DNA from: an uncultured Clostridia bacterium
Lineage (GTDB): Bacteria > Bacillota > Clostridia > Oscillospirales > Oscillospiraceae
Assembly: GCA_946617435.1 (NCBI GenBank)
Contig: CAMOKD010000003.1
Location: 5,779 to 69,778, forward strand
Direction of reading: 5' to 3'
DNA: 64,000 nucleotides
The position numbers and the translations under genes are program-made. The notes under the pieces were generated by a model. The model saw nothing but the letters and a program-made list of their open reading frames with translations. It did not search any database and was not told the origin of the DNA. Positions 1 to 64,000 of this stretch are shown here, one piece after another (positions within the stretch are counted from its first letter, which is position 1; every line of letters begins with the position of its first letter).

Positions 1-1070
1 ACCAGCATGGACAGATACAGCACCAGGATGGCCGCTGCCGCCCGCAGGGCGTCGTGGCCGAGCCGCCGGCCAAAGAAGCCGGCGTCCTCTCTGCGCCGGT
101 ATACTGCCGCGGCCCCTGCCAACAGCACGGCCAGGGTGGTGGTCTTCATGCCGCCTGCAGTAGACCCCGGAGAACCGCCCACCAGCATCAGGGCAATCAT
201 CAAGGTCCGCCCGGCCCCGGTCATCCGGTCCAGCGCCGCAGTATTGAACCCGGCGGTTCTTGCGGTGACGGACTGGAACAGGGCTGCCAAGGCCCGGCTG
301 CTGCCGGGCAGATCTGCAAAGTCGAAGAGATAGAACAGTGCGGCCGGCAGCAGAATCAGGATTCCGGTGGTGGAGAGAATCACCTTGGTCTGCATCCTCC
401 AGCGGCGAACGTGGTGCCTGTGCAGGGCCAGGTCCTGCCAGGTGAAAAACCCCAGGCCTCCCGCAACAATCAAGGCCATAATCACCAGGTTAACCCCCCA
501 GCTGCTCTGCCAGCCGGTAAGGGAGACAAAGGGCGCCGCCGGGGTGCCCATCAGGTCAAAGCCCGCGTTGCAAAAGGCGGATACCGCGTGGAACACCGCC
601 ATCCACACCCCGCGCCAGCCCCACTTGGGTACAAAGCAGGGCGCCAGCGCCGCCGCCCCGACCGCCTCGGCAAGCAGGGTGACGCGCAGGGCAAAGCCGG
701 TGAACCGGACGATGCCCCCCAGGGTGGGGGCTGCAGCGGCCTCCTGGAGGGTGCTGCGCTGACGCAGATTGATCCGTCTGCCGGAGACCTTGACCACCAA
801 GGTGGCCACAGTGATCACCCCCAGGCCGCCCACCTGGATGAGCCCCAACAGCACCGCCTGGCCAAAGCCGGACCAGTAGCTGGCCGTATCCCGCACCACA
901 AGCCCGGTGACGCACACCGCCGAGGTGGCGGTAAACAGGGCGTCGGGGAAGGGCGTCCACACCCGGTCCCGGGCGGCAACCGGCAGACACAGCAGCCCGG
1001 CGCCGGCCAGAATCACAGCGGCAAAGCTGAGGAGGATGGTTTGAAAGGCAGTGAGCTGAATCTTTTTCAT
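1..1070 (-). CDS. ktrB: Trk/Ktr-family K+ uptake membrane subunit (N-terminal part; gene runs off left edge)
   Basis: Not in the ORF track because it is open to the window edge. Translating the reverse strand from ATG (complement of 1068-1070) gives MKKIQLTAFQTILLSFAAVILAGAGLL..FTATSAVCVTGL..LIQVGGLG..FHAVSAFCNAGFDL..TARTAGFN, the repeated pore-loop signatures of KtrB/TrkH. GGAGG RBS (complement of 1077-1081) lies 6 nt upstream. Confidence 0.85.
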   Translation of the reverse strand, partial: MKKIQLTAFQTILLSFAAVILAGAGLLCLPVAARDRVWTPFPDALFTATSAVCVTGLVVRDTASYWSGFGQAVLLGLIQVGGLGVITVATLVVKVSGRRINLRQRSTLQEAAAAPTLGGIVRFTGFALRVTLLAEAVGAAALAPCFVPKWGWRGVWMAVFHAVSAFCNAGFDLMGTPAAPFVSLTGWQSSWGVNLVIMALIVAGGLGFFTWQDLALHRHHVRRWRMQTKVILSTTGILILLPAALFYLFDFADLPGSSRALAALFQSVTARTAGFNTAALDRMTGAGRTLMIALMLVGGSPGSTAGGMKTTTLAVLLAGAAAVYRRREDAGFFGRRLGHDALRAAAAILVLYLSML

Positions 1071-1226
1071 GGAATGCCTCCGAAGTGCTGGTGCTTCTGT
1101 GGATTATAGTATGGCATAAAAGGTTTAAAGCCGGTGTAAAAAGGCATAACCCGGCGTAAAGATTCTGTTAAGGCTTGGAATATCAAATTCCGGCGCAGTT
1201 TGGCGCCCTCTTCGGCAAAAAAACAC

Positions 1227-1255
1227 TTGCGTTCTGGGCCGGAGTGTACTATAAT
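1227..1255 (+). promoter_or_regulatory. sigma-A type promoter for murC
   Basis: TTGCGT (1227-1232), 17-nt spacer, TATAAT (1250-1255), about 40 nt upstream of the murC start. Confidence 0.6.
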
Positions 1256-1296
1256 ACCCTTCGCATAAGAATACAATAAACAGGTGAGGCAACACT

Positions 1297-2670
1297 ATGT
1301 CTTCTAACAGATACGATACCATCCGGGCCTGCTTCCAGCCCGGCAAGCACGTCCATCTGGTGGGCGTGGGCGGCGTTTCCATGCGGCCCCTGGCCCTGGT
1401 GCTCCGGGGCATGGGCATGGAGATCAGCGGCTCGGATATGAACGCCTCGGTTTCCACCCAGGAGCTGGAGGCCAAGGGCATCCGGGTCTATGTGGGCCAC
1501 AGCGCCGAAAATATCCGGGGGGCCGACTGCATCATCCGCACTGCCGCCGCCCACAACGACAACCCCGAAATCGCTGCTGCCCGTGCCCAGGGCATCCCCG
1601 TGTTTGAGCGGGCCCATGCCTGGGGCGTGATTATGCGGGAGTATGAGCACGCCATCTGCATCTCCGGCACCCACGGCAAAACCACCACCACCGCCATGGT
1701 CACCCATATTTTTATGGAGGCCCAGCGGGATCCCACGGTGATGATCGGCGGCTATCTGCCCCTGCTCCATGCCAGCCACCGGGTGGGCAACAGCAACACC
1801 ATCATTGCCGAGAGCTGCGAGTACTGCAACTCCTTTTTGAGCTTCTCTCCCACTGTGGTGGTGGTAAACAACGTAGAGGCGGACCACCTGGACTTCTTTA
1901 AGGATCTGGATGATATCAAGGCCTCCTTCCGCAAGTTTGCCCAGCTGATCCCCGACCGGGGCGCCGTAATCGCCAACGGCGACGACGCCAACACCATGGA
2001 CGCCCTGAAAGGGCTGAACTTCATCACCTTCGGCATGGGGGAGCAGAACCAGGTTCGCGGCGCCAATTTCTCCCAGGATTGGCGGCACTTTGACGTGATC
2101 TGTGACGGCGCGCTGTACTGCCATGTGGACCTGGCGGTCTATGGCCGGTACAACGCGATGAACGCCTTGGGCGCCTGTGCAGTGGCTTGGCTGATGGGCG
2201 TGGACGGGGAGACCGCCTCCCGGGGCCTGGCCGGCTTCCACGGCGCGGGCCGCCGGCTGGAGTTCAAAGGCCGTGTCAACGGCGCCGACGTGTATGACGA
2301 CTACGCCCATCACCCCGGCGAGATCCAGGCCATGCTGGGCGCGGTAAAGACCATGGGTTATCAGCGGGTGGTGGTGGCCTTCCAGCCCCACACCTACAGC
2401 CGCACCAAGGCCCTGTTTGAGGATTTTGTCCGGGTGCTCGGCCAGGTGGATCACCTGGTGCTGGCGGAAATCTACGCCGCCCGGGAGCGCAACACCGTGG
2501 GCATCTCCTCCAGGGACCTGGCAGACCGGATCCCCGGCGCAGTGTTCTTTGAGAGCCTGCCGGAGGTCAGCGACTATCTGCGCTCGATTGCCCGGCCCGG
2601 TGACATTCTGCTCACCGTGGGCGCCGGTGATATCTACAAGGCCGGCGAGGCCATCTGTGAGAAAAACTGA
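1297..2670 (+). CDS. murC: UDP-N-acetylmuramate--L-alanine ligase
   Basis: 457-aa ORF with an AGGTGAGG RBS. N-terminal Rossmann motif HLVGVGGVSM and Mur-ligase P-loop GTHGKTTTTAMV; length is typical of MurC. Confidence 0.93.
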   Translation: MSSNRYDTIRACFQPGKHVHLVGVGGVSMRPLALVLRGMGMEISGSDMNASVSTQELEAKGIRVYVGHSAENIRGADCIIRTAAAHNDNPEIAAARAQGIPVFERAHAWGVIMREYEHAICISGTHGKTTTTAMVTHIFMEAQRDPTVMIGGYLPLLHASHRVGNSNTIIAESCEYCNSFLSFSPTVVVVNNVEADHLDFFKDLDDIKASFRKFAQLIPDRGAVIANGDDANTMDALKGLNFITFGMGEQNQVRGANFSQDWRHFDVICDGALYCHVDLAVYGRYNAMNALGACAVAWLMGVDGETASRGLAGFHGAGRRLEFKGRVNGADVYDDYAHHPGEIQAMLGAVKTMGYQRVVVAFQPHTYSRTKALFEDFVRVLGQVDHLVLAEIYAARERNTVGISSRDLADRIPGAVFFESLPEVSDYLRSIARPGDILLTVGAGDIYKAGEAICEKN

Positions 2671-2671
2671 G

Positions 2672-2715
2672 CAATACAAATCCCCCTTCGGCACGCCGGA
2701 GGGGGATTTGTATTG
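2672..2715. terminator. bidirectional rho-independent terminator between convergent murC and permease genes
   Basis: Perfect 16-bp stem caatacaaatccccct / agggggatttgtattg with a 12-nt loop. Confidence 0.7.
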
Positions 2716-2732
2716 TCGCGGCAGGGGGCAGG

Positions 2733-4241
2733 TTATGCCTTGGCCCTGCGCTTCAGCTTTTTCTTGGAGGTGTTGTCCCGGGTGGATTTCTGCTCTTTTT
2801 TGTCCTTGGGCAGGCAGATGTTCAGCACAATGGCCAGCAGGGCAGCGGGCACAATGCCGGAGCCGCCGAAGATGTACTTCAGCCACTGGGGCATAAAGCC
2901 CTGCACCGCCGCGGTGGCGCCCAGACCATAGCCCAGGCCCAGCGCCACAGCCACGATGGTGGCGTTGCGGCCGTCCAGGGGCTCCTCGGTGAGCAGGTTG
3001 ATGCCGGAGACCACGATGGAGGCAAACATCATTACCGCTGCGCCGCCCAGAACGGGCTGGGGCATAATGTTGATGATGGCGCCGATTTTGGGGAACAGGC
3101 CCGCCAGCACCAGGATGATTGCGCCCATCAGAATGGCAAACCGGTTGACCACCTTGGTGATGCCCACCAGGCCTACGTTCTGGCTGAAGGAGGTGTTGGG
3201 CAGCACGCCGAAGCAGGCGGCAATGGAGGAGCCCACGCCGTCACAGATCACAGAGCCGGAGAGCTCCTTGTCGCTGGGATCCCGGTTCAGGCCGCCCTTG
3301 GTGACGCCGGCGGTGTCGCCCACGGTCTCCACGGCGGTGACCACAAACATAATCAGCATGGGGATGATGGCCTGCAGATTGAACTGGGGCTTCACCGGCA
3401 GGATCTTTGGGATGGCAAACCAGCTGGCATCGGCCACCTTGCTCCACTGGGTGACGTAGGCGGGAATGGCGGTCTTGGTGACCTCCGCGCCGTCCTCCAT
3501 GACGGTATAGGTAAAGGTCGTGGGCAGCACCAGGCCCATAATCAACGAGACAATATAGCCCACCACAATGCCCAGCAGGATGGCAGCAATGGAGGGGAAG
3601 CCCTTAAACGCATGCTTGAACAGGATAATGGCGCCCAGGGTGACCAGGCCCAGGAAGAGATTCCACATAGAGCCGTAGTCCGGGGCGGAGGTGCCGCCGC
3701 CGAAGAAGCCGACGCCCACGCCGAACAGGCTCAGGCCGATGGCGGTAACCACAGTGCCGGTGACCACCGGGGGGAAGAACTTCCGTAGGGGCTTGATGGC
3801 AAAGCCCAGGGCCGCCTCAAACAGGCCGCCTACAATACAGGCGCCCATCAAGCAGCCGTAGGCGTAAATGCCCGCCTCGGCGCTCTCGGCCACCAGGCCC
3901 ACCGCCGTGGCGCCCACAGTCATCATGCTGGCGGCAATGCCGTTGTTAATGCCGATAAAGCCGGAGGAGGTGCCCATTACAATGGGCAGGCGGCTGCCGA
4001 TGGGACCCAGGGGATAGAGCTGCAAAATGGTGATCAGGCCTGCAATCAGCATGGCGTTTTGCAGCAGGGTCACGCGCAGGGGGTCGTCAGTGGCAATTTT
4101 GCAGGTGCCCATAATAATGATCAGCGGGGTCAGGTTGCCCACAAACATGGCCAGCACATGCTGCAGGCCCAGGGGGATGGCGGTGCGCAGGGGAAGCCTG
4201 CCGTTGAGCTCATAAGGCGAGGTGTAAGATGGCGTTTTCAT
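2733..4241 (-). CDS. nucleobase:cation symporter-2 (uracil/xanthine permease family)
   Basis: 502-aa polytopic membrane ORF. The N-terminus PLRTAIPLGLQHVLAMFVGNLTPLII and the later SFSQNVGLVGITKV are NCS2 hallmarks. GGAAGGG RBS. Lys-rich C-terminal tail. Confidence 0.88.
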   Translation of the reverse strand: MKTPSYTSPYELNGRLPLRTAIPLGLQHVLAMFVGNLTPLIIIMGTCKIATDDPLRVTLLQNAMLIAGLITILQLYPLGPIGSRLPIVMGTSSGFIGINNGIAASMMTVGATAVGLVAESAEAGIYAYGCLMGACIVGGLFEAALGFAIKPLRKFFPPVVTGTVVTAIGLSLFGVGVGFFGGGTSAPDYGSMWNLFLGLVTLGAIILFKHAFKGFPSIAAILLGIVVGYIVSLIMGLVLPTTFTYTVMEDGAEVTKTAIPAYVTQWSKVADASWFAIPKILPVKPQFNLQAIIPMLIMFVVTAVETVGDTAGVTKGGLNRDPSDKELSGSVICDGVGSSIAACFGVLPNTSFSQNVGLVGITKVVNRFAILMGAIILVLAGLFPKIGAIINIMPQPVLGGAAVMMFASIVVSGINLLTEEPLDGRNATIVAVALGLGYGLGATAAVQGFMPQWLKYIFGGSGIVPAALLAIVLNICLPKDKKEQKSTRDNTSKKKLKRRAKA

Positions 4242-4275
4242 GTGTATCCCTTCCTTTCAACTGAAATACGTCATA

Positions 4276-4304
4276 ATTATACACGATTACGCATATAATT
4301 GCAA
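4276..4304 (-). promoter_or_regulatory. sigma-A type promoter for the permease gene
   Basis: On the minus strand: TTGCAA, 17 nt, TATAAT. Only about 35 nt of leader, which leaves no room for a riboswitch. Confidence 0.65.
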
Positions 4305-4307
4305 GCG

Positions 4308-4343
4308 AAAAAATCACAAGGCTGCCCGTTCCGGACAGCCTTG
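4308..4343 (-). terminator. rho-independent terminator after the O-antigen-ligase-like gene
   Basis: Minus-strand hairpin caaggctg..cagccttg (4317-4343) followed by TGATTTTTTC. Confidence 0.7.
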
Positions 4344-4347
4344 CGTT

Positions 4348-5892
4348 TTATTGTTCAGATTTCTTTTGCAGTCCCATCCACACCAGCATTCCGGCCATAA
4401 TCCAGAAGTAGGCCAGCATATAGGGCTCTTCAAAAATGTTTTCCAGGTAGCAGTGTACCAGCACGCCCACCAGGCCGGCCAGCAAGCCGGCAGTCATAGG
4501 ATTTCGCTTGCTGTGGCGGGTGGCCACCCAGGACCGCAGCCCCGCAAAGAGCATACTTACCAGCATCAGGCAGTAGCTGACCAGACCCACATAGCCGTTT
4601 TCGGCCAGAATCTTCATGTAGTAGTTGTCCACATAGAAGTAGGTCCACCAGTAGCGCACCTTATTCTGCATGGCGATGGCGCCGCCGAAGCCGCCAAATC
4701 CGATGCCGAACACCGGGTCCACCGCCATCAGGTAGCCCATGGCCTTTTGCCAGCGCATCGCCCGGCCGCCCCTGGCGTTGGAGGCGGCAAAGTCGCCGGT
4801 AAACAGGTACATGATCCGGCTGGACACAAAGGGCAGCAGCAGGGAGGCGAAGGCCCCGGCAATCAGCAGCACCAGCAGCCGCAGGTCCGCCAGCAGGCAG
4901 AACACCACCGCCGCCGCAAACAGACCCACCCAGGCGCCCCTGGACATGGTGAACAGACAGGACAGGCACATACAGCCCGTGATGCCCACATACAGCACCT
5001 TTTTGCGCCAATCCGGGGTCACATAGGCCATGGCCAGTGCCATGGGGGCAAACATCAGCATATAGTCGCCCATGATGTTGGGGCTGCCGAAGATGGAGAA
5101 TACCCGGGTGCGGACGCTCTGCTCCGCGGCATCCACCCAATGGGAGGGGATGGGTACCGCCAGGATATACTGCACAATGCCGTGCAGGGCAATCACCGTG
5201 GCCCAAAAGACCAGCGTCCGGTACAGCCGGTCCAGGTCCTCATTTGTGCGCAGGAGCCTGGTCACAACGTAGAACCACAGAATGCCCTGCATAGTGGCCC
5301 GGAAGCCGTCAATGGTAATGGAGTACAGCCCGGCGTAGTTGCGGATGATCGCCAGCCCCACGCCCACAATCAGAAACTGCAGGATGCCCACGTCAACGGC
5401 GTTGGTTCTGGGGGCCATGGGGGCGGGGGCGTGGATGCGCTGCTTCAGCACCACGGCAATGGCCAGCACCAGCAGCAGCTCGTCCCACAGGGAGCTGAAC
5501 ACCGGGATAGACAGCACGTCCCGCAGCAGGTAGTCAATGATGCCGTAAGAGCCCAGCACATAGCACAGCACCGCGGTGGTGCCGCCCCGGAACATCCAGC
5601 CCAGCACCCGGCTGCGGCCCAATGCCCGGTACAGGGCCCGGTGGACCCGCATGGGGAAGCTCTCCTCCAGCACCTGACCCCAGCGCTGCCCAAACCGCCA
5701 CAGCCGCTGGTTCAGCCGCTCAAGCCGCCGGTGCAGCCCGGAGCCCAGCACCCGGGCCGGCCGGGTAAAGCAGCCCCACAGCCACACAAAGAAGGGGGCT
5801 CGGAGCAGCCGGGCAGCGTTGCTCTGCCGGCACAGCCTTACAAAGCCCTGCCACAGCTGCCAGATCAGGCTGCTGTGGAGTAGCTCATTCAT
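4348..5892 (-). CDS. O-antigen ligase/polymerase-like (Wzy_C family) integral membrane protein
   Basis: Polytopic ORF with the motif TMSRGAWVGLFAAAVVF, typical of the O-antigen ligase family. I place the start at MNELLHSS (5892), which has GGAGG 6 nt upstream and overlaps the stop of the upstream DUF4330 gene by 8 nt. The track ORF extends to 5934. Confidence 0.75.
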   Translation of the reverse strand: MNELLHSSLIWQLWQGFVRLCRQSNAARLLRAPFFVWLWGCFTRPARVLGSGLHRRLERLNQRLWRFGQRWGQVLEESFPMRVHRALYRALGRSRVLGWMFRGGTTAVLCYVLGSYGIIDYLLRDVLSIPVFSSLWDELLLVLAIAVVLKQRIHAPAPMAPRTNAVDVGILQFLIVGVGLAIIRNYAGLYSITIDGFRATMQGILWFYVVTRLLRTNEDLDRLYRTLVFWATVIALHGIVQYILAVPIPSHWVDAAEQSVRTRVFSIFGSPNIMGDYMLMFAPMALAMAYVTPDWRKKVLYVGITGCMCLSCLFTMSRGAWVGLFAAAVVFCLLADLRLLVLLIAGAFASLLLPFVSSRIMYLFTGDFAASNARGGRAMRWQKAMGYLMAVDPVFGIGFGGFGGAIAMQNKVRYWWTYFYVDNYYMKILAENGYVGLVSYCLMLVSMLFAGLRSWVATRHSKRNPMTAGLLAGLVGVLVHCYLENIFEEPYMLAYFWIMAGMLVWMGLQKKSEQ

Positions 5893-6499
5893 TGCCTGCC
5901 TCCACATCCGGGAAGGTCTCCAGCTTGTCCACAATGGTGTCGCTCACTTCGATGGTAAAGGTCTTTACGATATAGGGCTTGCCAATGCGGAGCTCCTGGG
6001 TGCCCAGTACGGTGTTCATATTGCCGCCGATCATGATGTTGGGAACCTCCTTGTCGATGTAACCGCTGATGCAGAACCGCAGGTTGCACAGGGTCGGGTC
6101 CTCCACATTGACGGCATGTCCGTTTGCGTCCACCCCCACGGTGTAGCAGGGCTCAATTTGAATGTCGGTGATGTAGGCGTCCAGATACTGGTTGCTGTTA
6201 AACAGCCGCAGCCCTGTGGTGGCGGCAACTGCCTCAGCGGCCTGTCTGGGGTACCCGTAGCGGACGGTTTCAAAGACGATGTTGGGCTGAAAGCCTGCCG
6301 GGGCGCCGCCGATCAGGGCACTGGTCTCCTCAGTGGATTCTTCGGGATTCTCACCGTTCAGATTGGCCAGCGCAGGACCTGCCAGCTTAAACACAACAAC
6401 CACAACTACCGCAACCAGCAGCAGAATCAGGAAAAAATCGATGATGTTCAGCTTGCCGAACACCTTGCCCTTGGCCTGGGCCTCTTTCTTTTCTTTCAT
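5885..6499 (-). CDS. DUF4330 family protein (single N-terminal TM helix)
   Basis: 204-aa ORF. The N-terminus KGKVFGKLNIIDFFLILLLVAVVVVVV matches my recollection of the DUF4330 signature. AGGAGG RBS. Confidence 0.7.
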   Translation of the reverse strand: MKEKKEAQAKGKVFGKLNIIDFFLILLLVAVVVVVVFKLAGPALANLNGENPEESTEETSALIGGAPAGFQPNIVFETVRYGYPRQAAEAVAATTGLRLFNSNQYLDAYITDIQIEPCYTVGVDANGHAVNVEDPTLCNLRFCISGYIDKEVPNIMIGGNMNTVLGTQELRIGKPYIVKTFTIEVSDTIVDKLETFPDVEAGNE

Positions 6500-6647
6500 A
6501 TTGCCTCCTGTACAGAATATTTATTTGATTCTCCGGCCAATCTGTATTATAATAGAGAAAACAGGCGGAGAATCGCCGGAACGCGTCACAGCTTCCAGTA
6601 TTATACATGATTTTTTCTCTCTTCACAAGGGGGAAAGGAGCAAAAAT

Positions 6648-8876
6648 ATGAAAATCATCCATCTGATCTCCGGCGGCGACGTGGGCGGCGCCAAAACCCA
6701 TGTGCACACGCTGCTGCAGGGTCTGCACCAGACCGAGACTGTGCTGCTGATCTGCTTTACCGACGGCCCCTTTGCCCGGGAGGCCAAGGAGCTGGGCATT
6801 CCCACCCGGGTGCTCAGCAATGGCCTGCCCAGGGCCATCCGGACCCTGACGGAGCTCATCCGGACCGAGGGCTTTGAGGTGATCCACTGCCACGGGGCCA
6901 AGGCCAATATGATGGGCGCCCTGCTGAAGCAAAAGCTGGGCATCCCCACGGTGACCACTGTGCACAGCGACTACCGGCTGGACTACATGGGCCGGCCCCT
7001 TGCCGCCATGACCTACGGGCTGATCAACAAAATCGCGCTGCGCCGTATGGACAACTGGATCGGCGTGTCTGACATGACGGTGAACATGCTGGTCAGCCGG
7101 GGCTTTGACGTGCAGCGCTGCTTTGCCATTTACAACGGCGTCAACTTCCAGGGCATTGAGCCCTCTGTGGACCGGCAGACCTATCTGTCCCGCCTGGGGG
7201 TGGACGCAGGCCCTGACACCCCGGTTTTCGGCATTGCTGCCCGTATTAACCCGGTCAAGGACATGGAAACCCTGATCCGTGCCTTCGCCCTGGCGGTGCG
7301 GGACCAGCCCCAGTGCCGCCTGGTCATTGCCGGCGACGGGGAGCAGCGCAAGCAGATGGAGGCCCTGGCCGCAGAGCTCTGCCCGGCGGGCACGGTGACC
7401 TTTGCCGGCTGGATTGAGGACACCAACAGCTTCTACCACGCCCTGGACGTCAACGTGCTGACCTCTCTGTCCGAGACCTTCCCCTACGCCCTCACCGAGG
7501 GCGCCCGCCAGGGCTGCGCCACCATCTCCTCCCGGGTGGGCGGCGTGCCGTATCTCATTGACCACGAGATCAACGGCCTGCTCTTCCGGGCCCGGGATGT
7601 GGAGCAGCTGGCCAAGCATATGATCCGCCTGGCCAAGGATCCGGCGCTGCGCCGCACCTTTGGGCAAAGGCTGTACGATAAAACCAAGTCGGAATTCTCC
7701 ATCGAGGCCACTGTGGCCCGGCAGAAGGAGATCTACGCCACCATTCTCCGCCGCAGGCAGCGGGCCCAGGCCAAGCCCCGTGACGGCATTCTGATCTGCG
7801 GGGCTTACGGCAAGGGCAACTCCGGCGACGACGCCATTCTCAATGCCATGGTGACCCAGCTCAAGGCGGACGACCCGGATATGCCGATCTACGTCACCAC
7901 CCGGACCCCCCGGCAGACCAGCCGGGACGTGCGGGTGGGCTCCATCCACACCTTCCGCTTCCTGGCCATCCGGCGGCGGCTGTGCAAAACGGAGCTCTAT
8001 CTCTCCGGCGGCGGCAGCCTGGTTCAGGATTCCACCAGCAGCCGCTCGCTGTGGTATTATCTCCACTCCATCCGCACCGCCAAGCGCACGGGCAACAAGG
8101 TGATGATGTTCAGCTGCGGCATCGGCCCGGTGCGCCGTAAGCTCAACCGCCGCCTGGCCCGCCGGGTGGTCAGCCGGAATGTGGACGCCATCACCCTCCG
8201 GGATGAGACCAGCGCCCAGGAGCTGCGCCGTCTGGGCATCCTGGGAATCCCCACCCAGGTCACCGCGGACATGGCCTTCCTGGTAGACCCGGCCCCGGCC
8301 GGGCAGCTGGCCACCTTCCTGGAGTCTGTGGGGGTGCAAAGCGGCACGGACTATCTGCTCCTGGCCCCCCGGCCCTGGCAGGAGGCCCGCCGCCATATTG
8401 ACGACTTTGCCGCCGCCGCCCAATACGGCGCCCGGGCCTATGGGCTGGTGCCCATTCTGATGGCCATGGAGCCCACACGGGACCACGCCATCTGCCGCCA
8501 GATTGCCGACAAGCTGGAGGGCCTGCACTGTCTGATCGTAGACGCCCCCGAGGACGCCCGCCTGGTGGTGGGGCTGATGCGCCGGGTCAAAGCGGTCATC
8601 GGCATGCGGCTGCACTCGCTGGTCTTTGCGGCCTCCCAGGGCACCCCCTTTGCCGGGGTGGCTTATGACCCGAAGGTCAGTGGATTCTTAGACTACATCG
8701 GCCAGGGCGAATACTGTCTGCTCTCCCAGGCGGACGAGCAGACGCTGAAGGACCTGCTGGATCATATGCTCCTGTCCCAGGGGGAGTTTGGCACTGCCGC
8801 CCTCCGCCTGCGGGAGCTGGCCCGGGAAAACTGCCGGGTGGCCTGGCAGCTGCATGAGAAAGGAGCCATCCAATGA
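6648..8876 (+). CDS. csaB: fusion protein: GT4-family glycosyltransferase (N) + polysaccharide pyruvyl transferase CsaB (C)
   Basis: Start taken at ATG 6648 (MKIIHLISGGDVGGAKTHV), preceded by GGGGGAAAGGAG. The track ORF start at 6333 would overlap the opposite-strand DUF4330 gene. The N-terminal half has GT4 features (FGIAARINPVKD, EGARQGCATISSRVGG). After the linker RRRQRAQAKPRDG, the C-terminal half starts ILICGAYGKGNSGDDAIL, the CsaB/PS_pyruv_trans signature. Confidence 0.85.
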   Translation: MKIIHLISGGDVGGAKTHVHTLLQGLHQTETVLLICFTDGPFAREAKELGIPTRVLSNGLPRAIRTLTELIRTEGFEVIHCHGAKANMMGALLKQKLGIPTVTTVHSDYRLDYMGRPLAAMTYGLINKIALRRMDNWIGVSDMTVNMLVSRGFDVQRCFAIYNGVNFQGIEPSVDRQTYLSRLGVDAGPDTPVFGIAARINPVKDMETLIRAFALAVRDQPQCRLVIAGDGEQRKQMEALAAELCPAGTVTFAGWIEDTNSFYHALDVNVLTSLSETFPYALTEGARQGCATISSRVGGVPYLIDHEINGLLFRARDVEQLAKHMIRLAKDPALRRTFGQRLYDKTKSEFSIEATVARQKEIYATILRRRQRAQAKPRDGILICGAYGKGNSGDDAILNAMVTQLKADDPDMPIYVTTRTPRQTSRDVRVGSIHTFRFLAIRRRLCKTELYLSGGGSLVQDSTSSRSLWYYLHSIRTAKRTGNKVMMFSCGIGPVRRKLNRRLARRVVSRNVDAITLRDETSAQELRRLGILGIPTQVTADMAFLVDPAPAGQLATFLESVGVQSGTDYLLLAPRPWQEARRHIDDFAAAAQYGARAYGLVPILMAMEPTRDHAICRQIADKLEGLHCLIVDAPEDARLVVGLMRRVKAVIGMRLHSLVFAASQGTPFAGVAYDPKVSGFLDYIGQGEYCLLSQADEQTLKDLLDHMLLSQGEFGTAALRLRELARENCRVAWQLHEKGAIQ

Positions 8877-9835
8877 ACCGAAAGACACAAATACTGACCC
8901 TTGGGGTGGGCCTGGGCGCCGGCCTGAGCGCCGCGGCCTGGGCGGGGATCCACCAGACCTTTCTGACGGAATGCTTCCGCCGCCGCGAACCGCTGCTGTT
9001 TGAAAAGTACGGCCAGGGCCGCCCTCAGACCGCGCTGGACCGCCGCTGCGCCACCATGGGCCTTGCCCTGGAGCAGGCCTGCACCCGCACCGTAACCACC
9101 CGCAGCTTTGACGGGACCCGTCTGGTGGGCCACTGGCTGCCCAGCCCCAACCCAAAGCGGATTCTCATTGCCGCCCACGGCTGGCGCGCATCCTGGACCA
9201 GGGACTTCTCTTTGAGCTGGCCCTTCTGGCGGGAGCAGGGCTGCAGCGTGCTCTATCTGGAGCAGCGGGCCCACGGCCAAAGCGAGGGCGACTGGATCGG
9301 CATGGGCGCACTGGAGCGCTATGATATACTCGCCTGGGTCCACGGGGTGCAAAAGCTCTGCCCCGGGGAGCTGCCCATCTATCTGTGCGGCATCTCCATG
9401 GGCGCGTCCTCGGTGATGCTGGCGGCCGGGCTGAATCTGCCCGCCAGGGTCAAGGGCATCCTGGCGGACTGCGGCTTTACCGGCCCGGGGCAGATTCTGC
9501 CCCATGTGTTCACCCGGGCCACGGGCCTGCCCTACGGCACCGGGGCGGCGGAGCGCAAGGCCTTCCGCCGCATCACCGGCATGGAGCCGGAGGAGGTCTC
9601 CACCACGGCGGTGCTGGCCAAGTCCAAGCTGCCCCTGCTGCTGATCCACGGGGAGAAGGACGGCTTTGTGCCCACCTATATGTCCTGGGAGAACTTCCGG
9701 GCTGCGGCGGGCCCCAAGGAGATCTTCCTGGTGCCCGGGGCGGGCCATGGCATGAGCTATGTGGTGGACCCCGAGGGCTACCAGCGCCGGGCAGCAGATT
9801 TCTTTGCCCGCTGGGACGGGGAGAGGCGGCCATGA
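8873..9835 (+). CDS. membrane-anchored alpha/beta-fold hydrolase
   Basis: 320-aa ORF. ATGA overlap with the upstream stop. N-terminal TM segment, nucleophile elbow GISMGAS, HG oxyanion motif (IAAHGW). Confidence 0.75.
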   Translation: MNRKTQILTLGVGLGAGLSAAAWAGIHQTFLTECFRRREPLLFEKYGQGRPQTALDRRCATMGLALEQACTRTVTTRSFDGTRLVGHWLPSPNPKRILIAAHGWRASWTRDFSLSWPFWREQGCSVLYLEQRAHGQSEGDWIGMGALERYDILAWVHGVQKLCPGELPIYLCGISMGASSVMLAAGLNLPARVKGILADCGFTGPGQILPHVFTRATGLPYGTGAAERKAFRRITGMEPEEVSTTAVLAKSKLPLLLIHGEKDGFVPTYMSWENFRAAAGPKEIFLVPGAGHGMSYVVDPEGYQRRAADFFARWDGERRP

Positions 9836-10911
9836 AGGCTCTGATTGCCATGAGCGGCGGTGTGGATTCTGCCGTGGCGGCCTGGCTGATGCAGCAGCAG
9901 GGCTGGGACTGCACCGGCTGCACCATGAAGCTGTACCAAAACGAGGACGCCGGCCTGAGCCGGGAGCACACCTGCTGCTCTTTAGACGATGTGGAGGACG
10001 CTCGGGCGGTGGCATACCGGCTGGGGATGCGCCACTATGTGTTCAATTTTTCCGACCGGTTCCGGGAGCGGGTCATTGACAAGTTTGTGGACAGCTATCT
10101 CCACGGCCTGACCCCCAACCCCTGCATTGACTGCAACCGCTATCTCAAGTTTGAGACTCTGTATCACCGGGCCCGGGAGCTGGGCTGTGACTGCGTGGTC
10201 ACCGGCCACTATGCCCGCATCACCTGTGAGGACGGGCAGTACCATCTGCGCAAGGGGTTGGATGCTTCCAAGGATCAGAGCTATGTGCTTTACACCCTCA
10301 CCCAGGACCAGCTGGCCCACACCCGCTTCCCCCTGGGGGAGCTGACCAAGGACCGGGCCAGGGCCATTGCGGAGGCCCAGGGCTTTGTCAACGCCCACAA
10401 GCCCGACAGCCAGGATATTTGCTTTGTCCCCGACGGGGACTATGCCCGGGTGATTGAGCGCTTCACCGGCGCCCCCGCCCCGGCAGGAGATTTTGTGGAT
10501 CTTCAGGGCCGGGTGCTGGGCCGTCACCGGGGTATCATTCATTACACTGTGGGCCAGCGCCGGGGCCTGGGCCTGTCCTTTTCCGAGCCCTGGTATGTGG
10601 TTGCCATTGACCCCAAGGCAAACACCGTCACCCTGGGGCCCAAGCAGGCGCTGTTCTCCCCAGTGGCCCGGGCGGGGGACTTCCATTGGATTTCCGGCTG
10701 CTGCCCGCAGACGCCTATCCGCTGCGCCGTCAAGATCCGCTACCGCCACCCGGAGCAGCCTGCCACCCTGATCCCCCTGGGACAGGATCTGGTGCGTCTG
10801 GAGTTTGACCAGCCCCAGCGGGCCATCACTCCCGGCCAGGCGGCGGTGGTCTATCAGGGCGACGAGGTGCTGGGCGGCGGCGTGCTGTGCAGAGAGGAGG
10901 ATGCGCTGTGA
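9832..10911 (+). CDS. mnmA: tRNA 2-thiouridine(34) synthase
   Basis: Start at ATG 9832 (MKALIAMSGGVDSAVAAWL, PP-loop SGGxDS), ATGA overlap with the hydrolase stop. Internal NPCIDCN and DQSY motifs are typical of MnmA. Confidence 0.92.
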   Translation: MKALIAMSGGVDSAVAAWLMQQQGWDCTGCTMKLYQNEDAGLSREHTCCSLDDVEDARAVAYRLGMRHYVFNFSDRFRERVIDKFVDSYLHGLTPNPCIDCNRYLKFETLYHRARELGCDCVVTGHYARITCEDGQYHLRKGLDASKDQSYVLYTLTQDQLAHTRFPLGELTKDRARAIAEAQGFVNAHKPDSQDICFVPDGDYARVIERFTGAPAPAGDFVDLQGRVLGRHRGIIHYTVGQRRGLGLSFSEPWYVVAIDPKANTVTLGPKQALFSPVARAGDFHWISGCCPQTPIRCAVKIRYRHPEQPATLIPLGQDLVRLEFDQPQRAITPGQAAVVYQGDEVLGGGVLCREEDAL

Positions 10912-11333
10912 CCATTTCAACCAGGGGCCGGTATGCCCTGCGTGTCATGGTGGACCTGGCAGAGCATCCCGGCGGCTACGTGCCCATGAAGGACGTGGCG
11001 GCCCGGCAGGAGCTGTCATTGAAGTATCTGGAAAAAATACTCCCCCTGCTCACCAGGGCGGGGCTGATTGTGGGGGTCCACGGCAAGGGGGGCGGCTACC
11101 GCCTGGCCCGCGCCCCGGAGGACTACCGGGTGGGAGAGGTGCTGCGCCTGACAGAGGGGGATCTTGCCCCGGTGAGCTGCCTGGCCCCCAACGCGCCGCC
11201 CTGTTCAAGGGCGGCGGAGTGCCGGACCCTGCCCATGTGGCAGGCCTTCAACCGGACAGTCAACGAGTTTTTTGACGGCATTACCCTGGCGGATCTGATG
11301 CGAACCGAGCAGGGAAACGATTATGTGATCTGA
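10908..11333 (+). CDS. Rrf2-family (IscR/CymR-like) transcriptional regulator with three-Cys cluster site
   Basis: GTG start overlapping the mnmA stop (GTGA), AGAGGAGGA RBS. N-terminal wHTH TISTRGRYALRVMVDLA. Cys triad C-x7-C-x5-C (VSCLAPNAPPCSRAAEC). Confidence 0.85.
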   Translation: MTISTRGRYALRVMVDLAEHPGGYVPMKDVAARQELSLKYLEKILPLLTRAGLIVGVHGKGGGYRLARAPEDYRVGEVLRLTEGDLAPVSCLAPNAPPCSRAAECRTLPMWQAFNRTVNEFFDGITLADLMRTEQGNDYVI

Positions 11334-11481
11334 CTACCGCCTTAACTGGGGCAAAAATGCAACAGTTCCAAAAAAATTTGTTGAAAAATACACAAATAGC
11401 TCTTTTCAATCCGGGAAAAGTGTGCTATAATAGTATGACGGAACAGGAAGTCTGTATATTTTGAGAGAAGGAGCAGACCAT

Positions 11482-11838
11482 ATGAAAATGACTGAAGCTG
11501 AACGTCAAGTGATGGAGGTCTTTTGGGACAACGGCCCTCTGACCGCTAAGCAGGCGGCTGTCCATCTGCTTGAGCGCAAGCAGTGGAGCAAGACCACATC
11601 CTACACCATGTTCTCCAAGTGCATCCAGAAGGGATACCTCCAGCGGGAGGAGCCGGCCTATCTTTGCACCCCTCTGATTTCCAGAGAGCAGATGGCTGAG
11701 CTCAACACCGAGCAGCTGGTCCGTCGGGATTACAAGGGTGATGCTGAGCTTCTGGTGACCAATCTGGTCAAGCAGAAGCTGCTGACGCTGGAGCAGCTGG
11801 ACGCTGTGCGTGAAACGCTGCACAAAGCGGAGGCTTAA
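11482..11838 (+). CDS. BlaI/MecI/CopY-family transcriptional repressor
   Basis: MKMTEAERQVMEVFWDNGPLTAKQ is the typical BlaI winged-helix N-terminus. GAGAAGGAG RBS 9 nt upstream. No C-terminal CxC copper motif. Confidence 0.8.
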   Translation: MKMTEAERQVMEVFWDNGPLTAKQAAVHLLERKQWSKTTSYTMFSKCIQKGYLQREEPAYLCTPLISREQMAELNTEQLVRRDYKGDAELLVTNLVKQKLLTLEQLDAVRETLHKAEA

Positions 11839-11840
11839 GC

Positions 11841-12245
11841 GTGAACGTTCTGATTCTTGACGCCCAGGGGGGCGGTGTAGGGAAGCTGCTGGTGGCCGCG
11901 GTCAAAAAGGCCATGCCCGAGCTTACCGTCACCGCCGTGGGGACCAACACCGCCGCCACCGCCGCCATGCTCAAGGCGGGGGCGGACCGGGGTGCCACCG
12001 GAGAAAACGCCGTTCTGGTGGCTTGCCGCCGGGCGGATGTGATTCTGGGCCCCATCGGCATTGTGATTGCCGATGCCTTGTGCGGCGAGATCAGTCCGGC
12101 CATGGCCTGTGCCGTGGGCCAAAGCAGCGCCAAGCGGATTCTCATTCCCTTTGACCAGTGCGACAACCAGGTTGCGGGCTACCCGGAGATTCCCCTCTCC
12201 GCCCGGATCCAGGCGGCAGTTTCCGCCCTGCGGGAGCTGGTGTGA
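11841..12245 (+). CDS. DUF3842 family protein
   Basis: GTG start 2 nt after the BlaI-like stop. The pattern LDAQGGGVGK..GTN..AT.AMLKAGA..GATGENAV..GPIGIVIA..GEISP.MA matches my memory of DUF3842 (about 130 aa). Confidence 0.7.
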   Translation: MNVLILDAQGGGVGKLLVAAVKKAMPELTVTAVGTNTAATAAMLKAGADRGATGENAVLVACRRADVILGPIGIVIADALCGEISPAMACAVGQSSAKRILIPFDQCDNQVAGYPEIPLSARIQAAVSALRELV

Positions 12246-12251
12246 GAAAAG

Positions 12252-12290
12252 CGAAGTGTGCGGAACGGAATTCCGCACACTTCGTTTTTT
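12252..12290 (+). terminator. rho-independent terminator
   Basis: 14-bp stem cgaagtgtgcggaa / ttccgcacacttcg, 5-nt loop, then TTTTTT. Confidence 0.85.
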
Positions 12291-12416
12291 GCAATCGGGG
12301 CTCGCCGGTTGTGCCGGCTGGCGCGAAGAGACCTGCCGGTGTGGAGAAACAGCCTTCTGTGACAGCGGCGGTACTGCGCCGGGCGGCGCCCGGATGGAAC
12401 AGATCCCCGCTTCTCC

Positions 12417-12659
12417 GTGTATCGCAGCGCCGCCAGGCGCCAGGTTTTGCTGCAGACGCAAAAGGACGCGGCCTTCCGCCCGCGCTATTTGCAGCTTCGG
12501 CAGGCCGGGATACCCGCCCTGGTGGTGAAGGGCAGTCTCTGTCGCTCCGTTTACCCCAATGGGGCGCTGCGGATCAGCCAACCCCCTCAGAAGCTCAGAT
12601 TGGGCAAGGAGAGACTTTCCCTCTTACAGAAATACGGAATCCTGGATCAGGAATCCTGA
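12417..12659 (+). pseudogene. possible decayed fragment of an uncharacterised-nucleotidyltransferase (NTP_transf_5-like) gene
   Basis: The 80-aa ORF contains GIPALVVKGSLCRSVYPNGALRIS. This resembles the GIP..LKG.AL...YP....R motif that precedes the catalytic DxD in that family, but the DxD and the rest of the protein are absent. It sits in a 500-bp stretch with no convincing gene. Confidence 0.25.
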
Positions 12660-12706
12660 CACAGGCGCCCCTCCGGAGGACATCCGGAGGGGCGCCTGTG
12701 TCTTTT
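12658..12706 (+). terminator. rho-independent terminator
   Basis: 19-bp stem gacacaggcgcccctccgg / ccggaggggcgcctgtgtc, 7-nt loop, then TTTT. Confidence 0.8.
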
Positions 12707-12743
12707 AGAAAAACAGGCTGTTCCGCCGGGGGGAGCAGCCTGT
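12703..12743 (-). terminator. rho-independent terminator downstream of sigG
   Basis: Minus-strand 12-bp stem (acaggctgctcc/ggaacagcctgt with one G-U pair) followed by TTTTCT. Confidence 0.65.
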
Positions 12744-12793
12744 AACATTCAACTGGATACACCTTAAGACGCCGCTGTTCTTTCTCCCCGGCT

Positions 12794-13570
12794 TCAGCTT
12801 ACAAAGGCCTTGCGCAGGGTGCGCAGGGCGCCCTTTTCCAGCCGGGAGACCTGGGCCTGGGAGATGCCGATCCGGCTGGCCACCTCCATCTGGGTTTTCC
12901 CGTCCTGGTAGCGCATGGACAGGATGTCCCGCTCTCGGGGGTTCAGGGCGGCCACAGCATCCCGCAGGGCGATGTGCTCCAGCCACTGTTCGTCGGTGTT
13001 GCGGGTGTCCTTCAGCTGGTCCATCACCGTCAGCGGGTCGCCTCCGTCACTGTGGATGGGGTCAAACAGGGATACAGGGCTTGCCACGGCGTCCATGGCC
13101 TCGGCAATCTGCTGCACCGGCAGCTCCATGGCGGCGGCCAGCTCTTCCAGGGTGGGCTCCCGGCCCTTCTGCCGGGCAAACAGCTCCTTCTGCTGCAGCA
13201 CCCGGTAGGCGGTGTCACGGATGGAGCGGCTTACCCGCAGGGGGGAGTTGTCCCGCAAATAGCGGCGGATCTCCCCCAGGATCATGGGCACCCCGTAGGT
13301 GGAGAACTTGACCTCCTTGGTGGGGTCAAAGTTGGCAATGGCCTTCATCAGACCGATGCAGCCCACCTGGAACAGGTCGTCCGGGCTCTCACCCCGGCCG
13401 GGGAAGCGTTGGATCACCGACAGCACCAGCCGCAAGTTGCCCTCGATCAGCCTGTCCCGGGCGGCCCGGTCGCCCCGGCGGCTGGCCAGCAGCAAGGCCT
13501 CCGCCTCCCCGGGGGCCAATGTTTTCAGCTTGGCGGTATTTACGCCGCAGATTTCAACCTTTCCTTGCAT
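12794..13570 (-). CDS. sigG: sporulation (forespore) RNA polymerase sigma factor SigG
   Basis: 258 aa. KVEICGVNTAKLKTL, GNLRLVLSVIQRF, DDLFQVGCIGLMKAIANFD, FSTYGVPMILGEIRRYLRDNSPLRVSRS align almost residue-for-residue with B. subtilis SigG as I recall it. Confidence 0.9.
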   Translation of the reverse strand: MQGKVEICGVNTAKLKTLAPGEAEALLLASRRGDRAARDRLIEGNLRLVLSVIQRFPGRGESPDDLFQVGCIGLMKAIANFDPTKEVKFSTYGVPMILGEIRRYLRDNSPLRVSRSIRDTAYRVLQQKELFARQKGREPTLEELAAAMELPVQQIAEAMDAVASPVSLFDPIHSDGGDPLTVMDQLKDTRNTDEQWLEHIALRDAVAALNPRERDILSMRYQDGKTQMEVASRIGISQAQVSRLEKGALRTLRKAFVS

Positions 13571-13599
13571 ACTGCCTCCGAAAATGAACGTTTCGATGG

Positions 13600-13628
13600 T
13601 AGTATTTCCCGGGGGACGAAAATCATAC
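13600..13628 (-). promoter_or_regulatory. forespore-type (sigma-F/sigma-G) promoter upstream of sigG
   Basis: Minus strand: GTATG (-35), 14-nt spacer, GGAAATACTA. The -10 fits the remembered sigma-F consensus GGnrAnAnTw at all fixed positions. It lies 30 nt upstream of the ATG. Confidence 0.5.
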
Positions 13629-13641
13629 GCCGCAAATAACG

Positions 13642-13670
13642 AAAAAACCCCTTCCGGCTGAGCCGGAAGG
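13642..13670 (-). terminator. rho-independent terminator after rpsT
   Basis: 9-bp stem ccttccggc/gccggaagg with a 3-nt loop, followed on the minus strand by GGTTTTTTC. Confidence 0.8.
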
Positions 13671-13686
13671 AGGTATTTTCGAACGC

Positions 13687-13950
13687 TTAGGCCAGCTTGT
13701 TCAGCTTCAGGGTCATGCTGCTCTTCTTCCGGGCAGCGGTGTTCTTGTGGAGAAGACCCTTCTTCACAGCCTGATCAACAGTCTTCACAGCAGCCTTGTA
13801 GGTGCTGTCAGCCAGCTCGCGGTTACCTTCATCGACAGCGGCGTCGAACTTCTTGATCTCAGTCTTCAGGGCGGACTTGGCAGCCTTGTTTCTGGCGTTG
13901 GCGATCTTGGTCAGCTCGACTCTCTTCTTTGCGGACTTAATGTTGGGCAC
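13687..13950 (-). CDS. rpsT: 30S ribosomal protein S20
   Basis: GTG start (V/M)PNIKSAKKRVELTKIANARNKAAKS. GGAGGAGGTG RBS. 87 aa, typical of S20. Confidence 0.92.
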   Translation of the reverse strand: MPNIKSAKKRVELTKIANARNKAAKSALKTEIKKFDAAVDEGNRELADSTYKAAVKTVDQAVKKGLLHKNTAARKKSSMTLKLNKLA

Positions 13951-14301
13951 GGATTTACACCTCCTCCATGGCAATTCTATGTCAACAAAAAAATTGTCTC
14001 ACGCAGAAATGTATTATACTCGCTCTTGCCGCTAAAATCAATAGTTTTTTTCGGAAAATCCGGAAAAATTCTGATTTCTTTCTCTTACAACCGGGAAAAC
14101 CGGCCCCGCGGCCCCACAAAAATTCTCCATGCCCACGTCTGCGCTGGCCGGAAAAGGGGAGCACGGGCCCGCCGCAGCGGGCCGGCACGGCAAAATCCGG
14201 GGCTGTACGGAACAAAATAAGAATTTTGTCAGATTTCGCCGGAAACCTGATTATGTAAACAATTGACAATGCGCCGCAATATTTATGCAACCCGGCCTGT
14301 A

Positions 14302-14402
14302 TGTGGAAAACCCTGTGGATAATGTGAAAAACTCGGGAAAATAGCAGGGGTTTTTCCAGTTTTGCCCCGGTTCCGACAGGGAGGTTGTCCACCTTTTCCA
14401 CA
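14302..14402. promoter_or_regulatory. cluster of DnaA-box-like 9-mers
   Basis: TGTGGAAAA (14302-14310, 1 mismatch), TGTGGATAA (14314-14322, perfect), TTGTCCACC (14385-14393, 2 mismatches), TTTTCCACA (14394-14402, 1 mismatch). They sit within a 586-bp gene-free gap and are followed by an AT-rich stretch (14400-14560). Confidence 0.45.
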
Positions 14403-14559
14403 AGCTTTTATACAACCGAGTGGCATAATCCGGCGAATTATGTCGGCTGAAATAATTGTTCTTATGTAAACTAAAAACCAAGTAAAATCTATCAAAAAGT
14501 TGGCAAAACGCCACCATGCACAAAAGCAAAAGGATTATATCAACCAAAATCCGGCAGAT

Positions 14560-15626
14560 TCACCACTTGACAACCCTGTTCCGCTCCAATTCGGTGAGCA
14601 TCCTGCCCAGGGCCGGGGGACGGAAGCAGGGCAGGGTCTCCATGGCGGTGTCCAGGGCGGCCAGATTCTCATCGTTGTGCTCCAGCTCCCGGCAGCAGTG
14701 CAGCAGCTGGGTCCGGGGCGGCAGGGCTCCGGGCAGGCCGGCCAGCAGCACCGGCAGCAGCACCGCGGTGAGACAGCGCTGCACCCGGCACAGCAGCCTG
14801 CCGTCGTCACAGGCATCCAGCCAGTACTTGTATAATGTATAATACAGAGCTCTGCCCAGGTCCAGGTCCAGCTCCGGGCCAGCCGGCGGGGCCGGCAGAC
14901 GCTCGGTCTCGGCCAGCTGCTGCAGCGCCCGGGTCCACGCCGGCTCCAGCTGTTCCAGATTCAAAAACACCCTGGCCCACTGCCGTGGCAGATCTCTGCC
15001 CACCCGCAGGGCAGGGGCGGGGGCATAGTGCCTGGGCCGAATCTTTCCCCCCGCCTGGGGTGGTCCAGGGCCAGCTGGACCTGCCCGGCCAGGGCCAGCA
15101 CGCTCCATGCCCGGCGGGAGAAGGGGAGGGCCTCCTTGGCCAGCAGGGCCAGGGCCTGCTCCCGGGCCTGCCGCAGCAGCATATAGCGTTCGGGGTCCAG
15201 GTCATTGGGCACCACGGGGTCCTGATTGGCTGCAGAAATCCGTCCGGGGGCCCGGCCCAGGGCCAGCTCCAGGGCCTCGGGGCAGGACATGGACAGTCCG
15301 TGCTCAGTGATCAGCCCGTAGTGGCGGACAAACCTGGGGTAATCCCGGCAGACGGTGCACATGGCCTCCAATCCCAGCCGGGCCTGGATGGGACACAGGC
15401 CGTTGGGCTGCAAAAGGACACACCTGCCCTCCCTCTGCCGGAAGACGGGCTCCTCTCCGGGCTCCACCGCCGCCCGGATCTGCTCGCCCAGGGGGCCCTC
15501 CAGGGCCCGGTAGCGGGCCAGGGTATCCGGGTCAATCACAATCTGCCACCCGCCGCAGCAGGTGGCCTGGCATTCACCGGCCAGACAGACGAAATCCGGC
15601 CAAAAGCTGGGGTATATATGCTCCAT
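14560..15626 (-). pseudogene. FliB-like (flagellin lysine-N-methylase family, CxxxCxxxCC YkgJ-type) gene interrupted by a frameshift
   Basis: The N-terminal ORF (15626 down to 14961) starts MEHIYPSFWPDFVCLAGECQATCCGGWQIVID, the FliB signature. The C-terminal continuation is in another frame (ORF 14560..15108). The frames switch at a C6 run (15047-15052). The total of 1067 nt needs +1 or -2 nt to be in frame. Confidence 0.6.
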
Positions 15627-15670
15627 AGTCACTCCCCGCCTCCCGGGACGGGGAATTCGCGTTTTTCCCC

Positions 15671-15699
15671 TTGACAACCGGGAGGCTGTCTGCTAAAAT
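15671..15699 (+). promoter_or_regulatory. sigma-A promoter for tRNA-Thr
   Basis: TTGACA, 17 nt, TAAAAT, 14 nt upstream of the tRNA 5' end. Confidence 0.7.
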
Positions 15700-15713
15700 A
15701 ATGTGGCAATCCC

Positions 15714-15788
15714 GCCGATATGGCTCAAAGGTAGAGCACTTCACTCGTAATGAAGGGGTTGTGAGTTCGATTCTCACTATCGGCTCCA
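15714..15788 (+). tRNA. tRNA-Thr (anticodon CGT), CCA encoded
   Basis: Hand-folded cloverleaf: acceptor GCCGATA/TATCGGC, D stem GCTC/GAGC, anticodon stem CTTCA/TGAAG with loop CTCGTAA, T arm GTGAG-TTCGATT-CTCAC. Confidence 0.9.
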
Positions 15789-15793
15789 TTTGC

Positions 15794-15827
15794 AAACGGC
15801 AATCGCCCAGGCGGTTGCCGTTTTTTT
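15794..15827 (+). terminator. rho-independent terminator after tRNA-Thr
   Basis: Stem acggcaa/ttgccgt followed by TTTTTTT. Confidence 0.75.
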
Positions 15828-15834
15828 GCGGCGC

Positions 15835-15861
15835 AAAAGGGGCCGGGCACGGCCCGGCCCC
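15835..15861 (-). terminator. rho-independent terminator after the flavoenzyme operon
   Basis: 9-bp GC stem ggggccggg/cccggcccc, followed on the minus strand by TTTT. Confidence 0.6.
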
Positions 15862-15870
15862 TGCGCTGGG

Positions 15871-17061
15871 TTAAAGAATGGGGATTTTAATGGTCAGGTC
15901 GCTGACAGGGTAGGCCGAGCAGGCGTGGAACCAGCCCAGCTCCTTGTCCATCATCCGGCGGCCGTCGCCGTTGGGGGAGACAAAGATCTCACCGGCCAGC
16001 AGCTGGGTCCGGCAATAGCCGCACTCGCCGCAGCGGCAGTGGGTGTCCACAGGGATCGCAGCCCGCTCCAGGGCCACGGCCACAGGCTCGTCGCCCCGGG
16101 CGTCGATGACGTCCTCGTGGATGCCCCGGCGAACGGTGAGCTTCCAAACCTTGTCCTTGTTCCCGGCGGGGTAGCCCTGGATCCGGGTGGGATCGGCGGG
16201 CTGGTTCATCACGTCGTGGCGGAACCGGCGGCAGGTGAGCCCCAGCTCGGTCACGGCCTGCTCCACCAGCTGGTACATGGCAATGGGACCGCAGAACATC
16301 ACCGTGGGGTCCTCGCCCATGTATTTGGCAATCAGCTCCTTGGTGATAAAGCCCTTCTCGCCCTGCCACTCCTCGTCGCCGGAGAGCACGTGGACCACCT
16401 TCACATTGGGGCAGTCGGCTTCCACCTTGGCCAGCTCCTCGCCCAGCACAATGTCGCTGTGGTGGACAGAGCCGTACAGGATGGTCAGCTTGACGTCCTT
16501 CATCTGGCCGTAGGCAATCTCCTTGGCCATGGAGAAGAAGGGGGTGATGCCGGAGCCGCCTGCCAGGGCCACCAGGTTTTTGCTGTCCCGCAGGGGCTCG
16601 TAGTAGAAGGTGCCAAAGGGCATGTTGCCCTGCAGCAGGTCACCCACGCGCACATGGTCAAAGAAGTAGTCCGGCACCAGATAGGGACGGTTGCGGCGGA
16701 TGGTGATTTCGATAAAGGGGTTCTTCCCCCGGGCCTCAAAGGGGGCAGAGGAGATGGTGTAGGGCCGGGTGAGCTCACTCTGGCCGATGTGCAGGCGGAA
16801 GTTCACGTACTGCCCGCTCTGGAACACGGGGATGTGCCCGTCGGTGCTGGCCAGCCGATAGACCCTGGAGGTGGGGGAGGCCTCCCGGATGGAGACTACC
16901 CTGAATTCCATCTTGTCCGGGTGGAGCTGATCTGCCACCGTGCGGATGTTGTCCTTGGGATCGGGGGTGGAGGAGGCGTCTGCAAAGCTCTTGCGGCGGG
17001 CCTCGGTGACCCGGCTGGCGCCGCCCACATCCTTCAAAAAGCCCTTGACCTTAATGCTCAT
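15871..17061 (-). CDS. FNR-like FAD/NAD(P)H oxidoreductase fused to a C-terminal plant-type [2Fe-2S] ferredoxin domain
   Basis: 396 aa. FAD motif RPYTISS, NAD(P) motif LAGGSGITPF, C-terminal Cys pattern C-x4-C-x2-C-x30-C (HCRCGECGYC...HAC). ATGA overlap with the upstream gene. Confidence 0.85.
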   Translation of the reverse strand: MSIKVKGFLKDVGGASRVTEARRKSFADASSTPDPKDNIRTVADQLHPDKMEFRVVSIREASPTSRVYRLASTDGHIPVFQSGQYVNFRLHIGQSELTRPYTISSAPFEARGKNPFIEITIRRNRPYLVPDYFFDHVRVGDLLQGNMPFGTFYYEPLRDSKNLVALAGGSGITPFFSMAKEIAYGQMKDVKLTILYGSVHHSDIVLGEELAKVEADCPNVKVVHVLSGDEEWQGEKGFITKELIAKYMGEDPTVMFCGPIAMYQLVEQAVTELGLTCRRFRHDVMNQPADPTRIQGYPAGNKDKVWKLTVRRGIHEDVIDARGDEPVAVALERAAIPVDTHCRCGECGYCRTQLLAGEIFVSPNGDGRRMMDKELGWFHACSAYPVSDLTIKIPIL

Positions 17062-18599
17062 TTGCCTGCCTCCTTTCTGGCCAGATCGTCCAGCACGCCC
17101 TTGGCGGCGGCCCGGCCGTTGGTGATCTGGGGGCCCATGCCGTCGCCGGACATTCCGTGGGCGCCGGCAAATTCCAGACCCTCAATAAAGTGGTCGTCCT
17201 GCTTCATCTGCAGGCGGGCCACCGCGTGGTCCTCCAGGCGGTGGGAATAGCCGTAGATGTTGCCCTTCCAGGCGCCCACATAGTGGGCAATGGTCATGGG
17301 GGTTTCCACCTCCAGCTCCACAATGTTCTTGCGGAAGTCCACGCCGGAGATTTTGATGTACTCCTCCATCATCTCGTTGGCCAGCCGCCGTTTCAGGGGC
17401 AGGTACTCCTCCTCAGTGACGCTCTCAAAGGGCTTGGAGGGCACCAGGGCCGTAATGGAGACCTGGCAGTAGCCCTTGGGCACACAGTCGGGGTTGGCGT
17501 AGTTCAGGCAGATGGTGGTGATATAGTTGTAGGGCTCGGTGAGATTGGAGTAGTTCTCCATGATCTCGTTGGTGTCCATGGTCCGGCCGGAGAAGGTGGA
17601 GTAGTTCATCAGGCCGTTCTCCTCCGGGGTCCCCTCCAAAATGGCGATGACCGACACCGGAGTCAAGGACAGCTCCCGGCCGTTGACCATCTTGATGGCC
17701 TCCTTCGGCACCTCGGACAGGGGCTCAATCATCTGGGTATAGACCTTGTTGGGGTAGGGGGCCGCAATCACATAGTCGCAGTAGATCTCGTCGCCCCGGT
17801 GGGTGCGCACGCCGTAGACTCTGCGGTTCTTGACCAGGATCTTGTCCACCTCCTGGCGGAACTCAAACTGGGCGCCGTTTTCCTCCACCTTTTGCTGCAG
17901 CTTCATAGACATCTCGTGGCTGTAGCCCCGGCAGACGTAGGAGCCGGTGAAGTAATCCGCCATGAGGAAGGCGTAGATGGTGAAGGGGAGCTTGTCCATG
18001 GGGCTGCCCACATAGATCCAGTAGGGGGTCAGCAGCTCCACCGCCTTTTTGGGCAGGTGGAAGGTGTTGATCACCTCTGTGGCGGAGTAGCCCACGGTTT
18101 TTACAAAATCGGGGTGCTTGAGCAGCATCATCGGCTTGCTCATGGGGGTGACGGAGAGGATGTTCATGCTGTCGTATACCCGGCGGCACAGGAGCATCAG
18201 CTCGTGGACCTTTTCAAAGGTGCCGGGCACGGCGGCGTCGATCTCCCGGGCCATGCGCTCATAGCCCTCGTGGAGGGTGACGTCCAGGTCGGAGTTGGGA
18301 AGCACCGCCCTGTAGCACTCGGGCACGTGGAGCCAGTCAATGTCCACACCCATGTCGTCAAAGAACTGGCCCACCTTCAACCGGTTGTCCTTGGTGCCGA
18401 TGGACATCATCTCATGGAGGGTGGCCTCAATCTCGAAGCCGTTGCGGACAAAGTCCGTGGCCAGGCCGCCGGGGAGGTTGTGCTTTTCCAGGATCAGGAT
18501 GTCCTTTACACCCTTGGCCTGGAGCTGCAGCGCCGCCGACATGCCCGCCAGTCCACCGCCGATGATGACCACCTGGTAATGGTCCTTATAGAATTTCAT
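17058..18599 (-). CDS. CrtI/phytoene-desaturase-family NAD(P)/FAD-dependent oxidoreductase
   Basis: Start at MKFYKDHYQVVIIGGGLAGMSAAL (GxGxxG), RBS AAAGGTGG. 513 aa. The C-terminal FAGAHGMSGDGMGPQITNGRAAA is typical of this family. Confidence 0.8.
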   Translation of the reverse strand: MKFYKDHYQVVIIGGGLAGMSAALQLQAKGVKDILILEKHNLPGGLATDFVRNGFEIEATLHEMMSIGTKDNRLKVGQFFDDMGVDIDWLHVPECYRAVLPNSDLDVTLHEGYERMAREIDAAVPGTFEKVHELMLLCRRVYDSMNILSVTPMSKPMMLLKHPDFVKTVGYSATEVINTFHLPKKAVELLTPYWIYVGSPMDKLPFTIYAFLMADYFTGSYVCRGYSHEMSMKLQQKVEENGAQFEFRQEVDKILVKNRRVYGVRTHRGDEIYCDYVIAAPYPNKVYTQMIEPLSEVPKEAIKMVNGRELSLTPVSVIAILEGTPEENGLMNYSTFSGRTMDTNEIMENYSNLTEPYNYITTICLNYANPDCVPKGYCQVSITALVPSKPFESVTEEEYLPLKRRLANEMMEEYIKISGVDFRKNIVELEVETPMTIAHYVGAWKGNIYGYSHRLEDHAVARLQMKQDDHFIEGLEFAGAHGMSGDGMGPQITNGRAAAKGVLDDLARKEAGK

Positions 18600-18671
18600 C
18601 GGATTCCACCTTTCTGTAACAGTGCAGGGGAGGTGTAGCCTCCCCTGCAAATTTCATAGCTGGCGCCTGCC

Positions 18672-20066
18672 TCAGAAGAAACGCTCCACCAGTTCGCGGG
18701 AGTACTCGGCGGTCTCGTCCATATCGCCGAAGGACATAATCTCACCGGCGTAGAAGGTGTCGTACTTGTCCTGCATGGCCTCAACCTTGTCGTACCAGCC
18801 GGCGGCATAGTCGTCGGAGAAGACATGGGGGAAGTAGTACACAGACCACTCGTTGATCACGTTGGAGGCAGGGTTCTTCATGGTCTTCAGGTCGTCCAGA
18901 ACCATCTGGCGGCACTCCTCGTAGGGAACCTCCCGGCGGGTCTTGTGCTTGCGCAGGGCATAGGTGGTGATGACCTGATCCTTGGTGTCCTTCCAGCGGC
19001 GATAGTAGACCATCAGGTGGCCCAGGCGCTCGGGCACCATGTTGTCAAATACGTAGTAGGAGATCTCGGGGTGATCCTCGGGCTTGGTCTCCACGGCCAG
19101 CACGTCGTAGCGCTCGTAATCGATCTTGGAGAACAGCTCCTTCTCGTCCTCGCGGGCGTCAAAGAAGTCCACCATGCCCACCAGGCCGTCCTTGCGGTTT
19201 TCCTTGTTGGCCACATACAGGGGAGAGGTGACGATGATCTTGTCATACTCTTCCACCGCGCCGTTGACGGTGACGTAGACCTTGCCGTCCTTGCGCTCTA
19301 CCTTTTCGATGATGGAGTTCAGCCGAGCAGGGTTCTTCAGGTGCTCGTTGAGCTGCTCCCAGATGTACTGGGTGCCTTCCTTCCAGGTCCAGAGATTGAC
19401 GTTGACAAAGTTCATGCAGGTCTGGAAGTCCAGATACTTCAGCACGTAGGCGGCGGGGATTTCGTCAAAGTAGCCATAGCCGAAGGAGGTGAAGGGCCCG
19501 ATCCAGACGTCCTGGGTCAGCTCCACGCCGTTGATGCGGCAGAATTCGCTGAACGGCAGGGCCAGATCCTTCAGGTTGGGGTTAAAGCCGGAGACAGGCT
19601 CCCGCTTGGCGTTGCGGGCGGAGAAGCCGTCATACCGGCCCTCGGCCACGCCCCGGTGGCCGTTCAGGTCATAGCCCTTGTACTTGGTCTCCAGGATTTC
19701 GCCCAGCTTCTTCACCTGCTTTTTCATCTTCAGCAGGCGGGGGATCTTGGTGATGTTCTTCTTGGGCTCAAAGGGCTCAATCACATTGCCTTCGCTGTCC
19801 TTGTAGTTCCGGTTCAGCTTGGGGCCGTCGTGGGTGATGCCGCAGAATTCCTCTACGTCGTGCACGGCGTAGTAGGAGGGCACGCCCATAATGGCGCCCA
19901 TCTCATACCGGCGGCCGTTGTAGTGGGGGGACCAGCACTTGCCGCCCACCCGGTCGGCCTTTTCCAGGATGGTGTAGTTGGTATAGCCCTTCTTTTCCAG
20001 GTACATGCCGGCAGACAGACCGGCGGGGCCGCCGCCGATGATACAGATGCGAGTGGATTTATCCAT
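18672..20066 (-). CDS. FAD-dependent amine-oxidase-fold protein resembling polyenoic fatty acid isomerase (PAI type)
   Basis: 464 aa. RICIIGGGPAGLSAGMYLEKKGYTNYTILEKADRVGGKCWSPHYNGRRYEMGAIMGVPSY and the C-terminal FYAGEIMSFGDMDETAEYSRELVERFF closely resemble the Cutibacterium acnes PAI sequence as I remember it (unverified). AAGGAGG RBS. Confidence 0.65.
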   Translation of the reverse strand: MDKSTRICIIGGGPAGLSAGMYLEKKGYTNYTILEKADRVGGKCWSPHYNGRRYEMGAIMGVPSYYAVHDVEEFCGITHDGPKLNRNYKDSEGNVIEPFEPKKNITKIPRLLKMKKQVKKLGEILETKYKGYDLNGHRGVAEGRYDGFSARNAKREPVSGFNPNLKDLALPFSEFCRINGVELTQDVWIGPFTSFGYGYFDEIPAAYVLKYLDFQTCMNFVNVNLWTWKEGTQYIWEQLNEHLKNPARLNSIIEKVERKDGKVYVTVNGAVEEYDKIIVTSPLYVANKENRKDGLVGMVDFFDAREDEKELFSKIDYERYDVLAVETKPEDHPEISYYVFDNMVPERLGHLMVYYRRWKDTKDQVITTYALRKHKTRREVPYEECRQMVLDDLKTMKNPASNVINEWSVYYFPHVFSDDYAAGWYDKVEAMQDKYDTFYAGEIMSFGDMDETAEYSRELVERFF

Positions 20067-20233
20067 AAGATAAGCCTCCTTAAATTAATCCGCCGTTATT
20101 ATACTACATCCCCGTCCAAATTGCACTACTTTTTTTCCTGAGAAATAAAAATTCCTGTATCTTTTTTACAAACCTGATGGTATAATAGGGAAAACCGGGC
20201 CTGCGGCCCGGAACCAAGGAAAGGAGCGATTAG

Positions 20234-21580
20234 ATGCGGTTTGATTCCTTTTCCCATCTGCTCTCTCACCAGGCCCTGGCCCTGGGCGACCGGATTGCCC
20301 TGCGCGGCGCCGGGGTGGAATACACCTACCGGCAGCTCTGTGACCGGGCCCTGGCCCTGGCTGAGGACTGGCGTCGGGCTGGCAAAACCTGCCTTGGCGT
20401 GCTGTGCGACGGCACGCCGGAGTGTGTCCTTGCCATACTCTCGGCCAATCTGGCCGGGCTGCAGGTGGTGCTGCTGGACGAGCATACGCCGGAGTCCCTG
20501 CTGCCCCGGTTGATCGAATACACCGATGTGGACGTCCTCTGGGGCGACGAGGACCTGGTGCAGGACCTTGCCCCCTATCTCACCGCCGGGGTGCAAAACG
20601 GCGCCGGCAGGCTGCTGTTCTTCACCTCCGGCACCACCCGGGCGGCCAAGGCTGTGGTGCTGACCGACCGCAGTCTCTGCGCCAGCGCCTACAACGGCGG
20701 GGCAAAGCTGCCCCTGTCGACTGACGACACCCTGCTTTGTATGCTGCCGCTGAACCATGTGTTCGGCTTTGTCTGCGGCCTTCTCTGGGCTCTGAGCTGC
20801 GGCGCTGCGGTGGCCATGGGCCGGGGTATGCGGCATTATGGGGACGACTGCGGCTTTTTCAAGCCCACGGTGCTCTCTGCGGTGCCGTCTCTGCTGGGCT
20901 TTTTGCTCCGGGCGGGGGCCATCAATCCGGAGCTCCGGCTCATTCTGGTGGGGGCAGGGGACTGCCCGCCCCAGCTGCTGCGCAGCGCCGAGGAGCTGGG
21001 CCTGCAAATCAGCTTCGGCTACGGCCTTACGGAGACCAGCTCCGGCGTGGCCCTGTCCGTCTCGGGCAATCCCTATGCCATGGAGATCTGCCCCGACGAC
21101 ACCGTCACCCTGGCCGAGGATGGGGAGATTCTGATCCACGCCCCCACCTGTATCATGCAGGGCTACTATAAGCTGCCCGAGGAGACCGACCAGGTCCTGC
21201 AAAACGGCATTCTCCACACCGGCGACCTGGGCTTTTTGGACGAGGAGGGGCGGCTGCATCTCCAGGGCCGCAAAAAGGAGATCCTGGTGCTCCAGGATGG
21301 CACTAAGCTCTACCTGCCGGAGTACGAATCCGCCCTGGCCCAGCTGCTGCAGACCCGGGAGCTGGCTGTGGTGCTGAGACAGCAGATCCCCACCCTGGTG
21401 CTTCAGGGCCAGGGCGAGGAGCAGGAGCTGCTCCGCCGTCTGGCCCCGGTGAATGCCGACCGGCCCAGGAATCAGCAGATCAAAAAAGTCATTTTTCTCT
21501 CCCAAAGCCTGCCCCGCACTGCCACGGGCAAGCTCAAGCGCTGGGAGCTCAATCAAATCATAGAGGAGACCATGTTATGA
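20234..21580 (+). CDS. class-I adenylate-forming enzyme (acyl-AMP/acyl-carrier ligase-like)
   Basis: 448 aa. AMP-binding core FFTSGTTRAAKAVVLT, plus GYGLTETSS, GDLGFLDEEGRLHLQGRKKE and a terminal PRTATGKLKR. AAGGAAAGGAG RBS. Confidence 0.85.
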   Translation: MRFDSFSHLLSHQALALGDRIALRGAGVEYTYRQLCDRALALAEDWRRAGKTCLGVLCDGTPECVLAILSANLAGLQVVLLDEHTPESLLPRLIEYTDVDVLWGDEDLVQDLAPYLTAGVQNGAGRLLFFTSGTTRAAKAVVLTDRSLCASAYNGGAKLPLSTDDTLLCMLPLNHVFGFVCGLLWALSCGAAVAMGRGMRHYGDDCGFFKPTVLSAVPSLLGFLLRAGAINPELRLILVGAGDCPPQLLRSAEELGLQISFGYGLTETSSGVALSVSGNPYAMEICPDDTVTLAEDGEILIHAPTCIMQGYYKLPEETDQVLQNGILHTGDLGFLDEEGRLHLQGRKKEILVLQDGTKLYLPEYESALAQLLQTRELAVVLRQQIPTLVLQGQGEEQELLRRLAPVNADRPRNQQIKKVIFLSQSLPRTATGKLKRWELNQIIEETML

Positions 21581-21831
21581 CACACGCAGAAATTCTGGAA
21601 CGCACCAAAGAGATCATCTACGAGGCAGCCCCCCGCATGGAGGGCACGGACCTGCAGGAGGACACCGTGATCAACACCGACGCCGCCATTGACTCCATGG
21701 GCTTTACCCTGGTGATCTGCCGGCTGGAGGCGGATTTTGACATCCGCATCCCCGACCGTCAGTGGCAAAAGCTCCAGACCCTGGGCGACGTGGTCACCGC
21801 CATCGAAAAGCAGCTGGCCAAAAAGGGCTGA
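21577..21831 (+). CDS. stand-alone acyl carrier protein
   Basis: 84 aa. ATGA overlap with the ligase gene. Phosphopantetheine-site motif AIDSMGF, acidic helix-bundle composition. Confidence 0.8.
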   Translation: MTHAEILERTKEIIYEAAPRMEGTDLQEDTVINTDAAIDSMGFTLVICRLEADFDIRIPDRQWQKLQTLGDVVTAIEKQLAKKG

Positions 21832-21877
21832 GTCCGCCTCTTGGCACCGTACATCATTCAAACACAGGTAGACATCT

Positions 21878-22597
21878 ATGGAGATTTACGAACAGACCGT
21901 CACCCTGCACAACGCGGACGTAGATATGCACCGCCGCCTGAGACTGTCGGTGCTCTTCACCCTCCTGCAGGAGAGCGCCATTGCCCACACCACCCTTTTG
22001 GGGGCCGGACGGGAAAAGACCCTGGACCGGGGTCTTTTGTGGGTCATCGCCCTGCAGCAGGCCGATATCACCCGCCTGCCGGAGTATGACGAGACCGTCA
22101 CCCTCCAGTCCTGGCCCGGCAGCCTGATGCACGTGTTCTTTCCCCGGTACTACCGGCTGCTGGACGCCGCCGGCGGGGAACTGGTTCGGGGCTGCGCCCT
22201 GTGGGCGCTGATGCGGGCCTCCAGCCGCGCCATGGTGTTTCCGGAAGAGGAAGGGGTCGCTATTCCCGGTGTCCGCACCGGCTGGGAGACCCCTCTGCCC
22301 CGGATGCCCCGCCCGGCCCAGGCCCAGGGCAGCAGCACCTTCACCGTGCCCTACAGCTACACAGATCTCAACGGACACATGAACAACACCCGCTACTTTG
22401 ATCTCATGCAGGATACCCTGCCCCTGGAGCTTACCGCCCGCACCCCCCGCTGCGTCCGGGCAGAATACACCGCCGAAGCCCGCTGCGGCACTGAGATTGC
22501 CCTGCACTGGGCCCGCCAGGAGGACTGCTGGCAGCTCTGGGGCGAGGGGGACAAGCGGCTGTTCAGACTGGCGGTGGACTATGACCCGGCACTTTGA
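21878..22597 (+). CDS. acyl-[ACP] thioesterase (FatA/B-like double hot-dog)
   Basis: 239 aa. Typical N-terminus YEQTVTLHNADVDMHRRLRLSVLFTLLQESAIAHT and a second-half motif YTDLNGHMNNTRYFD. Confidence 0.82.
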   Translation: MEIYEQTVTLHNADVDMHRRLRLSVLFTLLQESAIAHTTLLGAGREKTLDRGLLWVIALQQADITRLPEYDETVTLQSWPGSLMHVFFPRYYRLLDAAGGELVRGCALWALMRASSRAMVFPEEEGVAIPGVRTGWETPLPRMPRPAQAQGSSTFTVPYSYTDLNGHMNNTRYFDLMQDTLPLELTARTPRCVRAEYTAEARCGTEIALHWARQEDCWQLWGEGDKRLFRLAVDYDPAL

Positions 22598-23390
22598 ACT
22601 GCTGCGCTGCCCGGTCTGTGGCGGGGAGCTGTTCCCGGCGGAGCACTGCCTGCGCTGCAGTCTGTGCCACAGCTTTGACGTGGCAAAAGAGGGTTATGTA
22701 AACCTTATGCGCACCCATCGCCGGGGCGATACCATGGGCGACGCCAAGCAGGCCGCCCGGTTCCGCCGGGATTTTCTGAACAAGGGCTACTACGAGCCGC
22801 TGCGCAGCCGCCTGGTGGAGGAGTTTGCCCACCGCCGGGGCACGGTGCTGGATATCTGCTGTGGGGAGGGGTACTACACCAGCGCCCTGGGGCAGAATCC
22901 GGCTCTCACGGTGTACGGCTTTGACCTGGCCCGTGAGATGGTCCGTCTGGCGGCCAAGCGGGGCGGAGCAGACTATTTTGTGGCAAACCTGGCCCAGCTG
23001 CCGGTGCAGGAGGGGAGCTTTGACTACGCGGTGCACCTGTTTGCGCCCTTCCAGGAGCGGGCCTTTGTCCGCCTGCTTCAGCCGGGAGGGCGGCTTTACA
23101 CCGTGGTGCCGGGCCGCCGTCACCTTTTCGGGCTGAAGCAGGCAGTGTATGACCGGCCCTACGAGAACGACGAGACCCTGCCCCAAACCCAGGTGCTCCG
23201 CCCGGCAGGCCGGTGGAAGGTCTGCAGTCAGATTACCCTGGCCTGCCCGGAGGACATCCGGGCGGTATTCCGCATGACCCCGTATTACTACCGCACCTCC
23301 CCGGCGGACCGGCAGAAGCTGGAGGGGCTGCAAACCCTCACCACTGAAATCGAGTTTGTCCTGGCGGCCTACGACCGGCCGGAGGACTGA
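22581..23390 (+). CDS. rlmA: 23S rRNA (guanine-N1)-methyltransferase RlmA
   Basis: Start at ATG 22581, overlapping the thioesterase gene by 17 nt. Zn-finger LRCPVCGGEL..CSLCHSFDVAKEGYVNLM and SAM motif VLDICCGEGYYT parallel E. coli RlmA. Confidence 0.88.
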   Translation: MTRHFELLRCPVCGGELFPAEHCLRCSLCHSFDVAKEGYVNLMRTHRRGDTMGDAKQAARFRRDFLNKGYYEPLRSRLVEEFAHRRGTVLDICCGEGYYTSALGQNPALTVYGFDLAREMVRLAAKRGGADYFVANLAQLPVQEGSFDYAVHLFAPFQERAFVRLLQPGGRLYTVVPGRRHLFGLKQAVYDRPYENDETLPQTQVLRPAGRWKVCSQITLACPEDIRAVFRMTPYYYRTSPADRQKLEGLQTLTTEIEFVLAAYDRPED

Positions 23391-23461
23391 CACAACTGCC
23401 AAAAAGCCAAACCCCAAACTGGGGATTTCCCCCAAATCTCGCCCCTTGCGGCGGATTTGGA

Positions 23462-23490
23462 TTGCATCCCGTGGGAAAATGGGATATAAT
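23462..23490 (+). promoter_or_regulatory. sigma-A promoter for the nucleoside-salvage operon
   Basis: TTGCAT, 17 nt, TATAAT. Confidence 0.6.
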
Positions 23491-23527
23491 ATAGGGTACG
23501 AGAGAATGAAAGGACGGAGACAGCAAA

Positions 23528-24118
23528 TTGGCGAAGCTCTATTTTAAATACGGCGCTATGGGGTCCTCCAAGACCGCCCAGGCCCTGATTACCAAGTACA
23601 ACTACGAAGAAAACGCCATGCGGGTCTGGCTCATCAAGCCCGCCACCGACAACCGGGACGGGGCCACGGTGGTCCGCTCCCGGATCGGCCTGATGGCAGA
23701 GGCCGAGAGCATGGCGCCTGACGCGGATTTATACGCACTGTTCACCCAGCGCAACGCCGATGTGGTCATTGTGGACGAGTGCCAGTTCTTCCCCCCGGAG
23801 CAGATTGACCAGCTGCGCCGGATTGTGGACGACCTGGACATCCCGGTGCTCTGCTTCGGCCTGCGTTCCGACTTCCAGACCAAGCTCTTCCCCGGCAGCA
23901 AGCGGCTCTTTGAGCTGGCCGACAGCATCCAGGAGATCAAAACCATCTGCGACTGCGGCTCCAAGGCCACGGTGAACGCCAGGGTGGTGGACGGCTATGT
24001 GGTGACCGAGGGCGCCCAGGTGGTGCTGGGCGGCAACGACAGCTACATTGCCATGTGCCACCGCTGCTATCGCCGGGCCATTGCAGAACACCGGAAGATC
24101 CAGCTGCATCAACACTGA
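23528..24118 (+). CDS. tdk: thymidine kinase
   Basis: TTG start. P-loop GAMGSSKT, VDECQFF, C-terminal Zn ribbon CDCG...CHRC. 196 aa. Confidence 0.92.
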   Translation: MAKLYFKYGAMGSSKTAQALITKYNYEENAMRVWLIKPATDNRDGATVVRSRIGLMAEAESMAPDADLYALFTQRNADVVIVDECQFFPPEQIDQLRRIVDDLDIPVLCFGLRSDFQTKLFPGSKRLFELADSIQEIKTICDCGSKATVNARVVDGYVVTEGAQVVLGGNDSYIAMCHRCYRRAIAEHRKIQLHQH

Positions 24119-24158
24119 GCGCAACCTCATATTTTTACATCAGAAAGGAGTCATCCCT

Positions 24159-24899
24159 ATGAATTATCCGACCCCCCATATCAAGGCGACCCCCGCAGAT
24201 TTCGGTCAGACCGTGCTCATGCCCGGTGACCCCCTGCGCTCCAAGTACATTGCCGAGCACTTCCTGGAAAACCCTGTCCTGGTCAACAACGTCCGGGGCG
24301 TACAGGGCTACACCGGCACCTATAAGGGCGTCCGGGTGTCTGTTATGGCCTCCGGCATGGGCATGCCCTCCATCGGCATCTACTCCCACGAGCTGTACAA
24401 CGCCTTCGGCGTGCAGAACATCATGCGCATCGGCTCCGCCGGCGCCATTCAGCCCGAAATCAACCTGAAGGACATCGTCATGGCCATGGGCGCCAGCATG
24501 GACTCCAACTATCAGGCCCAGTTCCACCTGGCAGGGAACTTTGCGCCCATCTGCTCTTATGAGATGCTCCACGCCGCCGTGCGCTCCGCCGAGGAGCTGG
24601 GCGCGGTGTACCATGTGGGCAACATTCTGTCCTCCGACTTCTTCTATGACGATGACGAGGGAATCCCCGAGACCCTGAACGCCAAGCGCAACTGGCAGAA
24701 GATGGGCATCATGGCCATCGAAATGGAATCTGCTGCGCTGTATCTCAACGCTGCCCGGTACAAGAAGAACGCCCTGTGCATCTGCACCGTCTCCGACCAG
24801 CTGGTGCGCAACGAGTTCCTCACCGCCGACGAGCGCCAGACCGGCTTTGAGCAGATGATGAAGGTTGCCCTGGAAACGGCGGTCAAGCTGGAGAAGTAA
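24159..24899 (+). CDS. deoD: purine nucleoside phosphorylase, DeoD type
   Basis: MNYPTPHIKATPADFGQTVLMPGDPLRSKYIAE, VMASGMGMPSIGIYSHEL, MRIGSAGA. AAAGGAG RBS. Confidence 0.92.
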   Translation: MNYPTPHIKATPADFGQTVLMPGDPLRSKYIAEHFLENPVLVNNVRGVQGYTGTYKGVRVSVMASGMGMPSIGIYSHELYNAFGVQNIMRIGSAGAIQPEINLKDIVMAMGASMDSNYQAQFHLAGNFAPICSYEMLHAAVRSAEELGAVYHVGNILSSDFFYDDDEGIPETLNAKRNWQKMGIMAIEMESAALYLNAARYKKNALCICTVSDQLVRNEFLTADERQTGFEQMMKVALETAVKLEK

Positions 24900-25023
24900 A
24901 GGATCAGGCGGCGGGAAACAGGCAATCGCCCATTGGGCAATAGGCGACAGGAACAAGACGGGACGCTCTGCCATTGCCGGTTGCCTGGTACCTGTTGCCG
25001 TTCAAAAGGAAAGGATTGATTTC

Positions 25024-26190
25024 ATGAAACGAGTATTTCTGTTCGTCCTCGACTCCTGCGGCGCCGGCGAGCTGCCGGACGCCCCCAAGTTCGGGGATTA
25101 TAACGTCAACACCCTGCGCTCCTGCGCTACCTCGGACAAGCTGTCCATTCCCCACATGAAGGCCGCCGGCCTGGGCAACGTGGACGGCCTGGACTTCCTT
25201 GGGCCGGCGGCGCAGCCCTGCGGCGCCTACGGCAAGCTGGCCGAGGCCTCCATGGGCAAGGACACCACCATCGGCCACTGGGAGATTGCGGGCATTGTCT
25301 CGCCCAAGCCCATGCCCACCTACCCCAACGGCTTCCCCGAAGAGGTGCTCAAGCCCTTCCGGGAGCAGACCGGCCGGGGCACCCTGGCCAACGCCCCCTG
25401 GTCCGGCACTGCGGTCATCAACGAGTACGGCGATGAGCACGTCAGGACCGGCGACCTGATTGTCTACACCTCTGCAGACTCCGTCTTCCAGATCGCGGCC
25501 CACGAGAAGGTCGTGCCCCTGGAGGAGCTGTACGAAGACTGCCGCATTGCCCGCCGGATCCTGCAGGGCAAGCACGGCGTGGGCAGAGTGATTGCCCGGC
25601 CCTTCGTGGGCAGCGGCAACGGCAATTACGTCCGCACCTCCAACCGCCACGACTTCTCCCTGGAGCCCCCGCAGAAGACCATGCTGGACGCATTTAAAGA
25701 TGCCGGCCTGGACTCTATCGCCGTGGGCAAGATTTTTGACATCTTCGCCGGCCGGGGCACCACCGAGCACGTCTATACCAAGGGCAACACCGACGGCATG
25801 GGCAAGACCATGGCCTACGCCGACAAGGACTTCACCGGCCTGTGCTTCATCAACCTGGTAGACTTTGACATGCTCTACGGCCACCGCCGCGACATCGACG
25901 GCTATGCCGCCGCCCTGACGGAGTTTGACACCTGGCTCGGAGAATTCATGAAAAAGCTGGGCCCCGATGACATGGTCATGATCACTGCCGACCACGGCTG
26001 TGACCCGGCCTACCTTGCCACCACCGACCACACCCGGGAGTACATCCCCCTGCTGGTGCTGGGGCAGAAGATCAAGCCCGTCAACATCGGCGTGCGTCCC
26101 CGCTTTGCCGACATTGCCGCCACCATCTGCGACATCTTTGAAATCCCCCTGGAAACCCAGGGCGAGAGCTTTAAGGAGCAGATCCTGTAA
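25024..26190 (+). CDS. deoB: phosphopentomutase
   Basis: MKRVFLFVLDSCGAGELPDA, GKDTTIGHWEIAG, ITADHGCDP. 388 aa. Confidence 0.92.
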   Translation: MKRVFLFVLDSCGAGELPDAPKFGDYNVNTLRSCATSDKLSIPHMKAAGLGNVDGLDFLGPAAQPCGAYGKLAEASMGKDTTIGHWEIAGIVSPKPMPTYPNGFPEEVLKPFREQTGRGTLANAPWSGTAVINEYGDEHVRTGDLIVYTSADSVFQIAAHEKVVPLEELYEDCRIARRILQGKHGVGRVIARPFVGSGNGNYVRTSNRHDFSLEPPQKTMLDAFKDAGLDSIAVGKIFDIFAGRGTTEHVYTKGNTDGMGKTMAYADKDFTGLCFINLVDFDMLYGHRRDIDGYAAALTEFDTWLGEFMKKLGPDDMVMITADHGCDPAYLATTDHTREYIPLLVLGQKIKPVNIGVRPRFADIAATICDIFEIPLETQGESFKEQIL

Positions 26191-26214
26191 TCTAAACCGA
26201 ACGGAGGAATCCTT

Positions 26215-26625
26215 ATGACACCAAACGAATTGCTGGCACTGGCCAAGCAGGCGAGGGAGCGGGCCTATGTGCCCTATTCCGGCTATGCGGTAGGCGCGGC
26301 CCTGCTGTGCAAGGACGGTACGGTCTATCAGGGCTGCAACATTGAAAACGCAGCCTTCGGCCCCACCATCTGCGCAGAGCGGGTGGCCATGTTCAAGGCG
26401 GTGTACGATGGCCAGCGGGAATTTGAGGCCATTGCCGTGGCCGGCGGCAAAGCCGGTGCGGAGGTCACCGATCTGTTTCCGCCCTGCGGTGTGTGCCGGC
26501 AGGTGCTGCGGGAATTCTGCGGCCTGGACCTGAAGGTCTATATGGCCAGCGGTCCTGACACCTACGAGTGCCGCAGCTTGGGCGAAATGCTGCCGCTTAG
26601 CTTTTCCAAAGCGGATATGAAATGA
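26215..26625 (+). CDS. cdd: cytidine deaminase
   Basis: 136 aa. Zinc motifs CAERVA and PCGVCRQ. Confidence 0.92.
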   Translation: MTPNELLALAKQARERAYVPYSGYAVGAALLCKDGTVYQGCNIENAAFGPTICAERVAMFKAVYDGQREFEAIAVAGGKAGAEVTDLFPPCGVCRQVLREFCGLDLKVYMASGPDTYECRSLGEMLPLSFSKADMK

Positions 26626-26753
26626 ACTTTTTGTGAACATTTAACAAAATTGTAATAATTACTTGATTTTTCAGAAGAACTGTGGCATAATGCATTAGGT
26701 TGATAAAGCGCACCTGCGCTTGTCATATCAAATTACTTATGGAGGAAAAACAA

Positions 26754-28004
26754 ATGAAGAAGATTGTTGCTCTTCTGCTCGTCCTGGCTATGGTTGCCTG
26801 CCTGTTCGTGGCTTGCACCGGCACCACTCCCGAGCAGACCCCTGCGACCGAGGCTCCCGTTGAGGGCGAGACCGAGCAGACCCCTGCCACCGAGGCTCCC
26901 GTTGAGGGCGAGACCGAGGCTCCCGTTGAGGGCGAGACCGAAGAGGCCGCTGCTCCCGAGGCTACTGACATCCGCGTTGCCATGGTTACCGACTACGGCG
27001 ACATCACCGACGAGTCCTTCAACCAGGCCACCTATGAAGGTGCCAAGGCTTGGTGCGAGGAGAACGGCGTGGACTTCACCTACTTCAAGCCCACCGGCGA
27101 CTCCACTGCTGAGCGTGTTGCTTCCATCGAAGAGGCCATTGGCCAGGGCTACAACGTCCTGCTGATGCCCGGCTACGCTTTTGCCGGCGCCATTGTCGAG
27201 ACCATCGAGACCTACCCCGACGTCAAGTTCGTTGCTCTGGACGTGTCCGAGTACGACCTGCAGGATGCCAACGGCACTGCCGATGACTTCTCCTGGGTCT
27301 ATCCCGACAACCTGTACTCCGCTGTTTACCAGGAAGAGCTGGCTGGCTACATGGCCGGTGTTGCTGCTGTGAAGCTGGGCTACACCAAGATCGGCTACCT
27401 GGGCGGCATGGCTGTTCCCGCTGTTGTTCGCTATGGCTACGGCTTCGTGCAGGGCGTGAACGACGCTGCCAAGGAGCTGGGCAATGTTGCTGACATCGAA
27501 GTCAAGTATGTGTACGGCAACCAGTTCTTCGGCGATGCTGACATCACCGCTTACATGGACACCTGGTACAATGCCGGCACTGAGGTCGTCTTCGCTTGCG
27601 GCGGCGGCATCTACACCTCTGCTGCTGAGGCTGCTGCCAAGGTCGGCGGCAAGGTCATCGGCGTTGACGTTGACCAGGCTCCCACCATCGACGCTTACGG
27701 CGAAGGCATGACCGTGACCTCTGCTATGAAGGGTCTGGCTGCCACTGTTAAGACTCTGCTTACCAAGATCGCTGCCGGCGAGTTCGAGGGCGGCAAGGTT
27801 GAGACTCTGGGCCTCGTGTCCGAGAACCCCGAGGACAACTACGTCCAGCTGCCCGCCTCCACTCAGTGGGCCGATGGCTTCCAGGAGGCCGACTATCAGG
27901 CGCTGGTCGCTGCTCTGTACAACGGTGAGATCACCGTCTCCAACGACATCGAGAACGCTCCCGCTGTGGAGATCGCTGTCGACTACCAGGGCAACATCAA
28001 GTAA
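26754..28004 (+). CDS. BMP-family (PnrA/Med-like) ABC substrate-binding lipoprotein, probable nucleoside binding
   Basis: Start MKKIVALLLVLAMVACLFVAC (lipobox LFVAC) with a GGAGG RBS, then an acidic repeat linker. The BMP core has VAMVTDYGDITDESFNQ and GVDVDQ. Confidence 0.88.
   Translation: MKKIVALLLVLAMVACLFVACTGTTPEQTPATEAPVEGETEQTPATEAPVEGETEAPVEGETEEAAAPEATDIRVAMVTDYGDITDESFNQATYEGAKAWCEENGVDFTYFKPTGDSTAERVASIEEAIGQGYNVLLMPGYAFAGAIVETIETYPDVKFVALDVSEYDLQDANGTADDFSWVYPDNLYSAVYQEELAGYMAGVAAVKLGYTKIGYLGGMAVPAVVRYGYGFVQGVNDAAKELGNVADIEVKYVYGNQFFGDADITAYMDTWYNAGTEVVFACGGGIYTSAAEAAAKVGGKVIGVDVDQAPTIDAYGEGMTVTSAMKGLAATVKTLLTKIAAGEFEGGKVETLGLVSENPEDNYVQLPASTQWADGFQEADYQALVAALYNGEITVSNDIENAPAVEIAVDYQGNIK
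26832..26939 (+). repeat. 42-bp tandem repeat (2.6 copies) encoding the (EQTPAT)EAPVEGET linker
   Basis: Units at 26832-26873 and 26874-26915 differ by one base. A 24-bp partial unit lies at 26916-26939. Confidence 0.9.
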
Positions 28005-28024
28005 TTTCGTTTTCAATACTCCCA

Positions 28025-28057
28025 AGAGGGGCGACTCCGGTCGCCCCTCTGCTTTTT
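28025..28057 (+). terminator. rho-independent terminator/attenuator after the binding-protein gene
   Basis: 11-bp stem agaggggcgac/gtcgcccctct, tetraloop TCCG, then GCTTTTT. Confidence 0.85.
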
Positions 28058-28232
28058 GTATTGATCCACAATTGATACGCCCCATTTTTATGCACTCTGC
28101 AAAATTCTCTTGGGGCCTGCTGTTTCTGCACATTTCACACCAAAAATAATGAAAATAAATTGTAAATTTTGTTTGAAATCTATATGACCATGTAGTATAA
28201 TAATACCATGCTATAAAAGGAGGTGGCTGAGC

Positions 28233-29759
28233 TTGGAGAATCAATACGCGATTGAGATGTTAAACATCACAAAGCGTTTCCCGGGCATTATTGCGAATGA
28301 CAACATCACCCTCCAGCTGAAAAAGGGTGAGATCCACGCGCTCCTTGGCGAAAACGGCGCCGGCAAGTCTACTTTGATGAGTGTTTTGTTCGGCCTGTAT
28401 CAGCCGGAAGAGGGCGTGATCAAAAAGGACGGCAAGGTGGTGCAGATCAACGATCCCAACGACGCCAACCGTCTCGGCATCGGCATGGTCCATCAGCACT
28501 TCAAACTGGTTGAGTGCTTCTCCGTTCTGGACAACATCATTCTGGGCGTTGAGCCCAACAAGATGGGCTTCCTGCAAAAGGACGAGGCCCGCAAAAAGGT
28601 GATGGAGCTCTCCGAGCGTTACGGTCTGCACGTTGATCCCGACGCGATCATCGAAGACATCACCGTGGGTATGCAGCAGCGTACCGAAATCCTCAAGATG
28701 CTCTACCGCGAAAACGAGATCCTGATCTTTGACGAGCCCACCGCCGTGCTGACGCCCCAGGAAATCGAAGAGCTGATGCAGATCATGAAGGGACTGGCCA
28801 AGGAAGGCAAGTCCATCCTCTTTATCTCCCATAAGCTCAACGAAATCATGGAGGTGGCCGACCGCTGCTCCGTGCTGCGCAAGGGCAAGTACATCGGCAC
28901 TGTGGAGATTGCCAACACCACCAAGGAAGAGCTCTCTCGCATGATGGTGGGCCGCGACGTCGACTTTGTGGTCCACAAGGATCCGGCCAAGCCCACTGAC
29001 GTGGTTCTGGATGTCCAACACATCACCGTCGCCTCCAAGGCACACAGCAACAACGCGGTCAAGGATGTCTCCTTCCAGGTCCGCCGGGGCGAGATTGTCT
29101 GTATCGCCGGCATCGACGGCAACGGCCAGACCGAGCTGGTCTATGGCATCTCCGGCCTGGAGCCTCTGAAGAGCGGCAAGATCCTGATGGACGGCGAGGA
29201 TATCACCAAGCTTCCCATCCGCAAGCGCTCTGTAGACGGCATGAGCCATATCCCCGAAGACCGGCATAAGCACGGCCTGGTGCTGGACTACACCCTGGAA
29301 AACAACCTGGTTCTGCAGCGCTACTTTGAGCCCGAGTTTACCAACGCCATGGGCTTCCTCCGCAAGGACAACATCCGCAAGTACGCCGAGCGTCTGATTG
29401 AAGAGTACGACGTCCGCTCCGGCCAGGGCCCCATTACTCCCGCCCGTGCCATGTCCGGCGGCAACCAGCAAAAGGCAATCATTGCCCGTGAGATCGACAA
29501 GAATCCCAAGCTGCTCATTGCCGTGCAGCCCACCCGTGGCCTGGACGTAGGCGCCATTGAGTTTATCCACAAGCAGATCGTGGCCCACCGCGACGCGGGC
29601 AACGGCGTTCTGCTGGTGTCTCTGGAGCTGGATGAGGTTATGGCTCTGTCCGACCGCATCCTCGTCATGTACGAGGGTGAGATCGTGGGCGAGCTGGATC
29701 CCAAGCAGACCACCGTAGAAGAGATGGGCCTGTACATGGCAGGCGCCAAGAGACAATAA
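28233..29759 (+). CDS. ABC transporter ATP-binding protein, duplicated ATPase (sugar/nucleoside importer type)
   Basis: 508 aa. TTG start with a GGAGG RBS. Walker A GENGAGKST, signature sequences, and a second degenerate NBD with MSGGNQQK. Confidence 0.9.
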   Translation: MENQYAIEMLNITKRFPGIIANDNITLQLKKGEIHALLGENGAGKSTLMSVLFGLYQPEEGVIKKDGKVVQINDPNDANRLGIGMVHQHFKLVECFSVLDNIILGVEPNKMGFLQKDEARKKVMELSERYGLHVDPDAIIEDITVGMQQRTEILKMLYRENEILIFDEPTAVLTPQEIEELMQIMKGLAKEGKSILFISHKLNEIMEVADRCSVLRKGKYIGTVEIANTTKEELSRMMVGRDVDFVVHKDPAKPTDVVLDVQHITVASKAHSNNAVKDVSFQVRRGEIVCIAGIDGNGQTELVYGISGLEPLKSGKILMDGEDITKLPIRKRSVDGMSHIPEDRHKHGLVLDYTLENNLVLQRYFEPEFTNAMGFLRKDNIRKYAERLIEEYDVRSGQGPITPARAMSGGNQQKAIIAREIDKNPKLLIAVQPTRGLDVGAIEFIHKQIVAHRDAGNGVLLVSLELDEVMALSDRILVMYEGEIVGELDPKQTTVEEMGLYMAGAKRQ

Positions 29760-29780
29760 TCGAATGGAGGTCAGTGATCA

Positions 29781-30929
29781 ATGAAAGAAAAAAGATCTCT
29801 TTTAAGAAACGATGGCTTCCAGACCTTTGCCGCTTCCGTCCTGTGCATTGTATTGGGCCTGATTGTCGGCTATCTCGCACTGCTCATCATCAATGCAGAT
29901 GGGGCCGGTAAGGCCATCATGAGCGTCATCAAAAACTTCTTCAACAAGCCCACCTCGGCAGCCCGGCTGAAATACTTCGGCCAGACTCTGGCCAAGACCG
30001 CGCCGCTGCTGCTGTGCTCTCTGTCCGTGTTGTTTGCCTACAAGGTCGGCCTGTTCAACATCGGCGCCGCTGGCCAGTACTGCCTGGGCGTGGCCCTGGC
30101 CCTGTATCTGGGCATTTGCAAGCAGTGGCCCTGGTACCTGTGCCTGATCTGCGGCATCTGCGCCGGCAGCATCAGCGGTGCGGTGTGCGGCATCCTGCGT
30201 GCCTACTGCAACGTCAACGTGGTGATCTCCGGCATCATGCTCAACTGGATCAGCCTGTACGGCACCAACATGCTCCTTAAGCCCGCCATGGACCCTGCCG
30301 GCAAGGACACCTTCCGCCTGGTCAGCAAGGCCAAGCAGGCCCTGCTTCCCACCCTGGGCATGGAAAAGCTCTTCAACGACAAGTACGTCACCATCGCCAT
30401 CCCCATTGCCATTCTCATGGCCATTGTGGTCTGGATTGTTCTGGATAAGACCAAGCTGGGCTACGAGCTGAAGGCCACCGGCAACAACCTGAACGCCGCC
30501 AAGTACTGCGGCATGAAGGAAAACCGCAACATCATCCTCACCATGGTGATTGCGGGCGGCCTGGCCGCCATGGGCGGCGCCCTGTATTACCTGTCCGACT
30601 TCACCCAGTGGAACGTCAACTCCTCCTCTGTGCCGGGCATGGGCTTCAACGGCATTGCCGCAGCCTTCCTGGGCGGCCTGAACCCCATCGGCAGCATTTT
30701 CTCCTCCTTCTTCATCACCCATATCACCGACGGCGGCGGCTATGTGGACCTCAGCCACTACTGTGCCCAGATTGCCGACTTTATCTCCGCCGTGATCATC
30801 TACCTGTGCGGCTTTGTGCTGTTCTTCAAGACCTTCCTGAACAGCCGCCTGAACAAGGCGGAGGAGCGTAAGATTGAGAAGGCCCGCGCCTTGGCTGCTG
30901 CGGAAACTAACAAAGGAGGTAAAGCATAA
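29781..30929 (+). CDS. ABC transporter permease
   Basis: 382-aa polytopic ORF immediately downstream of the ATPase gene, with a Lys/Ala-rich C-terminal tail. Confidence 0.85.
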   Translation: MKEKRSLLRNDGFQTFAASVLCIVLGLIVGYLALLIINADGAGKAIMSVIKNFFNKPTSAARLKYFGQTLAKTAPLLLCSLSVLFAYKVGLFNIGAAGQYCLGVALALYLGICKQWPWYLCLICGICAGSISGAVCGILRAYCNVNVVISGIMLNWISLYGTNMLLKPAMDPAGKDTFRLVSKAKQALLPTLGMEKLFNDKYVTIAIPIAILMAIVVWIVLDKTKLGYELKATGNNLNAAKYCGMKENRNIILTMVIAGGLAAMGGALYYLSDFTQWNVNSSSVPGMGFNGIAAAFLGGLNPIGSIFSSFFITHITDGGGYVDLSHYCAQIADFISAVIIYLCGFVLFFKTFLNSRLNKAEERKIEKARALAAAETNKGGKA

Positions 30930-31879
30930 TGTTATTGCTGATTCAGTACACTCTGATTTTTGCCTCTGTTCTTTTGCTGGTTGCCCTGGGCGGCTGCGTG
31001 TCTGAGCACTCCGGTGTCATCAACCTGGGCCTGGAAGGCATCATGGTCATGGGCTCCCTGGGCGGCGCCCTGGTGATGCGGTTTCTGCCCTACACTGCCA
31101 CCATGGGCGGCAGATTCGGCATGTTCTTTGCGGTGCTGTGCGCGGCCATTATCTTCGGCGTGGTATACTCCTGCCTGCTGGCGGTCGCCTGTATCAATCT
31201 CAAGGCGGACCAGACCATAGTCGGTACGGCCCTGAATATGCTGGGCACCGCTCTGGCCACCGTGGCGGTCAAGTCCATGAACACCGCCCTGAACCCCGAC
31301 GACCACTCCTCCGAGATCAAGTACATCAACGCCAAGAAGGCCTTCCTGACCAACATCGGCAAGTTTGAGCTCAACTGGTTTATGATCGTGGCCGTGATTC
31401 TGCTGGTCGTCGTCTTCGTCCTGCTGTACAAGACCAAGTTCGGCCTGCGGCTGCGGGCCTGCGGCGAGCATCCCCAGGCAGCTGCCTCTGTGGGCATCAA
31501 CGTCTTCAAGATGCGCTGGGCTGGCGTTCTGATCTCCGGCCTGCTGGGCGGCGTGGGCGGCATCACCTACATCACTGCCGGCGTGTCCACCTGGAAGTTT
31601 GAAAACGGCGTGGCGGGCTTCGGCTTCCTGGCCCTGGCCGTTATGATCTTCGGCGCCTGGGATCCCTTCCGCATTGCTGGCGCGGCCCTGCTGTTTGGCC
31701 TGTTCCGCGCATTGGGCAACGTGTACAACGCCTTTGACTTCCTCAAGGCCATGAACATCCCCAGCGGCGTGTACAACATGCTGCCCTACATCGTCTGCCT
31801 GATCGTGCTGGCCTTCACCTCCAAGAAGTCCCGCGCGCCCAAGGCCGAGGGCATCCCCTACGACAAGGGCATGAGATAA
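30929..31879 (+). CDS. ABC transporter permease
   Basis: 316-aa polytopic ORF. Its start overlaps the previous stop (TAATG). Confidence 0.85.
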   Translation: MLLLIQYTLIFASVLLLVALGGCVSEHSGVINLGLEGIMVMGSLGGALVMRFLPYTATMGGRFGMFFAVLCAAIIFGVVYSCLLAVACINLKADQTIVGTALNMLGTALATVAVKSMNTALNPDDHSSEIKYINAKKAFLTNIGKFELNWFMIVAVILLVVVFVLLYKTKFGLRLRACGEHPQAAASVGINVFKMRWAGVLISGLLGGVGGITYITAGVSTWKFENGVAGFGFLALAVMIFGAWDPFRIAGAALLFGLFRALGNVYNAFDFLKAMNIPSGVYNMLPYIVCLIVLAFTSKKSRAPKAEGIPYDKGMR

Positions 31880-31981
31880 TCCTTGACATTCTTCCCAATA
31901 ACTGATAAAATTTACACCGGCAGGAGTGTTCCTGTCGGTGTAAATTTGTTTCTCACTGACATACAACAAAAGGAGGCTGGC

Positions 31982-32629
31982 ATGACAGAGCAGATTTTGG
32001 TCATTGGAATTGCAGGCGGCAGCGGCAGCGGAAAAACCACCTTGATGAAAAACCTGATGCAGGGCTTCGGCGATCAGATTGCCGTGCTCAGCCACGACAA
32101 TTACTATCGCGCCCATGACGAGCTTCCCTTTGAGCAGCGCAGCAAGCTCAATTACGACCACCCCGATGCCTTTGACACCGAGATGATGATTGAGCATTTG
32201 CGGCAGCTCAAGCAGGGCAAGACCATTGCCTGCCCGGTCTATGACTACACCATCCACAACCGCACCAGCGAGGTCACCATGATCGAATCCCGCAGTGTCA
32301 TCATTGTGGAGGGCATCCTGATCTTCGAAAACAAGGCCCTGTGCGATGAGATGGACATCAAGATCTTTGTGGACACCGACGACGACGTGCGTCTGATCCG
32401 CCGGATCAAGCGGGACGTAGCCAAACGCGGCCGCAGTCTCCAGTCTGTGCTCAACCAGTACCTTGAAACCGTCAAGCCCATGCACGAGCAGTTTGTAGAG
32501 CCCAGCAAGAAAAACGCGGACGTTGTGGTGCTGGAGGGCGGCAAGAACCTGGTGGCCCTGGAGATGATCACCAGCCAGATCCAGCGGCACATCCAGCGCA
32601 GCGAGGCGGCCAAGGCAGCGCAGGACTGA
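31982..32629 (+). CDS. udk: uridine kinase
   Basis: MTEQILVIGIAGGSGSGKTT P-loop, NYDHPDAFD, RRIKRD. AAAGGAGG RBS. Confidence 0.9.
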   Translation: MTEQILVIGIAGGSGSGKTTLMKNLMQGFGDQIAVLSHDNYYRAHDELPFEQRSKLNYDHPDAFDTEMMIEHLRQLKQGKTIACPVYDYTIHNRTSEVTMIESRSVIIVEGILIFENKALCDEMDIKIFVDTDDDVRLIRRIKRDVAKRGRSLQSVLNQYLETVKPMHEQFVEPSKKNADVVVLEGGKNLVALEMITSQIQRHIQRSEAAKAAQD

Positions 32630-32662
32630 GTCTTCTCCCCGGGCAGCTGTGATACACAAACA

Positions 32663-32697
32663 AAACGGAGCCGGAAGCCCGGCTCCGTTTCTCTTTC
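32663..32697 (+). terminator. rho-independent terminator after udk
   Basis: 12-bp stem aaacggagccgg/ccggctccgttt, loop AAGC, then a T-rich tail. Confidence 0.75.
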
Positions 32698-32844
32698 CGC
32701 CGGGAAGAAAAGCCCTGCCCTCGGGGGAATATTTTGCCGGAAAGCAGGAAAAAATAATATACAATTGACACTCTGCTGTGGTATACTGGAATCGGGCCGC
32801 ATCCGGCCACGCTCTCTTGCAAACGGTGAAAGGAGGAACCTGAG

Positions 32845-34341
32845 ATGTTCCAACGCGAACTCTATCGGGCAGATATGCTCAAATGTGCCCTGTGCCAAAA
32901 CGCGCCCTGTACCGCCGCCTGCGGCAGGCTGGACCCTGCCGGTCTGCTCAGAAGCATCTGGTTTGACAATGAAAAGGCTGCAGCCTCTGCGCTGCCGGCC
33001 CAGAACCCCTGCCTGCACTGTGACGCCCCCTGTGAGCGGGCCTGCCTGCGATCCGGCCAGGTGCCCATCCGTGATCTGATCCACCGGCTATATGACCGGG
33101 TGAAGCCCGCCCTGGAGCTCCCTGCCCCGGAGGATGAGGCGCGGCTGCGCACAGATCTGTGCGGTGTCCCCCTGGAAAACCCCTTCTTCCTGTCCTCCTC
33201 GGTGGTGGCCAGCACCTATGAGATGTGCGCCCGGGCCTTCGAAGCGGGCTGGGCCGGGGTGGCCTTTAAGACCATCTGCTCCTTTGAGATTCACGAGGCC
33301 TCGCCCCGGTTTTCCGCCATTACCGGGGACAACGGTACCATCATCGGCTTTAAGAATATTGAACAGCTCTCCGACCACAGCGTGGCGGAGAATATGGAGA
33401 TCTTCCGCCGGCTGAAGCAGAACTATCCCACCAAGTGCATCCTGGCCTCCATCATGGGGCAGAACGACGCCGAATGGGAGTCATTGGCCCGGCAGTGCGA
33501 GGAAAACGGCGCCGACGCCATTGAGCTGAACTTCTCCTGTCCCAATATGGCGGACGGGGGCCTGGGCTCTGACATCGGGCAGGTGCCCGCCCTGGTGGAG
33601 CGCTTCACCGCCGCAGCCCGGCGGGGGACCAAGCTGCCCATCCTGGCCAAGCTCACCCCCAACGTGGCTGCCATGAGCCCTGCCGCCGAGGCGGCCAAGC
33701 GGGGCGGGGCAGACGGCCTGGCGGCCATCAATACCATCAAAAGCATCATCGGGGTCAACCCCCACACCTACATCTCCGCCCCGGCAGTCCACGGGATGTC
33801 CGCCCTGGGGGGCTACAGCGGCAACGCGGTGAAGCCCCTGGCCCTGCGGTTTATCGCAGAGCTCGGGCAGAACCCGGCTCTGTCCGGTATGCATCTGAGC
33901 GCCATGGGCGGGGTGGAGACCTGGTCTGACGCCCTGGAGTTCCTTTTGCTGGGCGGCGGCACTGTCCAGGTGACCACCGCGGTGATGCAGTACGGCTACC
34001 GGATCATTGACGATCTCAAATCCGGCCTGAACAACTACCTGGCGGAAAAGGGCTTTGACTCTGTCAACCGGGTGCGGGGCCTGGCCCTGCCGAATGTCAG
34101 CGACACCACGGAGATCCTGGAGCGGGACACCGTCCTGCTGCCCAGATTCCTCCGGGAGCGGTGCATCGGCTGCGGCCGCTGTGCCATCTCCTGTGCCGAC
34201 GGCGGCCACCAGGCCATCCGTCTGGATGCTGAGCGCCGCCCGGTGCTGGACGGTAAACGATGTGTGGGCTGCCACCTGTGCCTGCTGGTCTGCCCGGAGC
34301 GGGCCATCCGCCCGGCCCGGAGGCGTATCCAAAGAGGTTGA
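32845..34341 (+). CDS. PreA-like dihydropyrimidine/dihydroorotate-dehydrogenase-family flavoprotein with Cys-rich N-terminal extension and C-terminal 2x[4Fe-4S] domain
   Basis: 498 aa. Class-1 DHOD-like core (NPFFLSSS, ELNFSCPNM, KLTPNV, GGV). C-terminal CIGCGRCAISC and CVGCHLCLLVCP. N-terminal about 90 aa with CALCQNAPCTAAC and CLHCDAPCERAC. Confidence 0.8.
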   Translation: MFQRELYRADMLKCALCQNAPCTAACGRLDPAGLLRSIWFDNEKAAASALPAQNPCLHCDAPCERACLRSGQVPIRDLIHRLYDRVKPALELPAPEDEARLRTDLCGVPLENPFFLSSSVVASTYEMCARAFEAGWAGVAFKTICSFEIHEASPRFSAITGDNGTIIGFKNIEQLSDHSVAENMEIFRRLKQNYPTKCILASIMGQNDAEWESLARQCEENGADAIELNFSCPNMADGGLGSDIGQVPALVERFTAAARRGTKLPILAKLTPNVAAMSPAAEAAKRGGADGLAAINTIKSIIGVNPHTYISAPAVHGMSALGGYSGNAVKPLALRFIAELGQNPALSGMHLSAMGGVETWSDALEFLLLGGGTVQVTTAVMQYGYRIIDDLKSGLNNYLAEKGFDSVNRVRGLALPNVSDTTEILERDTVLLPRFLRERCIGCGRCAISCADGGHQAIRLDAERRPVLDGKRCVGCHLCLLVCPERAIRPARRRIQRG

Positions 34342-34361
34342 TTTTCCCCAGGTACTGTTAT

Positions 34362-34413
34362 AAAAAATCCTTCCGCTTCCGGGGCAGGCGTCCCGGAAGC
34401 GGAAGGATTTTTT
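34362..34413. terminator. bidirectional rho-independent terminator
   Basis: Stem of about 22 bp, aaaaaatccttccgcttccggg / tcccggaagcggaaggatttttt, with A/T runs on both sides, between convergent genes. Confidence 0.85.
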
Positions 34414-34430
34414 GACGGATTCTGCGCGGC

Positions 34431-36068
34431 TCAGCCCTGGGCGGGAAAGTGCAGGCGCACTGTGGTGCCTGTCCCGGGAACACTGTGCAGCGTCACCTGG
34501 GCGTTGTGGTACTGGGCGCCGTGCTTCACAATGGAGAGCCCCAGTCCTGTGCCGCCGATGCGTCTGGAGTGGCTCTTGTCCACCCGGTAGAAGCGCTCAA
34601 ACACCCGCTCCTGGTCGGTTTCCGGGATCCCGATGCCGGTGTCCGTAACGGAAAGCACCGGGGTGTGCTTCTCCCGGGTGACGGTGACGGTCACCTTGCC
34701 GCCGGGCCGGTTGTATTTGATGGCGTTGTCCACCAGATTGTAAACCATTTCGTGCAGCAGCTGCCACACACCCTCTACGGTCACCGGCTGGCCGGTCAGC
34801 TCCAGGGTGACGTTCTGCCTGGCAGCAGTCTGCCGCAGGCTGTCCAGCACAACCCGGCCGAGCTCCTGCAGATCCACCGGCTCCATGGGCGGAAGCTGGG
34901 CGTTCTCATCCAGCTTGGAGAGCTTGATGATGTCCTCCACCAGGGTGATCATGCGCTGGGCCTCTCTGTGGATGTTTTCGGAGAAATCCACCACCGTTTC
35001 CTGGGGCACCGTGCCCTGGGCCATCAGCTCGGCAAAGCCGGAGATGGAGGTCAGCGGGGTCTTCAGCTCGTGGGACACATTGGCGGAGAACTCCCGCCGC
35101 AGCTGCTCCCGCTGCTCCCGCTCGGTGACGTCCATCCAAAGCAGCACCGCGCCTGCCAGCTGTTTTCTGGAAAACACCGGGCTGGCAATCAGCTGCCAGC
35201 TCCTGCCGTCCCGGGCCAGAAGGATTTCCCGCCGGGTCCCGTCCAGGGCGCTTTGGATGGCGCTCTCGGTGTGCTCATCCAGCGCCGGCAGCGGCTGGCC
35301 GATCTCTGTTCGGGGCAGCAGCTGCAGGGCGCTGGCGTTGGCGCTCAGCACATTACGCTGGGCGTTCACCAGCAAAAAGCCCTCGCCCATGTTGTCTGTC
35401 AGGGCGGAGAACTCCTTCTGCCGCAGGTGCAGGGTTTCCAGCTGCTCGTCAATGGTCAGCCGCTGCTCCTGCAGCCTGGACACCAGGGGGGCAAGCTCTG
35501 TGTAAGTCCGGATCTCCTCCGGCCGGTCCAGATCCAGCTCATTGATGGGCTGGACAATCTGCTTTGCAGCCCGGAAGGACAGGATCCCCGAAAGGGTCAG
35601 CACCAGCACAAATACCCACAGCACAGGGCTCACGGTAATGAGGGCCGCCCGCACCGCGCTGATCGGCTGCGACAGCCGTACAATGGTGCTGTCCTCCAGC
35701 TGCTGGGCATAGTACATTGTAGTGACGCCCTCGCTGCCGGAGGTCCGGGTGGCGCTGCCGCAGCCCTTGGCCATGGCGTCCCGTACCTCGGCAAGCTGGG
35801 CCTGATTGGGCAGATTTTGCCGCTGGGAGTCAAACAGGACGTTGCCCTCTGCGTCCATCCAGGTGACACGCTTTTCTGGCGGCAGCTGCTCCAGATAGCG
35901 CGCCCCGCCGATCCGCAGCCCCTGGGCCACATAGGCGGTCTCCTGCTGGAGGGTTTGGGCTGCCTCATCCAGATTTTGCCGGTACTGCAGGCCGAAAAAC
36001 AGACCGGTACACAAAACCAGGGCCAGGACGCCGCACAAGAAGGAGTATCGGAAGATTTTTCCGGTCAT
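34431..36068 (-). CDS. sensor histidine kinase (PhoR-like architecture: 2 TM, PAS, HisKA, HATPase_c)
   Basis: 545 aa. H-box SHELKTPLTSISGFAELM, N box DNAIKYN, G boxes DTGIGI and GGTGLGLSIV. Confidence 0.88.
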   Translation of the reverse strand: MTGKIFRYSFLCGVLALVLCTGLFFGLQYRQNLDEAAQTLQQETAYVAQGLRIGGARYLEQLPPEKRVTWMDAEGNVLFDSQRQNLPNQAQLAEVRDAMAKGCGSATRTSGSEGVTTMYYAQQLEDSTIVRLSQPISAVRAALITVSPVLWVFVLVLTLSGILSFRAAKQIVQPINELDLDRPEEIRTYTELAPLVSRLQEQRLTIDEQLETLHLRQKEFSALTDNMGEGFLLVNAQRNVLSANASALQLLPRTEIGQPLPALDEHTESAIQSALDGTRREILLARDGRSWQLIASPVFSRKQLAGAVLLWMDVTEREQREQLRREFSANVSHELKTPLTSISGFAELMAQGTVPQETVVDFSENIHREAQRMITLVEDIIKLSKLDENAQLPPMEPVDLQELGRVVLDSLRQTAARQNVTLELTGQPVTVEGVWQLLHEMVYNLVDNAIKYNRPGGKVTVTVTREKHTPVLSVTDTGIGIPETDQERVFERFYRVDKSHSRRIGGTGLGLSIVKHGAQYHNAQVTLHSVPGTGTTVRLHFPAQG

Positions 36069-36742
36069 TCCACATCCTCCCTGATGCGGTATCCCACCCC
36101 GCGGACGGTTTCAATGTAGCTGCCCGCCGGGCCGAGCTTGGCCCGCAGGGTGCGCACATGGACGTCCAGGGTGCGGTTTTCCCGCTCCGCAGCCAGGCCC
36201 CAGACCCTGTCCATCAGTACTGACCGGGTCATCACGGCGCCTCCGGCCTCCAGCAGCTGCTGCAGCAGCAGGAATTCTTTGTAGGTCAGGGCGACCTTCT
36301 CTGCGTTCACGGTGACCTGATGCCTGGCAGGGCAGACCCACAGGCAGCCTACGCGGTATTCCGTCTCCTGGGCAGCAGGTCTTGCCCGGCGCAGCACCGC
36401 CCGCACCCGGGCGGTCAGCTCCATCATCCCGAAGGGCTTGGAGATATAGTCGTCCGCACCCAGATCCAGCCCGTAGGCGCGGTCATATTCACTGTTTTTT
36501 GCAGTTAACATAATCACAGGCAGCGTTTTGGTTGCCGCCTCTGTCCGCAGCTTGGTAAGCACGGACAGGCCATCCTCCTGGGGCAGCATAATATCCAGCA
36601 GAACCAGCTCCGGCAGCCGGACGTGCACTGCCTGCCAGAATTCCTTCGGCATGGCAAAGCCCTGGGTTTCAAAGCCCTGGCTTTGCAGTGCGTAAATCAC
36701 CAGCTTGCGGATGCTGTCGTCATCCTCTAATAAGTAGATCAT
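36065..36742 (-). CDS. OmpR/PhoB-family response regulator
   Basis: 225 aa. Receiver MIYLLEDDDSI..LVLLDIMLP..MLTAK, winged-helix C-terminus ETVRGVGYRI. ATGA overlap with the kinase gene. Confidence 0.9.
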   Translation of the reverse strand: MIYLLEDDDSIRKLVIYALQSQGFETQGFAMPKEFWQAVHVRLPELVLLDIMLPQEDGLSVLTKLRTEAATKTLPVIMLTAKNSEYDRAYGLDLGADDYISKPFGMMELTARVRAVLRRARPAAQETEYRVGCLWVCPARHQVTVNAEKVALTYKEFLLLQQLLEAGGAVMTRSVLMDRVWGLAAERENRTLDVHVRTLRAKLGPAGSYIETVRGVGYRIREDVE

Positions 36743-36804
36743 CCTCTCACCTCATTGGAAGTATATCATATCCGCCTGTGGAAAACCAGTCTTGCTCTGA
36801 AGAT

Positions 36805-36858
36805 TTAACTTTAATTTAACATAGGCCGGTAGCGTATTTAACCTTTACAGGGTATGAT
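36805..36858 (+). promoter_or_regulatory. Pho-box-like phased hexamer repeats plus -10 element in the divergent RR / Na-Pi transporter intergenic region
   Basis: TTAACT (36805), TTAACA (36816), TTAACC (36838) in 11/22-bp register, TTTACA (36844), then TATGAT (36853-36858) 22 nt before the transporter ATG. There is no canonical -35. Confidence 0.45.
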
Positions 36859-36880
36859 ATGGGGTGAAAGAGGTGAAAGT

Positions 36881-38629
36881 ATGGGAATTTCTGAAATTAT
36901 TGCGCTTCTCAGCGGGATTGCGCTGTTTTTGTTTGGTATGGGGCTCATGGGCGACGGGCTGAAAAAGGTAGCCGGCAGCCGCCTGGAGCTGGTTCTGTAC
37001 CGGCTTTCCAACACCCCTCTCAAGGGGGTGCTTCTGGGTACGGGGGTCACCGCGGTGATCCAGTCCTCCTGCGCCACCTCGGTGATGGTGGTCGGGTTTG
37101 TCAACGCAGGCATGATGAAGCTGAAGCAGGCCATCGGCGTCATTCTGGGCGCAATCCTGGGCACCAGCGTCACCGGCTGGGTCATTAGCCTCAGCTACAT
37201 TGAGGGAGGCTCCGGCCTGGGCAGTCTGCTCTCCACCGCGACCCTCACCGGTCTGGCGGCAGTCGTCGGCATTCTGCTGCGGATGTTCTCCAAGCGGGCG
37301 TCGCTGCAGCACATGGGCGACATCTTAATGGGCTTTGCCGTGCTGATGTTCGGCATGAGCACCATGAGCGGTTCTGTCTCCGGTCTGGGTGAGCAGGAGT
37401 GGTTTGTAGGCACCCTGCAGTCTCTGTCCAACCCGCTGTTGGGTATTCTGGTAGGCGCGGCCTTCACAGCGCTGCTGCAGTCTGCTTCTGCCGCAGTTGG
37501 TATTGTGCAGGCGCTCTCCGTCACCGGTGCGATGCGGTTTGAGGCGGCGCTGCCGCTGCTGATGGGCATTGCCATCGGCGCTTCGGTGCCGGTGCTGCTG
37601 TCCGCCATCGGCGCCAAGACCGACGGCAAGCGGACCGCACTGATCTATCTGGTCTCTGAGATTGCCAGCGTGCTGATCTGCGCGGCCCTGTTCTATCTGG
37701 CGGATGCGATTTTCCGCTTCCCCTTCACCGAGATGGTGATGAATCCCTTCTCTCTGGCCATGGTCAACAGCGTCCTGCGTCTGGCAATGGTGCTGCTCCT
37801 GCTGCCCTTCGTGGACGTGCTGGAGGCCCTGGTAAAGGTGCTTGTGCCCGACAAGAAGGATGAGACCGAGCTGACTCTCCGGCTGGAGGAGCGGTTCCTT
37901 GCCCACCCGTCCATTGCCATTGAGCAGAGCCGGCTCACCATCAACGATATGGCTGCCTGCGCCAAGGACGCCCTGGGAGAGGCAACCGGACTGCTGGTGC
38001 GATACAGCGAGGGAGGCTTTGAACAGGTCAAGGAGCTGGAATCCGATGCAGACCGCTATGAAGATGCGCTGGGCTCTTATCTGGTCAAGCTGACGGGCCG
38101 CGAGCTGACCCAGGCGCAGAATGCCTCGGTGTCCAAGTTCCTCCACGCCCTGACAGATTTTGAGCGGATCTCCGACCACGCCCTGAACATTGCCGAGAGC
38201 GCCAAGGAGCTGCAGGAGAAGAAAATGCAGTTCTCCGACGAGGCCCAGCGGGAGATGTCTGTGCTGTGCCGCGCCGTGCGTGAGGTGGTGCGTCTGAGCG
38301 TAGAGGCCTTTACCGAAAACGACCTGACCCTGGCCGCCCAGGTGGAGCCCCTGGAGGAGCGGATCGACCAGCTGGTAGAGCAGATCAAGCGCCACCACAT
38401 TGAGCGCCTGCAAAAGGGACAGTGTACCATCCGCCTGGGCTTTGTGCTCAACGATCTGTTGACCTCCCTGGAGCGGGTGGGGGACCACTGCTCCAACATC
38501 GCGGTGGCAATCATCGAGATTGAGAGCGACGACTTCGCCACCCATGAATATATGAGCCGTCTGAAGGACACCCAGTCTCCGGAATTCCTGGAGGCCCTGG
38601 AGGGCTATCGGGCAAGATTCTCCCTGTAA
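36881..38629 (+). CDS. Na+/phosphate cotransporter family protein with C-terminal PhoU-like repeats
   Basis: Start MGISEIIALLSGIALFLFGMGLMGDGL. NaPi-II repeat motifs (QSSCATSVM and QSASAAVGIV). The C-terminal helical PhoU-like region contains RISDHALNIAE and RVGDHCSNIA. Confidence 0.88.
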   Translation: MGISEIIALLSGIALFLFGMGLMGDGLKKVAGSRLELVLYRLSNTPLKGVLLGTGVTAVIQSSCATSVMVVGFVNAGMMKLKQAIGVILGAILGTSVTGWVISLSYIEGGSGLGSLLSTATLTGLAAVVGILLRMFSKRASLQHMGDILMGFAVLMFGMSTMSGSVSGLGEQEWFVGTLQSLSNPLLGILVGAAFTALLQSASAAVGIVQALSVTGAMRFEAALPLLMGIAIGASVPVLLSAIGAKTDGKRTALIYLVSEIASVLICAALFYLADAIFRFPFTEMVMNPFSLAMVNSVLRLAMVLLLLPFVDVLEALVKVLVPDKKDETELTLRLEERFLAHPSIAIEQSRLTINDMAACAKDALGEATGLLVRYSEGGFEQVKELESDADRYEDALGSYLVKLTGRELTQAQNASVSKFLHALTDFERISDHALNIAESAKELQEKKMQFSDEAQREMSVLCRAVREVVRLSVEAFTENDLTLAAQVEPLEERIDQLVEQIKRHHIERLQKGQCTIRLGFVLNDLLTSLERVGDHCSNIAVAIIEIESDDFATHEYMSRLKDTQSPEFLEALEGYRARFSL

Positions 38630-38645
38630 TCTGCCCGCCTTTGAA

Positions 38646-38700
38646 AGACCACGCCCCTGTGCCGGAGTCCCGGCACAGGGGCGTGGTCTGTTTCTGCTTT
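38646..38700 (+). terminator. rho-independent terminator
   Basis: Perfect 20-bp stem agaccacgcccctgtgccgg/ccggcacaggggcgtggtct, loop AGTC, then GTTTCTGCTTT. Confidence 0.85.
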
Positions 38701-38864
38701 ATACTGAACTCCCATAGAAAGATTGAAGAATGTTCCGTGCAGGAATTGCGCCAGACGAGGCGGAGGACGCAGGCGGGCTTGACGCCCGGCAAGGACGACA
38801 ACGAAGTATGGCACAATTCCTGCCGGAACAGATTAAAGGTTTCTATGGGAGCTCAGTATTAAGC
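38696..38864. repeat. 169-bp long imperfect inverted repeat (candidate structured RNA or MITE-like element)
   Basis: The left arm gctttatactgaactcccatagaaa...gttccgtgcaggaattgcgcc pairs with the right arm ggcacaattcctgccggaac...tttctatgggagctcagtattaagc. A 57-nt GC-rich apex has its own small hairpin. Confidence 0.7.
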
Positions 38865-38994
38865 GAAAGAAAATACACATTTGGTCTCCCGGGGCTGTAG
38901 ACAAACCTGGTAGAGTGTGGTACGATAGAGCCGGGATAACACAGAATCACGTCTGCAAAAAAACCGGTTTCACGTACCAGAGGAGGGCAATCCC

Positions 38995-41900
38995 ATGAAA
39001 GCACGGTGTATTCTCGGCATGGCACTGGCAGTGCTGTTTTTGATCTCGCTGCTTCCCGCTGCAGCTGCAGGGGAGGGGCAAATTCCGGCAGCCGAGGCCC
39101 AGGCCACGGCAGTCCACATTGCATCCGATCCCCCAGGCGCGGATATTTATCTGGACGGCACGCTCTACCGGCCTGCCGTCACGCCCTGTGACATTCCGGT
39201 GGAAGCCGGAGCCCACACCCTCAGCATCCGCATGGCGGGCTATACTCCCTATGAAACGACCGTGCAGCCGGGGCAGAGCGTCTCGGCCAGGCTGCTGCCT
39301 GCCATCCCGGAGGGGCCCAATGTGCGCACCCTCACCGTGAACCGGGACGAGCACGGCTACGCGGACGCCAGGGTTCTGAAGTGGGAATTCTACCGGCGCT
39401 TCGTGCTGGAGGGCGAACCCAGGCCGGAGGTGGACTGGTACGAGAATCAGCCGGAATCAGACTACTATCCCCAGTGGGCCTATGACGCCCTCACCGACGG
39501 CATCAGCCTGCGGGAGGCCCTGTGCATCATCGAAAACGACACCGGCTGGTACGACGAGGAGAACGAGATCCGCTGGTACTATGTTGTGGAGTTTGCCGCG
39601 GAAAAGCTGAATCCCTACGACGAGAGCGACCTGGACAACGACACCTACTACCTCTCAAGCAACGTGACCTGTTACGGCCGCGGCGCGGCTGCCTACTTAA
39701 ACGGGGAGCCGCTGTTTGAGAAATACACCGCTGAAGGCACGGTGGAAGATAGCGAGGCCAAGGCCCTCTGGCGCTGCGACGGCTGCTTTACCATCAACGG
39801 CGACCGCAACCGTGACGGCACCCCGGACGTGACTCTGGCCGGCTGGGAGGACTGGACCTGGGACGGCCGGTGGACGCTGATGCTGACTTGCTCGGACGCC
39901 CGCGCCGTGGGCCTGCGCTTCGCCCCGACCATGCACGTCAGCATCGGCACGCCCTTCTGGCAGCCGCTCCATTATTTTGATCTGCGCGAAATCTACCTCA
40001 CCGGCTGCACCTTTGAGGGGATCCGCAACGGGGTAGGCCGCTTCTTCGGTGTGAGTCTTGGCGCCATCTACGGCCATACTGCCCAGGGATACGGTCAGCC
40101 GGGTACCTACGATCTGGACGGTTATTACGTCACCGGCTGCACCTTCCAGGACGAGCAGCTTGGATTCATCTTCGCCGGCGGCGACCAGGACTATGTCCGG
40201 GCGAAAAATCTGGTGATTCAAGGCAACCACCTGGTCAACGGCTCGATCTTTGTGCGCAATGTGGACGCCCACACCTGGTACATGTGGCCCGGCAACGGGG
40301 AGATGTCCGGCACCGCCTATGGGGAGACCTGTATCGGCTATGCCGAGCACAATCTCCTGGAGGATGTCACCATCAGCGGTAATTTCTCGGAGTTTACGGC
40401 GGACGTCACGGATTTGAACCTTTACGACGGCGGCTATGGCAGCGTGATCCATCTGGGAAACTCCAACCTGGGCGGCAGTCACAACACCATGCGGAACGTG
40501 ACTGTGCGCTGCAACCGCTCCACCCTGGAGCAGGGGAACATCGATGCCTACGAGTATTGGCCCAATGCCGGCGTGGGCATCAGCAACGCGGCTGTGGGCG
40601 ACGGTCTGCACGAGGCTTATGACAGCGCGCTGGCGTCCTCCCTGTGCCAGGTTTCCGACAATCTTTTTGAGAATCTCACCGTGGAATATAACGAGTTTGC
40701 CCTCAATTATTTTACTCTGGAGAACTTCACCCTGTCCGGCAGTGCCCAGGTGGGCACCGACAACCGCTTCCGCAACATCCAGATCTCTCACAACAACCTC
40801 GGCACCGTGACGGGACTGCATTTTTACGGCGCCTCTGGTACCAGCAACCCGGACTGCCTGGCAGGCGGCGCGCTGGAAAACCTGACCGTGTCAGACAACG
40901 TCATCCGCTGCCTGCGCAAAACCGGCTGGGGCGCTGACAGCAACATCGACACCTCCGGCGAGCAGAGCGATTTTGGCATCCTGGTGTGCGGCGCTTCTGT
41001 GGCAAACTTCGATGCCTCCAACTGGGATGAGCCCGGCGAGCCGGCTGCCTGGGACAAGCTCCACTCCGCGGTCTCGGGCGTCCGGCTGCTGGGCAACACC
41101 GTCACCGGCTTTGCGGGGGGCGTGCTGGTGGCGGCAGCGGAGTGCCAACGCACCCACTATGTCACGGGCATCACTGTGGACGACGTCGTCATCGCAGACA
41201 ATGAGATCGTCACTGACGGCGTAAACCAAAACTGCCGCAACGACGGCATTGTTCTGGTGGGCGCCATTGACGGCGGCACAGACTGCATGATCCACCGGGC
41301 GGAGGTCAGCGGCAACCGGGTCAGCGCAAACAACGGTCTGCTTTGCGCAGGGTTCTGGTACCGCGGTATGACCTGCCGCCGTGGCGTCCGGGACAACCGG
41401 GTGCTGCACGTCAACGCAAGAAACAACCGCTTCACCTATGCGGCGCCAAACAGCAACGGCGGGTTTCCCATTGCCGCGGCCGATGCCGTCAGCACCTGGG
41501 GGGAGATCCCCTTTGTCCTGGGCCAAAGCGCTGTGGTACTCACAGAGTCTGACAATGCTGCCGCAGGTTTTGGCTGGGGCAGTATGCTCCTCAGCGCCTT
41601 GAGCCTGGAGAACGCGCCGGAGGAAGCGGACTTTCTGGCCCGGGTGCAGGCGTGCGCTGACGCCTCCACCGAGAGCGGCTATCTCACCTGGGCAAGGGAC
41701 AGCGCCGCCGGCCAAGAGGAGCCGCCCCTGTTTGCAGGTGTCTGCGATAAGCCCAACTATCGGCCCGGCAATCTCCACCGCTGGTATCTCACCCCCTGTA
41801 CCGCCGGCCTGGTCCGCAGCACTGAGACCGAGAGCCTGCCCACCTGTACACAGCCCGGCGCCAAGCTGGAGATCACCCGCTGCAGCTGCTGCAGCGAGGT

Positions 41901-42762
41901 GCTCAAAAGTGAGACTCAGACGGTGTCCGCCCTGGGCCACAGCTGGGCCCCTGCTGCCTACGTTTGGGCAGCGGATTACAGCGCAGTTACCGCCTCGCGT
42001 ACCTGCACGCGTGACCCTGCCCATGTGGAAACGGAGACGGTTCCCACCACCGCAGAGGTGACGAAGGAAGCAACCGAGCAGTCTGGCGGCGAGATCACCT
42101 ATACTGCCGTCTTTGCAAACAAGGCCTTTGCCACCCAAATCAAGGTGGTCGCCACGCCCAGGACAGAGGATCCGGATGGCCCGATCCCCGGCCTGCCCTG
42201 CAGCGGCGGTCCGGACTGCCCTGGCAACGTCTTCTCCGATATGCCGGCAAAGGGCAGCTGGGCCCATGATGCCATTGACTGGGCGGTTGTCCGCAGAGTG
42301 ACCACCGGCACCGGCGCCACTACCTTCAGCCCGGATGCCGGCTGTACCCGGGCCCAGGTGGTCACCTTCCTGTGGCGGGCGGCAGGGGAGCCGGAGCCTC
42401 ACACAGACTCCAATCCCTTCCTGGACGTGTCGGCGGGCACCTTCTACTACAAGGCGGTTTTGTGGGCGGTAGAGAAGAAAATCACCGCCGGTACCAGCGC
42501 CACCACCTTCAGCCCCGATGCAACCTGCATCCGCGCGCAGATTGTCACCTTCCTCTGGCGGTTTGAGGGCGAGCCCGCGCCATCAAGCGCCGCCAATCCC
42601 TTCGGGGATGTCCAAGCGGGGGCGTTTTACGAAAAGGCGGTGCTGTGGGCCTCCGAGGCCGGGGTCACGGCGGGTACCAGCCCCACCGCGTTCAGCCCGC
42701 TCAACACCTGCACCCGGGCCCAGGTGGTCACCTTCCTGTACCGGGATCTAATGGGAGCATAA
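38995..42762 (+). CDS. large secreted cell-wall-anchored protein: signal peptide, PEGA domain, right-handed beta-helix region, Cys-rich module, 3 C-terminal SLH domains
   Basis: 1255 aa. Signal peptide MKARCILGMALAVLFLISLLPAAAAG. PEGA-like VHIASDPPGADIYLDGTLY..AGYTPYET. Repeated N/G/T-rich beta-helix-like turns. Three SLH repeats (FSDM..W.V..RVTTGT..TTFSPD..CTRAQVVTFLWR and similar) at 42225-42759. Confidence 0.85.
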   Translation: MKARCILGMALAVLFLISLLPAAAAGEGQIPAAEAQATAVHIASDPPGADIYLDGTLYRPAVTPCDIPVEAGAHTLSIRMAGYTPYETTVQPGQSVSARLLPAIPEGPNVRTLTVNRDEHGYADARVLKWEFYRRFVLEGEPRPEVDWYENQPESDYYPQWAYDALTDGISLREALCIIENDTGWYDEENEIRWYYVVEFAAEKLNPYDESDLDNDTYYLSSNVTCYGRGAAAYLNGEPLFEKYTAEGTVEDSEAKALWRCDGCFTINGDRNRDGTPDVTLAGWEDWTWDGRWTLMLTCSDARAVGLRFAPTMHVSIGTPFWQPLHYFDLREIYLTGCTFEGIRNGVGRFFGVSLGAIYGHTAQGYGQPGTYDLDGYYVTGCTFQDEQLGFIFAGGDQDYVRAKNLVIQGNHLVNGSIFVRNVDAHTWYMWPGNGEMSGTAYGETCIGYAEHNLLEDVTISGNFSEFTADVTDLNLYDGGYGSVIHLGNSNLGGSHNTMRNVTVRCNRSTLEQGNIDAYEYWPNAGVGISNAAVGDGLHEAYDSALASSLCQVSDNLFENLTVEYNEFALNYFTLENFTLSGSAQVGTDNRFRNIQISHNNLGTVTGLHFYGASGTSNPDCLAGGALENLTVSDNVIRCLRKTGWGADSNIDTSGEQSDFGILVCGASVANFDASNWDEPGEPAAWDKLHSAVSGVRLLGNTVTGFAGGVLVAAAECQRTHYVTGITVDDVVIADNEIVTDGVNQNCRNDGIVLVGAIDGGTDCMIHRAEVSGNRVSANNGLLCAGFWYRGMTCRRGVRDNRVLHVNARNNRFTYAAPNSNGGFPIAAADAVSTWGEIPFVLGQSAVVLTESDNAAAGFGWGSMLLSALSLENAPEEADFLARVQACADASTESGYLTWARDSAAGQEEPPLFAGVCDKPNYRPGNLHRWYLTPCTAGLVRSTETESLPTCTQPGAKLEITRCSCCSEVLKSETQTVSALGHSWAPAAYVWAADYSAVTASRTCTRDPAHVETETVPTTAEVTKEATEQSGGEITYTAVFANKAFATQIKVVATPRTEDPDGPIPGLPCSGGPDCPGNVFSDMPAKGSWAHDAIDWAVVRRVTTGTGATTFSPDAGCTRAQVVTFLWRAAGEPEPHTDSNPFLDVSAGTFYYKAVLWAVEKKITAGTSATTFSPDATCIRAQIVTFLWRFEGEPAPSSAANPFGDVQAGAFYEKAVLWASEAGVTAGTSPTAFSPLNTCTRAQVVTFLYRDLMGA

Positions 42763-42840
42763 ACCAAGATGCCCTGTGCCAGCGTCTGTGCGGCCACAGG
42801 GCATGCTTCAGCGGCATTGATGAGACGCCGCAGAGAGAAC

Positions 42841-42878
42841 AAAAAAACTCCGCAAATCCATAGGATTTGCGGAGCTTT
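42841..42878. terminator. bidirectional rho-independent terminator (SLH gene on +, tRNA-Thr on -)
   Basis: 12-bp stem ctccgcaaatcc/ggatttgcggag, flanked by A7 upstream and T4 downstream. Confidence 0.8.
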
Positions 42879-42954
<76 letters not shown>

Positions 42955-42974
42955 GTTTCGCAGTCAGCTTCGTT

Positions 42975-43002
42975 ATTATATCAAAAAAAACGGAAATGTC
43001 AA
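42975..43002 (-). promoter_or_regulatory. sigma-A promoter for tRNA-Thr(GGT)
   Basis: Minus strand: TTGACA, 16 nt, TATAAT, about 20 nt upstream of the tRNA 5' end. Confidence 0.7.
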
Positions 43003-43104
43003 GCATTATTTTCCGTTTTTTCAAAAAATCTTCCCCCGGGCAGTCTCCGGCCGGGAAAGAGGACACCGGCCCGGCAGGGGAGACCTGCCGGGCCGATACT
43101 GCAC

Positions 43105-44721
43105 TCAGCCCCAAAGGGCGGAGAGCATGGGGATTACCTGCTTTTTCCGGCTCATCACACCGGGCAGGAACAGGGTGTTGCCCTTCACCTCGGTGTTGAA
43201 GGCCTGGGCAATGTCGTCGGGGTTGCCCAGGAAAATCAACTGGGTGCCCTCCAAAAGCACGTCTGTCAGCATCAGGATCATAATGTCATAGCCCTTTTCG
43301 GCCTTGTCCTTGCGCATCTGGTCCAGGAACTCCTCCTTGCGGTCAAGCATGGATACCGAGTCCACACAGGTGATCTGGCTGACGCCCAGATAGTGCCCCG
43401 CAATGTGGAAGTCCTTAAAGTCGGTGTACATGAGGTCCTTGGCGGATTTGTCTCCGCCCAGGGAGGCGGCAAAGATAAACTGTCCCAGCTCATCCAGCGA
43501 CAGTCCTGCAATCCGGGCCAGGCGCTCGGCGATGATCCGGTCCCTGGAAGTGGCAGTGGGGGATTTAAAGATGACCGTGTCAGAGATAATGGCGGCGCAC
43601 ATCAGACCGGCCATTTTTTTCGAGGGCATCAGCCCCTTCTCCTGGTACATCTCTGCCACAATGGTGGTGGAGCTGCCCACAATCTCGTTGCGGAAGAAAA
43701 TGGGGTTGTTGGTCTGGATGTCGGCCAGCCTGTGGTGGTCAATGATGCCCAGCACCTCAGCCTGGTCCAGCCCGGGCACGGATTGGGCCAGCTCGTTGTG
43801 GTCCACCAGCACCACCTTTTTCCGCCTGGGCTTAATCAGGTGGTATCTGGAAAGGGTGCCCACCACCTTTTCGTTCTCATCCAGAATGGGGTAGCAGCGG
43901 TAACGGCTCTTGGAGACCACCTCACGCACGTCGTCGATGTAGTCCTCCAGGTGGAAGGTGACCATGTCATAGGTCTGGCAGATCCGGGCAATGGGGATGG
44001 ACTGGAAGATCAGCCGGGCTGCCCGATAGGCGTCAAAGGGGGTGGAGATGATGCAGGTTTTGGTTTTCAGATCCCGCAGCTCCGGGCTCAGTTCGGCCTC
44101 GCACAGGATCAGGCACTGGATGTTGGACTCCAACGCCCAGCGGATGACCTCGGGCTGATCACCGCAGATGGCGATATAATCCTCTCCGTTGAACAGCAGC
44201 TGATCCGAACCCTTGGGCAGGGCAAAGATCACTTCGCCTGAGATGGTGTCCACAATGCTGCCCGCCTCGTTGAGCACCCGGCCCTCCAGCACGGAGAGCA
44301 GATTGAACAGGGGAATGTCATGGACCACCGGGTCGGTGATGGTTTTCATGTCGTAGGTTGCCACGTCGCCGGAGGAGAGCATTCCGTAAAGGGTGCCGTC
44401 CTCGTTGGTCACGGGGATGGCGGCAATGGCGGAATCACTCTGCAAAATGGACCAGCCTCTGTCAACGGTCAGGGCGGCGCTCAGGGCAGGGGGGGTATCA
44501 AATTCCAGGTCCTTCACCTGGGTCCGGACGTTTTTGATGAGCACCGGGGGCTCAAAGCCGAACCGGTTCAAAATCCGCTTGGACTCATCGTTCAGATGGC
44601 CCAGCCGCGCCGCCACATAGCCCCGTTCGCCCAGGGCGTTCTGCAGGGCAGAGAAGGACATGGCGGAAACGATGGAGTCGGTGTCCGGGTTGCGGTGACC
44701 GGTGACAAATACTTGTTCCAT
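43105..44721 (-). CDS. ppaC: family II (DHH) inorganic pyrophosphatase with CBS/DRTGG insert
   Basis: 538 aa. VFVTGHRNPDTDSIVSAMSFS (DHH motif I), central CBS pair, VLVDHNE, GIIDHHR, C-terminal DHHA2 with MSRKKQVIP. Confidence 0.88.
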   Translation of the reverse strand: MEQVFVTGHRNPDTDSIVSAMSFSALQNALGERGYVAARLGHLNDESKRILNRFGFEPPVLIKNVRTQVKDLEFDTPPALSAALTVDRGWSILQSDSAIAAIPVTNEDGTLYGMLSSGDVATYDMKTITDPVVHDIPLFNLLSVLEGRVLNEAGSIVDTISGEVIFALPKGSDQLLFNGEDYIAICGDQPEVIRWALESNIQCLILCEAELSPELRDLKTKTCIISTPFDAYRAARLIFQSIPIARICQTYDMVTFHLEDYIDDVREVVSKSRYRCYPILDENEKVVGTLSRYHLIKPRRKKVVLVDHNELAQSVPGLDQAEVLGIIDHHRLADIQTNNPIFFRNEIVGSSTTIVAEMYQEKGLMPSKKMAGLMCAAIISDTVIFKSPTATSRDRIIAERLARIAGLSLDELGQFIFAASLGGDKSAKDLMYTDFKDFHIAGHYLGVSQITCVDSVSMLDRKEEFLDQMRKDKAEKGYDIMILMLTDVLLEGTQLIFLGNPDDIAQAFNTEVKGNTLFLPGVMSRKKQVIPMLSALWG

Positions 44722-44750
44722 GTAGAGACCTCCTGTGGATAGATATCTAT

Positions 44751-44779
44751 ATTATCCTATTTTTCCCCCCATTTGTCAA
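44751..44779 (-). promoter_or_regulatory. sigma-A promoter for ppaC
   Basis: Minus strand: TTGACA, 17 nt, GATAAT. Confidence 0.6.
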
Positions 44780-44852
44780 TCGCAGGGACTCGTCCTTTTT
44801 CCGGTTTTTTCATGTGTTTTTTGGCAGATACTACAAAAAGCGCCGGGGGGTC

Positions 44853-44881
44853 TTGCAAGGTTGGGGAGTTTCCGGTATAAT
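44853..44881 (+). promoter_or_regulatory. sigma-A promoter for the SLH phosphoesterase gene
   Basis: TTGCAA, 17 nt, TATAAT. Confidence 0.65.
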
Positions 44882-44929
44882 AAGGGCGGCGGAAAGCCGC
44901 CAAATAAAGATGTAAGGGAGACTGAATGC

Positions 44930-47900
44930 ATGAAAAGAAGCCTTTCCGTATTTCTGGTCCTGGCCCTGCTGCTGAGCCTGCTGCCCATGACGGTGGCAGC
45001 TGCAGACGCAGAGACTGTGGAGTTTGCGGTGCTCTCCACCACAGACATCCACGGCAAGTGCTGGGACACCAACGTCCTCACCGGCGGGGCGGAGAACAAC
45101 AATATGCTCCGCGTTTCCACCGCAGTGGCACAGTACCGGGAGACCTACGGGGACAATCTCCTGGTGATCGACAACGGCGATCTGTACCAGGGCACCCCGG
45201 TTTCCGTGGTGCAGCTGGGCAAGATCACCTCCGGCGAGAGCGATCTGCCGCCGGCCATGGCCCTGTGCCTGGCGGAAATCGGCTATGACGCCTCTGTCCT
45301 CGGCAATCACGAGTTCAACTATCCCTGGACCACCATGACCAAGGCCTACGACTATCTGGCCTCCAGGGGGGTGCCCGTCATCACCGCCAACCTCTACTAC
45401 GACGGCAGCGACGGCGTACACCAGCGGGGGGAGAACGTCTTCCAGCCCTATCTGGTCAAAACCTTCAAAATCGGCGACACCGAGCACAAAATCGGCGTTC
45501 TGGGCTTTGAGAACACCGACTGCACCCGTTGGGACGTGCCGGACAATTACCCCGGCATTGTCTTCGCCCATCCCGATAACACCTCCATGTCCATGGCCTG
45601 GGAGGCCCAGCGCTACATCCCACAGATGAAGGCGGAGGGCTGCGAATTCATCATTGTGTCCTATCACTCCGGCACCGGCTCTGCCTCCGGCGAGCTGGTC
45701 TTCGGCCAGAACACCGAGGGCCAGGTCACTCGCATGATCACCGAGTGCGAGGGCATCGATATGGTCATCGCCGGCCACGACCACTCCAGCACCTACTCCA
45801 ACACCTATCTCAACGACAAGAACGGCAAGCCCGTCCTGGTGGTCAACGGCGGCGGCCAGCAGCTGACCCAGTCGGTCTTCTCCTTCCGGGAAGAGGACGG
45901 CGTCCTGCGCTACGACATCAAATCCACCCAAAACCTCAAACTGGCAAATTATGCCTCCGATGAGGCCCTCAAGGCCAAGCTCCAGCCCTACGCGGACATG
46001 GCCGAGGCCTATGTGAACCAGACCGCCGGTACCGCTGTGGGCACCTGGGACACCTCTTCCAAATACTACCTGCAGCAGACCGACACCATGGATCTGATTA
46101 ACTGCGCCCAGATGGATTACGGCACCAAGTATCTGGCCAAGAAGTACGACACCCCCGAAAAGCTGGAGGCCCTCTACGCGGCCACCGGGCTGGACCATCT
46201 GGAGGTGGATATGTCCTCTACCTCCGCCGTCACCAGCAACAGCTACTACGTCCAACCCGGCGAGATCACCATGAAGACCATCGTCCAGATGTACCGCTTT
46301 GACAACAACGTCCTGTACCTGCTGCCCCTGACCGGAGCACAGATCAAGGCCATCCTGGAGCAGAACGCCTCCACCCGTCTCAAGGCGGTGGTGCGCAACG
46401 GCAGCGTCTCCTACACCACCATCGGCGAAAACTTCACCAACCCCGTCTTCGGCGGCCTGAACTTCACCTACGATATGTACCAGCCCGAGGGCAGCCGCGT
46501 GGTCATTGAGGGCTTCTCCAACGGCAGAGCCTTTGATTTGGAGAAGACCTACATTGTGGCCTGCAACTCCTACCACCTGGGCAACACCGGCTGCGGCTTC
46601 GGCGCCTACAGCACCACTGACTCCATCTGGAACCAGAACGACGACCTGGCCGGCGGCAACGTCCAGGAAGTCCTGCTGGAGTACATCCAGGACAAGGGCG
46701 AAATCACCACCGAGCCCTTCACCTGGTCCTGGAAGCTGGACTACACCGGCGACCCGGACGCCCCCACCGAGCTGGTAGGCGACTTTGCCGCCAAGAAGGT
46801 GGATACCGTTGCCGACGGCGACGAAATTGTCATCTACTATGACGCGGAATCCACCGTGATCGGCCTGGAGCCCGCCGCCGACAACCGCCGTCTGGATTCT
46901 GTGAACGCCACCGTCCAGGGCGAGTATCTGGCAGCCTCCGACAAGGCCGCGGTCTTCACCGTGGGCATGGTGGACGAGGAACAGGGCATCTTCACCCTGA
47001 AGAGCGAAAAGGGCTATCTCACCACCGGGGCCACCGGCAACAGCCTGGGCTTTGGGGACGAATCCGGCGAGCTGGCCCAGTGGAAGCTGGAGCCCGTGGA
47101 GGGCGGCTTCCACATCATGAGCGTGGGCGTTGCTCACAACGGCAACCACAACCAGGCCATTGAGTGGTACACCGGCTTCACCACCTACGGCGTCAAGGAC
47201 ACCGCAATTTATCTGTTCAATATTTACAAGCTCCAGCCCACTGCCAAGCGGGCCGCGGAGATTGAGGACGGCGGCAAGTACGCCATCTACTATGACGACG
47301 AGAGCCTCACCCTGGCCGACACCGAAAACAGCGGCGGCCTTGGCAGCGTGAAGAACACCGTCTCCGGCCCCTTCCTGATGCTCCCCGTGGCGGAGAACAC
47401 CCTGGTGGTCACCGCCCATGTGGACGCGGAGGGCAGAATCGACTTCACCACCGACGAGGGCAAGCATCTCACCTCCGGGGCCACCGGCAACAGCCTTTCT
47501 CTGACCGACGAGCTGGCAGAAAACGACTGCAGCCTCTGGACGCTCACCGCCGTGGAGGGCGGCTTCCACATCATGAATGTGGGCGCCAACTACAACGGCA
47601 ACCACAACCAGGCCCTGGAGTACTACTCCGGCAAGTTCACTGTCTACGGCGTTAAGGACACCGGCGCCTATCTGTTCAACCTCTATCAGCTCCCCGCCGA
47701 GGAGGAGCCCGATACCCTGAAGTTTGAGGTGGTGAAGGACAGCTCCAATTCCACCCGCTTCGGTCATGTAGATATCAACATCTCCGTGGAGGAGTTCCTG
47801 GAGCTCTTCCAGCTGGGCGACATCGTCACCGTCACCGTCAACGGCTTCACCTTTGACGCCCCTGTGGTCACCAACTATGACGACGTGGATACCGGCAACT

Positions 47901-49375
47901 ACCTGCTGCGCTGCGCCAACGGCAAGAAGGTGGTCACCCTGGCCATCAACTACGGCCAGATCGGCGTCCGCTCCGGCCTGCTGGAGGCCGTGGAGGGCGG
48001 CTACGCCTTCAAGGAAGGGCTGGAATGGCCCATGTTCGCCACTGTAGAGCTGAAGCAGGCCGGCGGCTATGCCGATGAGCTGTCTGTCCGCAAGCTGACC
48101 CGCACCAACGAGCGCTCCGACTATGCGGATCTGAGCGACGCTGCGTTTGCCAACTTCCGTGCCGTTGCCACCACCGGCATGGGCGAGAACCGGCTGTACC
48201 GGTCCTCCAGCCCCATCGACCCGGATCTGGGCCGCAACACCTACGCCGACGCCGCCGCCAAGGAGGCCGGCGTGAAGACCTTCATCAACCTGGCGGACAC
48301 CGAGACTGACGCCAAGGCCTTTGAGGGTTACGCAGATACCTACTACGCCACCCAGACCGTCAAGTTCCTGGGTCTGCCTGTGGCCTTCACCAGCGACGAG
48401 TTCAAGGCCGGCCTGGCCGAGGGCTACAGATTCATCGCCGCCAACGAGGGCCCGTATCTCATCCACTGTCTGGAGGGCAAGGACCGCACCGGCCTGTCCG
48501 TGGCCGTGCTGGAGGCCCTGATGGGCGCAGGTCTGGAGGAGATCCAGGCGGACTACCTGCAAACTTATGTCAACTACTTCGAGGTGCAGGAGCACAAACA
48601 TCTGCCTCTGACCGAGGCCCAGGAGACCGTGCTCAAGGGCATCATCACCAAGAACCTGGGCATCATCTTTGATGCCGAGCTCACTGCCGACACCGACCTG
48701 GCCGCCGAGGCCGAGGCCTATCTCACCGAGTTGGGCCTGACCACCGAGGAAATTGCCGCCGTGAAGACCAACCTGGGCGCACAGACCCAGCGTGTGGAGT
48801 TTGAAGACGTGCAGGATCCGAATAGATTCTACTACGTACCGGTGTACTGGGCAGTGGAGAACGAGATTACCAACGGCATGAGCGCCACGCTCTTTGCCCC
48901 CGATAACAACTGCACCCGTGGCCAGGTAGTCACCTTCCTGTGGCGTGCGGCGGGCAAGCCCGGCCATGAGACCACCGAGAATCCCTTCACCGACGTGGAC
49001 GAAAAGGCCTTCTACTATGACGCTGTTCTCTGGGCAGTGGAGAACGAGATTACCAACGGCATGAGTGCCACCACCTTTGCGCCCAACGGCAACTGCACCC
49101 GTGGCCAGGTAGTCACCTTCCTGTACCGGTTTGCGGGCAAGCCCACAGTGGAGCAGACCGCGTCCGCCTTCACCGATCTGCGCGCCGGCGCCTATTACAC
49201 CGACGCAGTGGCCTGGGCCGTGGCCAACGACATCACCAACGGCCTGAATGCTACCACATTCGCGCCTGAGAACTACTGCAACCGTGGGCAGGTGGTCACC
49301 TTCCTGTACCGGCAGCAGAGTGCTCCGGCACCCACTGCACCCACCGCACCCACCCAGCCCACCACTGAGGGCTGA
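44930..49375 (+). CDS. secreted multidomain phosphoesterase: 5'-nucleotidase/2',3'-cyclic phosphodiesterase (metallophosphatase + 5'-NT C domain), two unknown ~145-aa repeat modules, PTP-like (Y_phosphatase3) domain, 3 SLH domains
   Basis: Start MKRSLSVFLVLALLLSLLPMTVAAADA (signal peptide). Metallophosphatase motifs STTDIHG, NGDLYQG, GNHEFN, GHDH. CX5R phosphatase loop IHCLEGKDRTG (48464-48493). SLH repeats at 48799-49320. Pro/Thr tail. Confidence 0.88.
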   Translation: MKRSLSVFLVLALLLSLLPMTVAAADAETVEFAVLSTTDIHGKCWDTNVLTGGAENNNMLRVSTAVAQYRETYGDNLLVIDNGDLYQGTPVSVVQLGKITSGESDLPPAMALCLAEIGYDASVLGNHEFNYPWTTMTKAYDYLASRGVPVITANLYYDGSDGVHQRGENVFQPYLVKTFKIGDTEHKIGVLGFENTDCTRWDVPDNYPGIVFAHPDNTSMSMAWEAQRYIPQMKAEGCEFIIVSYHSGTGSASGELVFGQNTEGQVTRMITECEGIDMVIAGHDHSSTYSNTYLNDKNGKPVLVVNGGGQQLTQSVFSFREEDGVLRYDIKSTQNLKLANYASDEALKAKLQPYADMAEAYVNQTAGTAVGTWDTSSKYYLQQTDTMDLINCAQMDYGTKYLAKKYDTPEKLEALYAATGLDHLEVDMSSTSAVTSNSYYVQPGEITMKTIVQMYRFDNNVLYLLPLTGAQIKAILEQNASTRLKAVVRNGSVSYTTIGENFTNPVFGGLNFTYDMYQPEGSRVVIEGFSNGRAFDLEKTYIVACNSYHLGNTGCGFGAYSTTDSIWNQNDDLAGGNVQEVLLEYIQDKGEITTEPFTWSWKLDYTGDPDAPTELVGDFAAKKVDTVADGDEIVIYYDAESTVIGLEPAADNRRLDSVNATVQGEYLAASDKAAVFTVGMVDEEQGIFTLKSEKGYLTTGATGNSLGFGDESGELAQWKLEPVEGGFHIMSVGVAHNGNHNQAIEWYTGFTTYGVKDTAIYLFNIYKLQPTAKRAAEIEDGGKYAIYYDDESLTLADTENSGGLGSVKNTVSGPFLMLPVAENTLVVTAHVDAEGRIDFTTDEGKHLTSGATGNSLSLTDELAENDCSLWTLTAVEGGFHIMNVGANYNGNHNQALEYYSGKFTVYGVKDTGAYLFNLYQLPAEEEPDTLKFEVVKDSSNSTRFGHVDINISVEEFLELFQLGDIVTVTVNGFTFDAPVVTNYDDVDTGNYLLRCANGKKVVTLAINYGQIGVRSGLLEAVEGGYAFKEGLEWPMFATVELKQAGGYADELSVRKLTRTNERSDYADLSDAAFANFRAVATTGMGENRLYRSSSPIDPDLGRNTYADAAAKEAGVKTFINLADTETDAKAFEGYADTYYATQTVKFLGLPVAFTSDEFKAGLAEGYRFIAANEGPYLIHCLEGKDRTGLSVAVLEALMGAGLEEIQADYLQTYVNYFEVQEHKHLPLTEAQETVLKGIITKNLGIIFDAELTADTDLAAEAEAYLTELGLTTEEIAAVKTNLGAQTQRVEFEDVQDPNRFYYVPVYWAVENEITNGMSATLFAPDNNCTRGQVVTFLWRAAGKPGHETTENPFTDVDEKAFYYDAVLWAVENEITNGMSATTFAPNGNCTRGQVVTFLYRFAGKPTVEQTASAFTDLRAGAYYTDAVAWAVANDITNGLNATTFAPENYCNRGQVVTFLYRQQSAPAPTAPTAPTQPTTEG

Positions 49376-49468
49376 TCCACCATGCAAGAGGGCAGGGGCT
49401 TCGGCCTCTGCCCTCTGAATCATAAAGGGGAGGGGAGCAGGTTTTTTGAATTATTTGCAAGAAACCTC

Positions 49469-49497
49469 TTGACAAATCGGGACTTAGGGTGTATATT
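49469..49497 (+). promoter_or_regulatory. sigma-A promoter for tRNA-Ser
   Basis: TTGACA, 17 nt, TATATT. Confidence 0.65.
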
Positions 49498-49535
49498 AAC
49501 TAAGCTGTTTTGTGAAGCAGCACCGCAAACGACCT

Positions 49536-49627
49536 GGAGTGGTATCGAAGCGGTCATAACGAGCACGACTGGAAATCGTGTGTACGTCAAAAGCGTACCG
49601 AGGGTTCGAATCCCTCCCACTCCGCCA
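49536..49627 (+). tRNA. tRNA-Ser (anticodon GGA), long variable arm, CCA encoded
   Basis: Acceptor GGAGTGG/CCACTCC. Anticodon arm CACGA-CTGGAAA-TCGTG. Variable arm GTACG..CGTAC. T arm GAGGG-TTCGAAT-CCCTC. Confidence 0.88.
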
Positions 49628-49629
49628 TG

Positions 49630-49669
49630 AAAAAAGCGCTTTTTGTCTACCAGACAAAAGCGCTTTTTT
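49630..49669 (+). terminator. rho-independent terminator after tRNA-Ser
   Basis: Stem aaaagcgcttttt-gtct / agacaaaagcgctttt (one bulge) followed by TTTTTT. Confidence 0.8.
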
Positions 49670-49672
49670 CAA

Positions 49673-49847
49673 CGAAATCCGTCCTTTCGGACGGGTGAAA
49701 TCTACCTTCGGTGGGTGAAATCGCTTCGCGGTGAAATCCCGCTTCGCGGGGTGCGGGACGGATTTCATTTCACCCGAGGACGAAGTCCGAGGATTTCACC
49801 AATGGCATTGGCCGTTGATTTCACCGCGGCCGGGGCCGCGATTTCAC
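49673..49847. repeat. array of 8-bp units: 4 x (G/C)GAAATC/GTGAAATC followed by 4-5 x inverted GATTTCAC, each separated by a short GC hairpin
   Basis: Forward units at 49673, 49695, 49715, 49731. Inverted units at 49761/49767, 49792, 49817, 49840. Spacers are self-complementary: ccgtcc-tttc-ggacgg, ctacc-ttc-ggtgg, cccgc-ttc-gcggg, ggac-gaa-gtcc, ccaat-ggc-attgg, gcggc-cggg-gccgc. Confidence 0.8.
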
Positions 49848-49896
49848 TGTTGCTCTTTCAGGTTCCATATGATATGATGTTCACGAGGTGACTTCT

Positions 49897-50250
49897 ATGG
49901 CTGAAAGCAAACTTGCCGCACTCTCAATGGATTTTGCTGTTAAAGTACTGAGACTGTGTGATAGTATCAAGGGTCATTATTCCCTTGTCAATCAGTTGGA
50001 ACGTTCCGGTACCTCAATCGGCGCAAACATTCGGGAAGCAAACTATGCGCACAGCAGACCGGATTTTATTGCAAAATTTCAAATTGCACTGAAAGAATGC
50101 TATGAAACAGAATACTGGCTTGAATTGCTGGAAAGGGCAGAGATACGTAAAGATGAAACTATTTCTGCTTTGCTTCACGATTGCGGCTCTATTCGCAGAT
50201 TGCTTATTTCTTCAATCAACACAGCAAAGCAAAACATGGAAACAAAGTGA
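49897..50250 (+). CDS. four-helix-bundle protein (23S rRNA intervening-sequence protein / Avd-like family)
   Basis: 117 aa from ATG 49897 (GAGGTGA RBS). LVNQLERSGTSIGANIREANYAHSRPDFIAKFQIALKECYETEYWLELL is the family signature. The gene is visibly AT-rich relative to its surroundings. Confidence 0.82.
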   Translation: MAESKLAALSMDFAVKVLRLCDSIKGHYSLVNQLERSGTSIGANIREANYAHSRPDFIAKFQIALKECYETEYWLELLERAEIRKDETISALLHDCGSIRRLLISSINTAKQNMETK

Positions 50251-50396
50251 CAATCCGGATTTTTGTGGTGCTGAATATGGATCAGGTATTTGAATCATGG
50301 TCCATGGTCCAGGGGACGGTTCTGTGGACCACAGTCATAAATAGTTTGATTTTCAAGCGGTTTTCACTGTAACTGCACGGATTTTCGCAAAAGAAT

Positions 50397-50429
50397 CTCC
50401 CGGTCGGGTGCTCCGGCCGGGAGTTTTTT
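50397..50429 (+). terminator. rho-independent terminator
   Basis: Stem ctcccgg/ccgggag with a structured loop, then TTTTTT. Confidence 0.65.
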
Positions 50430-50487
50430 GCGGCCGGCCTGCAAGGCTGCGTCCTACCGTGCGCGCAAAAAATTATCGCCCACTGCC

Positions 50488-50516
50488 TTGTCAGCAGGGC
50501 GATTTTCGAGTATAAT
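50488..50516 (+). promoter_or_regulatory. sigma-A promoter
   Basis: TTGTCA, 17 nt, TATAAT, 42 nt upstream of the flavoprotein gene. Confidence 0.65.
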
Positions 50517-50558
50517 ATACTATCTGATGGTTTCAACATATCACAAAGGAGGCAGCCT

Positions 50559-51773
50559 ATGAGAATCGGCATCATCGGGGCCGGGGCCTCGGGAATGGCG
50601 GCGGCAATCACTGCAGCCCACACCGCGCAGAACCAGATCCTGCTCTTTGAACGTCAGGCCCGGGTGGGCCGCAAGCTGATGGCCACGGGCAACGGCCGGT
50701 GCAATCTCACCAATCGCCGTGCCGGTATCCAGAGCTACCACGGCAGCCGTCCGGGCTTTGTCCAGCCCGCCCTGCGGGAGTTTTCTGTGGACAACACCTT
50801 GAATTTCTTTGAGGCCCTGGGCCTATACACCGTCACCGAGGAGGGCGGCCGGGTTTACCCCTACTCTGACCAGGCCAACAGCGTGGTGGACGTGCTCCGC
50901 TTTGCCCTGGACCGGAAAAATATCGAGCTGCACCTGGGCACCGAGATCACCGCCGTCAAGCGGGAGGCAGAGGGCTTTTTGCTCCGGGCCGGAGAACAGA
51001 CCTTTCTGGTGGACCGGCTGATCGTCAGCTGCGGCGGCGTGGCCGGGGGCAAGCTGGGGGGCAGTCTGTCCGGCTACCAGCTGCTGCGCAGCCTGGGCCA
51101 CCACTGCACCAAGCTCTACCCCTCCCTGGTCCAGCTGAAAACCGACCCCACCCTGGTCCGGGGGCTCAAGGGGGTACGGGCCAACGCCGCCCTGGAGCTG
51201 CTGCTGAACGACACCCTCCTGGCCACCGCCAGGGGCGAGGTGCAGTTTACAGAGTACGGGGTCTCCGGCCCTGCGGTGTTTGACCTGTCCAGGGCAGCCT
51301 CCACCTGCGAGGGGGGCGTGCTGCGGCTGAACCTGCTGCCGGATCTGAGCACGGAGAGTCTGCTCTCGTCCCTGTGCATCCGGATCTCCCGGCTGCCTCG
51401 GCTGAAGTGTGAGGATTTACTCACCGGCATCCTCCACAATCGGCTGGGCCGCGTGATTCTGAAGGCCTGCCAGATCCCCCTGGAGCAGCCTATTACCTCC
51501 CTGAACTGGAAGCAGCTCACCGCCGCGGTAGAGCTCTGCCACGGCCTGGAGCTGGAGCTCAGGGGCACCATGGGCATGGAGCACGCCCAGGTCACCGCCG
51601 GGGGTATCTGCCTGGAGGAGTTTGACCCCGACACCCTCCAAAGCCGCCTGGTGCCCGGCCTGTACGCCACCGGCGAGGTGCTGGACATCGACGGAGACTG
51701 CGGGGGCTACAATCTGCAGTGGGCCTGGTCCTCGGGCCAGCTGGCGGGGCAGCTCCGCCGGGGCAAATGCTGA
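50559..51773 (+). CDS. HI0933/BaiN-like (aminoacetone-oxidase family) FAD flavoprotein
   Basis: 404 aa. MRIGIIGAGASGMAAA, GRKLMATGNGRCNLTN, C-terminal GEVLDIDGDCGGYNLQWAWSSG. Confidence 0.85.
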   Translation: MRIGIIGAGASGMAAAITAAHTAQNQILLFERQARVGRKLMATGNGRCNLTNRRAGIQSYHGSRPGFVQPALREFSVDNTLNFFEALGLYTVTEEGGRVYPYSDQANSVVDVLRFALDRKNIELHLGTEITAVKREAEGFLLRAGEQTFLVDRLIVSCGGVAGGKLGGSLSGYQLLRSLGHHCTKLYPSLVQLKTDPTLVRGLKGVRANAALELLLNDTLLATARGEVQFTEYGVSGPAVFDLSRAASTCEGGVLRLNLLPDLSTESLLSSLCIRISRLPRLKCEDLLTGILHNRLGRVILKACQIPLEQPITSLNWKQLTAAVELCHGLELELRGTMGMEHAQVTAGGICLEEFDPDTLQSRLVPGLYATGEVLDIDGDCGGYNLQWAWSSGQLAGQLRRGKC

Positions 51774-53368
51774 CGGTCCGGGATCTGGCCGTGCCCGTGC
51801 GGCACGATGCGTCCATGCTGCTGTATCTGGCGGCCCGGGCTTTGAAACTCCCTGCCTCAGAGATCTCTCAACTCAAAATCCGCAAGCGCTCTCTGGACGC
51901 CAGGAAGAAAGACCGGCTCCAGTACATCTACACCGTGGACGTCTCCACCCGCCACAGCGAAAACCGGGTGCTCAAGCAGTGCCGCAACCCCAAGGTCAGC
52001 CTGGCCAGTCCGGACTGGTACAAGCCCCCGAAGGCCGCCGCTCAGCCGGCGCACCGGCCCCTGGTGGTGGGCTTTGGCCCGGCGGGGATCTTTGCGGCCC
52101 TGGTGCTGGCCAAGGCCGGGCTCCGGCCCCTGGTGATTGAGCGGGGCCAACCGGTGGAGGACCGGCAGCGGGCGGTGGAGGCCTTCTTTGCCGGCGGCCC
52201 TCTGAATCCAGAATCCAACGTCCAGTTTGGAGAGGGGGGCGCAGGCACCTTCTCTGACGGCAAGCTGAACACCGGCACCAAGAACCCCCGCATCGCCTGG
52301 GTGCTGCAGCAGCTGGCCGCCCACGGCGCCCCGGAGGAGATCACCTACGACGCCAAGCCCCATGTGGGCACCGACGTGCTGCGCCATGTGGTGACGGGCC
52401 TGCGGCAGACAATCCTCTCCCTGGGGGGCGAAATCCGCTTTGAAACCCGGCTGATCGGCCTGGAGCAGTCCGGCGGCCGGCTCACCGGGGCGCGGCTGCT
52501 GGGGCCGGCAGGGGAGGAGACCGTCCCCTGCACCCAGCTGATCCTGGCCCCGGGGCACAGCGCCCGGGATACCTTCACCTGGCTGTATGAACAGGGCTTT
52601 GCCATGGAGGCCAAACCCTTCTCCATGGGGGTGCGGATCGAGCAGCCCCAGGCCATGGTGGACCTGGCCCAGTACGGGGCTGACCGGGAGACCCTGGGTC
52701 TGCCGCCGGCGGACTACAAGCTCTCGGTCCACCTGCCGGACGGCACCTCGGCCTACACCTTCTGTATGTGTCCGGGGGGCTACGTGGTGGCCGCCGCCTC
52801 CGAGAACGGGGGCGTGGTGACCAACGGCATGTCCAACCACGACCGGGCGGGGCAGAACGCCAACGCCGCCCTGCTGGTGACCCTGCTGCCCCAGGATTTC
52901 CCGGAGGACGACCCCCTTTCCGGCATGCGCTGGCAGCGCCGGCTGGAGCAGGCGGCCTTTGCCGCCGGGGGCGGGGACTACCGGGCCCCGGCCCAACGGG
53001 TAGGGGATTTTCTGGCCCGGCGGCCTACCCAGGCCCTGGGCAAGGTGCTGCCCAGCTACCGCCCCGGGGTGCAGCTTTGCGACCTGCACCAGGTGCTACC
53101 GCCCCGGATCACCGACGTGCTGGAGCGGGCCCTGCCGGAGCTGGGCAAGAAGCTCCGGGGCTTTGACGATCCCGACGGAGTCCTGACTGCCCCCGAAACC
53201 CGCTCCTCCTCTCCTGTGCGCCTGCTGCGGGGAGAGGATTGCCAGAGTCTCAGTCTGGCGGGGCTCTTCCCCTGCGGGGAGGGCGCAGGCTACGCGGGGG
53301 GCATTGTCTCCGCCGCGGTGGACGGCATCGTCTGCGCCGAGGCCCTGATTGCGTCCTTGGAGAGATAG
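51767..53368 (+). CDS. uncharacterised FAD-dependent dehydrogenase (COG2509-like)
   Basis: Start ATG 51767 overlapping the previous stop (ATGCTGA). VVGFGPAGIFAALVLAKAGLRPLVIERG, FGEGGAGTFSDGKLNT, C-terminal GEGAGYAGGIVSAAVDG. Confidence 0.82.
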   Translation: MLTVRDLAVPVRHDASMLLYLAARALKLPASEISQLKIRKRSLDARKKDRLQYIYTVDVSTRHSENRVLKQCRNPKVSLASPDWYKPPKAAAQPAHRPLVVGFGPAGIFAALVLAKAGLRPLVIERGQPVEDRQRAVEAFFAGGPLNPESNVQFGEGGAGTFSDGKLNTGTKNPRIAWVLQQLAAHGAPEEITYDAKPHVGTDVLRHVVTGLRQTILSLGGEIRFETRLIGLEQSGGRLTGARLLGPAGEETVPCTQLILAPGHSARDTFTWLYEQGFAMEAKPFSMGVRIEQPQAMVDLAQYGADRETLGLPPADYKLSVHLPDGTSAYTFCMCPGGYVVAAASENGGVVTNGMSNHDRAGQNANAALLVTLLPQDFPEDDPLSGMRWQRRLEQAAFAAGGGDYRAPAQRVGDFLARRPTQALGKVLPSYRPGVQLCDLHQVLPPRITDVLERALPELGKKLRGFDDPDGVLTAPETRSSSPVRLLRGEDCQSLSLAGLFPCGEGAGYAGGIVSAAVDGIVCAEALIASLER

Positions 53369-53470
53369 AAAGCCGTTGCATTTTCCACCGGAATATGCTA
53401 TGCTAATATGCGTCCCGCCGTCGGCAGACGGGGGTAACGAAAAACCAAAGGCAAAGGAGGGAGTACTGCC

Positions 53471-55150
53471 ATGCGAAAACTGCTGCTGACCATTGCGGTG
53501 GTGTTTCTGCTCGCCGGCACGGTGTATGCCGAGGGCACCTCGGTGAAGGATATGCAAACCGACGTCACCGTGGCCAGCGACGGCGCCTGCCAGGTGGTGC
53601 TCACCTGCCAGATGGCCTTCTCCGGGGAAGAGAGCTTCACCCTGCCCATTGCTTATGAGGCCAAAAATATCACCGTTTCCGGCGCGGAGTTTACCCGCCG
53701 GCGGGAAAACGGCACCACGCTGCTGACGCTCCAGGGCACCCAGAGCGGGGAAAAGCAGCTGGTGATCTCCTATCACCTGGCGGAGACCGTGGTGGACAAG
53801 GGCGACAGCCAGGACTTTGCCGTGACCCTGCTCTATCCCGCCTGGACCTGCCCCATTGAGCGCTACCACTTCACCGTCACCCTGCCTGCGGAGTTTGAGG
53901 GCTATCCCACGGTGCTCAGCGGCTACTACGGCGACCTGATTGACAACTACATGGAGTTCCAGATCCAGGACGGCGTCATCCACGCCGAGCTCAACCCCAA
54001 GCAGACGCTACAGGACCACGAGTCCATGACCCTGCAGCTCACCCTGCCGGAGAGCTACTTTGACCTGCGCTTCCTGGCGGGCAAGACCACCCAGGTGGAC
54101 AACATGGTCATGCTGATGATGCTGGGTCTGTGCGTGGTGTACTGGGTCATCTTTATCCGGGGCCCGCTGGTAATTCCCAAGCGCCAGGCCATGCCCCCGG
54201 TGGGGGGCAACGCCGGAGACATCCCCTATGTGCTCACCGGCGGAAAGGCGGACCTGGCCCTGATGGTGATCCAATGGGCCACCCTGGGGTATCTCAGCAT
54301 CCACCGGGTCAGAAAAAAAGGGCTCTATCTCCAGCGGGAGATCGACATGGGCAATGAGTGCAAGCCCCACGAGATTGCCATCTTCAAAACCCTGTTCCGC
54401 CGGGGGGACCACTGCGACGTGCGCAGTGCGGAGTACGTCCAGGCCCGGCAGGACGCCGCCTCCCGCACCAAGGACCAGCTGGAGGAGAAGATTTTTTCAC
54501 CCCACGGCGCCAGTGTGGGCCTGCTCCATCTGGGCGGCGTGCTGGCGGGGCTGAGCCTGTGCCTGGGCATGCTGGATCTTTACGTGGCGCCCCAGAGCTG
54601 GCGCTGGTTTGTCATTGTGCCCCTGACCCTTCTGGGGGCCCTGGCCAGCTTCCTGGTCCAGCGGCTGGGGGGCTGCACCCTGCGCCGGCACACCCTGCGG
54701 GCTATGGTACTGGGCCTTTTGGGGGCGGTGTACCTGGTGGTGCTGGGGCGGCTGTCCGGCAGCGGCAGACTGACGGCCCTGAATCTGGCGGCCCAGCTGG
54801 CCATCGGCCTGGCCACCCGGCTGGGGGGCAAGCGCAGCCGGCCGGGCACGGCCCAGGCCCAGGAGCTGCTGGGCTTCCGCCGGTATCTGCTCGCCACGCC
54901 GTCGGAGCATTTCCGCGCCCTGCTTGCAGCGGACGGCCAGTATTTCTACCGGATCCTGCCCTACGCCGACGCCCTGCGGGTGGCCAAGCTCTTTGTGGGC
55001 GCCTTTGACCGCCAGCGGGTGGAGCCCTGTGACTGGCTGGCCTGGGAGGGCAAAACCCCAAAAACCGTGGCGGGCTTTTATGCCCTGTATCTGCGCCTGA
55101 CGGCCCTGCTCCGCGGGGAGCGGCCGCCCCGGGCAAGGAGAAGACGGTAA
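53471..55150 (+). CDS. DUF2207-like membrane protein
   Basis: 559 aa. Signal peptide, about 200-aa extracytoplasmic domain, then several TM helices and an Arg-rich tail. The architecture fits DUF2207. GGAGGGAG RBS. Confidence 0.65.
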   Translation: MRKLLLTIAVVFLLAGTVYAEGTSVKDMQTDVTVASDGACQVVLTCQMAFSGEESFTLPIAYEAKNITVSGAEFTRRRENGTTLLTLQGTQSGEKQLVISYHLAETVVDKGDSQDFAVTLLYPAWTCPIERYHFTVTLPAEFEGYPTVLSGYYGDLIDNYMEFQIQDGVIHAELNPKQTLQDHESMTLQLTLPESYFDLRFLAGKTTQVDNMVMLMMLGLCVVYWVIFIRGPLVIPKRQAMPPVGGNAGDIPYVLTGGKADLALMVIQWATLGYLSIHRVRKKGLYLQREIDMGNECKPHEIAIFKTLFRRGDHCDVRSAEYVQARQDAASRTKDQLEEKIFSPHGASVGLLHLGGVLAGLSLCLGMLDLYVAPQSWRWFVIVPLTLLGALASFLVQRLGGCTLRRHTLRAMVLGLLGAVYLVVLGRLSGSGRLTALNLAAQLAIGLATRLGGKRSRPGTAQAQELLGFRRYLLATPSEHFRALLAADGQYFYRILPYADALRVAKLFVGAFDRQRVEPCDWLAWEGKTPKTVAGFYALYLRLTALLRGERPPRARRRR

Positions 55151-55204
55151 CAACAAAAAAACAACCCGGGCGCTGCCCGGGTTTGCCATTGTCGGAGGTA
55201 AAGG

Positions 55205-56341
55205 ATGTACGACGTTGTTCTCTCCCCCTGCCCGGATTACCGGCAGGAGCACTGTCTGGCGGCCCTGGAGGCGGCGCTGACTCCCATCGGCGGGCTGGAC
55301 TGGGTCAAGCCCGGGATGCGGGTGGGCATCAAGGCCAACCTGGTGGCCGCCATGAAGCCGGAAACCGCCGTTACCACCCATCCGGCCCTGCTGGGGGCCC
55401 TGTCCCAGCTGCTGCGGCAGCGGGGGGCGGTGCCGGTGATCGGCGACAGCCCCGGCAACCTGTTCAACGGCCCCGTGCTGCACCGGGTGTATCACACCGC
55501 CGGCCTCACCGAGCTGGACGCGGAGCTCAACGAGAATTTTGACACCCTGGAGTGTGAATTCCCCCAGGCCGCGGTGTGCAAAACCTTCACCGCCACCGCC
55601 TGGCTGAAGGACTGCGACGGCATTATCAACTTCTGCAAGCTCAAGTCCCACGGCATGATGGGCCTGTCCGGGGCGGCCAAAAACCTCTTTGGCACCATTC
55701 CCGGCACCATGAAGCCGGAGTACCACTTCCGCTTTCCCGACGCCATGGACTTTGGCCGGATGATCGTGGATCTGGACGAGTACTGGAAGCCCCAGCTCCA
55801 CCTGGTGGACGCGGTGGTGGCCATGGAGGGCAACGGCCCCACTGCCGGCACCCCCCGGCCCGTGGGCTGCGTGCTGGCGGGGCGGAATCCCCACAGCCTG
55901 GACCTGCTGCTGGCCAGACTCATCGGCCTGCCTCCGGCGGAGATCCCCACCCTGGCTGCTGCCCTGGAGCGAAACCTCTGTCCCGGGGCGGCGGAGGAGC
56001 TGTCCATCCTGGGCCCCTGGCAGGATTTTGTCCAGCCCGGGTTTGAAACCGTGGCCCAGCGCAGCGGGCTGCAGTTTCAGAATGTGGCCCGGGGCAGGGC
56101 AGGGGCCCTGTTCAGCAGCTTTCTCCAGCGCAGCATTGCCCCCCGGCCCCAGGTGGAGGCGGCGGCGTGCATCGGCTGCGCCAAGTGCGCGGGCATCTGC
56201 CCGGCCAAGGCAATCACCATGCGGCGCAAGCTGCCGCAGATTGACCGCTCCGCCTGTATCCGCTGCTTCTGCTGCCAGGAATTCTGCCCCAAGGGGGCCA
56301 TGAAGGTCAAACGCCCGCCCCTTGCCAGGCTGCTCACATAA
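55205..56341 (+). CDS. DUF362 domain protein with C-terminal 2x[4Fe-4S] ferredoxin motif
   Basis: 378 aa. GMRVGIKANLV and KLKSHGMMGLSGAAKNLFG are DUF362-like. C-terminal CIGCAKCAGICP and CIRCFCCQEFCP. Confidence 0.78.
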   Translation: MYDVVLSPCPDYRQEHCLAALEAALTPIGGLDWVKPGMRVGIKANLVAAMKPETAVTTHPALLGALSQLLRQRGAVPVIGDSPGNLFNGPVLHRVYHTAGLTELDAELNENFDTLECEFPQAAVCKTFTATAWLKDCDGIINFCKLKSHGMMGLSGAAKNLFGTIPGTMKPEYHFRFPDAMDFGRMIVDLDEYWKPQLHLVDAVVAMEGNGPTAGTPRPVGCVLAGRNPHSLDLLLARLIGLPPAEIPTLAAALERNLCPGAAEELSILGPWQDFVQPGFETVAQRSGLQFQNVARGRAGALFSSFLQRSIAPRPQVEAAACIGCAKCAGICPAKAITMRRKLPQIDRSACIRCFCCQEFCPKGAMKVKRPPLARLLT

Positions 56342-56345
56342 GTCC

Positions 56346-56394
56346 GCCGGGGCGCGCCGCATCGTACAAACCTGCGGCGCGCCCCCGGCTTTTT
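56346..56394 (+). terminator. rho-independent terminator
   Basis: 16-bp GC stem gccggggcgcgccgca/tgcggcgcgcccc(c)ggc, then TTTTT. Confidence 0.75.
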
Positions 56395-56430
56395 GCGGTT
56401 TTCGGCAGGCCTGGCCGGCATCGGGGGCGG

Positions 56431-56796
56431 TCAGGCTGCAGTTTGGCCCTCCGGCCTGCGCAGCAGCTCTGCCAGCCCGGCTGCCAGCAGCAACAGGCCA
56501 AAGCCCTTTTCCAGCACCGGCCCGCCCACAAACCGGCCCAGCCACAGCCCCAGGCCCCCGGCAGCCATCCCCGCCAGGGCGCCGGGCACCGCCACGTCCC
56601 AGCGTACCAGCCGGCCCCGGCTGTGCAGGGCCAGCCCTGCCCCGGCGGAGGGCAGGAAGAACAGCAGATTGACAAACCGGGCTGTCTCTGCCGCCAGCCC
56701 CGCCGGTCCAGTGAGCCACAGCATAAGCAGGCTCCCGCCGCCCACGCCCATGGCGGAGAGCAGCCCGCAGCCCAGAGCGATGAAAAACCCGCTCAT
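56431..56796 (-). CDS. half-size TauE/SafE-family anion exporter subunit (C-terminal-half type)
   Basis: 121 aa, 4 predicted TM helices (MSGFFIALGCGLLSAMGVGGGSLLML..). ATGA overlap with the upstream half-gene. Confidence 0.7.
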   Translation of the reverse strand: MSGFFIALGCGLLSAMGVGGGSLLMLWLTGPAGLAAETARFVNLLFFLPSAGAGLALHSRGRLVRWDVAVPGALAGMAAGGLGLWLGRFVGGPVLEKGFGLLLLAAGLAELLRRPEGQTAA

Positions 56797-57161
56797 CCCA
56801 GCAGCCTCCTGATCCCGGCCCAGAGCAGCAGTACTGCAAAGCCTCTGCGCAGCCAGACCAGGGGGATCCTGCGGTACAGCAGCCCTCCGGCAGCGCCGCC
56901 CAGGGCCCCGCCCAGCAGGACGGGCAGCATTCCCCCGGGCAGTCGGGCCCCGCCCCAAAAGGCGGCCAGGGCCGTGACGGCACAGACCGGCAGCATCACC
57001 GCCAGCCCCGTGGCATACCGCTCTCTGCCCTGGAGGGCGGCCCCCAGCAGCGGCAGCAGCACCATGCCGCCCCCTGCCCCCAGCAGCCCGCTTACCAGGC
57101 CCGCAGCTGCCCCTGCCAGGGCCCCGCGGCAGCCGGGCTGGAGGCTTTGCACCTTTTCCAT
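56793..57161 (-). CDS. half-size TauE/SafE-family anion exporter subunit (N-terminal-half type)
   Basis: 122 aa from MEKVQSL (GGGAGGG RBS). AGLVSGLLGAGGGMVLLPLL is the TauE glycine motif. 4 TM helices. Confidence 0.7.
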   Translation of the reverse strand: MEKVQSLQPGCRGALAGAAAGLVSGLLGAGGGMVLLPLLGAALQGRERYATGLAVMLPVCAVTALAAFWGGARLPGGMLPVLLGGALGGAAGGLLYRRIPLVWLRRGFAVLLLWAGIRRLLG

Positions 57162-57177
57162 TTGCAGCCCTCCCGTC

Positions 57178-57210
57178 AAAAAAAGCTCTCCGGACAGTGT
57201 GTCCGGAGAG
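57178..57210 (-). terminator. rho-independent terminator
   Basis: 11-bp stem gctctccggac/gtccggagagc, followed on the minus strand by TTTTTT. Confidence 0.8.
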
Positions 57211-57237
57211 CCGTTGTTTTATACGGTTTTGCGATTT

Positions 57238-58743
57238 TTACTGGGCAGTGGTGTTGGAGTAGAAGGTCAGGTTGGTGTTGGCGTGGGCGAGCAGCTCCTC
57301 GTCCAGGGTAATGGTGTTCACCGCGCTGGCCTCATTGAACCAGGCCTCCTGGGCCTTGGACTCCAGGGCACTCTCCACCAGGCTGTACTGATAGGTGGTC
57401 TCCTCCATGTGGTCAAAGCGGACGATGTAGTAGTAGTTCGCGTCCTCAAAGCGCTGGATGTCGCCCTCCTTGCGGGCGGTGTCGTACAGGAAGTCCTGCA
57501 GACCCTCTACCGCGGTGTAGGACTGGCGGCTCACGGCAGAGGCGGTGGAGTTGTAGCTGTTGGCCTCCAGCAGGGCAGCGTAGTCCTCGGTGCTCATGCC
57601 GCCCTTCAGGGCCTCGTCAAACACAGCCAGCTTGTCCTCGGGGGTGGGGGTGCCTTCCTCAGCGTTCTCGTCCACAGCCTTGGAGATGGAGGTGACAAAG
57701 GCCATAGCCCGCTGGTAGTCGTTGGTATCCCGGCCGTCAAACCGGACCACGATGTACTTCACGCCCTCATCATCGGGGAAGAGCTCGGTGTCGCCCGCCT
57801 TGCGGCCGGCATCGAACAGCCACTCCACGGCGGCCTCGTTCAGGGTGCCCACGGCGTTGGCCTTGTTGTAGGTGGCGGAGCTCACGCCCTCGGGCAGGGT
57901 CTCAGCCTTGGGCAGCTCGGCGGCCAGGGCCTCGGCCTCGGCCTGGTTGGCCTGCTTGGCCTCGTCGGTGTAGGTGGTGTTGCCGTCGTCGTCGGTGTCC
58001 CCCTCGGCGGAGAAGGCCTTGTAGGAATAGCTCACCAGGTCGTAGTCGTCGGGGTTCTCGGCGTACTCAGCGGCAACCTCTTCGGCAGTGGGCTTGAAGG
58101 TCTCGTTCATCTGGTTTACATAACCGCTGTAGGTCTGGATGATCTCCAGGTAGTGACGGTAGCTGTCCAGATCGCAGCCGGAGCCGAACCGGGCGTTCAT
58201 ATACTGCTTCAGGTCGGCACCGTAGCTCTCGGCCTCGGTTTTCAGGTTGTCCACAGCGGTGTCGATGGCGGTCTTGTCGTCGTCGGTCAGGGTGTAGCCG
58301 GCCTTGACTGCGGCGTCGTAGATGTTGAGCACCTGCTCCACAGAGGTGTTGGTGTTCTCTTTGAAGAAATCCTCCCAGGTCTGATCCTCACCGTACTGCT
58401 GCTCCGCCAGGGGCACGTTGGCCTGGATCATGCCGAACTGCATATACATCTGGGCGTAGTTGGAGGCAGTGGCGTTGTAGAAGTAATCGTACTCCGGCAC
58501 GGTGATGGAGCGCTCGCCCACCGTGGCCACAGGGGCCTTGACGTCGTAGTCGGGGGCGTACTTCTTTGCGCGGATGGCAAAGGCCAGGCCCACAATGGCC
58601 GCCACAGCCAGAACTGCCACGCAGATAAACAGCAGATTATTGCGCTTTTGTGCCTGCTTGGTCTTCTGTGCTTCCTGGAATTTCGGGGACAGGCCGCCCT
58701 GATCCAGTTCCTTGCGCTTTTTCTTAGACGCAGATGCACTCAT
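57238..58743 (-). CDS. membrane-anchored extracytoplasmic protein, SurA-N-terminal/chaperone-like (function uncertain)
   Basis: 501 aa from MSASASKKKRKE. Lys-rich cytoplasmic tail, one TM (LLFICVAVLAVAAIVGLAFAI), and a large acidic helical ectodomain. I could not see a rotamase motif. Confidence 0.55.
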   Translation of the reverse strand: MSASASKKKRKELDQGGLSPKFQEAQKTKQAQKRNNLLFICVAVLAVAAIVGLAFAIRAKKYAPDYDVKAPVATVGERSITVPEYDYFYNATASNYAQMYMQFGMIQANVPLAEQQYGEDQTWEDFFKENTNTSVEQVLNIYDAAVKAGYTLTDDDKTAIDTAVDNLKTEAESYGADLKQYMNARFGSGCDLDSYRHYLEIIQTYSGYVNQMNETFKPTAEEVAAEYAENPDDYDLVSYSYKAFSAEGDTDDDGNTTYTDEAKQANQAEAEALAAELPKAETLPEGVSSATYNKANAVGTLNEAAVEWLFDAGRKAGDTELFPDDEGVKYIVVRFDGRDTNDYQRAMAFVTSISKAVDENAEEGTPTPEDKLAVFDEALKGGMSTEDYAALLEANSYNSTASAVSRQSYTAVEGLQDFLYDTARKEGDIQRFEDANYYYIVRFDHMEETTYQYSLVESALESKAQEAWFNEASAVNTITLDEELLAHANTNLTFYSNTTAQ

Positions 58744-58805
58744 GGTTTCATCCATCCTCTCAAATTGTGTGCTTCTGTACAGTGCCCTGTAATCAGATAG
58801 CATAC

Positions 58806-58834
58806 ATTATAACGCCAATCCCGGTGACTTGCAA
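58806..58834 (-). promoter_or_regulatory. sigma-A promoter
   Basis: Minus strand: TTGCAA, 17 nt, TATAAT. Confidence 0.65.
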
Positions 58835-58847
58835 GTGGAAAAAGCGC

Positions 58848-58883
58848 AAAAAAAGCGGTTTTTCTGAAAAAACAGAAAAACCG
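58848..58883 (-). terminator. rho-independent terminator ending the DUF1292 transcript or an unannotated RNA
   Basis: 11-bp stem cggtttttctg/cagaaaaaccg, followed on the minus strand by TTTTTTT. Confidence 0.7.
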
Positions 58884-59136
58884 TCCGCCGCCGCACCGCC
58901 CTTTGCAGGAATTTTGGGTAAAGAAAACCCCGCTGTGGCCGTGTGTACCCGTTTATAACCTGCACGAAAAAGGGCAGGTGGGTTGCCTCTCCGCGGCTTC
59001 GCTGTTCCCAACGTCCACCCACGGTCGCGGCCGGGGCGGGAGGTCTACAATCCAACACGGAAGTATCAGGCATCCCTGAGATATGATGTGGGTTTAAAGG
59101 GGTACATCACGCACCAAGCAGGGTGTTCAAATGAAG

Positions 59137-59427
59137 TTATTCGGCGTCCTCGTCCTCTTCGGGCTCCTCCTCGTACTCGTCCAGCAGCAGCTCGTACACC
59201 GCGGCCAGCTCGTCCTCGTCGGTGACTGCAAGGAGCATTTCCTCACCGTCTTCCTCGGAGACCTTCAGGACGCTGACCTCCAGCTCGACCTCTTCCTCCT
59301 GGCCGGCGGGGCAGACCCCCAGATAGGTGGCGCCGCAGTACTCCACAGAGGCCAGGACCTCCAGCTCGTATTCCACGCCGTCTTCGTCGGTGATGGTGAT
59401 GAAGTCGTCGCCGTAGAGATTGCTCAT
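59137..59427 (-). CDS. DUF1292 family protein
   Basis: 96 aa, highly acidic. ITITDEDGVEYELEVL..GATY and LLAVTDEDEL are DUF1292-like. Confidence 0.8.
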   Translation of the reverse strand: MSNLYGDDFITITDEDGVEYELEVLASVEYCGATYLGVCPAGQEEEVELEVSVLKVSEEDGEEMLLAVTDEDELAAVYELLLDEYEEEPEEDEDAE

Positions 59428-59673
59428 CGAAAAATCCTCCGCAAACGGGATGCCGGACCGGCTCCCGGGATGCTTCTATTTTACCCGGTTCGGGCCGGAA
59501 AATCAAGAGGCATCCTGCCGATTGGTGCTTGGCAATTTTCGTAAAATTACAGGGCAGTTTTTGTGCAAGCTCACAAAAAATAAAAAATCGGGGCTAGGAA
59601 TTTCCCTTTTGATGGTATATAATAGATGATGCAAACCAAGCCCGTCTTGTGAGACGGGCGGATCGGAGGGCCT

Positions 59674-60342
59674 ATGAACAACCAAAGCAACGGGAAAAAG
59701 ACCAAAAAGAAGGCCGACGAGCCCGGCGGCCTGGCAGGGTCTGTCTATATTATATATCACGATCTGGTGTATATCCTTGGCGCGGTGATCGTGCTGTTCG
59801 TGCTCTGCGTCCGGCTGGTGGGAGTTTCCGGCAGCTCCATGTATCCCACCCTGGTGGGTGACGAGGAATTTGCCGCCACCAAGGGCGACTATCTGGCCCT
59901 GCAGAGCAATGTGCTGTGCGCCGGCTACCGGGCAGGGGACATCGTTGTGGCCTGCGTGCCCGAGTTTGAAGAGGGCAAGCCCATTGTCAAGCGCGTGGTG
60001 GCCGTGGGCGGCCAGACCGTGGAGCTGAAGGCCGACGCCGACGGCGCCACCCTGCGCCTTTGGATCGACGGCCAGCCCATGGACGAGCCCTATATCCGCG
60101 AGCCCATGCGGGCCAACGCCATCACCTACAGCGGCTTCAAGCTGGAGATCCCCATGGGCTGCTATTTCCTCATGGGGGACAACCGCAACAACTCCACCGA
60201 CAGCCGTGACCCCCGTATCGGCGCCGTGCAGGACCGGTATATCGTGGGCCGGGCCCTGATGGTGCTGCTGCCCGGGCAGGACTGGGACAACTTCGGCCAG
60301 CGCAGCTGGTCCAGATTCGGAGCGATCAAATCCAATGGCTGA
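59674..60342 (+). CDS. lepB: signal peptidase I
   Basis: 222 aa. TM anchor, catalytic SGSSMYPTL, KRVVAVGGQTV, GDNRNNSTDSR. Confidence 0.92.
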   Translation: MNNQSNGKKTKKKADEPGGLAGSVYIIYHDLVYILGAVIVLFVLCVRLVGVSGSSMYPTLVGDEEFAATKGDYLALQSNVLCAGYRAGDIVVACVPEFEEGKPIVKRVVAVGGQTVELKADADGATLRLWIDGQPMDEPYIREPMRANAITYSGFKLEIPMGCYFLMGDNRNNSTDSRDPRIGAVQDRYIVGRALMVLLPGQDWDNFGQRSWSRFGAIKSNG

Positions 60343-61231
60343 GGAACTGAACATTCAATGGTACCCCGGGCATATGACCAAAACCCGGCGGATGATGGAG
60401 ACCGACCTGAAGCTGGTGGACGCGGTGTGCGAAATTGTAGACGCCCGCATCCCGGTCTCCTCCCGTAATCCGGATATTGCCGCCCTGTGCGGCAGCAAGC
60501 CCCGGATGATCATTTTAAACCGCATCGACATGGCCGACCCTGCCCAGACCAAGGCCTGGGCTGCCGCCTTCCGCAGGCAGGGCTTTGCTGTGATCCAGAC
60601 CGACTGCAAATCCCGCAAGGGGATCTCCGACTTCGGCCCGGCCCTGCGCAGCCTGCTGGCGGAAAAGCTCCGGCGCTACGCCAGCCGTGGCATGGCGGGC
60701 AAGCCCCTGAAGGTGATGATCGTGGGCATTCCCAACGTGGGCAAGTCCACCTTTATCAACCAGGTGGCCGGCCGCAAGGGCGCCAAGACGGAAAACCGCC
60801 CCGGCGTCACCCGGGGCAAGCAGTGGGTCACCATCGACCAGGGCCTGCTGCTTCTGGACACCCCGGGCATCCTCTGGCCCAAGTTTGACGACCCCGAGGT
60901 GGGCCTGCGCCTGGCCTATACCGGGGCGGTAAAGGACGATATTTTGGACATCGAAACCCTGGCCATGCGGCTGATGGAGCTGCTCTGGCAGCGCTATCCC
61001 CAGGCCATCCGGGACCGCTATAAGATTGACCCTCAGCCGGATACCGACGGCTGGGAGCTGCTCCGGCTGGCGGGCAAAAGGCGGGGCTTTTTGCTCTCCG
61101 GCGGAGAGATTGACACCGAGCGTATGGCCCGGGTTTTGTTGGAGGAGTACCGCAGTGTCAAGCTGGGCCGCTTCACCCTGGAAACCCCGGCCGCAGAAGG
61201 GGAGAGCACGGATGCACCAGCTGACCTATGA
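60335..61231 (+). CDS. rbgA: ribosome biogenesis GTPase A (YlqF/RbgA)
   Basis: [13 protein letters not shown], circularly permuted GTPase motifs NRID and [13 protein letters not shown]. 8-nt overlap with lepB. Confidence 0.92.
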
Positions 61232-61820
61232 ATACGAAGACCTGGCCCGGACCCAGGGTTACGCCCTGGTCTGCGGGGTGGACGAGGCCGGCCGGGGCCC
61301 TCTGGCGGGGCCTGTGTGCGCCGGGGCCTGCATCCTGCCCCCGGGGCTGGAGCTGCCGGGGCTGGACGACTCCAAAAAGCTCTCCCCCAAGCGGCGGGAG
61401 GCGCTGTATGACCTGATCACCCGGCAGGCCCTGGCCTGGGCGGTGTGCATGGTGGACGAGCGCACCATTGACGAAATCAACATTCTCCAGGCCACCTTCC
61501 GGGCCATGCGGGGGGCCGTGGCGGCCCTGTCCGCCGCCCCGGACTACTGCCTGGTGGATGGCAACCGGGACCCCGGCCTGGGCTTGCCCACCCGCACGGT
61601 GGTCAAGGGGGACGCCACCTGTCCCTCCATCGCCGCGGCCTCCATCCTGGCCAAGGTGACCCGGGACCGGTACATGCTCACCCTGGATGCCCAATATCCC
61701 CAATACGGCTTTGCCGCCCACAAGGGCTATGGCACCAAGGCCCACTATGCAGCCCTGGCCCAATACGGCCCCAGCCCTGTCCACCGGAGGAGCTTTCTGC
61801 ACCCGGAGGGGGACCGATGA
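61212..61820 (+). CDS. rnhB: ribonuclease HII
   Basis: Start MHQLTYEYE. Catalytic [33 protein letters not shown]. Confidence 0.92.
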
Positions 61821-62182
61821 ACCCGGCAGGCAGCACAGGCAGCTGGGGCGAGCAGCTGGCTGCCCGGTATCTGCGCCGCAGGGGCTACCGGCTGGTGGCA
61901 GCCAATTACCGCTGCCGCTTCGGGGAGATTGACCTGATTGTGAAAAACCGGACCTACATCGTCTTTGTGGAGGTCAAGCTCCGCAGGGACGATCATTTTG
62001 CCCGGGCGGCGGAGTTTGTAGACAGCCGCAAGCAGGCCCGGCTCCGGGCCACCGCCGGCCTGTGGCTGAGCCTGAACGAGACCGAGCTGCAGCCCCGGTT
62101 TGACGTGGTGGAGATCTACGCCCCCCAGGGCGCCGAGACCCGGCGCCCCCAAATCAACCATCTGGAGGACGCTTTTCAATGA
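61817..62182 (+). CDS. yraN: YraN-family (UPF0102) endonuclease-like protein
   Basis: 121 aa. [32 protein letters not shown]...VFVEVK. ATGA overlap. Confidence 0.88.
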
Positions 62183-63150
62183 AGACCTATCCTGTTTTTG
62201 ACCTGCACTGTGACACCGCGGTGGAGCTCTCCGCCCAAGGCAAGTCTCTGGCCCAAAACGATCTGCAGCTGGATCTGGCCCGGGGCGACCGGCTGCTGCA
62301 CCACATTCAGTACTACGCCTTCTGCTGCGTCTACGACCAGACCGGCGGGGCTCTGACCCGGCCCCAGGCAGAGGCAAAATTCGTCACTGCCCTGTCAGAC
62401 TTTCTCACCCAGCTGGAGCAGAACCATGACCGGGTGCGCCTGTGCCGCACCGCGGAGGATCTGATCCGGGTGACCAAGGCCGGCCTCCGGCCGGCGCTGC
62501 TCTCCCTGGAGGGGCCGGAGGTCATCGGCTGTGACCCGGGCCGGCTGGAGGAGCTGAAGGACCTGGGCTTTACCATGACCACCCTGACCTGGAACCACCG
62601 GAATCTGCTGGCGGGCTCCCATCTCACCGGCGAGGGCCTGACCGACCAGGGCAGGGCCTTTGTCCGCCGGGCACAGGAGCTGGGTATTGTCATCGACGTG
62701 TCCCATCTGTCTGAGCGGGCCTTCTGGGACGTGGTGGATATCACCTCGGCCCCGCTGGTGGCCTCCCACTCCAACAGCCGGGCGGTGTGCGACCACAGCC
62801 GGAATCTCACCGACGAGCAGTTCAAGGTGCTGTGCAACCTGGGCGGGCTTGTGGGGCTGAATCTCTACGTCCCCTTCCTCACCACAGCCGAGCGGGCGGA
62901 CTTCTCTGACGTCAAGCGGCACATTGACCACTTTTTGGACCTGGGCGGGGCCCACCACCTGGCCCTGGGGGGCGACCTGGACGGCTGCGACCTGCTGCCC
63001 GACGGCTTCACCGGGGTGGACAGCTACAACGACCTGGGCGCCTATCTGGCGGCGTGCGGCATGGAGGAGGAGCAGATCAACCACATCTTTAATAACAACG
63101 CGGTACACTTTGTCCTGCGCCACCTTCAGCGCAGCCGGGTGGGCGACTAG
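62179..63150 (+). CDS. membrane dipeptidase (peptidase M19 family)
   Basis: 323 aa. VFDLHCDT, IDVSHLSERAFWDV, ASHSNSRAVCDHSRNLTDEQ. Confidence 0.85.
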   Translation: MKTYPVFDLHCDTAVELSAQGKSLAQNDLQLDLARGDRLLHHIQYYAFCCVYDQTGGALTRPQAEAKFVTALSDFLTQLEQNHDRVRLCRTAEDLIRVTKAGLRPALLSLEGPEVIGCDPGRLEELKDLGFTMTTLTWNHRNLLAGSHLTGEGLTDQGRAFVRRAQELGIVIDVSHLSERAFWDVVDITSAPLVASHSNSRAVCDHSRNLTDEQFKVLCNLGGLVGLNLYVPFLTTAERADFSDVKRHIDHFLDLGGAHHLALGGDLDGCDLLPDGFTGVDSYNDLGAYLAACGMEEEQINHIFNNNAVHFVLRHLQRSRVGD

Positions 63151-63162
63151 CCGGGAGGGGAT

Positions 63163-63876
63163 ATGTCACTGTACGCCATCGGAGACCTGCACCTCTCCTT
63201 TGAGGCCAACAAGCCCATGGACGTCTTCGGCAGCCGCTGGGTGGGCTATGTGGACAAGCTCCGCCGGGGACTTTCCGTCATCGGCCCGGAGGACACCACC
63301 GTCCTGCTGGGGGATCTGAGCTGGTCCATGGACCTGGAGCGGGCCAGAGAGGACTTTGCCTTTATTGCAGCCATTCCCGGCCGGAAGATCATTCTCAAGG
63401 GCAACCACGACTACTGGTGGACCACCGCCTCCAAATTTTACAAATTCTGCGCCCAAAACGGATTTGAAGATCTGTGGGTGCTGCACAACAACTGCTACAC
63501 CTGGCAGGACCTGGCCATCTGCGGCACCCGGGGCTGGTTCTTTGAAGAGGACAAGCAGGGCACCCACGATGAAAAGGTCTTCAACCGGGAGATGATCCGG
63601 CTGGAGACCTCTCTGAAGGCCGCGGGGGACCGGGAGAAGATCTGTTTTCTCCACTACCCGCCGGTGTACCGGGGCTATGAGTGCCGGCCCATTCTGGAGC
63701 TGCTGCACCGCTACGGGGTGCGCCAGTGCTGGTACGGCCATCTCCACTCCGAGAGCCACCGCCTGGCCATCACCGGCCTGTACGAGGGCATCGACTTTCA
63801 CTTGGTGGCGGCGGACTATACGGACTTTGTCCCGGTTTTGGTCAAAAGTCCGGAAAATTCACAAAATAGGACTTGA
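63163..63876 (+). CDS. metallophosphoesterase
   Basis: 237 aa. IGDLHLS, LGDLSW, GNHDYWW, GHLH motifs. Confidence 0.85.
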   Translation: MSLYAIGDLHLSFEANKPMDVFGSRWVGYVDKLRRGLSVIGPEDTTVLLGDLSWSMDLERAREDFAFIAAIPGRKIILKGNHDYWWTTASKFYKFCAQNGFEDLWVLHNNCYTWQDLAICGTRGWFFEEDKQGTHDEKVFNREMIRLETSLKAAGDREKICFLHYPPVYRGYECRPILELLHRYGVRQCWYGHLHSESHRLAITGLYEGIDFHLVAADYTDFVPVLVKSPENSQNRT

Positions 63877-63965
63877 ATTTTGAATTTTTTCTGCTAGAAT
63901 ATAACGGATTAAGGCATCATACGGCGTTTACGCCTGCCGTGAACCATACAGGAGGATATCATACC

Positions 63966-64000
63966 ATGAATGTCAAAAGCGCAAACCGTGAAAACAACAC
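63966..64000 (+). CDS. 5' end of an unidentified gene (runs off the right edge)
   Basis: ATG 63966 (MNVKSANRENN) preceded by CAGGAGGA 8 nt upstream. Only 11 codons are visible. Confidence 0.4.
   Translation, partial: MNVKSANRENN

Follow-up and report, generated by a model that had tools for sequence, protein, structure and literature searches.

The enzymes of fatty-acid biohydrogenation, and the organisms that host them, are still unresolved in the literature. A single trans-10,cis-12 linoleic-acid isomerase is known, PAI of C. acnes; its gene stands by itself, flanked by GNAT, gyrB, DcuA and MFS genes. Of 28 rumen species, C. acnes alone made trans-10 products, and it is probably not the chief producer in vivo. 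Lactobacillus plantarum isomerises and saturates free linoleic acid with a multi-gene system (CLA-HY, CLA-DH, CLA-DC and CLA-ER) consisting of a hydratase, an SDR, an acetoacetate-decarboxylase-like isomerase and an enone reductase, which proceeds via hydroxy and oxo intermediates. Butyrivibrio fibrisolvens carries a linoleic-acid-induced CLA reductase, with a subunit of about 53-60 kDa, that converts a conjugated-diene fatty acid to a trans-monoene. The sequence of this reductase is absent from KEGG, COG and Pfam, according to the paper cited for it. PAI homologues have already been spotted by BLAST, and their transcripts detected, in the taxa considered below (a 2026 study). The six-gene cluster headed by one such homologue is described in no paper in the literature searched.

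This cluster lies in a window of 64,000 nucleotides from an uncultured Clostridia bacterium of the Oscillospiraceae (contig CAMOKD010000003.1). The original prediction read it as two divergent operons for the isomerisation and saturation of polyunsaturated fatty acids (PUFA). An ORF check finds six intact reading frames (Table 1), Pfam backs the domain calls, and each of the six proteins retains its cofactor and catalytic motifs. The predicted layout held in every detail: six genes, two 4-nt ATGA overlaps (CrtI-like/FNR-like and ligase/ACP) and an AT-rich divergent spacer, with 61.2% GC across the cluster versus 40.7% in the spacer. The claim that no ketosynthase, acyltransferase, condensation or fab gene is present held for the flanking genes and the domain calls, the neighbouring genes being housekeeping. 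By Pfam domain calls none of the six proteins matches the CLA-HY/DH/DC/ER families, so the predicted difference from the Lactobacillus system also stands.

Table 1. Features of the cluster, in window positions.
Feature	Position	Strand	Size	Evidence or remark
tRNA-Thr	15714-15788			beyond the terminator of the leftward operon
Intrinsic terminator, leftward operon	15835..15861	-	9-bp GC stem	GGGGCCGGG / CCCGGCCCC, then TTTT
FNR-like + 2Fe-2S reductase	15871-17061	-	396 aa	Pfam, motifs
CrtI-like FAD enzyme	17058-18599	-	513 aa from ATG	Pfam, AF2 model, Foldseek
Stem-loop, PAI-CrtI spacer	18624..18648	-	10-bp stem	GCAGGGGAGG ... CCTCCCCTGC, no T-run
PAI homologue, FAD-dependent	18672-20066	-	464 aa	phmmer, GGGPAG motif
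Divergent promoter region	20067-20233	none	167 bp	40.7% GC
Adenylate-forming (ANL) ligase	20234-21580	+	448 aa	Pfam, motifs
Stand-alone ACP	21577-21831	+	84 aa	Pfam PP-binding, DSM motif
Acyl-ACP thioesterase (FatA/B-type hot-dog pair)	21878-22597	+	239 aa	Pfam, PDB match

The spacer, whose length is kept among loci (median about 190 bp), contains a perfect TATAAT for the leftward promoter (20098-20103, minus strand) and a TG-n-TATAAT for the rightward one (20178-20186, plus strand), with a perfect TATAAT at 20181-20186. Ribosome-binding sites are strong on both sides: AGGAGG lies 8 nt ahead of the PAI ATG and AAGGAAAGGAG precedes the ligase, whose 5′ leader also holds a GC hairpin (20195-20211). 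The leftward terminator sits between the FNR-like stop codon and tRNA-Thr. The stem-loop in the 72-nt spacer between the PAI and CrtI-like genes could act in RNA stability or attenuation, a suggestion drawn from sequence alone. An alternative CrtI-like start (TTG at 18650, giving 530 aa) falls inside this hairpin and has no ribosome-binding site.

The first enzyme of the leftward operon is genuinely homologous to C. acnes PAI. It matches PDB 2b9w along its full length (phmmer, E=2.6e-137) at about 54-60% identity and carries the same GGGPAG FAD motif. The substrate-gating and channel residues R88, F168 and F193 are shared with C. acnes PAI and invariant in all PAI clades. PAI protein identity is 87.6% with synonymous sites saturated, indicating strong functional constraint. 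The prediction of a PAI-like FAD isomerase thus held as homology, and the amine-oxidase grouping that would have spoken against it was not found. Isomerase activity is inferred from this homology without activity data, and the regiochemistry of the product cannot be read from the protein sequence. Unlike C. acnes PAI, the window protein is encoded first in a conserved operon, followed by the CrtI-like and reductase genes and adjoining the ligase, ACP and thioesterase genes. It also has two clade-specific insertions (about 25 aa at residues 139-163 and 12 aa near residue 286), which might alter specificity. The substrate is probably the free acid rather than an acyl-ACP, an inference based on retention of the arginine (Arg88) that clamps the carboxylate in PAI.

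An alternative reading dispenses with fatty acids altogether: amines, tetrapyrroles or isoprenoids would be the substrates of the flavoenzymes, and the ligase, ACP and thioesterase genes would lie alongside by coincidence. In its favour, the source annotations are "protoporphyrinogen oxidase" or "prolycopene isomerase", and Pfam places both flavoenzymes in the Amino_oxidase superfamily. It can nearly be dismissed given the full-length similarity to PAI with its level of identity and conserved channel residues, the scores far under cut-off for all curated PPO and carotenoid models, and the conserved synteny with acyl-ACP genes.

This synteny extends well beyond chance. Among 60 complete loci, each from the genome of a different species and almost all rumen MAGs, 58 retain the order and orientation TE-ACP-ligase / PAI-CrtI-FNR. 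The six genes are co-conserved in Oscillospiraceae, as the original prediction required, and further in Lachnospiraceae, other Clostridia and Erysipelotrichales. Solobacterium keeps all six at about 50% PAI identity, and the unit is also kept in a clade with a 425-aa PAI. Nearly all of the best 80 of 421 species-level matches are ruminant-gut MAGs, and the cluster occurs in hundreds of uncultured ruminant-gut Firmicutes. The habitat is chiefly the ruminant gut, a narrower setting than the gut as a whole named in the original prediction.

Enzymes of the CrtI/CRTISO/RetSat superfamily (TIGR02734) bind FAD and take long hydrophobic polyene chains as substrates. Most CrtI-family enzymes are desaturases or isomerases, which counts against a reductase reading of the window protein; saturases are the exception, for example RetSat, which shows that the superfamily can saturate a C=C bond. 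The window enzyme contains Pfam Amino_oxidase and NAD_binding_8 and has a CrtI fold in its predicted structure (AF2, pLDDT 83), for which Foldseek returns 4rep as the best match (TM 0.76/0.79), followed by CrtI itself (4dgk). The original prediction had proposed a check for grouping with known carotenoid enzymes. The fold is indeed that of CrtI, yet every curated carotenoid-enzyme cut-off is missed, including TIGR02734 (109 bits, cut-off 238), and no carotenoid genes lie near. A dedicated FNR/2Fe-2S partner further distinguishes the protein from known CrtI enzymes.

That partner combines FAD_binding_6 and NAD_binding_1 with a C-terminal plant-type [2Fe-2S] Fer2 domain (motifs RPYT, GGSGITP and Cx4Cx2Cx29C). 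The same FNR-like and ferredoxin modules are found in Hcr and in oxygenase reductase components such as BenC, PaaE and MmoC; in PDB, cytochrome b5 reductase and BenC come closest. In contrast to these proteins, the window reductase has no oxygenase or hybrid-cluster partner, scores far under all NCBIfam equivalog cut-offs for BenC, Hcr and PaaE, and accompanies a CrtI-fold flavoprotein in strict anaerobes. It is the proposed electron donor of the CrtI-like enzyme, as inferred from the ATGA overlap, the co-variation of the two proteins across loci (rho=0.60) and CrtI-FNR fusion proteins of both domain orders in other anaerobes (Syntrophales and Deltaproteobacteria). These fusions lend independent support to the predicted built-in electron supply.

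The CrtI-like enzyme may be a conjugated-diene (CLA) reductase, though this chemistry is inferred and lacks biochemical data. The activity would be that of the B. fibrisolvens CLA reductase, which differs in working on the trans-11 series; without a sequence comparison, homology is not established. Established thermochemistry favours reduction where a donor of the NAD(P)H type (about -320 mV) meets a C=C/CH-CH couple near 0 mV. The absence of an oxygenase partner nearby and the anaerobic hosts support the same direction.

Alternatively, the CrtI-like protein could be a redox-neutral CRTISO-type isomerase requiring reduced FAD, with the FNR-like protein merely keeping the flavin reduced. The outcome would be another CLA isomer, for instance by cis-to-trans conversion or bond migration, with no bond saturated. 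CRTISO does use reduced FAD without net redox change, and the score against the carotenoid isomerase model TIGR02730 (101 bits) nearly equals that against the CrtI family model (109). This reading is nonetheless improbable: an NAD(P)H reductase that is dedicated to its partner, encoded in equal stoichiometry and in some cases fused to it more typically serves net electron delivery, and the cluster already has one isomerase.

Still less credible is a biosynthetic role, in which a specialised lipid would be assembled on the ACP (for example through an extra desaturation to a conjugated polyene, or as a furan or branched fatty-acid precursor) with the CrtI-like protein as desaturase. CrtI-family fatty-acyl desaturases exist, for example UfaD in furan fatty-acid synthesis, and biosynthetic clusters typically have an ACP and a thioesterase of their own. 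However, domain calls and flanking genes reveal no chain-building, methylating or tailoring genes. Desaturation with NAD(P)+ as the electron acceptor would run thermodynamically uphill, these anaerobes show no evident quinone or O2 acceptor, and a diet-derived substrate fits the distribution.

The rightward operon is less readily assigned. The ligase contains Pfam AMP-binding and the motifs TSGTTRAAK, YGLTE, TGD, GRKKE and PRTATGK, and its PDB and NCBIfam matches are to ANL enzymes in general, none reaching a cut-off. That it is a fatty acyl-ACP synthetase is possible, again from sequence alone. The ACP (Pfam PP-binding, phosphopantetheine site DSM at Ser40) reaches 44.7 bits against ACP models with a cut-off of 70 and is thus not of the housekeeping AcpP type. 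The thioesterase (Pfam Acyl-ACP_TE and Acyl-ACP_TE_C, NGHMNN motif) best matches 2own, the oleoyl-ACP thioesterase of L. plantarum (E=6.7e-18).

Retention of the Arg88 clamp makes the predicted order of activation, isomerisation, redox chemistry and release doubtful, and the ACP module may sit outside the same chemical sequence. The operons could then be two separate, co-regulated modules, a possibility that remains in contention. The left one would isomerise and reduce free PUFA and so detoxify them, and the right one would scavenge exogenous fatty acids, with the acyl-ACP synthetase and auxiliary ACP feeding phospholipid synthesis, the thioesterase acting as a relief valve, and no chemistry on the carrier. 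Besides the invariant clamp, CrtI/FNR identities across loci are uncoupled from those of ligase, ACP and thioesterase, a few Lachnospiraceae loci have PAI-CrtI-FNR without the ligase-ACP-TE genes nearby, and a DegV (FakB-type) fatty-acid-binding protein adjoins the thioesterase in Solobacterium. Enterococcus, moreover, has auxiliary ACPs for exogenous fatty acids. Against this view, the divergent adjacency, conserved at the frequency given above and across classes, exceeds what loose co-regulation usually keeps, and a synthetase and thioesterase on one carrier would be futile without an intervening step.

Most relatives carry a further module, which this window lacks and the original prediction could not have seen: an IsrA-like Fe-S flavoprotein (937 aa) with HypA/HypB nickel chaperones, found in 48 of 80 related loci (about 60%). 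The isr operon of Acetobacterium wieringae pairs IsrA, a putative isoprene reductase that acts on a conjugated diene, with HypA/HypB. The likeness rests on the IsrA domain order and on HypA, HypB and TetR neighbours, without direct sequence comparison, and the isr authors propose terpenes, not fatty acids, as substrates. In relatives this protein could carry out further C=C reduction.

On balance, we lean towards the locus being an inducible system for dietary C18 PUFA of the "trans-10" biohydrogenation type. With strong support from homology, the FAD-dependent PAI homologue would turn linoleic or linolenic acid, taken as the free acid, into a trans-10,cis-12 conjugated diene. The CrtI-fold flavoenzyme is then inferred to reduce one double bond of the diene, most simply yielding trans-10-18:1, with electrons passing from NAD(P)H through FAD and [2Fe-2S] of the translationally coupled reductase to CrtI-FAD. 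In the least certain step, the ligase would load a fatty acid (CLA intermediate or product) onto the dedicated ACP, from which the thioesterase would free it; the reduction may happen on the carrier, or the carrier may steer the detoxified acid into membrane lipid synthesis or keep it out. None of the six proteins has biochemical or expression data behind it. The overall reading passed all computational checks of the original prediction, with the chemistry of the reductase and carrier module remaining inferred. The cluster supplies candidate genes for the long-unresolved "trans-10" biohydrogenation pathway, which is linked to milk-fat depression.

The 464-aa flavoprotein encoded in the leftward operon had been called a polyunsaturated fatty acid isomerase (PAI)-like enzyme, and this call held. 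The protein matches C. acnes PAI (PDB 2b9w), the known trans-10,cis-12 linoleate isomerase, over nearly its full length (phmmer, E=2.6e-137; two stretches, residues 2-138 and 164-464), whereas the amine oxidases that come next among PDB matches (E~1e-8) align through the Rossmann motif only. The FAD-binding Rossmann motif is present (GGGPAG, residues 11-16), and the protein is 54% identical to P0257 in a MAFFT alignment. Arg88, Phe168, and Phe193 of 2b9w, which are reported to serve in substrate-channel gating and carboxylate binding (Liavonchanka 2006), align with R86, F195, and F220, and are invariant across ten close homologs (alignment A1) and seven representatives of all clades. The window protein carries two insertions: one of ~25 aa after Gly-His133, which the Erysipelotrichales and Coriobacteriia clades share and C. 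acnes lacks, and a second of 12 aa. An AF2 model built from a shallow alignment (10 sequences, 82-87% identical) reached a pLDDT of only 42.6 and was discarded. By homology, the protein is a genuine relative of C. acnes PAI rather than a look-alike, and the grouping with amine oxidases that would have refuted the call was not borne out; its linoleate isomerase activity is inferred.

The six open reading frames of the cluster lie where the original prediction had placed them, and its further structural claims were confirmed. Both 4-base overlaps read ATGA, the 167-bp divergent spacer is AT-rich (40.7% GC vs 61.2% cluster-wide), and the neighborhood of the cluster contains no ketosynthase, acyltransferase, condensation, or fab gene. 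Each strand of the spacer carries a perfect TATAAT, and strong ribosome-binding sites precede the start codons of both divergent operons. When the divergent promoters of 65 loci were examined for a shared operator, nothing emerged beyond extended -10 elements, A-tracts, and a GTAGTGCA motif present in a minority. An Rfam scan of the window identified no riboswitch or known RNA inside the cluster. Elsewhere in the window, the same database recognizes a Gut-1 sRNA adjoining a tRNA, and a 6S RNA. Two stem-loops were also observed. One occupies the 72-nt spacer that separates the CrtI-like gene from the PAI gene and could set differential expression inside the leftward operon; the other falls within the 5′ leader ahead of the ligase gene, flanked by the -10 box and the ribosome-binding site, and is terminator-like when taken on the opposite strand. 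The flanks are housekeeping in nature, with a sigma factor, rpsT, and tRNA-Thr on one side, and an RlmA-type methyltransferase, thymidine kinase, purine nucleoside phosphorylase, phosphopentomutase, cytidine deaminase, and a Bmp lipoprotein on the other. A cysteine-rich open reading frame adjoins tRNA-Thr.

Coordinates of the cluster genes, of nearby elements in the window, and of selected genes in related loci
Feature	Sequence	Coordinates	Strand	Description
rpsT	Window	13687-13974		
Cysteine-rich ORF	Window	14961-15677	-	238 aa; no Pfam family at E<=1e-4
Intrinsic terminator, leftward operon	Window	15835-15861		GC hairpin and T-run, immediately ahead of tRNA-Thr
FNR-like + 2Fe-2S reductase	Window	15871-17061	-	396 aa; Pfam FAD_binding_6, NAD_binding_1, Fer2
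CrtI-like flavoenzyme	Window	17058-18599	-	513 aa; Pfam Amino_oxidase, NAD_binding_8, DAO
Stem-loop, PAI/CrtI-like spacer	Window	18624-18648	-	GC-rich 10-bp stem, no T-run
PAI-like isomerase	Window	18672-20066	-	464 aa; Pfam Amino_oxidase, NAD_binding_8
TATAAT box	Window	20098-20103	-	
TATAAT box	Window	20181-20186	+	TG ahead of the box
Leader hairpin, ligase operon	Window	20195-20211	+	7 bp, all GC; CCGGGCC...GGCCCGG
ANL ligase	Window	20234-21580	+	448 aa; Pfam AMP-binding
ACP	Window	21577-21831	+	84 aa; Pfam PP-binding
Acyl-ACP thioesterase	Window	21878-22597	+	239 aa; Pfam Acyl-ACP_TE N- and C-terminal domains
Gut-1 sRNA	Window	49670-49742	+	Rfam, 73 bits
6S RNA	Window	58923-59127	-	Rfam, 56 bits
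~937-aa flavoprotein (example)	L059	14176-16998	+	
~937-aa flavoprotein (example)	L082	12870-15611	+	
~937-aa flavoprotein (example)	L025	3193-5973	-	
rpsT	L082	16724-17002		
DegV	L084	4635-5498	-	Added gene
4HBT thioesterase	L084	9423-9872	-	Added gene

Co-conservation of the six genes, the second claim on which the pathway depended, is equally firm. A scan at one genome per species recovered 421 genomes with a PAI relative, and the best 80 of these formed the basis of the locus analysis. Nearly all are metagenome-assembled genomes (MAGs) from cattle, goat, sheep, deer, buffalo, and related ruminant gut samples, labeled Oscillospiraceae/Ruminococcaceae, Lachnospiraceae, Clostridia, Eubacterium, Anaerovoracaceae, or Porcincola, with two labeled Sphaerochaetaceae. 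The window proteins find PAI in all 80 loci by tblastn, the CrtI-like protein in 78, the FNR-like protein in 76, the ligase in 70, ACP in 68, and the thioesterase in 66, and contig ends account for most of the missing genes. Among the 60 loci having all six genes at >=80% coverage, 58 share the exact order and orientation of the window; in the remaining two, the ligase, ACP, and thioesterase genes are carried on the same strand, a few kb further upstream. Conservation does not extend to the downstream methyltransferase (3/80 loci), and a few Lachnospiraceae loci have no ligase, ACP, or thioesterase genes nearby. The two Sphaerochaetaceae-labeled loci (Spirochaetota; L019 and L041) carry a Clostridia-type cluster with PAI identity of 87-88%, which could reflect either horizontal transfer or mis-binning.

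The unit also extends to more divergent forms of the isomerase. All six genes accompany a 425-aa PAI form in a MAG of a spore-forming Clostridia species, and all six are kept in a Solobacterium (Erysipelotrichales) locus with ~50% PAI identity. In this Solobacterium locus (L084), a DegV gene (FakB-type, fatty-acid-binding) adjoins the thioesterase gene and a 4HBT thioesterase gene lies between the PAI and CrtI-like genes; both additions are consistent with fatty-acid substrates. The rival proposal that the cluster serves a function unrelated to fatty acids can be set aside almost entirely. In contrast, the C. acnes-type PAI (98% identical to 2b9w) is encoded by a stand-alone gene among unrelated genes without the six-gene unit, and the module is likewise absent at the locus of an Eggerthellaceae PAI homolog. 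A tblastn search of PLSDB for the genes on replicons of Butyrivibrio or other annotated hosts gave only matches of 24-26% identity, in Bacillus and Photobacterium. The expected mismatch with the Lactobacillus CLA-HY/DH/DC/ER system for conjugated linoleic acid (CLA) was also upheld, as none of the six window proteins matches its families by Pfam (MCRA-type hydratase, SDR dehydrogenase, acetoacetate-decarboxylase-like isomerase, and enone reductase).

PAI is far better conserved than its neighbors. Protein identity over 64 loci is 87.6% for PAI, compared with 66.6% for the CrtI-like protein, 58.0% for the FNR-like protein, 55.2% for the ligase, and 52.5% for the thioesterase. Recent horizontal transfer as the source of this identity is ruled out because the four-fold degenerate sites of the PAI gene are saturated (51.7% identity vs ~49% expected from composition), and those of the neighboring genes behave alike. 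The high identity thus reflects unusually strong purifying selection. The cause of such extreme constraint remains unexplained.

The CrtI-like protein (513 aa) is predicted by its modeled fold to belong to the CrtI superfamily. With its AF2 model (pLDDT 83, pTM 0.82), Foldseek retrieves 4rep at E=9e-25 (TM 0.76/0.79), followed by CrtI (4dgk) at E=5e-19. The protein nevertheless falls under every curated carotenoid cut-off, including TIGR02734 (109 vs 238.1 bits) and that of carotenoid isomerase, TIGR02730 (101.3 vs 586.9), and carotenoid pathway genes (phytoene synthase and others) are absent around its gene, where the neighbors are cluster genes and housekeeping flanks. One rival reading makes this protein a CRTISO-like, redox-neutral isomerase, and is judged unlikely. 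Separately, an amine oxidase, PPO, or carotenoid role for the flavoenzymes was ruled out by family cut-offs and gene context.

The GxGxxG motif is intact in both the PAI-like and CrtI-like flavoenzymes, as are the cofactor motifs of the reductase (RPYT, GGSGITP, and Cx4Cx2Cx29C). The reductase resembles BenC, PaaE, and Hcr in joining an FNR-like module to a plant-type 2Fe-2S domain, but it lies below the equivalog cut-offs of all three (BenC, 122 vs 430 bits; Hcr-type, 122 vs 383; PaaE, 101 vs 421), and no oxygenase or hybrid-cluster partner for it was found in the locus. Its partner is instead the CrtI-like enzyme. The two genes overlap in the window and are separated by a median of 9 bp in other loci, and the divergence of their products co-varies across loci (Spearman 0.60). 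Furthermore, when 1.84 billion representative proteins were searched exhaustively, 213 relatives were returned at E<=1e-30, five of which (P0389, P0472, P0496, P0516, and P0523, from Syntrophales and Deltaproteobacteria MAGs) are fusions of a CrtI-like domain to FAD_binding_6/NAD_binding_1/Fer2, in both domain orders. Together, gene proximity, co-variation, and fusion proteins show that the pair constitutes one enzyme system and support an electron path from NAD(P)H through FAD and [2Fe-2S] to the CrtI-bound FAD. The built-in electron supply of the original prediction is supported as far as the partnership is concerned; the reduction itself remains inferred. The natural fusions also hint at a broader, uncharacterized family of self-sufficient CrtI-fold reductases in anaerobes.

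NAD(P)H lies ~300 mV below the C=C/CH-CH couple. Given this difference and anaerobic hosts in which no oxidant is evident, the pair would most likely carry out net reduction of a double bond, although this is an inference. A biosynthetic desaturase module, the reverse reading, is very unlikely. Across the 80 related loci, the identities of the CrtI-like and FNR-like proteins fall into three discrete classes (~80-92/70-83%, ~67/60%, and ~57-63/42-54%) that are uncorrelated with those of the ligase, ACP, and thioesterase, which suggests that the reductase pair has perhaps been exchanged as a unit.

The rightward operon encodes what appears, by domain homology, to be a set for loading and releasing an acyl group. 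The ligase is a generic ANL enzyme (AMP-binding, 126.7 bits) with intact motifs, TSGTTRAAK, YGLTE, TGD, GRKKE, and PRTATGK, the catalytic C-terminal Lys included; its nearest structures are oxalate-CoA ligase, MenE, and FadD13. ACP has a PP-binding fold by Pfam and a DSM attachment site at residues 39-41, and scores under the housekeeping AcpP cut-offs (44.7 vs 70). The thioesterase, of the FatA/FatB type (TE14), contains both hot-dog domains (PF01643 and PF20791) and the catalytic NxHxNN motif (NGHMNN, residues 165-170), with the L. plantarum oleoyl-ACP thioesterase 2own as its nearest structure (E=6.7e-18). Acylation of ACP rather than CoA by the ligase is no more than a possibility, inferred only from the ATGA coupling and the conserved adjacency of the two genes.

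In the proposed mechanism, the PAI homolog would turn free linoleic or linolenic acid into a trans-10,cis-12 conjugated diene, a step grounded in strong homology. The CrtI-fold/FNR-2Fe2S pair would then reduce one bond of the diene; here the partnership rests on fusion and coupling, and the chemistry is inferred. Loading and release of a fatty acid would fall to the ligase, ACP, and thioesterase, in roles assigned by domain homology and at a place in the sequence that is inferred. Since PAI keeps its carboxylate clamp, isomerization probably precedes any ACP loading, again as inferred from sequence. The main rival holds that the rightward operon is a co-regulated module for exogenous fatty-acid scavenging, in which the carrier-bound acyl group is not chemically altered. 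This remains possible, and is favored by the uncoupled divergence of the CrtI/FNR pair and the right-hand genes, and by the Lachnospiraceae loci that lack the latter. The pathway originally predicted is supported as a candidate: PAI orthology and six-gene co-conservation are solid, and reductase chemistry and carrier role are inferred. With every activity resting on inference, the evidence leans, by a modest margin, towards a locus for trans-10-type isomerization and reduction of polyunsaturated fatty acids.

Many relatives carry a further redox protein. In 48 of the 80 related loci, a gene for a ~937-aa Fe-S flavoprotein lies ~28 bp 3′ of the reductase gene, often as 2-3 paralogs, and the proteins are 75-87% identical between loci. 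Their layout consists of an unannotated N-terminus of ~310 aa, 4Fe-4S (Fer4), DPD-domain II (PF14691), and Pyr_redox_2 (PF07992), to which some copies add a C-terminal 4Fe-4S motif. A HypA-like gene flanks the ~937-aa gene in 14 loci and a HypB-like gene in 17, and TetR is sometimes a neighbor as well; the distant clostridial locus L082 reads FNR, TetR, ~937-aa protein, HypA, HypB, and rpsT. In domain order and in its HypA, HypB, and TetR neighbors, the protein resembles IsrA of Acetobacterium wieringae, a likeness of architecture without direct sequence alignment to IsrA. IsrA is a putative isoprene (conjugated-diene) reductase of 901 aa whose homologs are published as neighboring HypA (73%), HypB (56%), and TetR (21%); its authors proposed terpenes as homolog substrates and did not mention fatty acids. 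A link between IsrA homologs and a linoleate isomerase cluster appears to be unreported. The module is not in the 64-kb window, where tblastn yields Rossmann-motif matches only. Because rpsT lies beside the cluster in both the window and L082, with the module between them in the latter, the window lineage may have lost it, though this is tentative.

Ruminal biohydrogenation sets the fatty-acid composition of milk and meat, and a shift to the trans-10 route causes milk-fat depression. To our knowledge, no enzyme besides C. acnes PAI forms trans-10,cis-12-CLA, and C. acnes is considered not abundant enough to account for the shift. It was the sole trans-10 former among 28 rumen species, but a leading part for it in vivo was judged unlikely. 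In reviews of June and August 2026, the biohydrogenation enzymes and their hosts are still described as poorly resolved. Using BLASTp, a 2026 paper in Microbiome detected transcripts of PAI homologs from rumen members of Lachnospiraceae, Anaerovoracaceae, and Oscillospiraceae (Limivicinus); the paper called the reductases less well characterized and did not examine gene context. The CLA reductase gene of B. fibrisolvens was sequenced in 2007, but has no entry in family databases. Neither the cluster nor a reductase linked to PAI turned up in the literature searched, and novelty is provisional as most subscription journals fell outside the search. The likely picture is one of bacterial isomerization and saturation of polyunsaturated fatty acids, centered on an isomerase already known and joined by new partner enzymes, whose reductase and carrier functions are inferred.

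The locus places PAI orthologs under extreme constraint across hundreds of ruminant-gut Firmicutes species, connects the pathway with an acyl carrier system of its own, and offers clonable candidates for the missing reductase step that are directly testable by heterologous expression. It also yields marker genes for tracking the trans-10 shift in metagenomes and metatranscriptomes. A bolder reading, which can be entertained only as a possibility, is that the unit, together with the IsrA-like module of most relatives, constitutes the genetic basis of ruminal trans-10 biohydrogenation in uncultured Clostridia. PAI would form t10,c12-CLA, the CrtI-fold/FNR-2Fe2S pair, a new two-component enzyme, would be the CLA reductase that has long been sought and may act on an ACP-tethered substrate, and the IsrA-like, nickel-dependent enzyme would yield stearate by saturating the unactivated double bond that is left. 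If true, this reading would add two new classes to the known fatty-acid C=C reductases and show which organisms cause the milk-fat depression brought on by diet.
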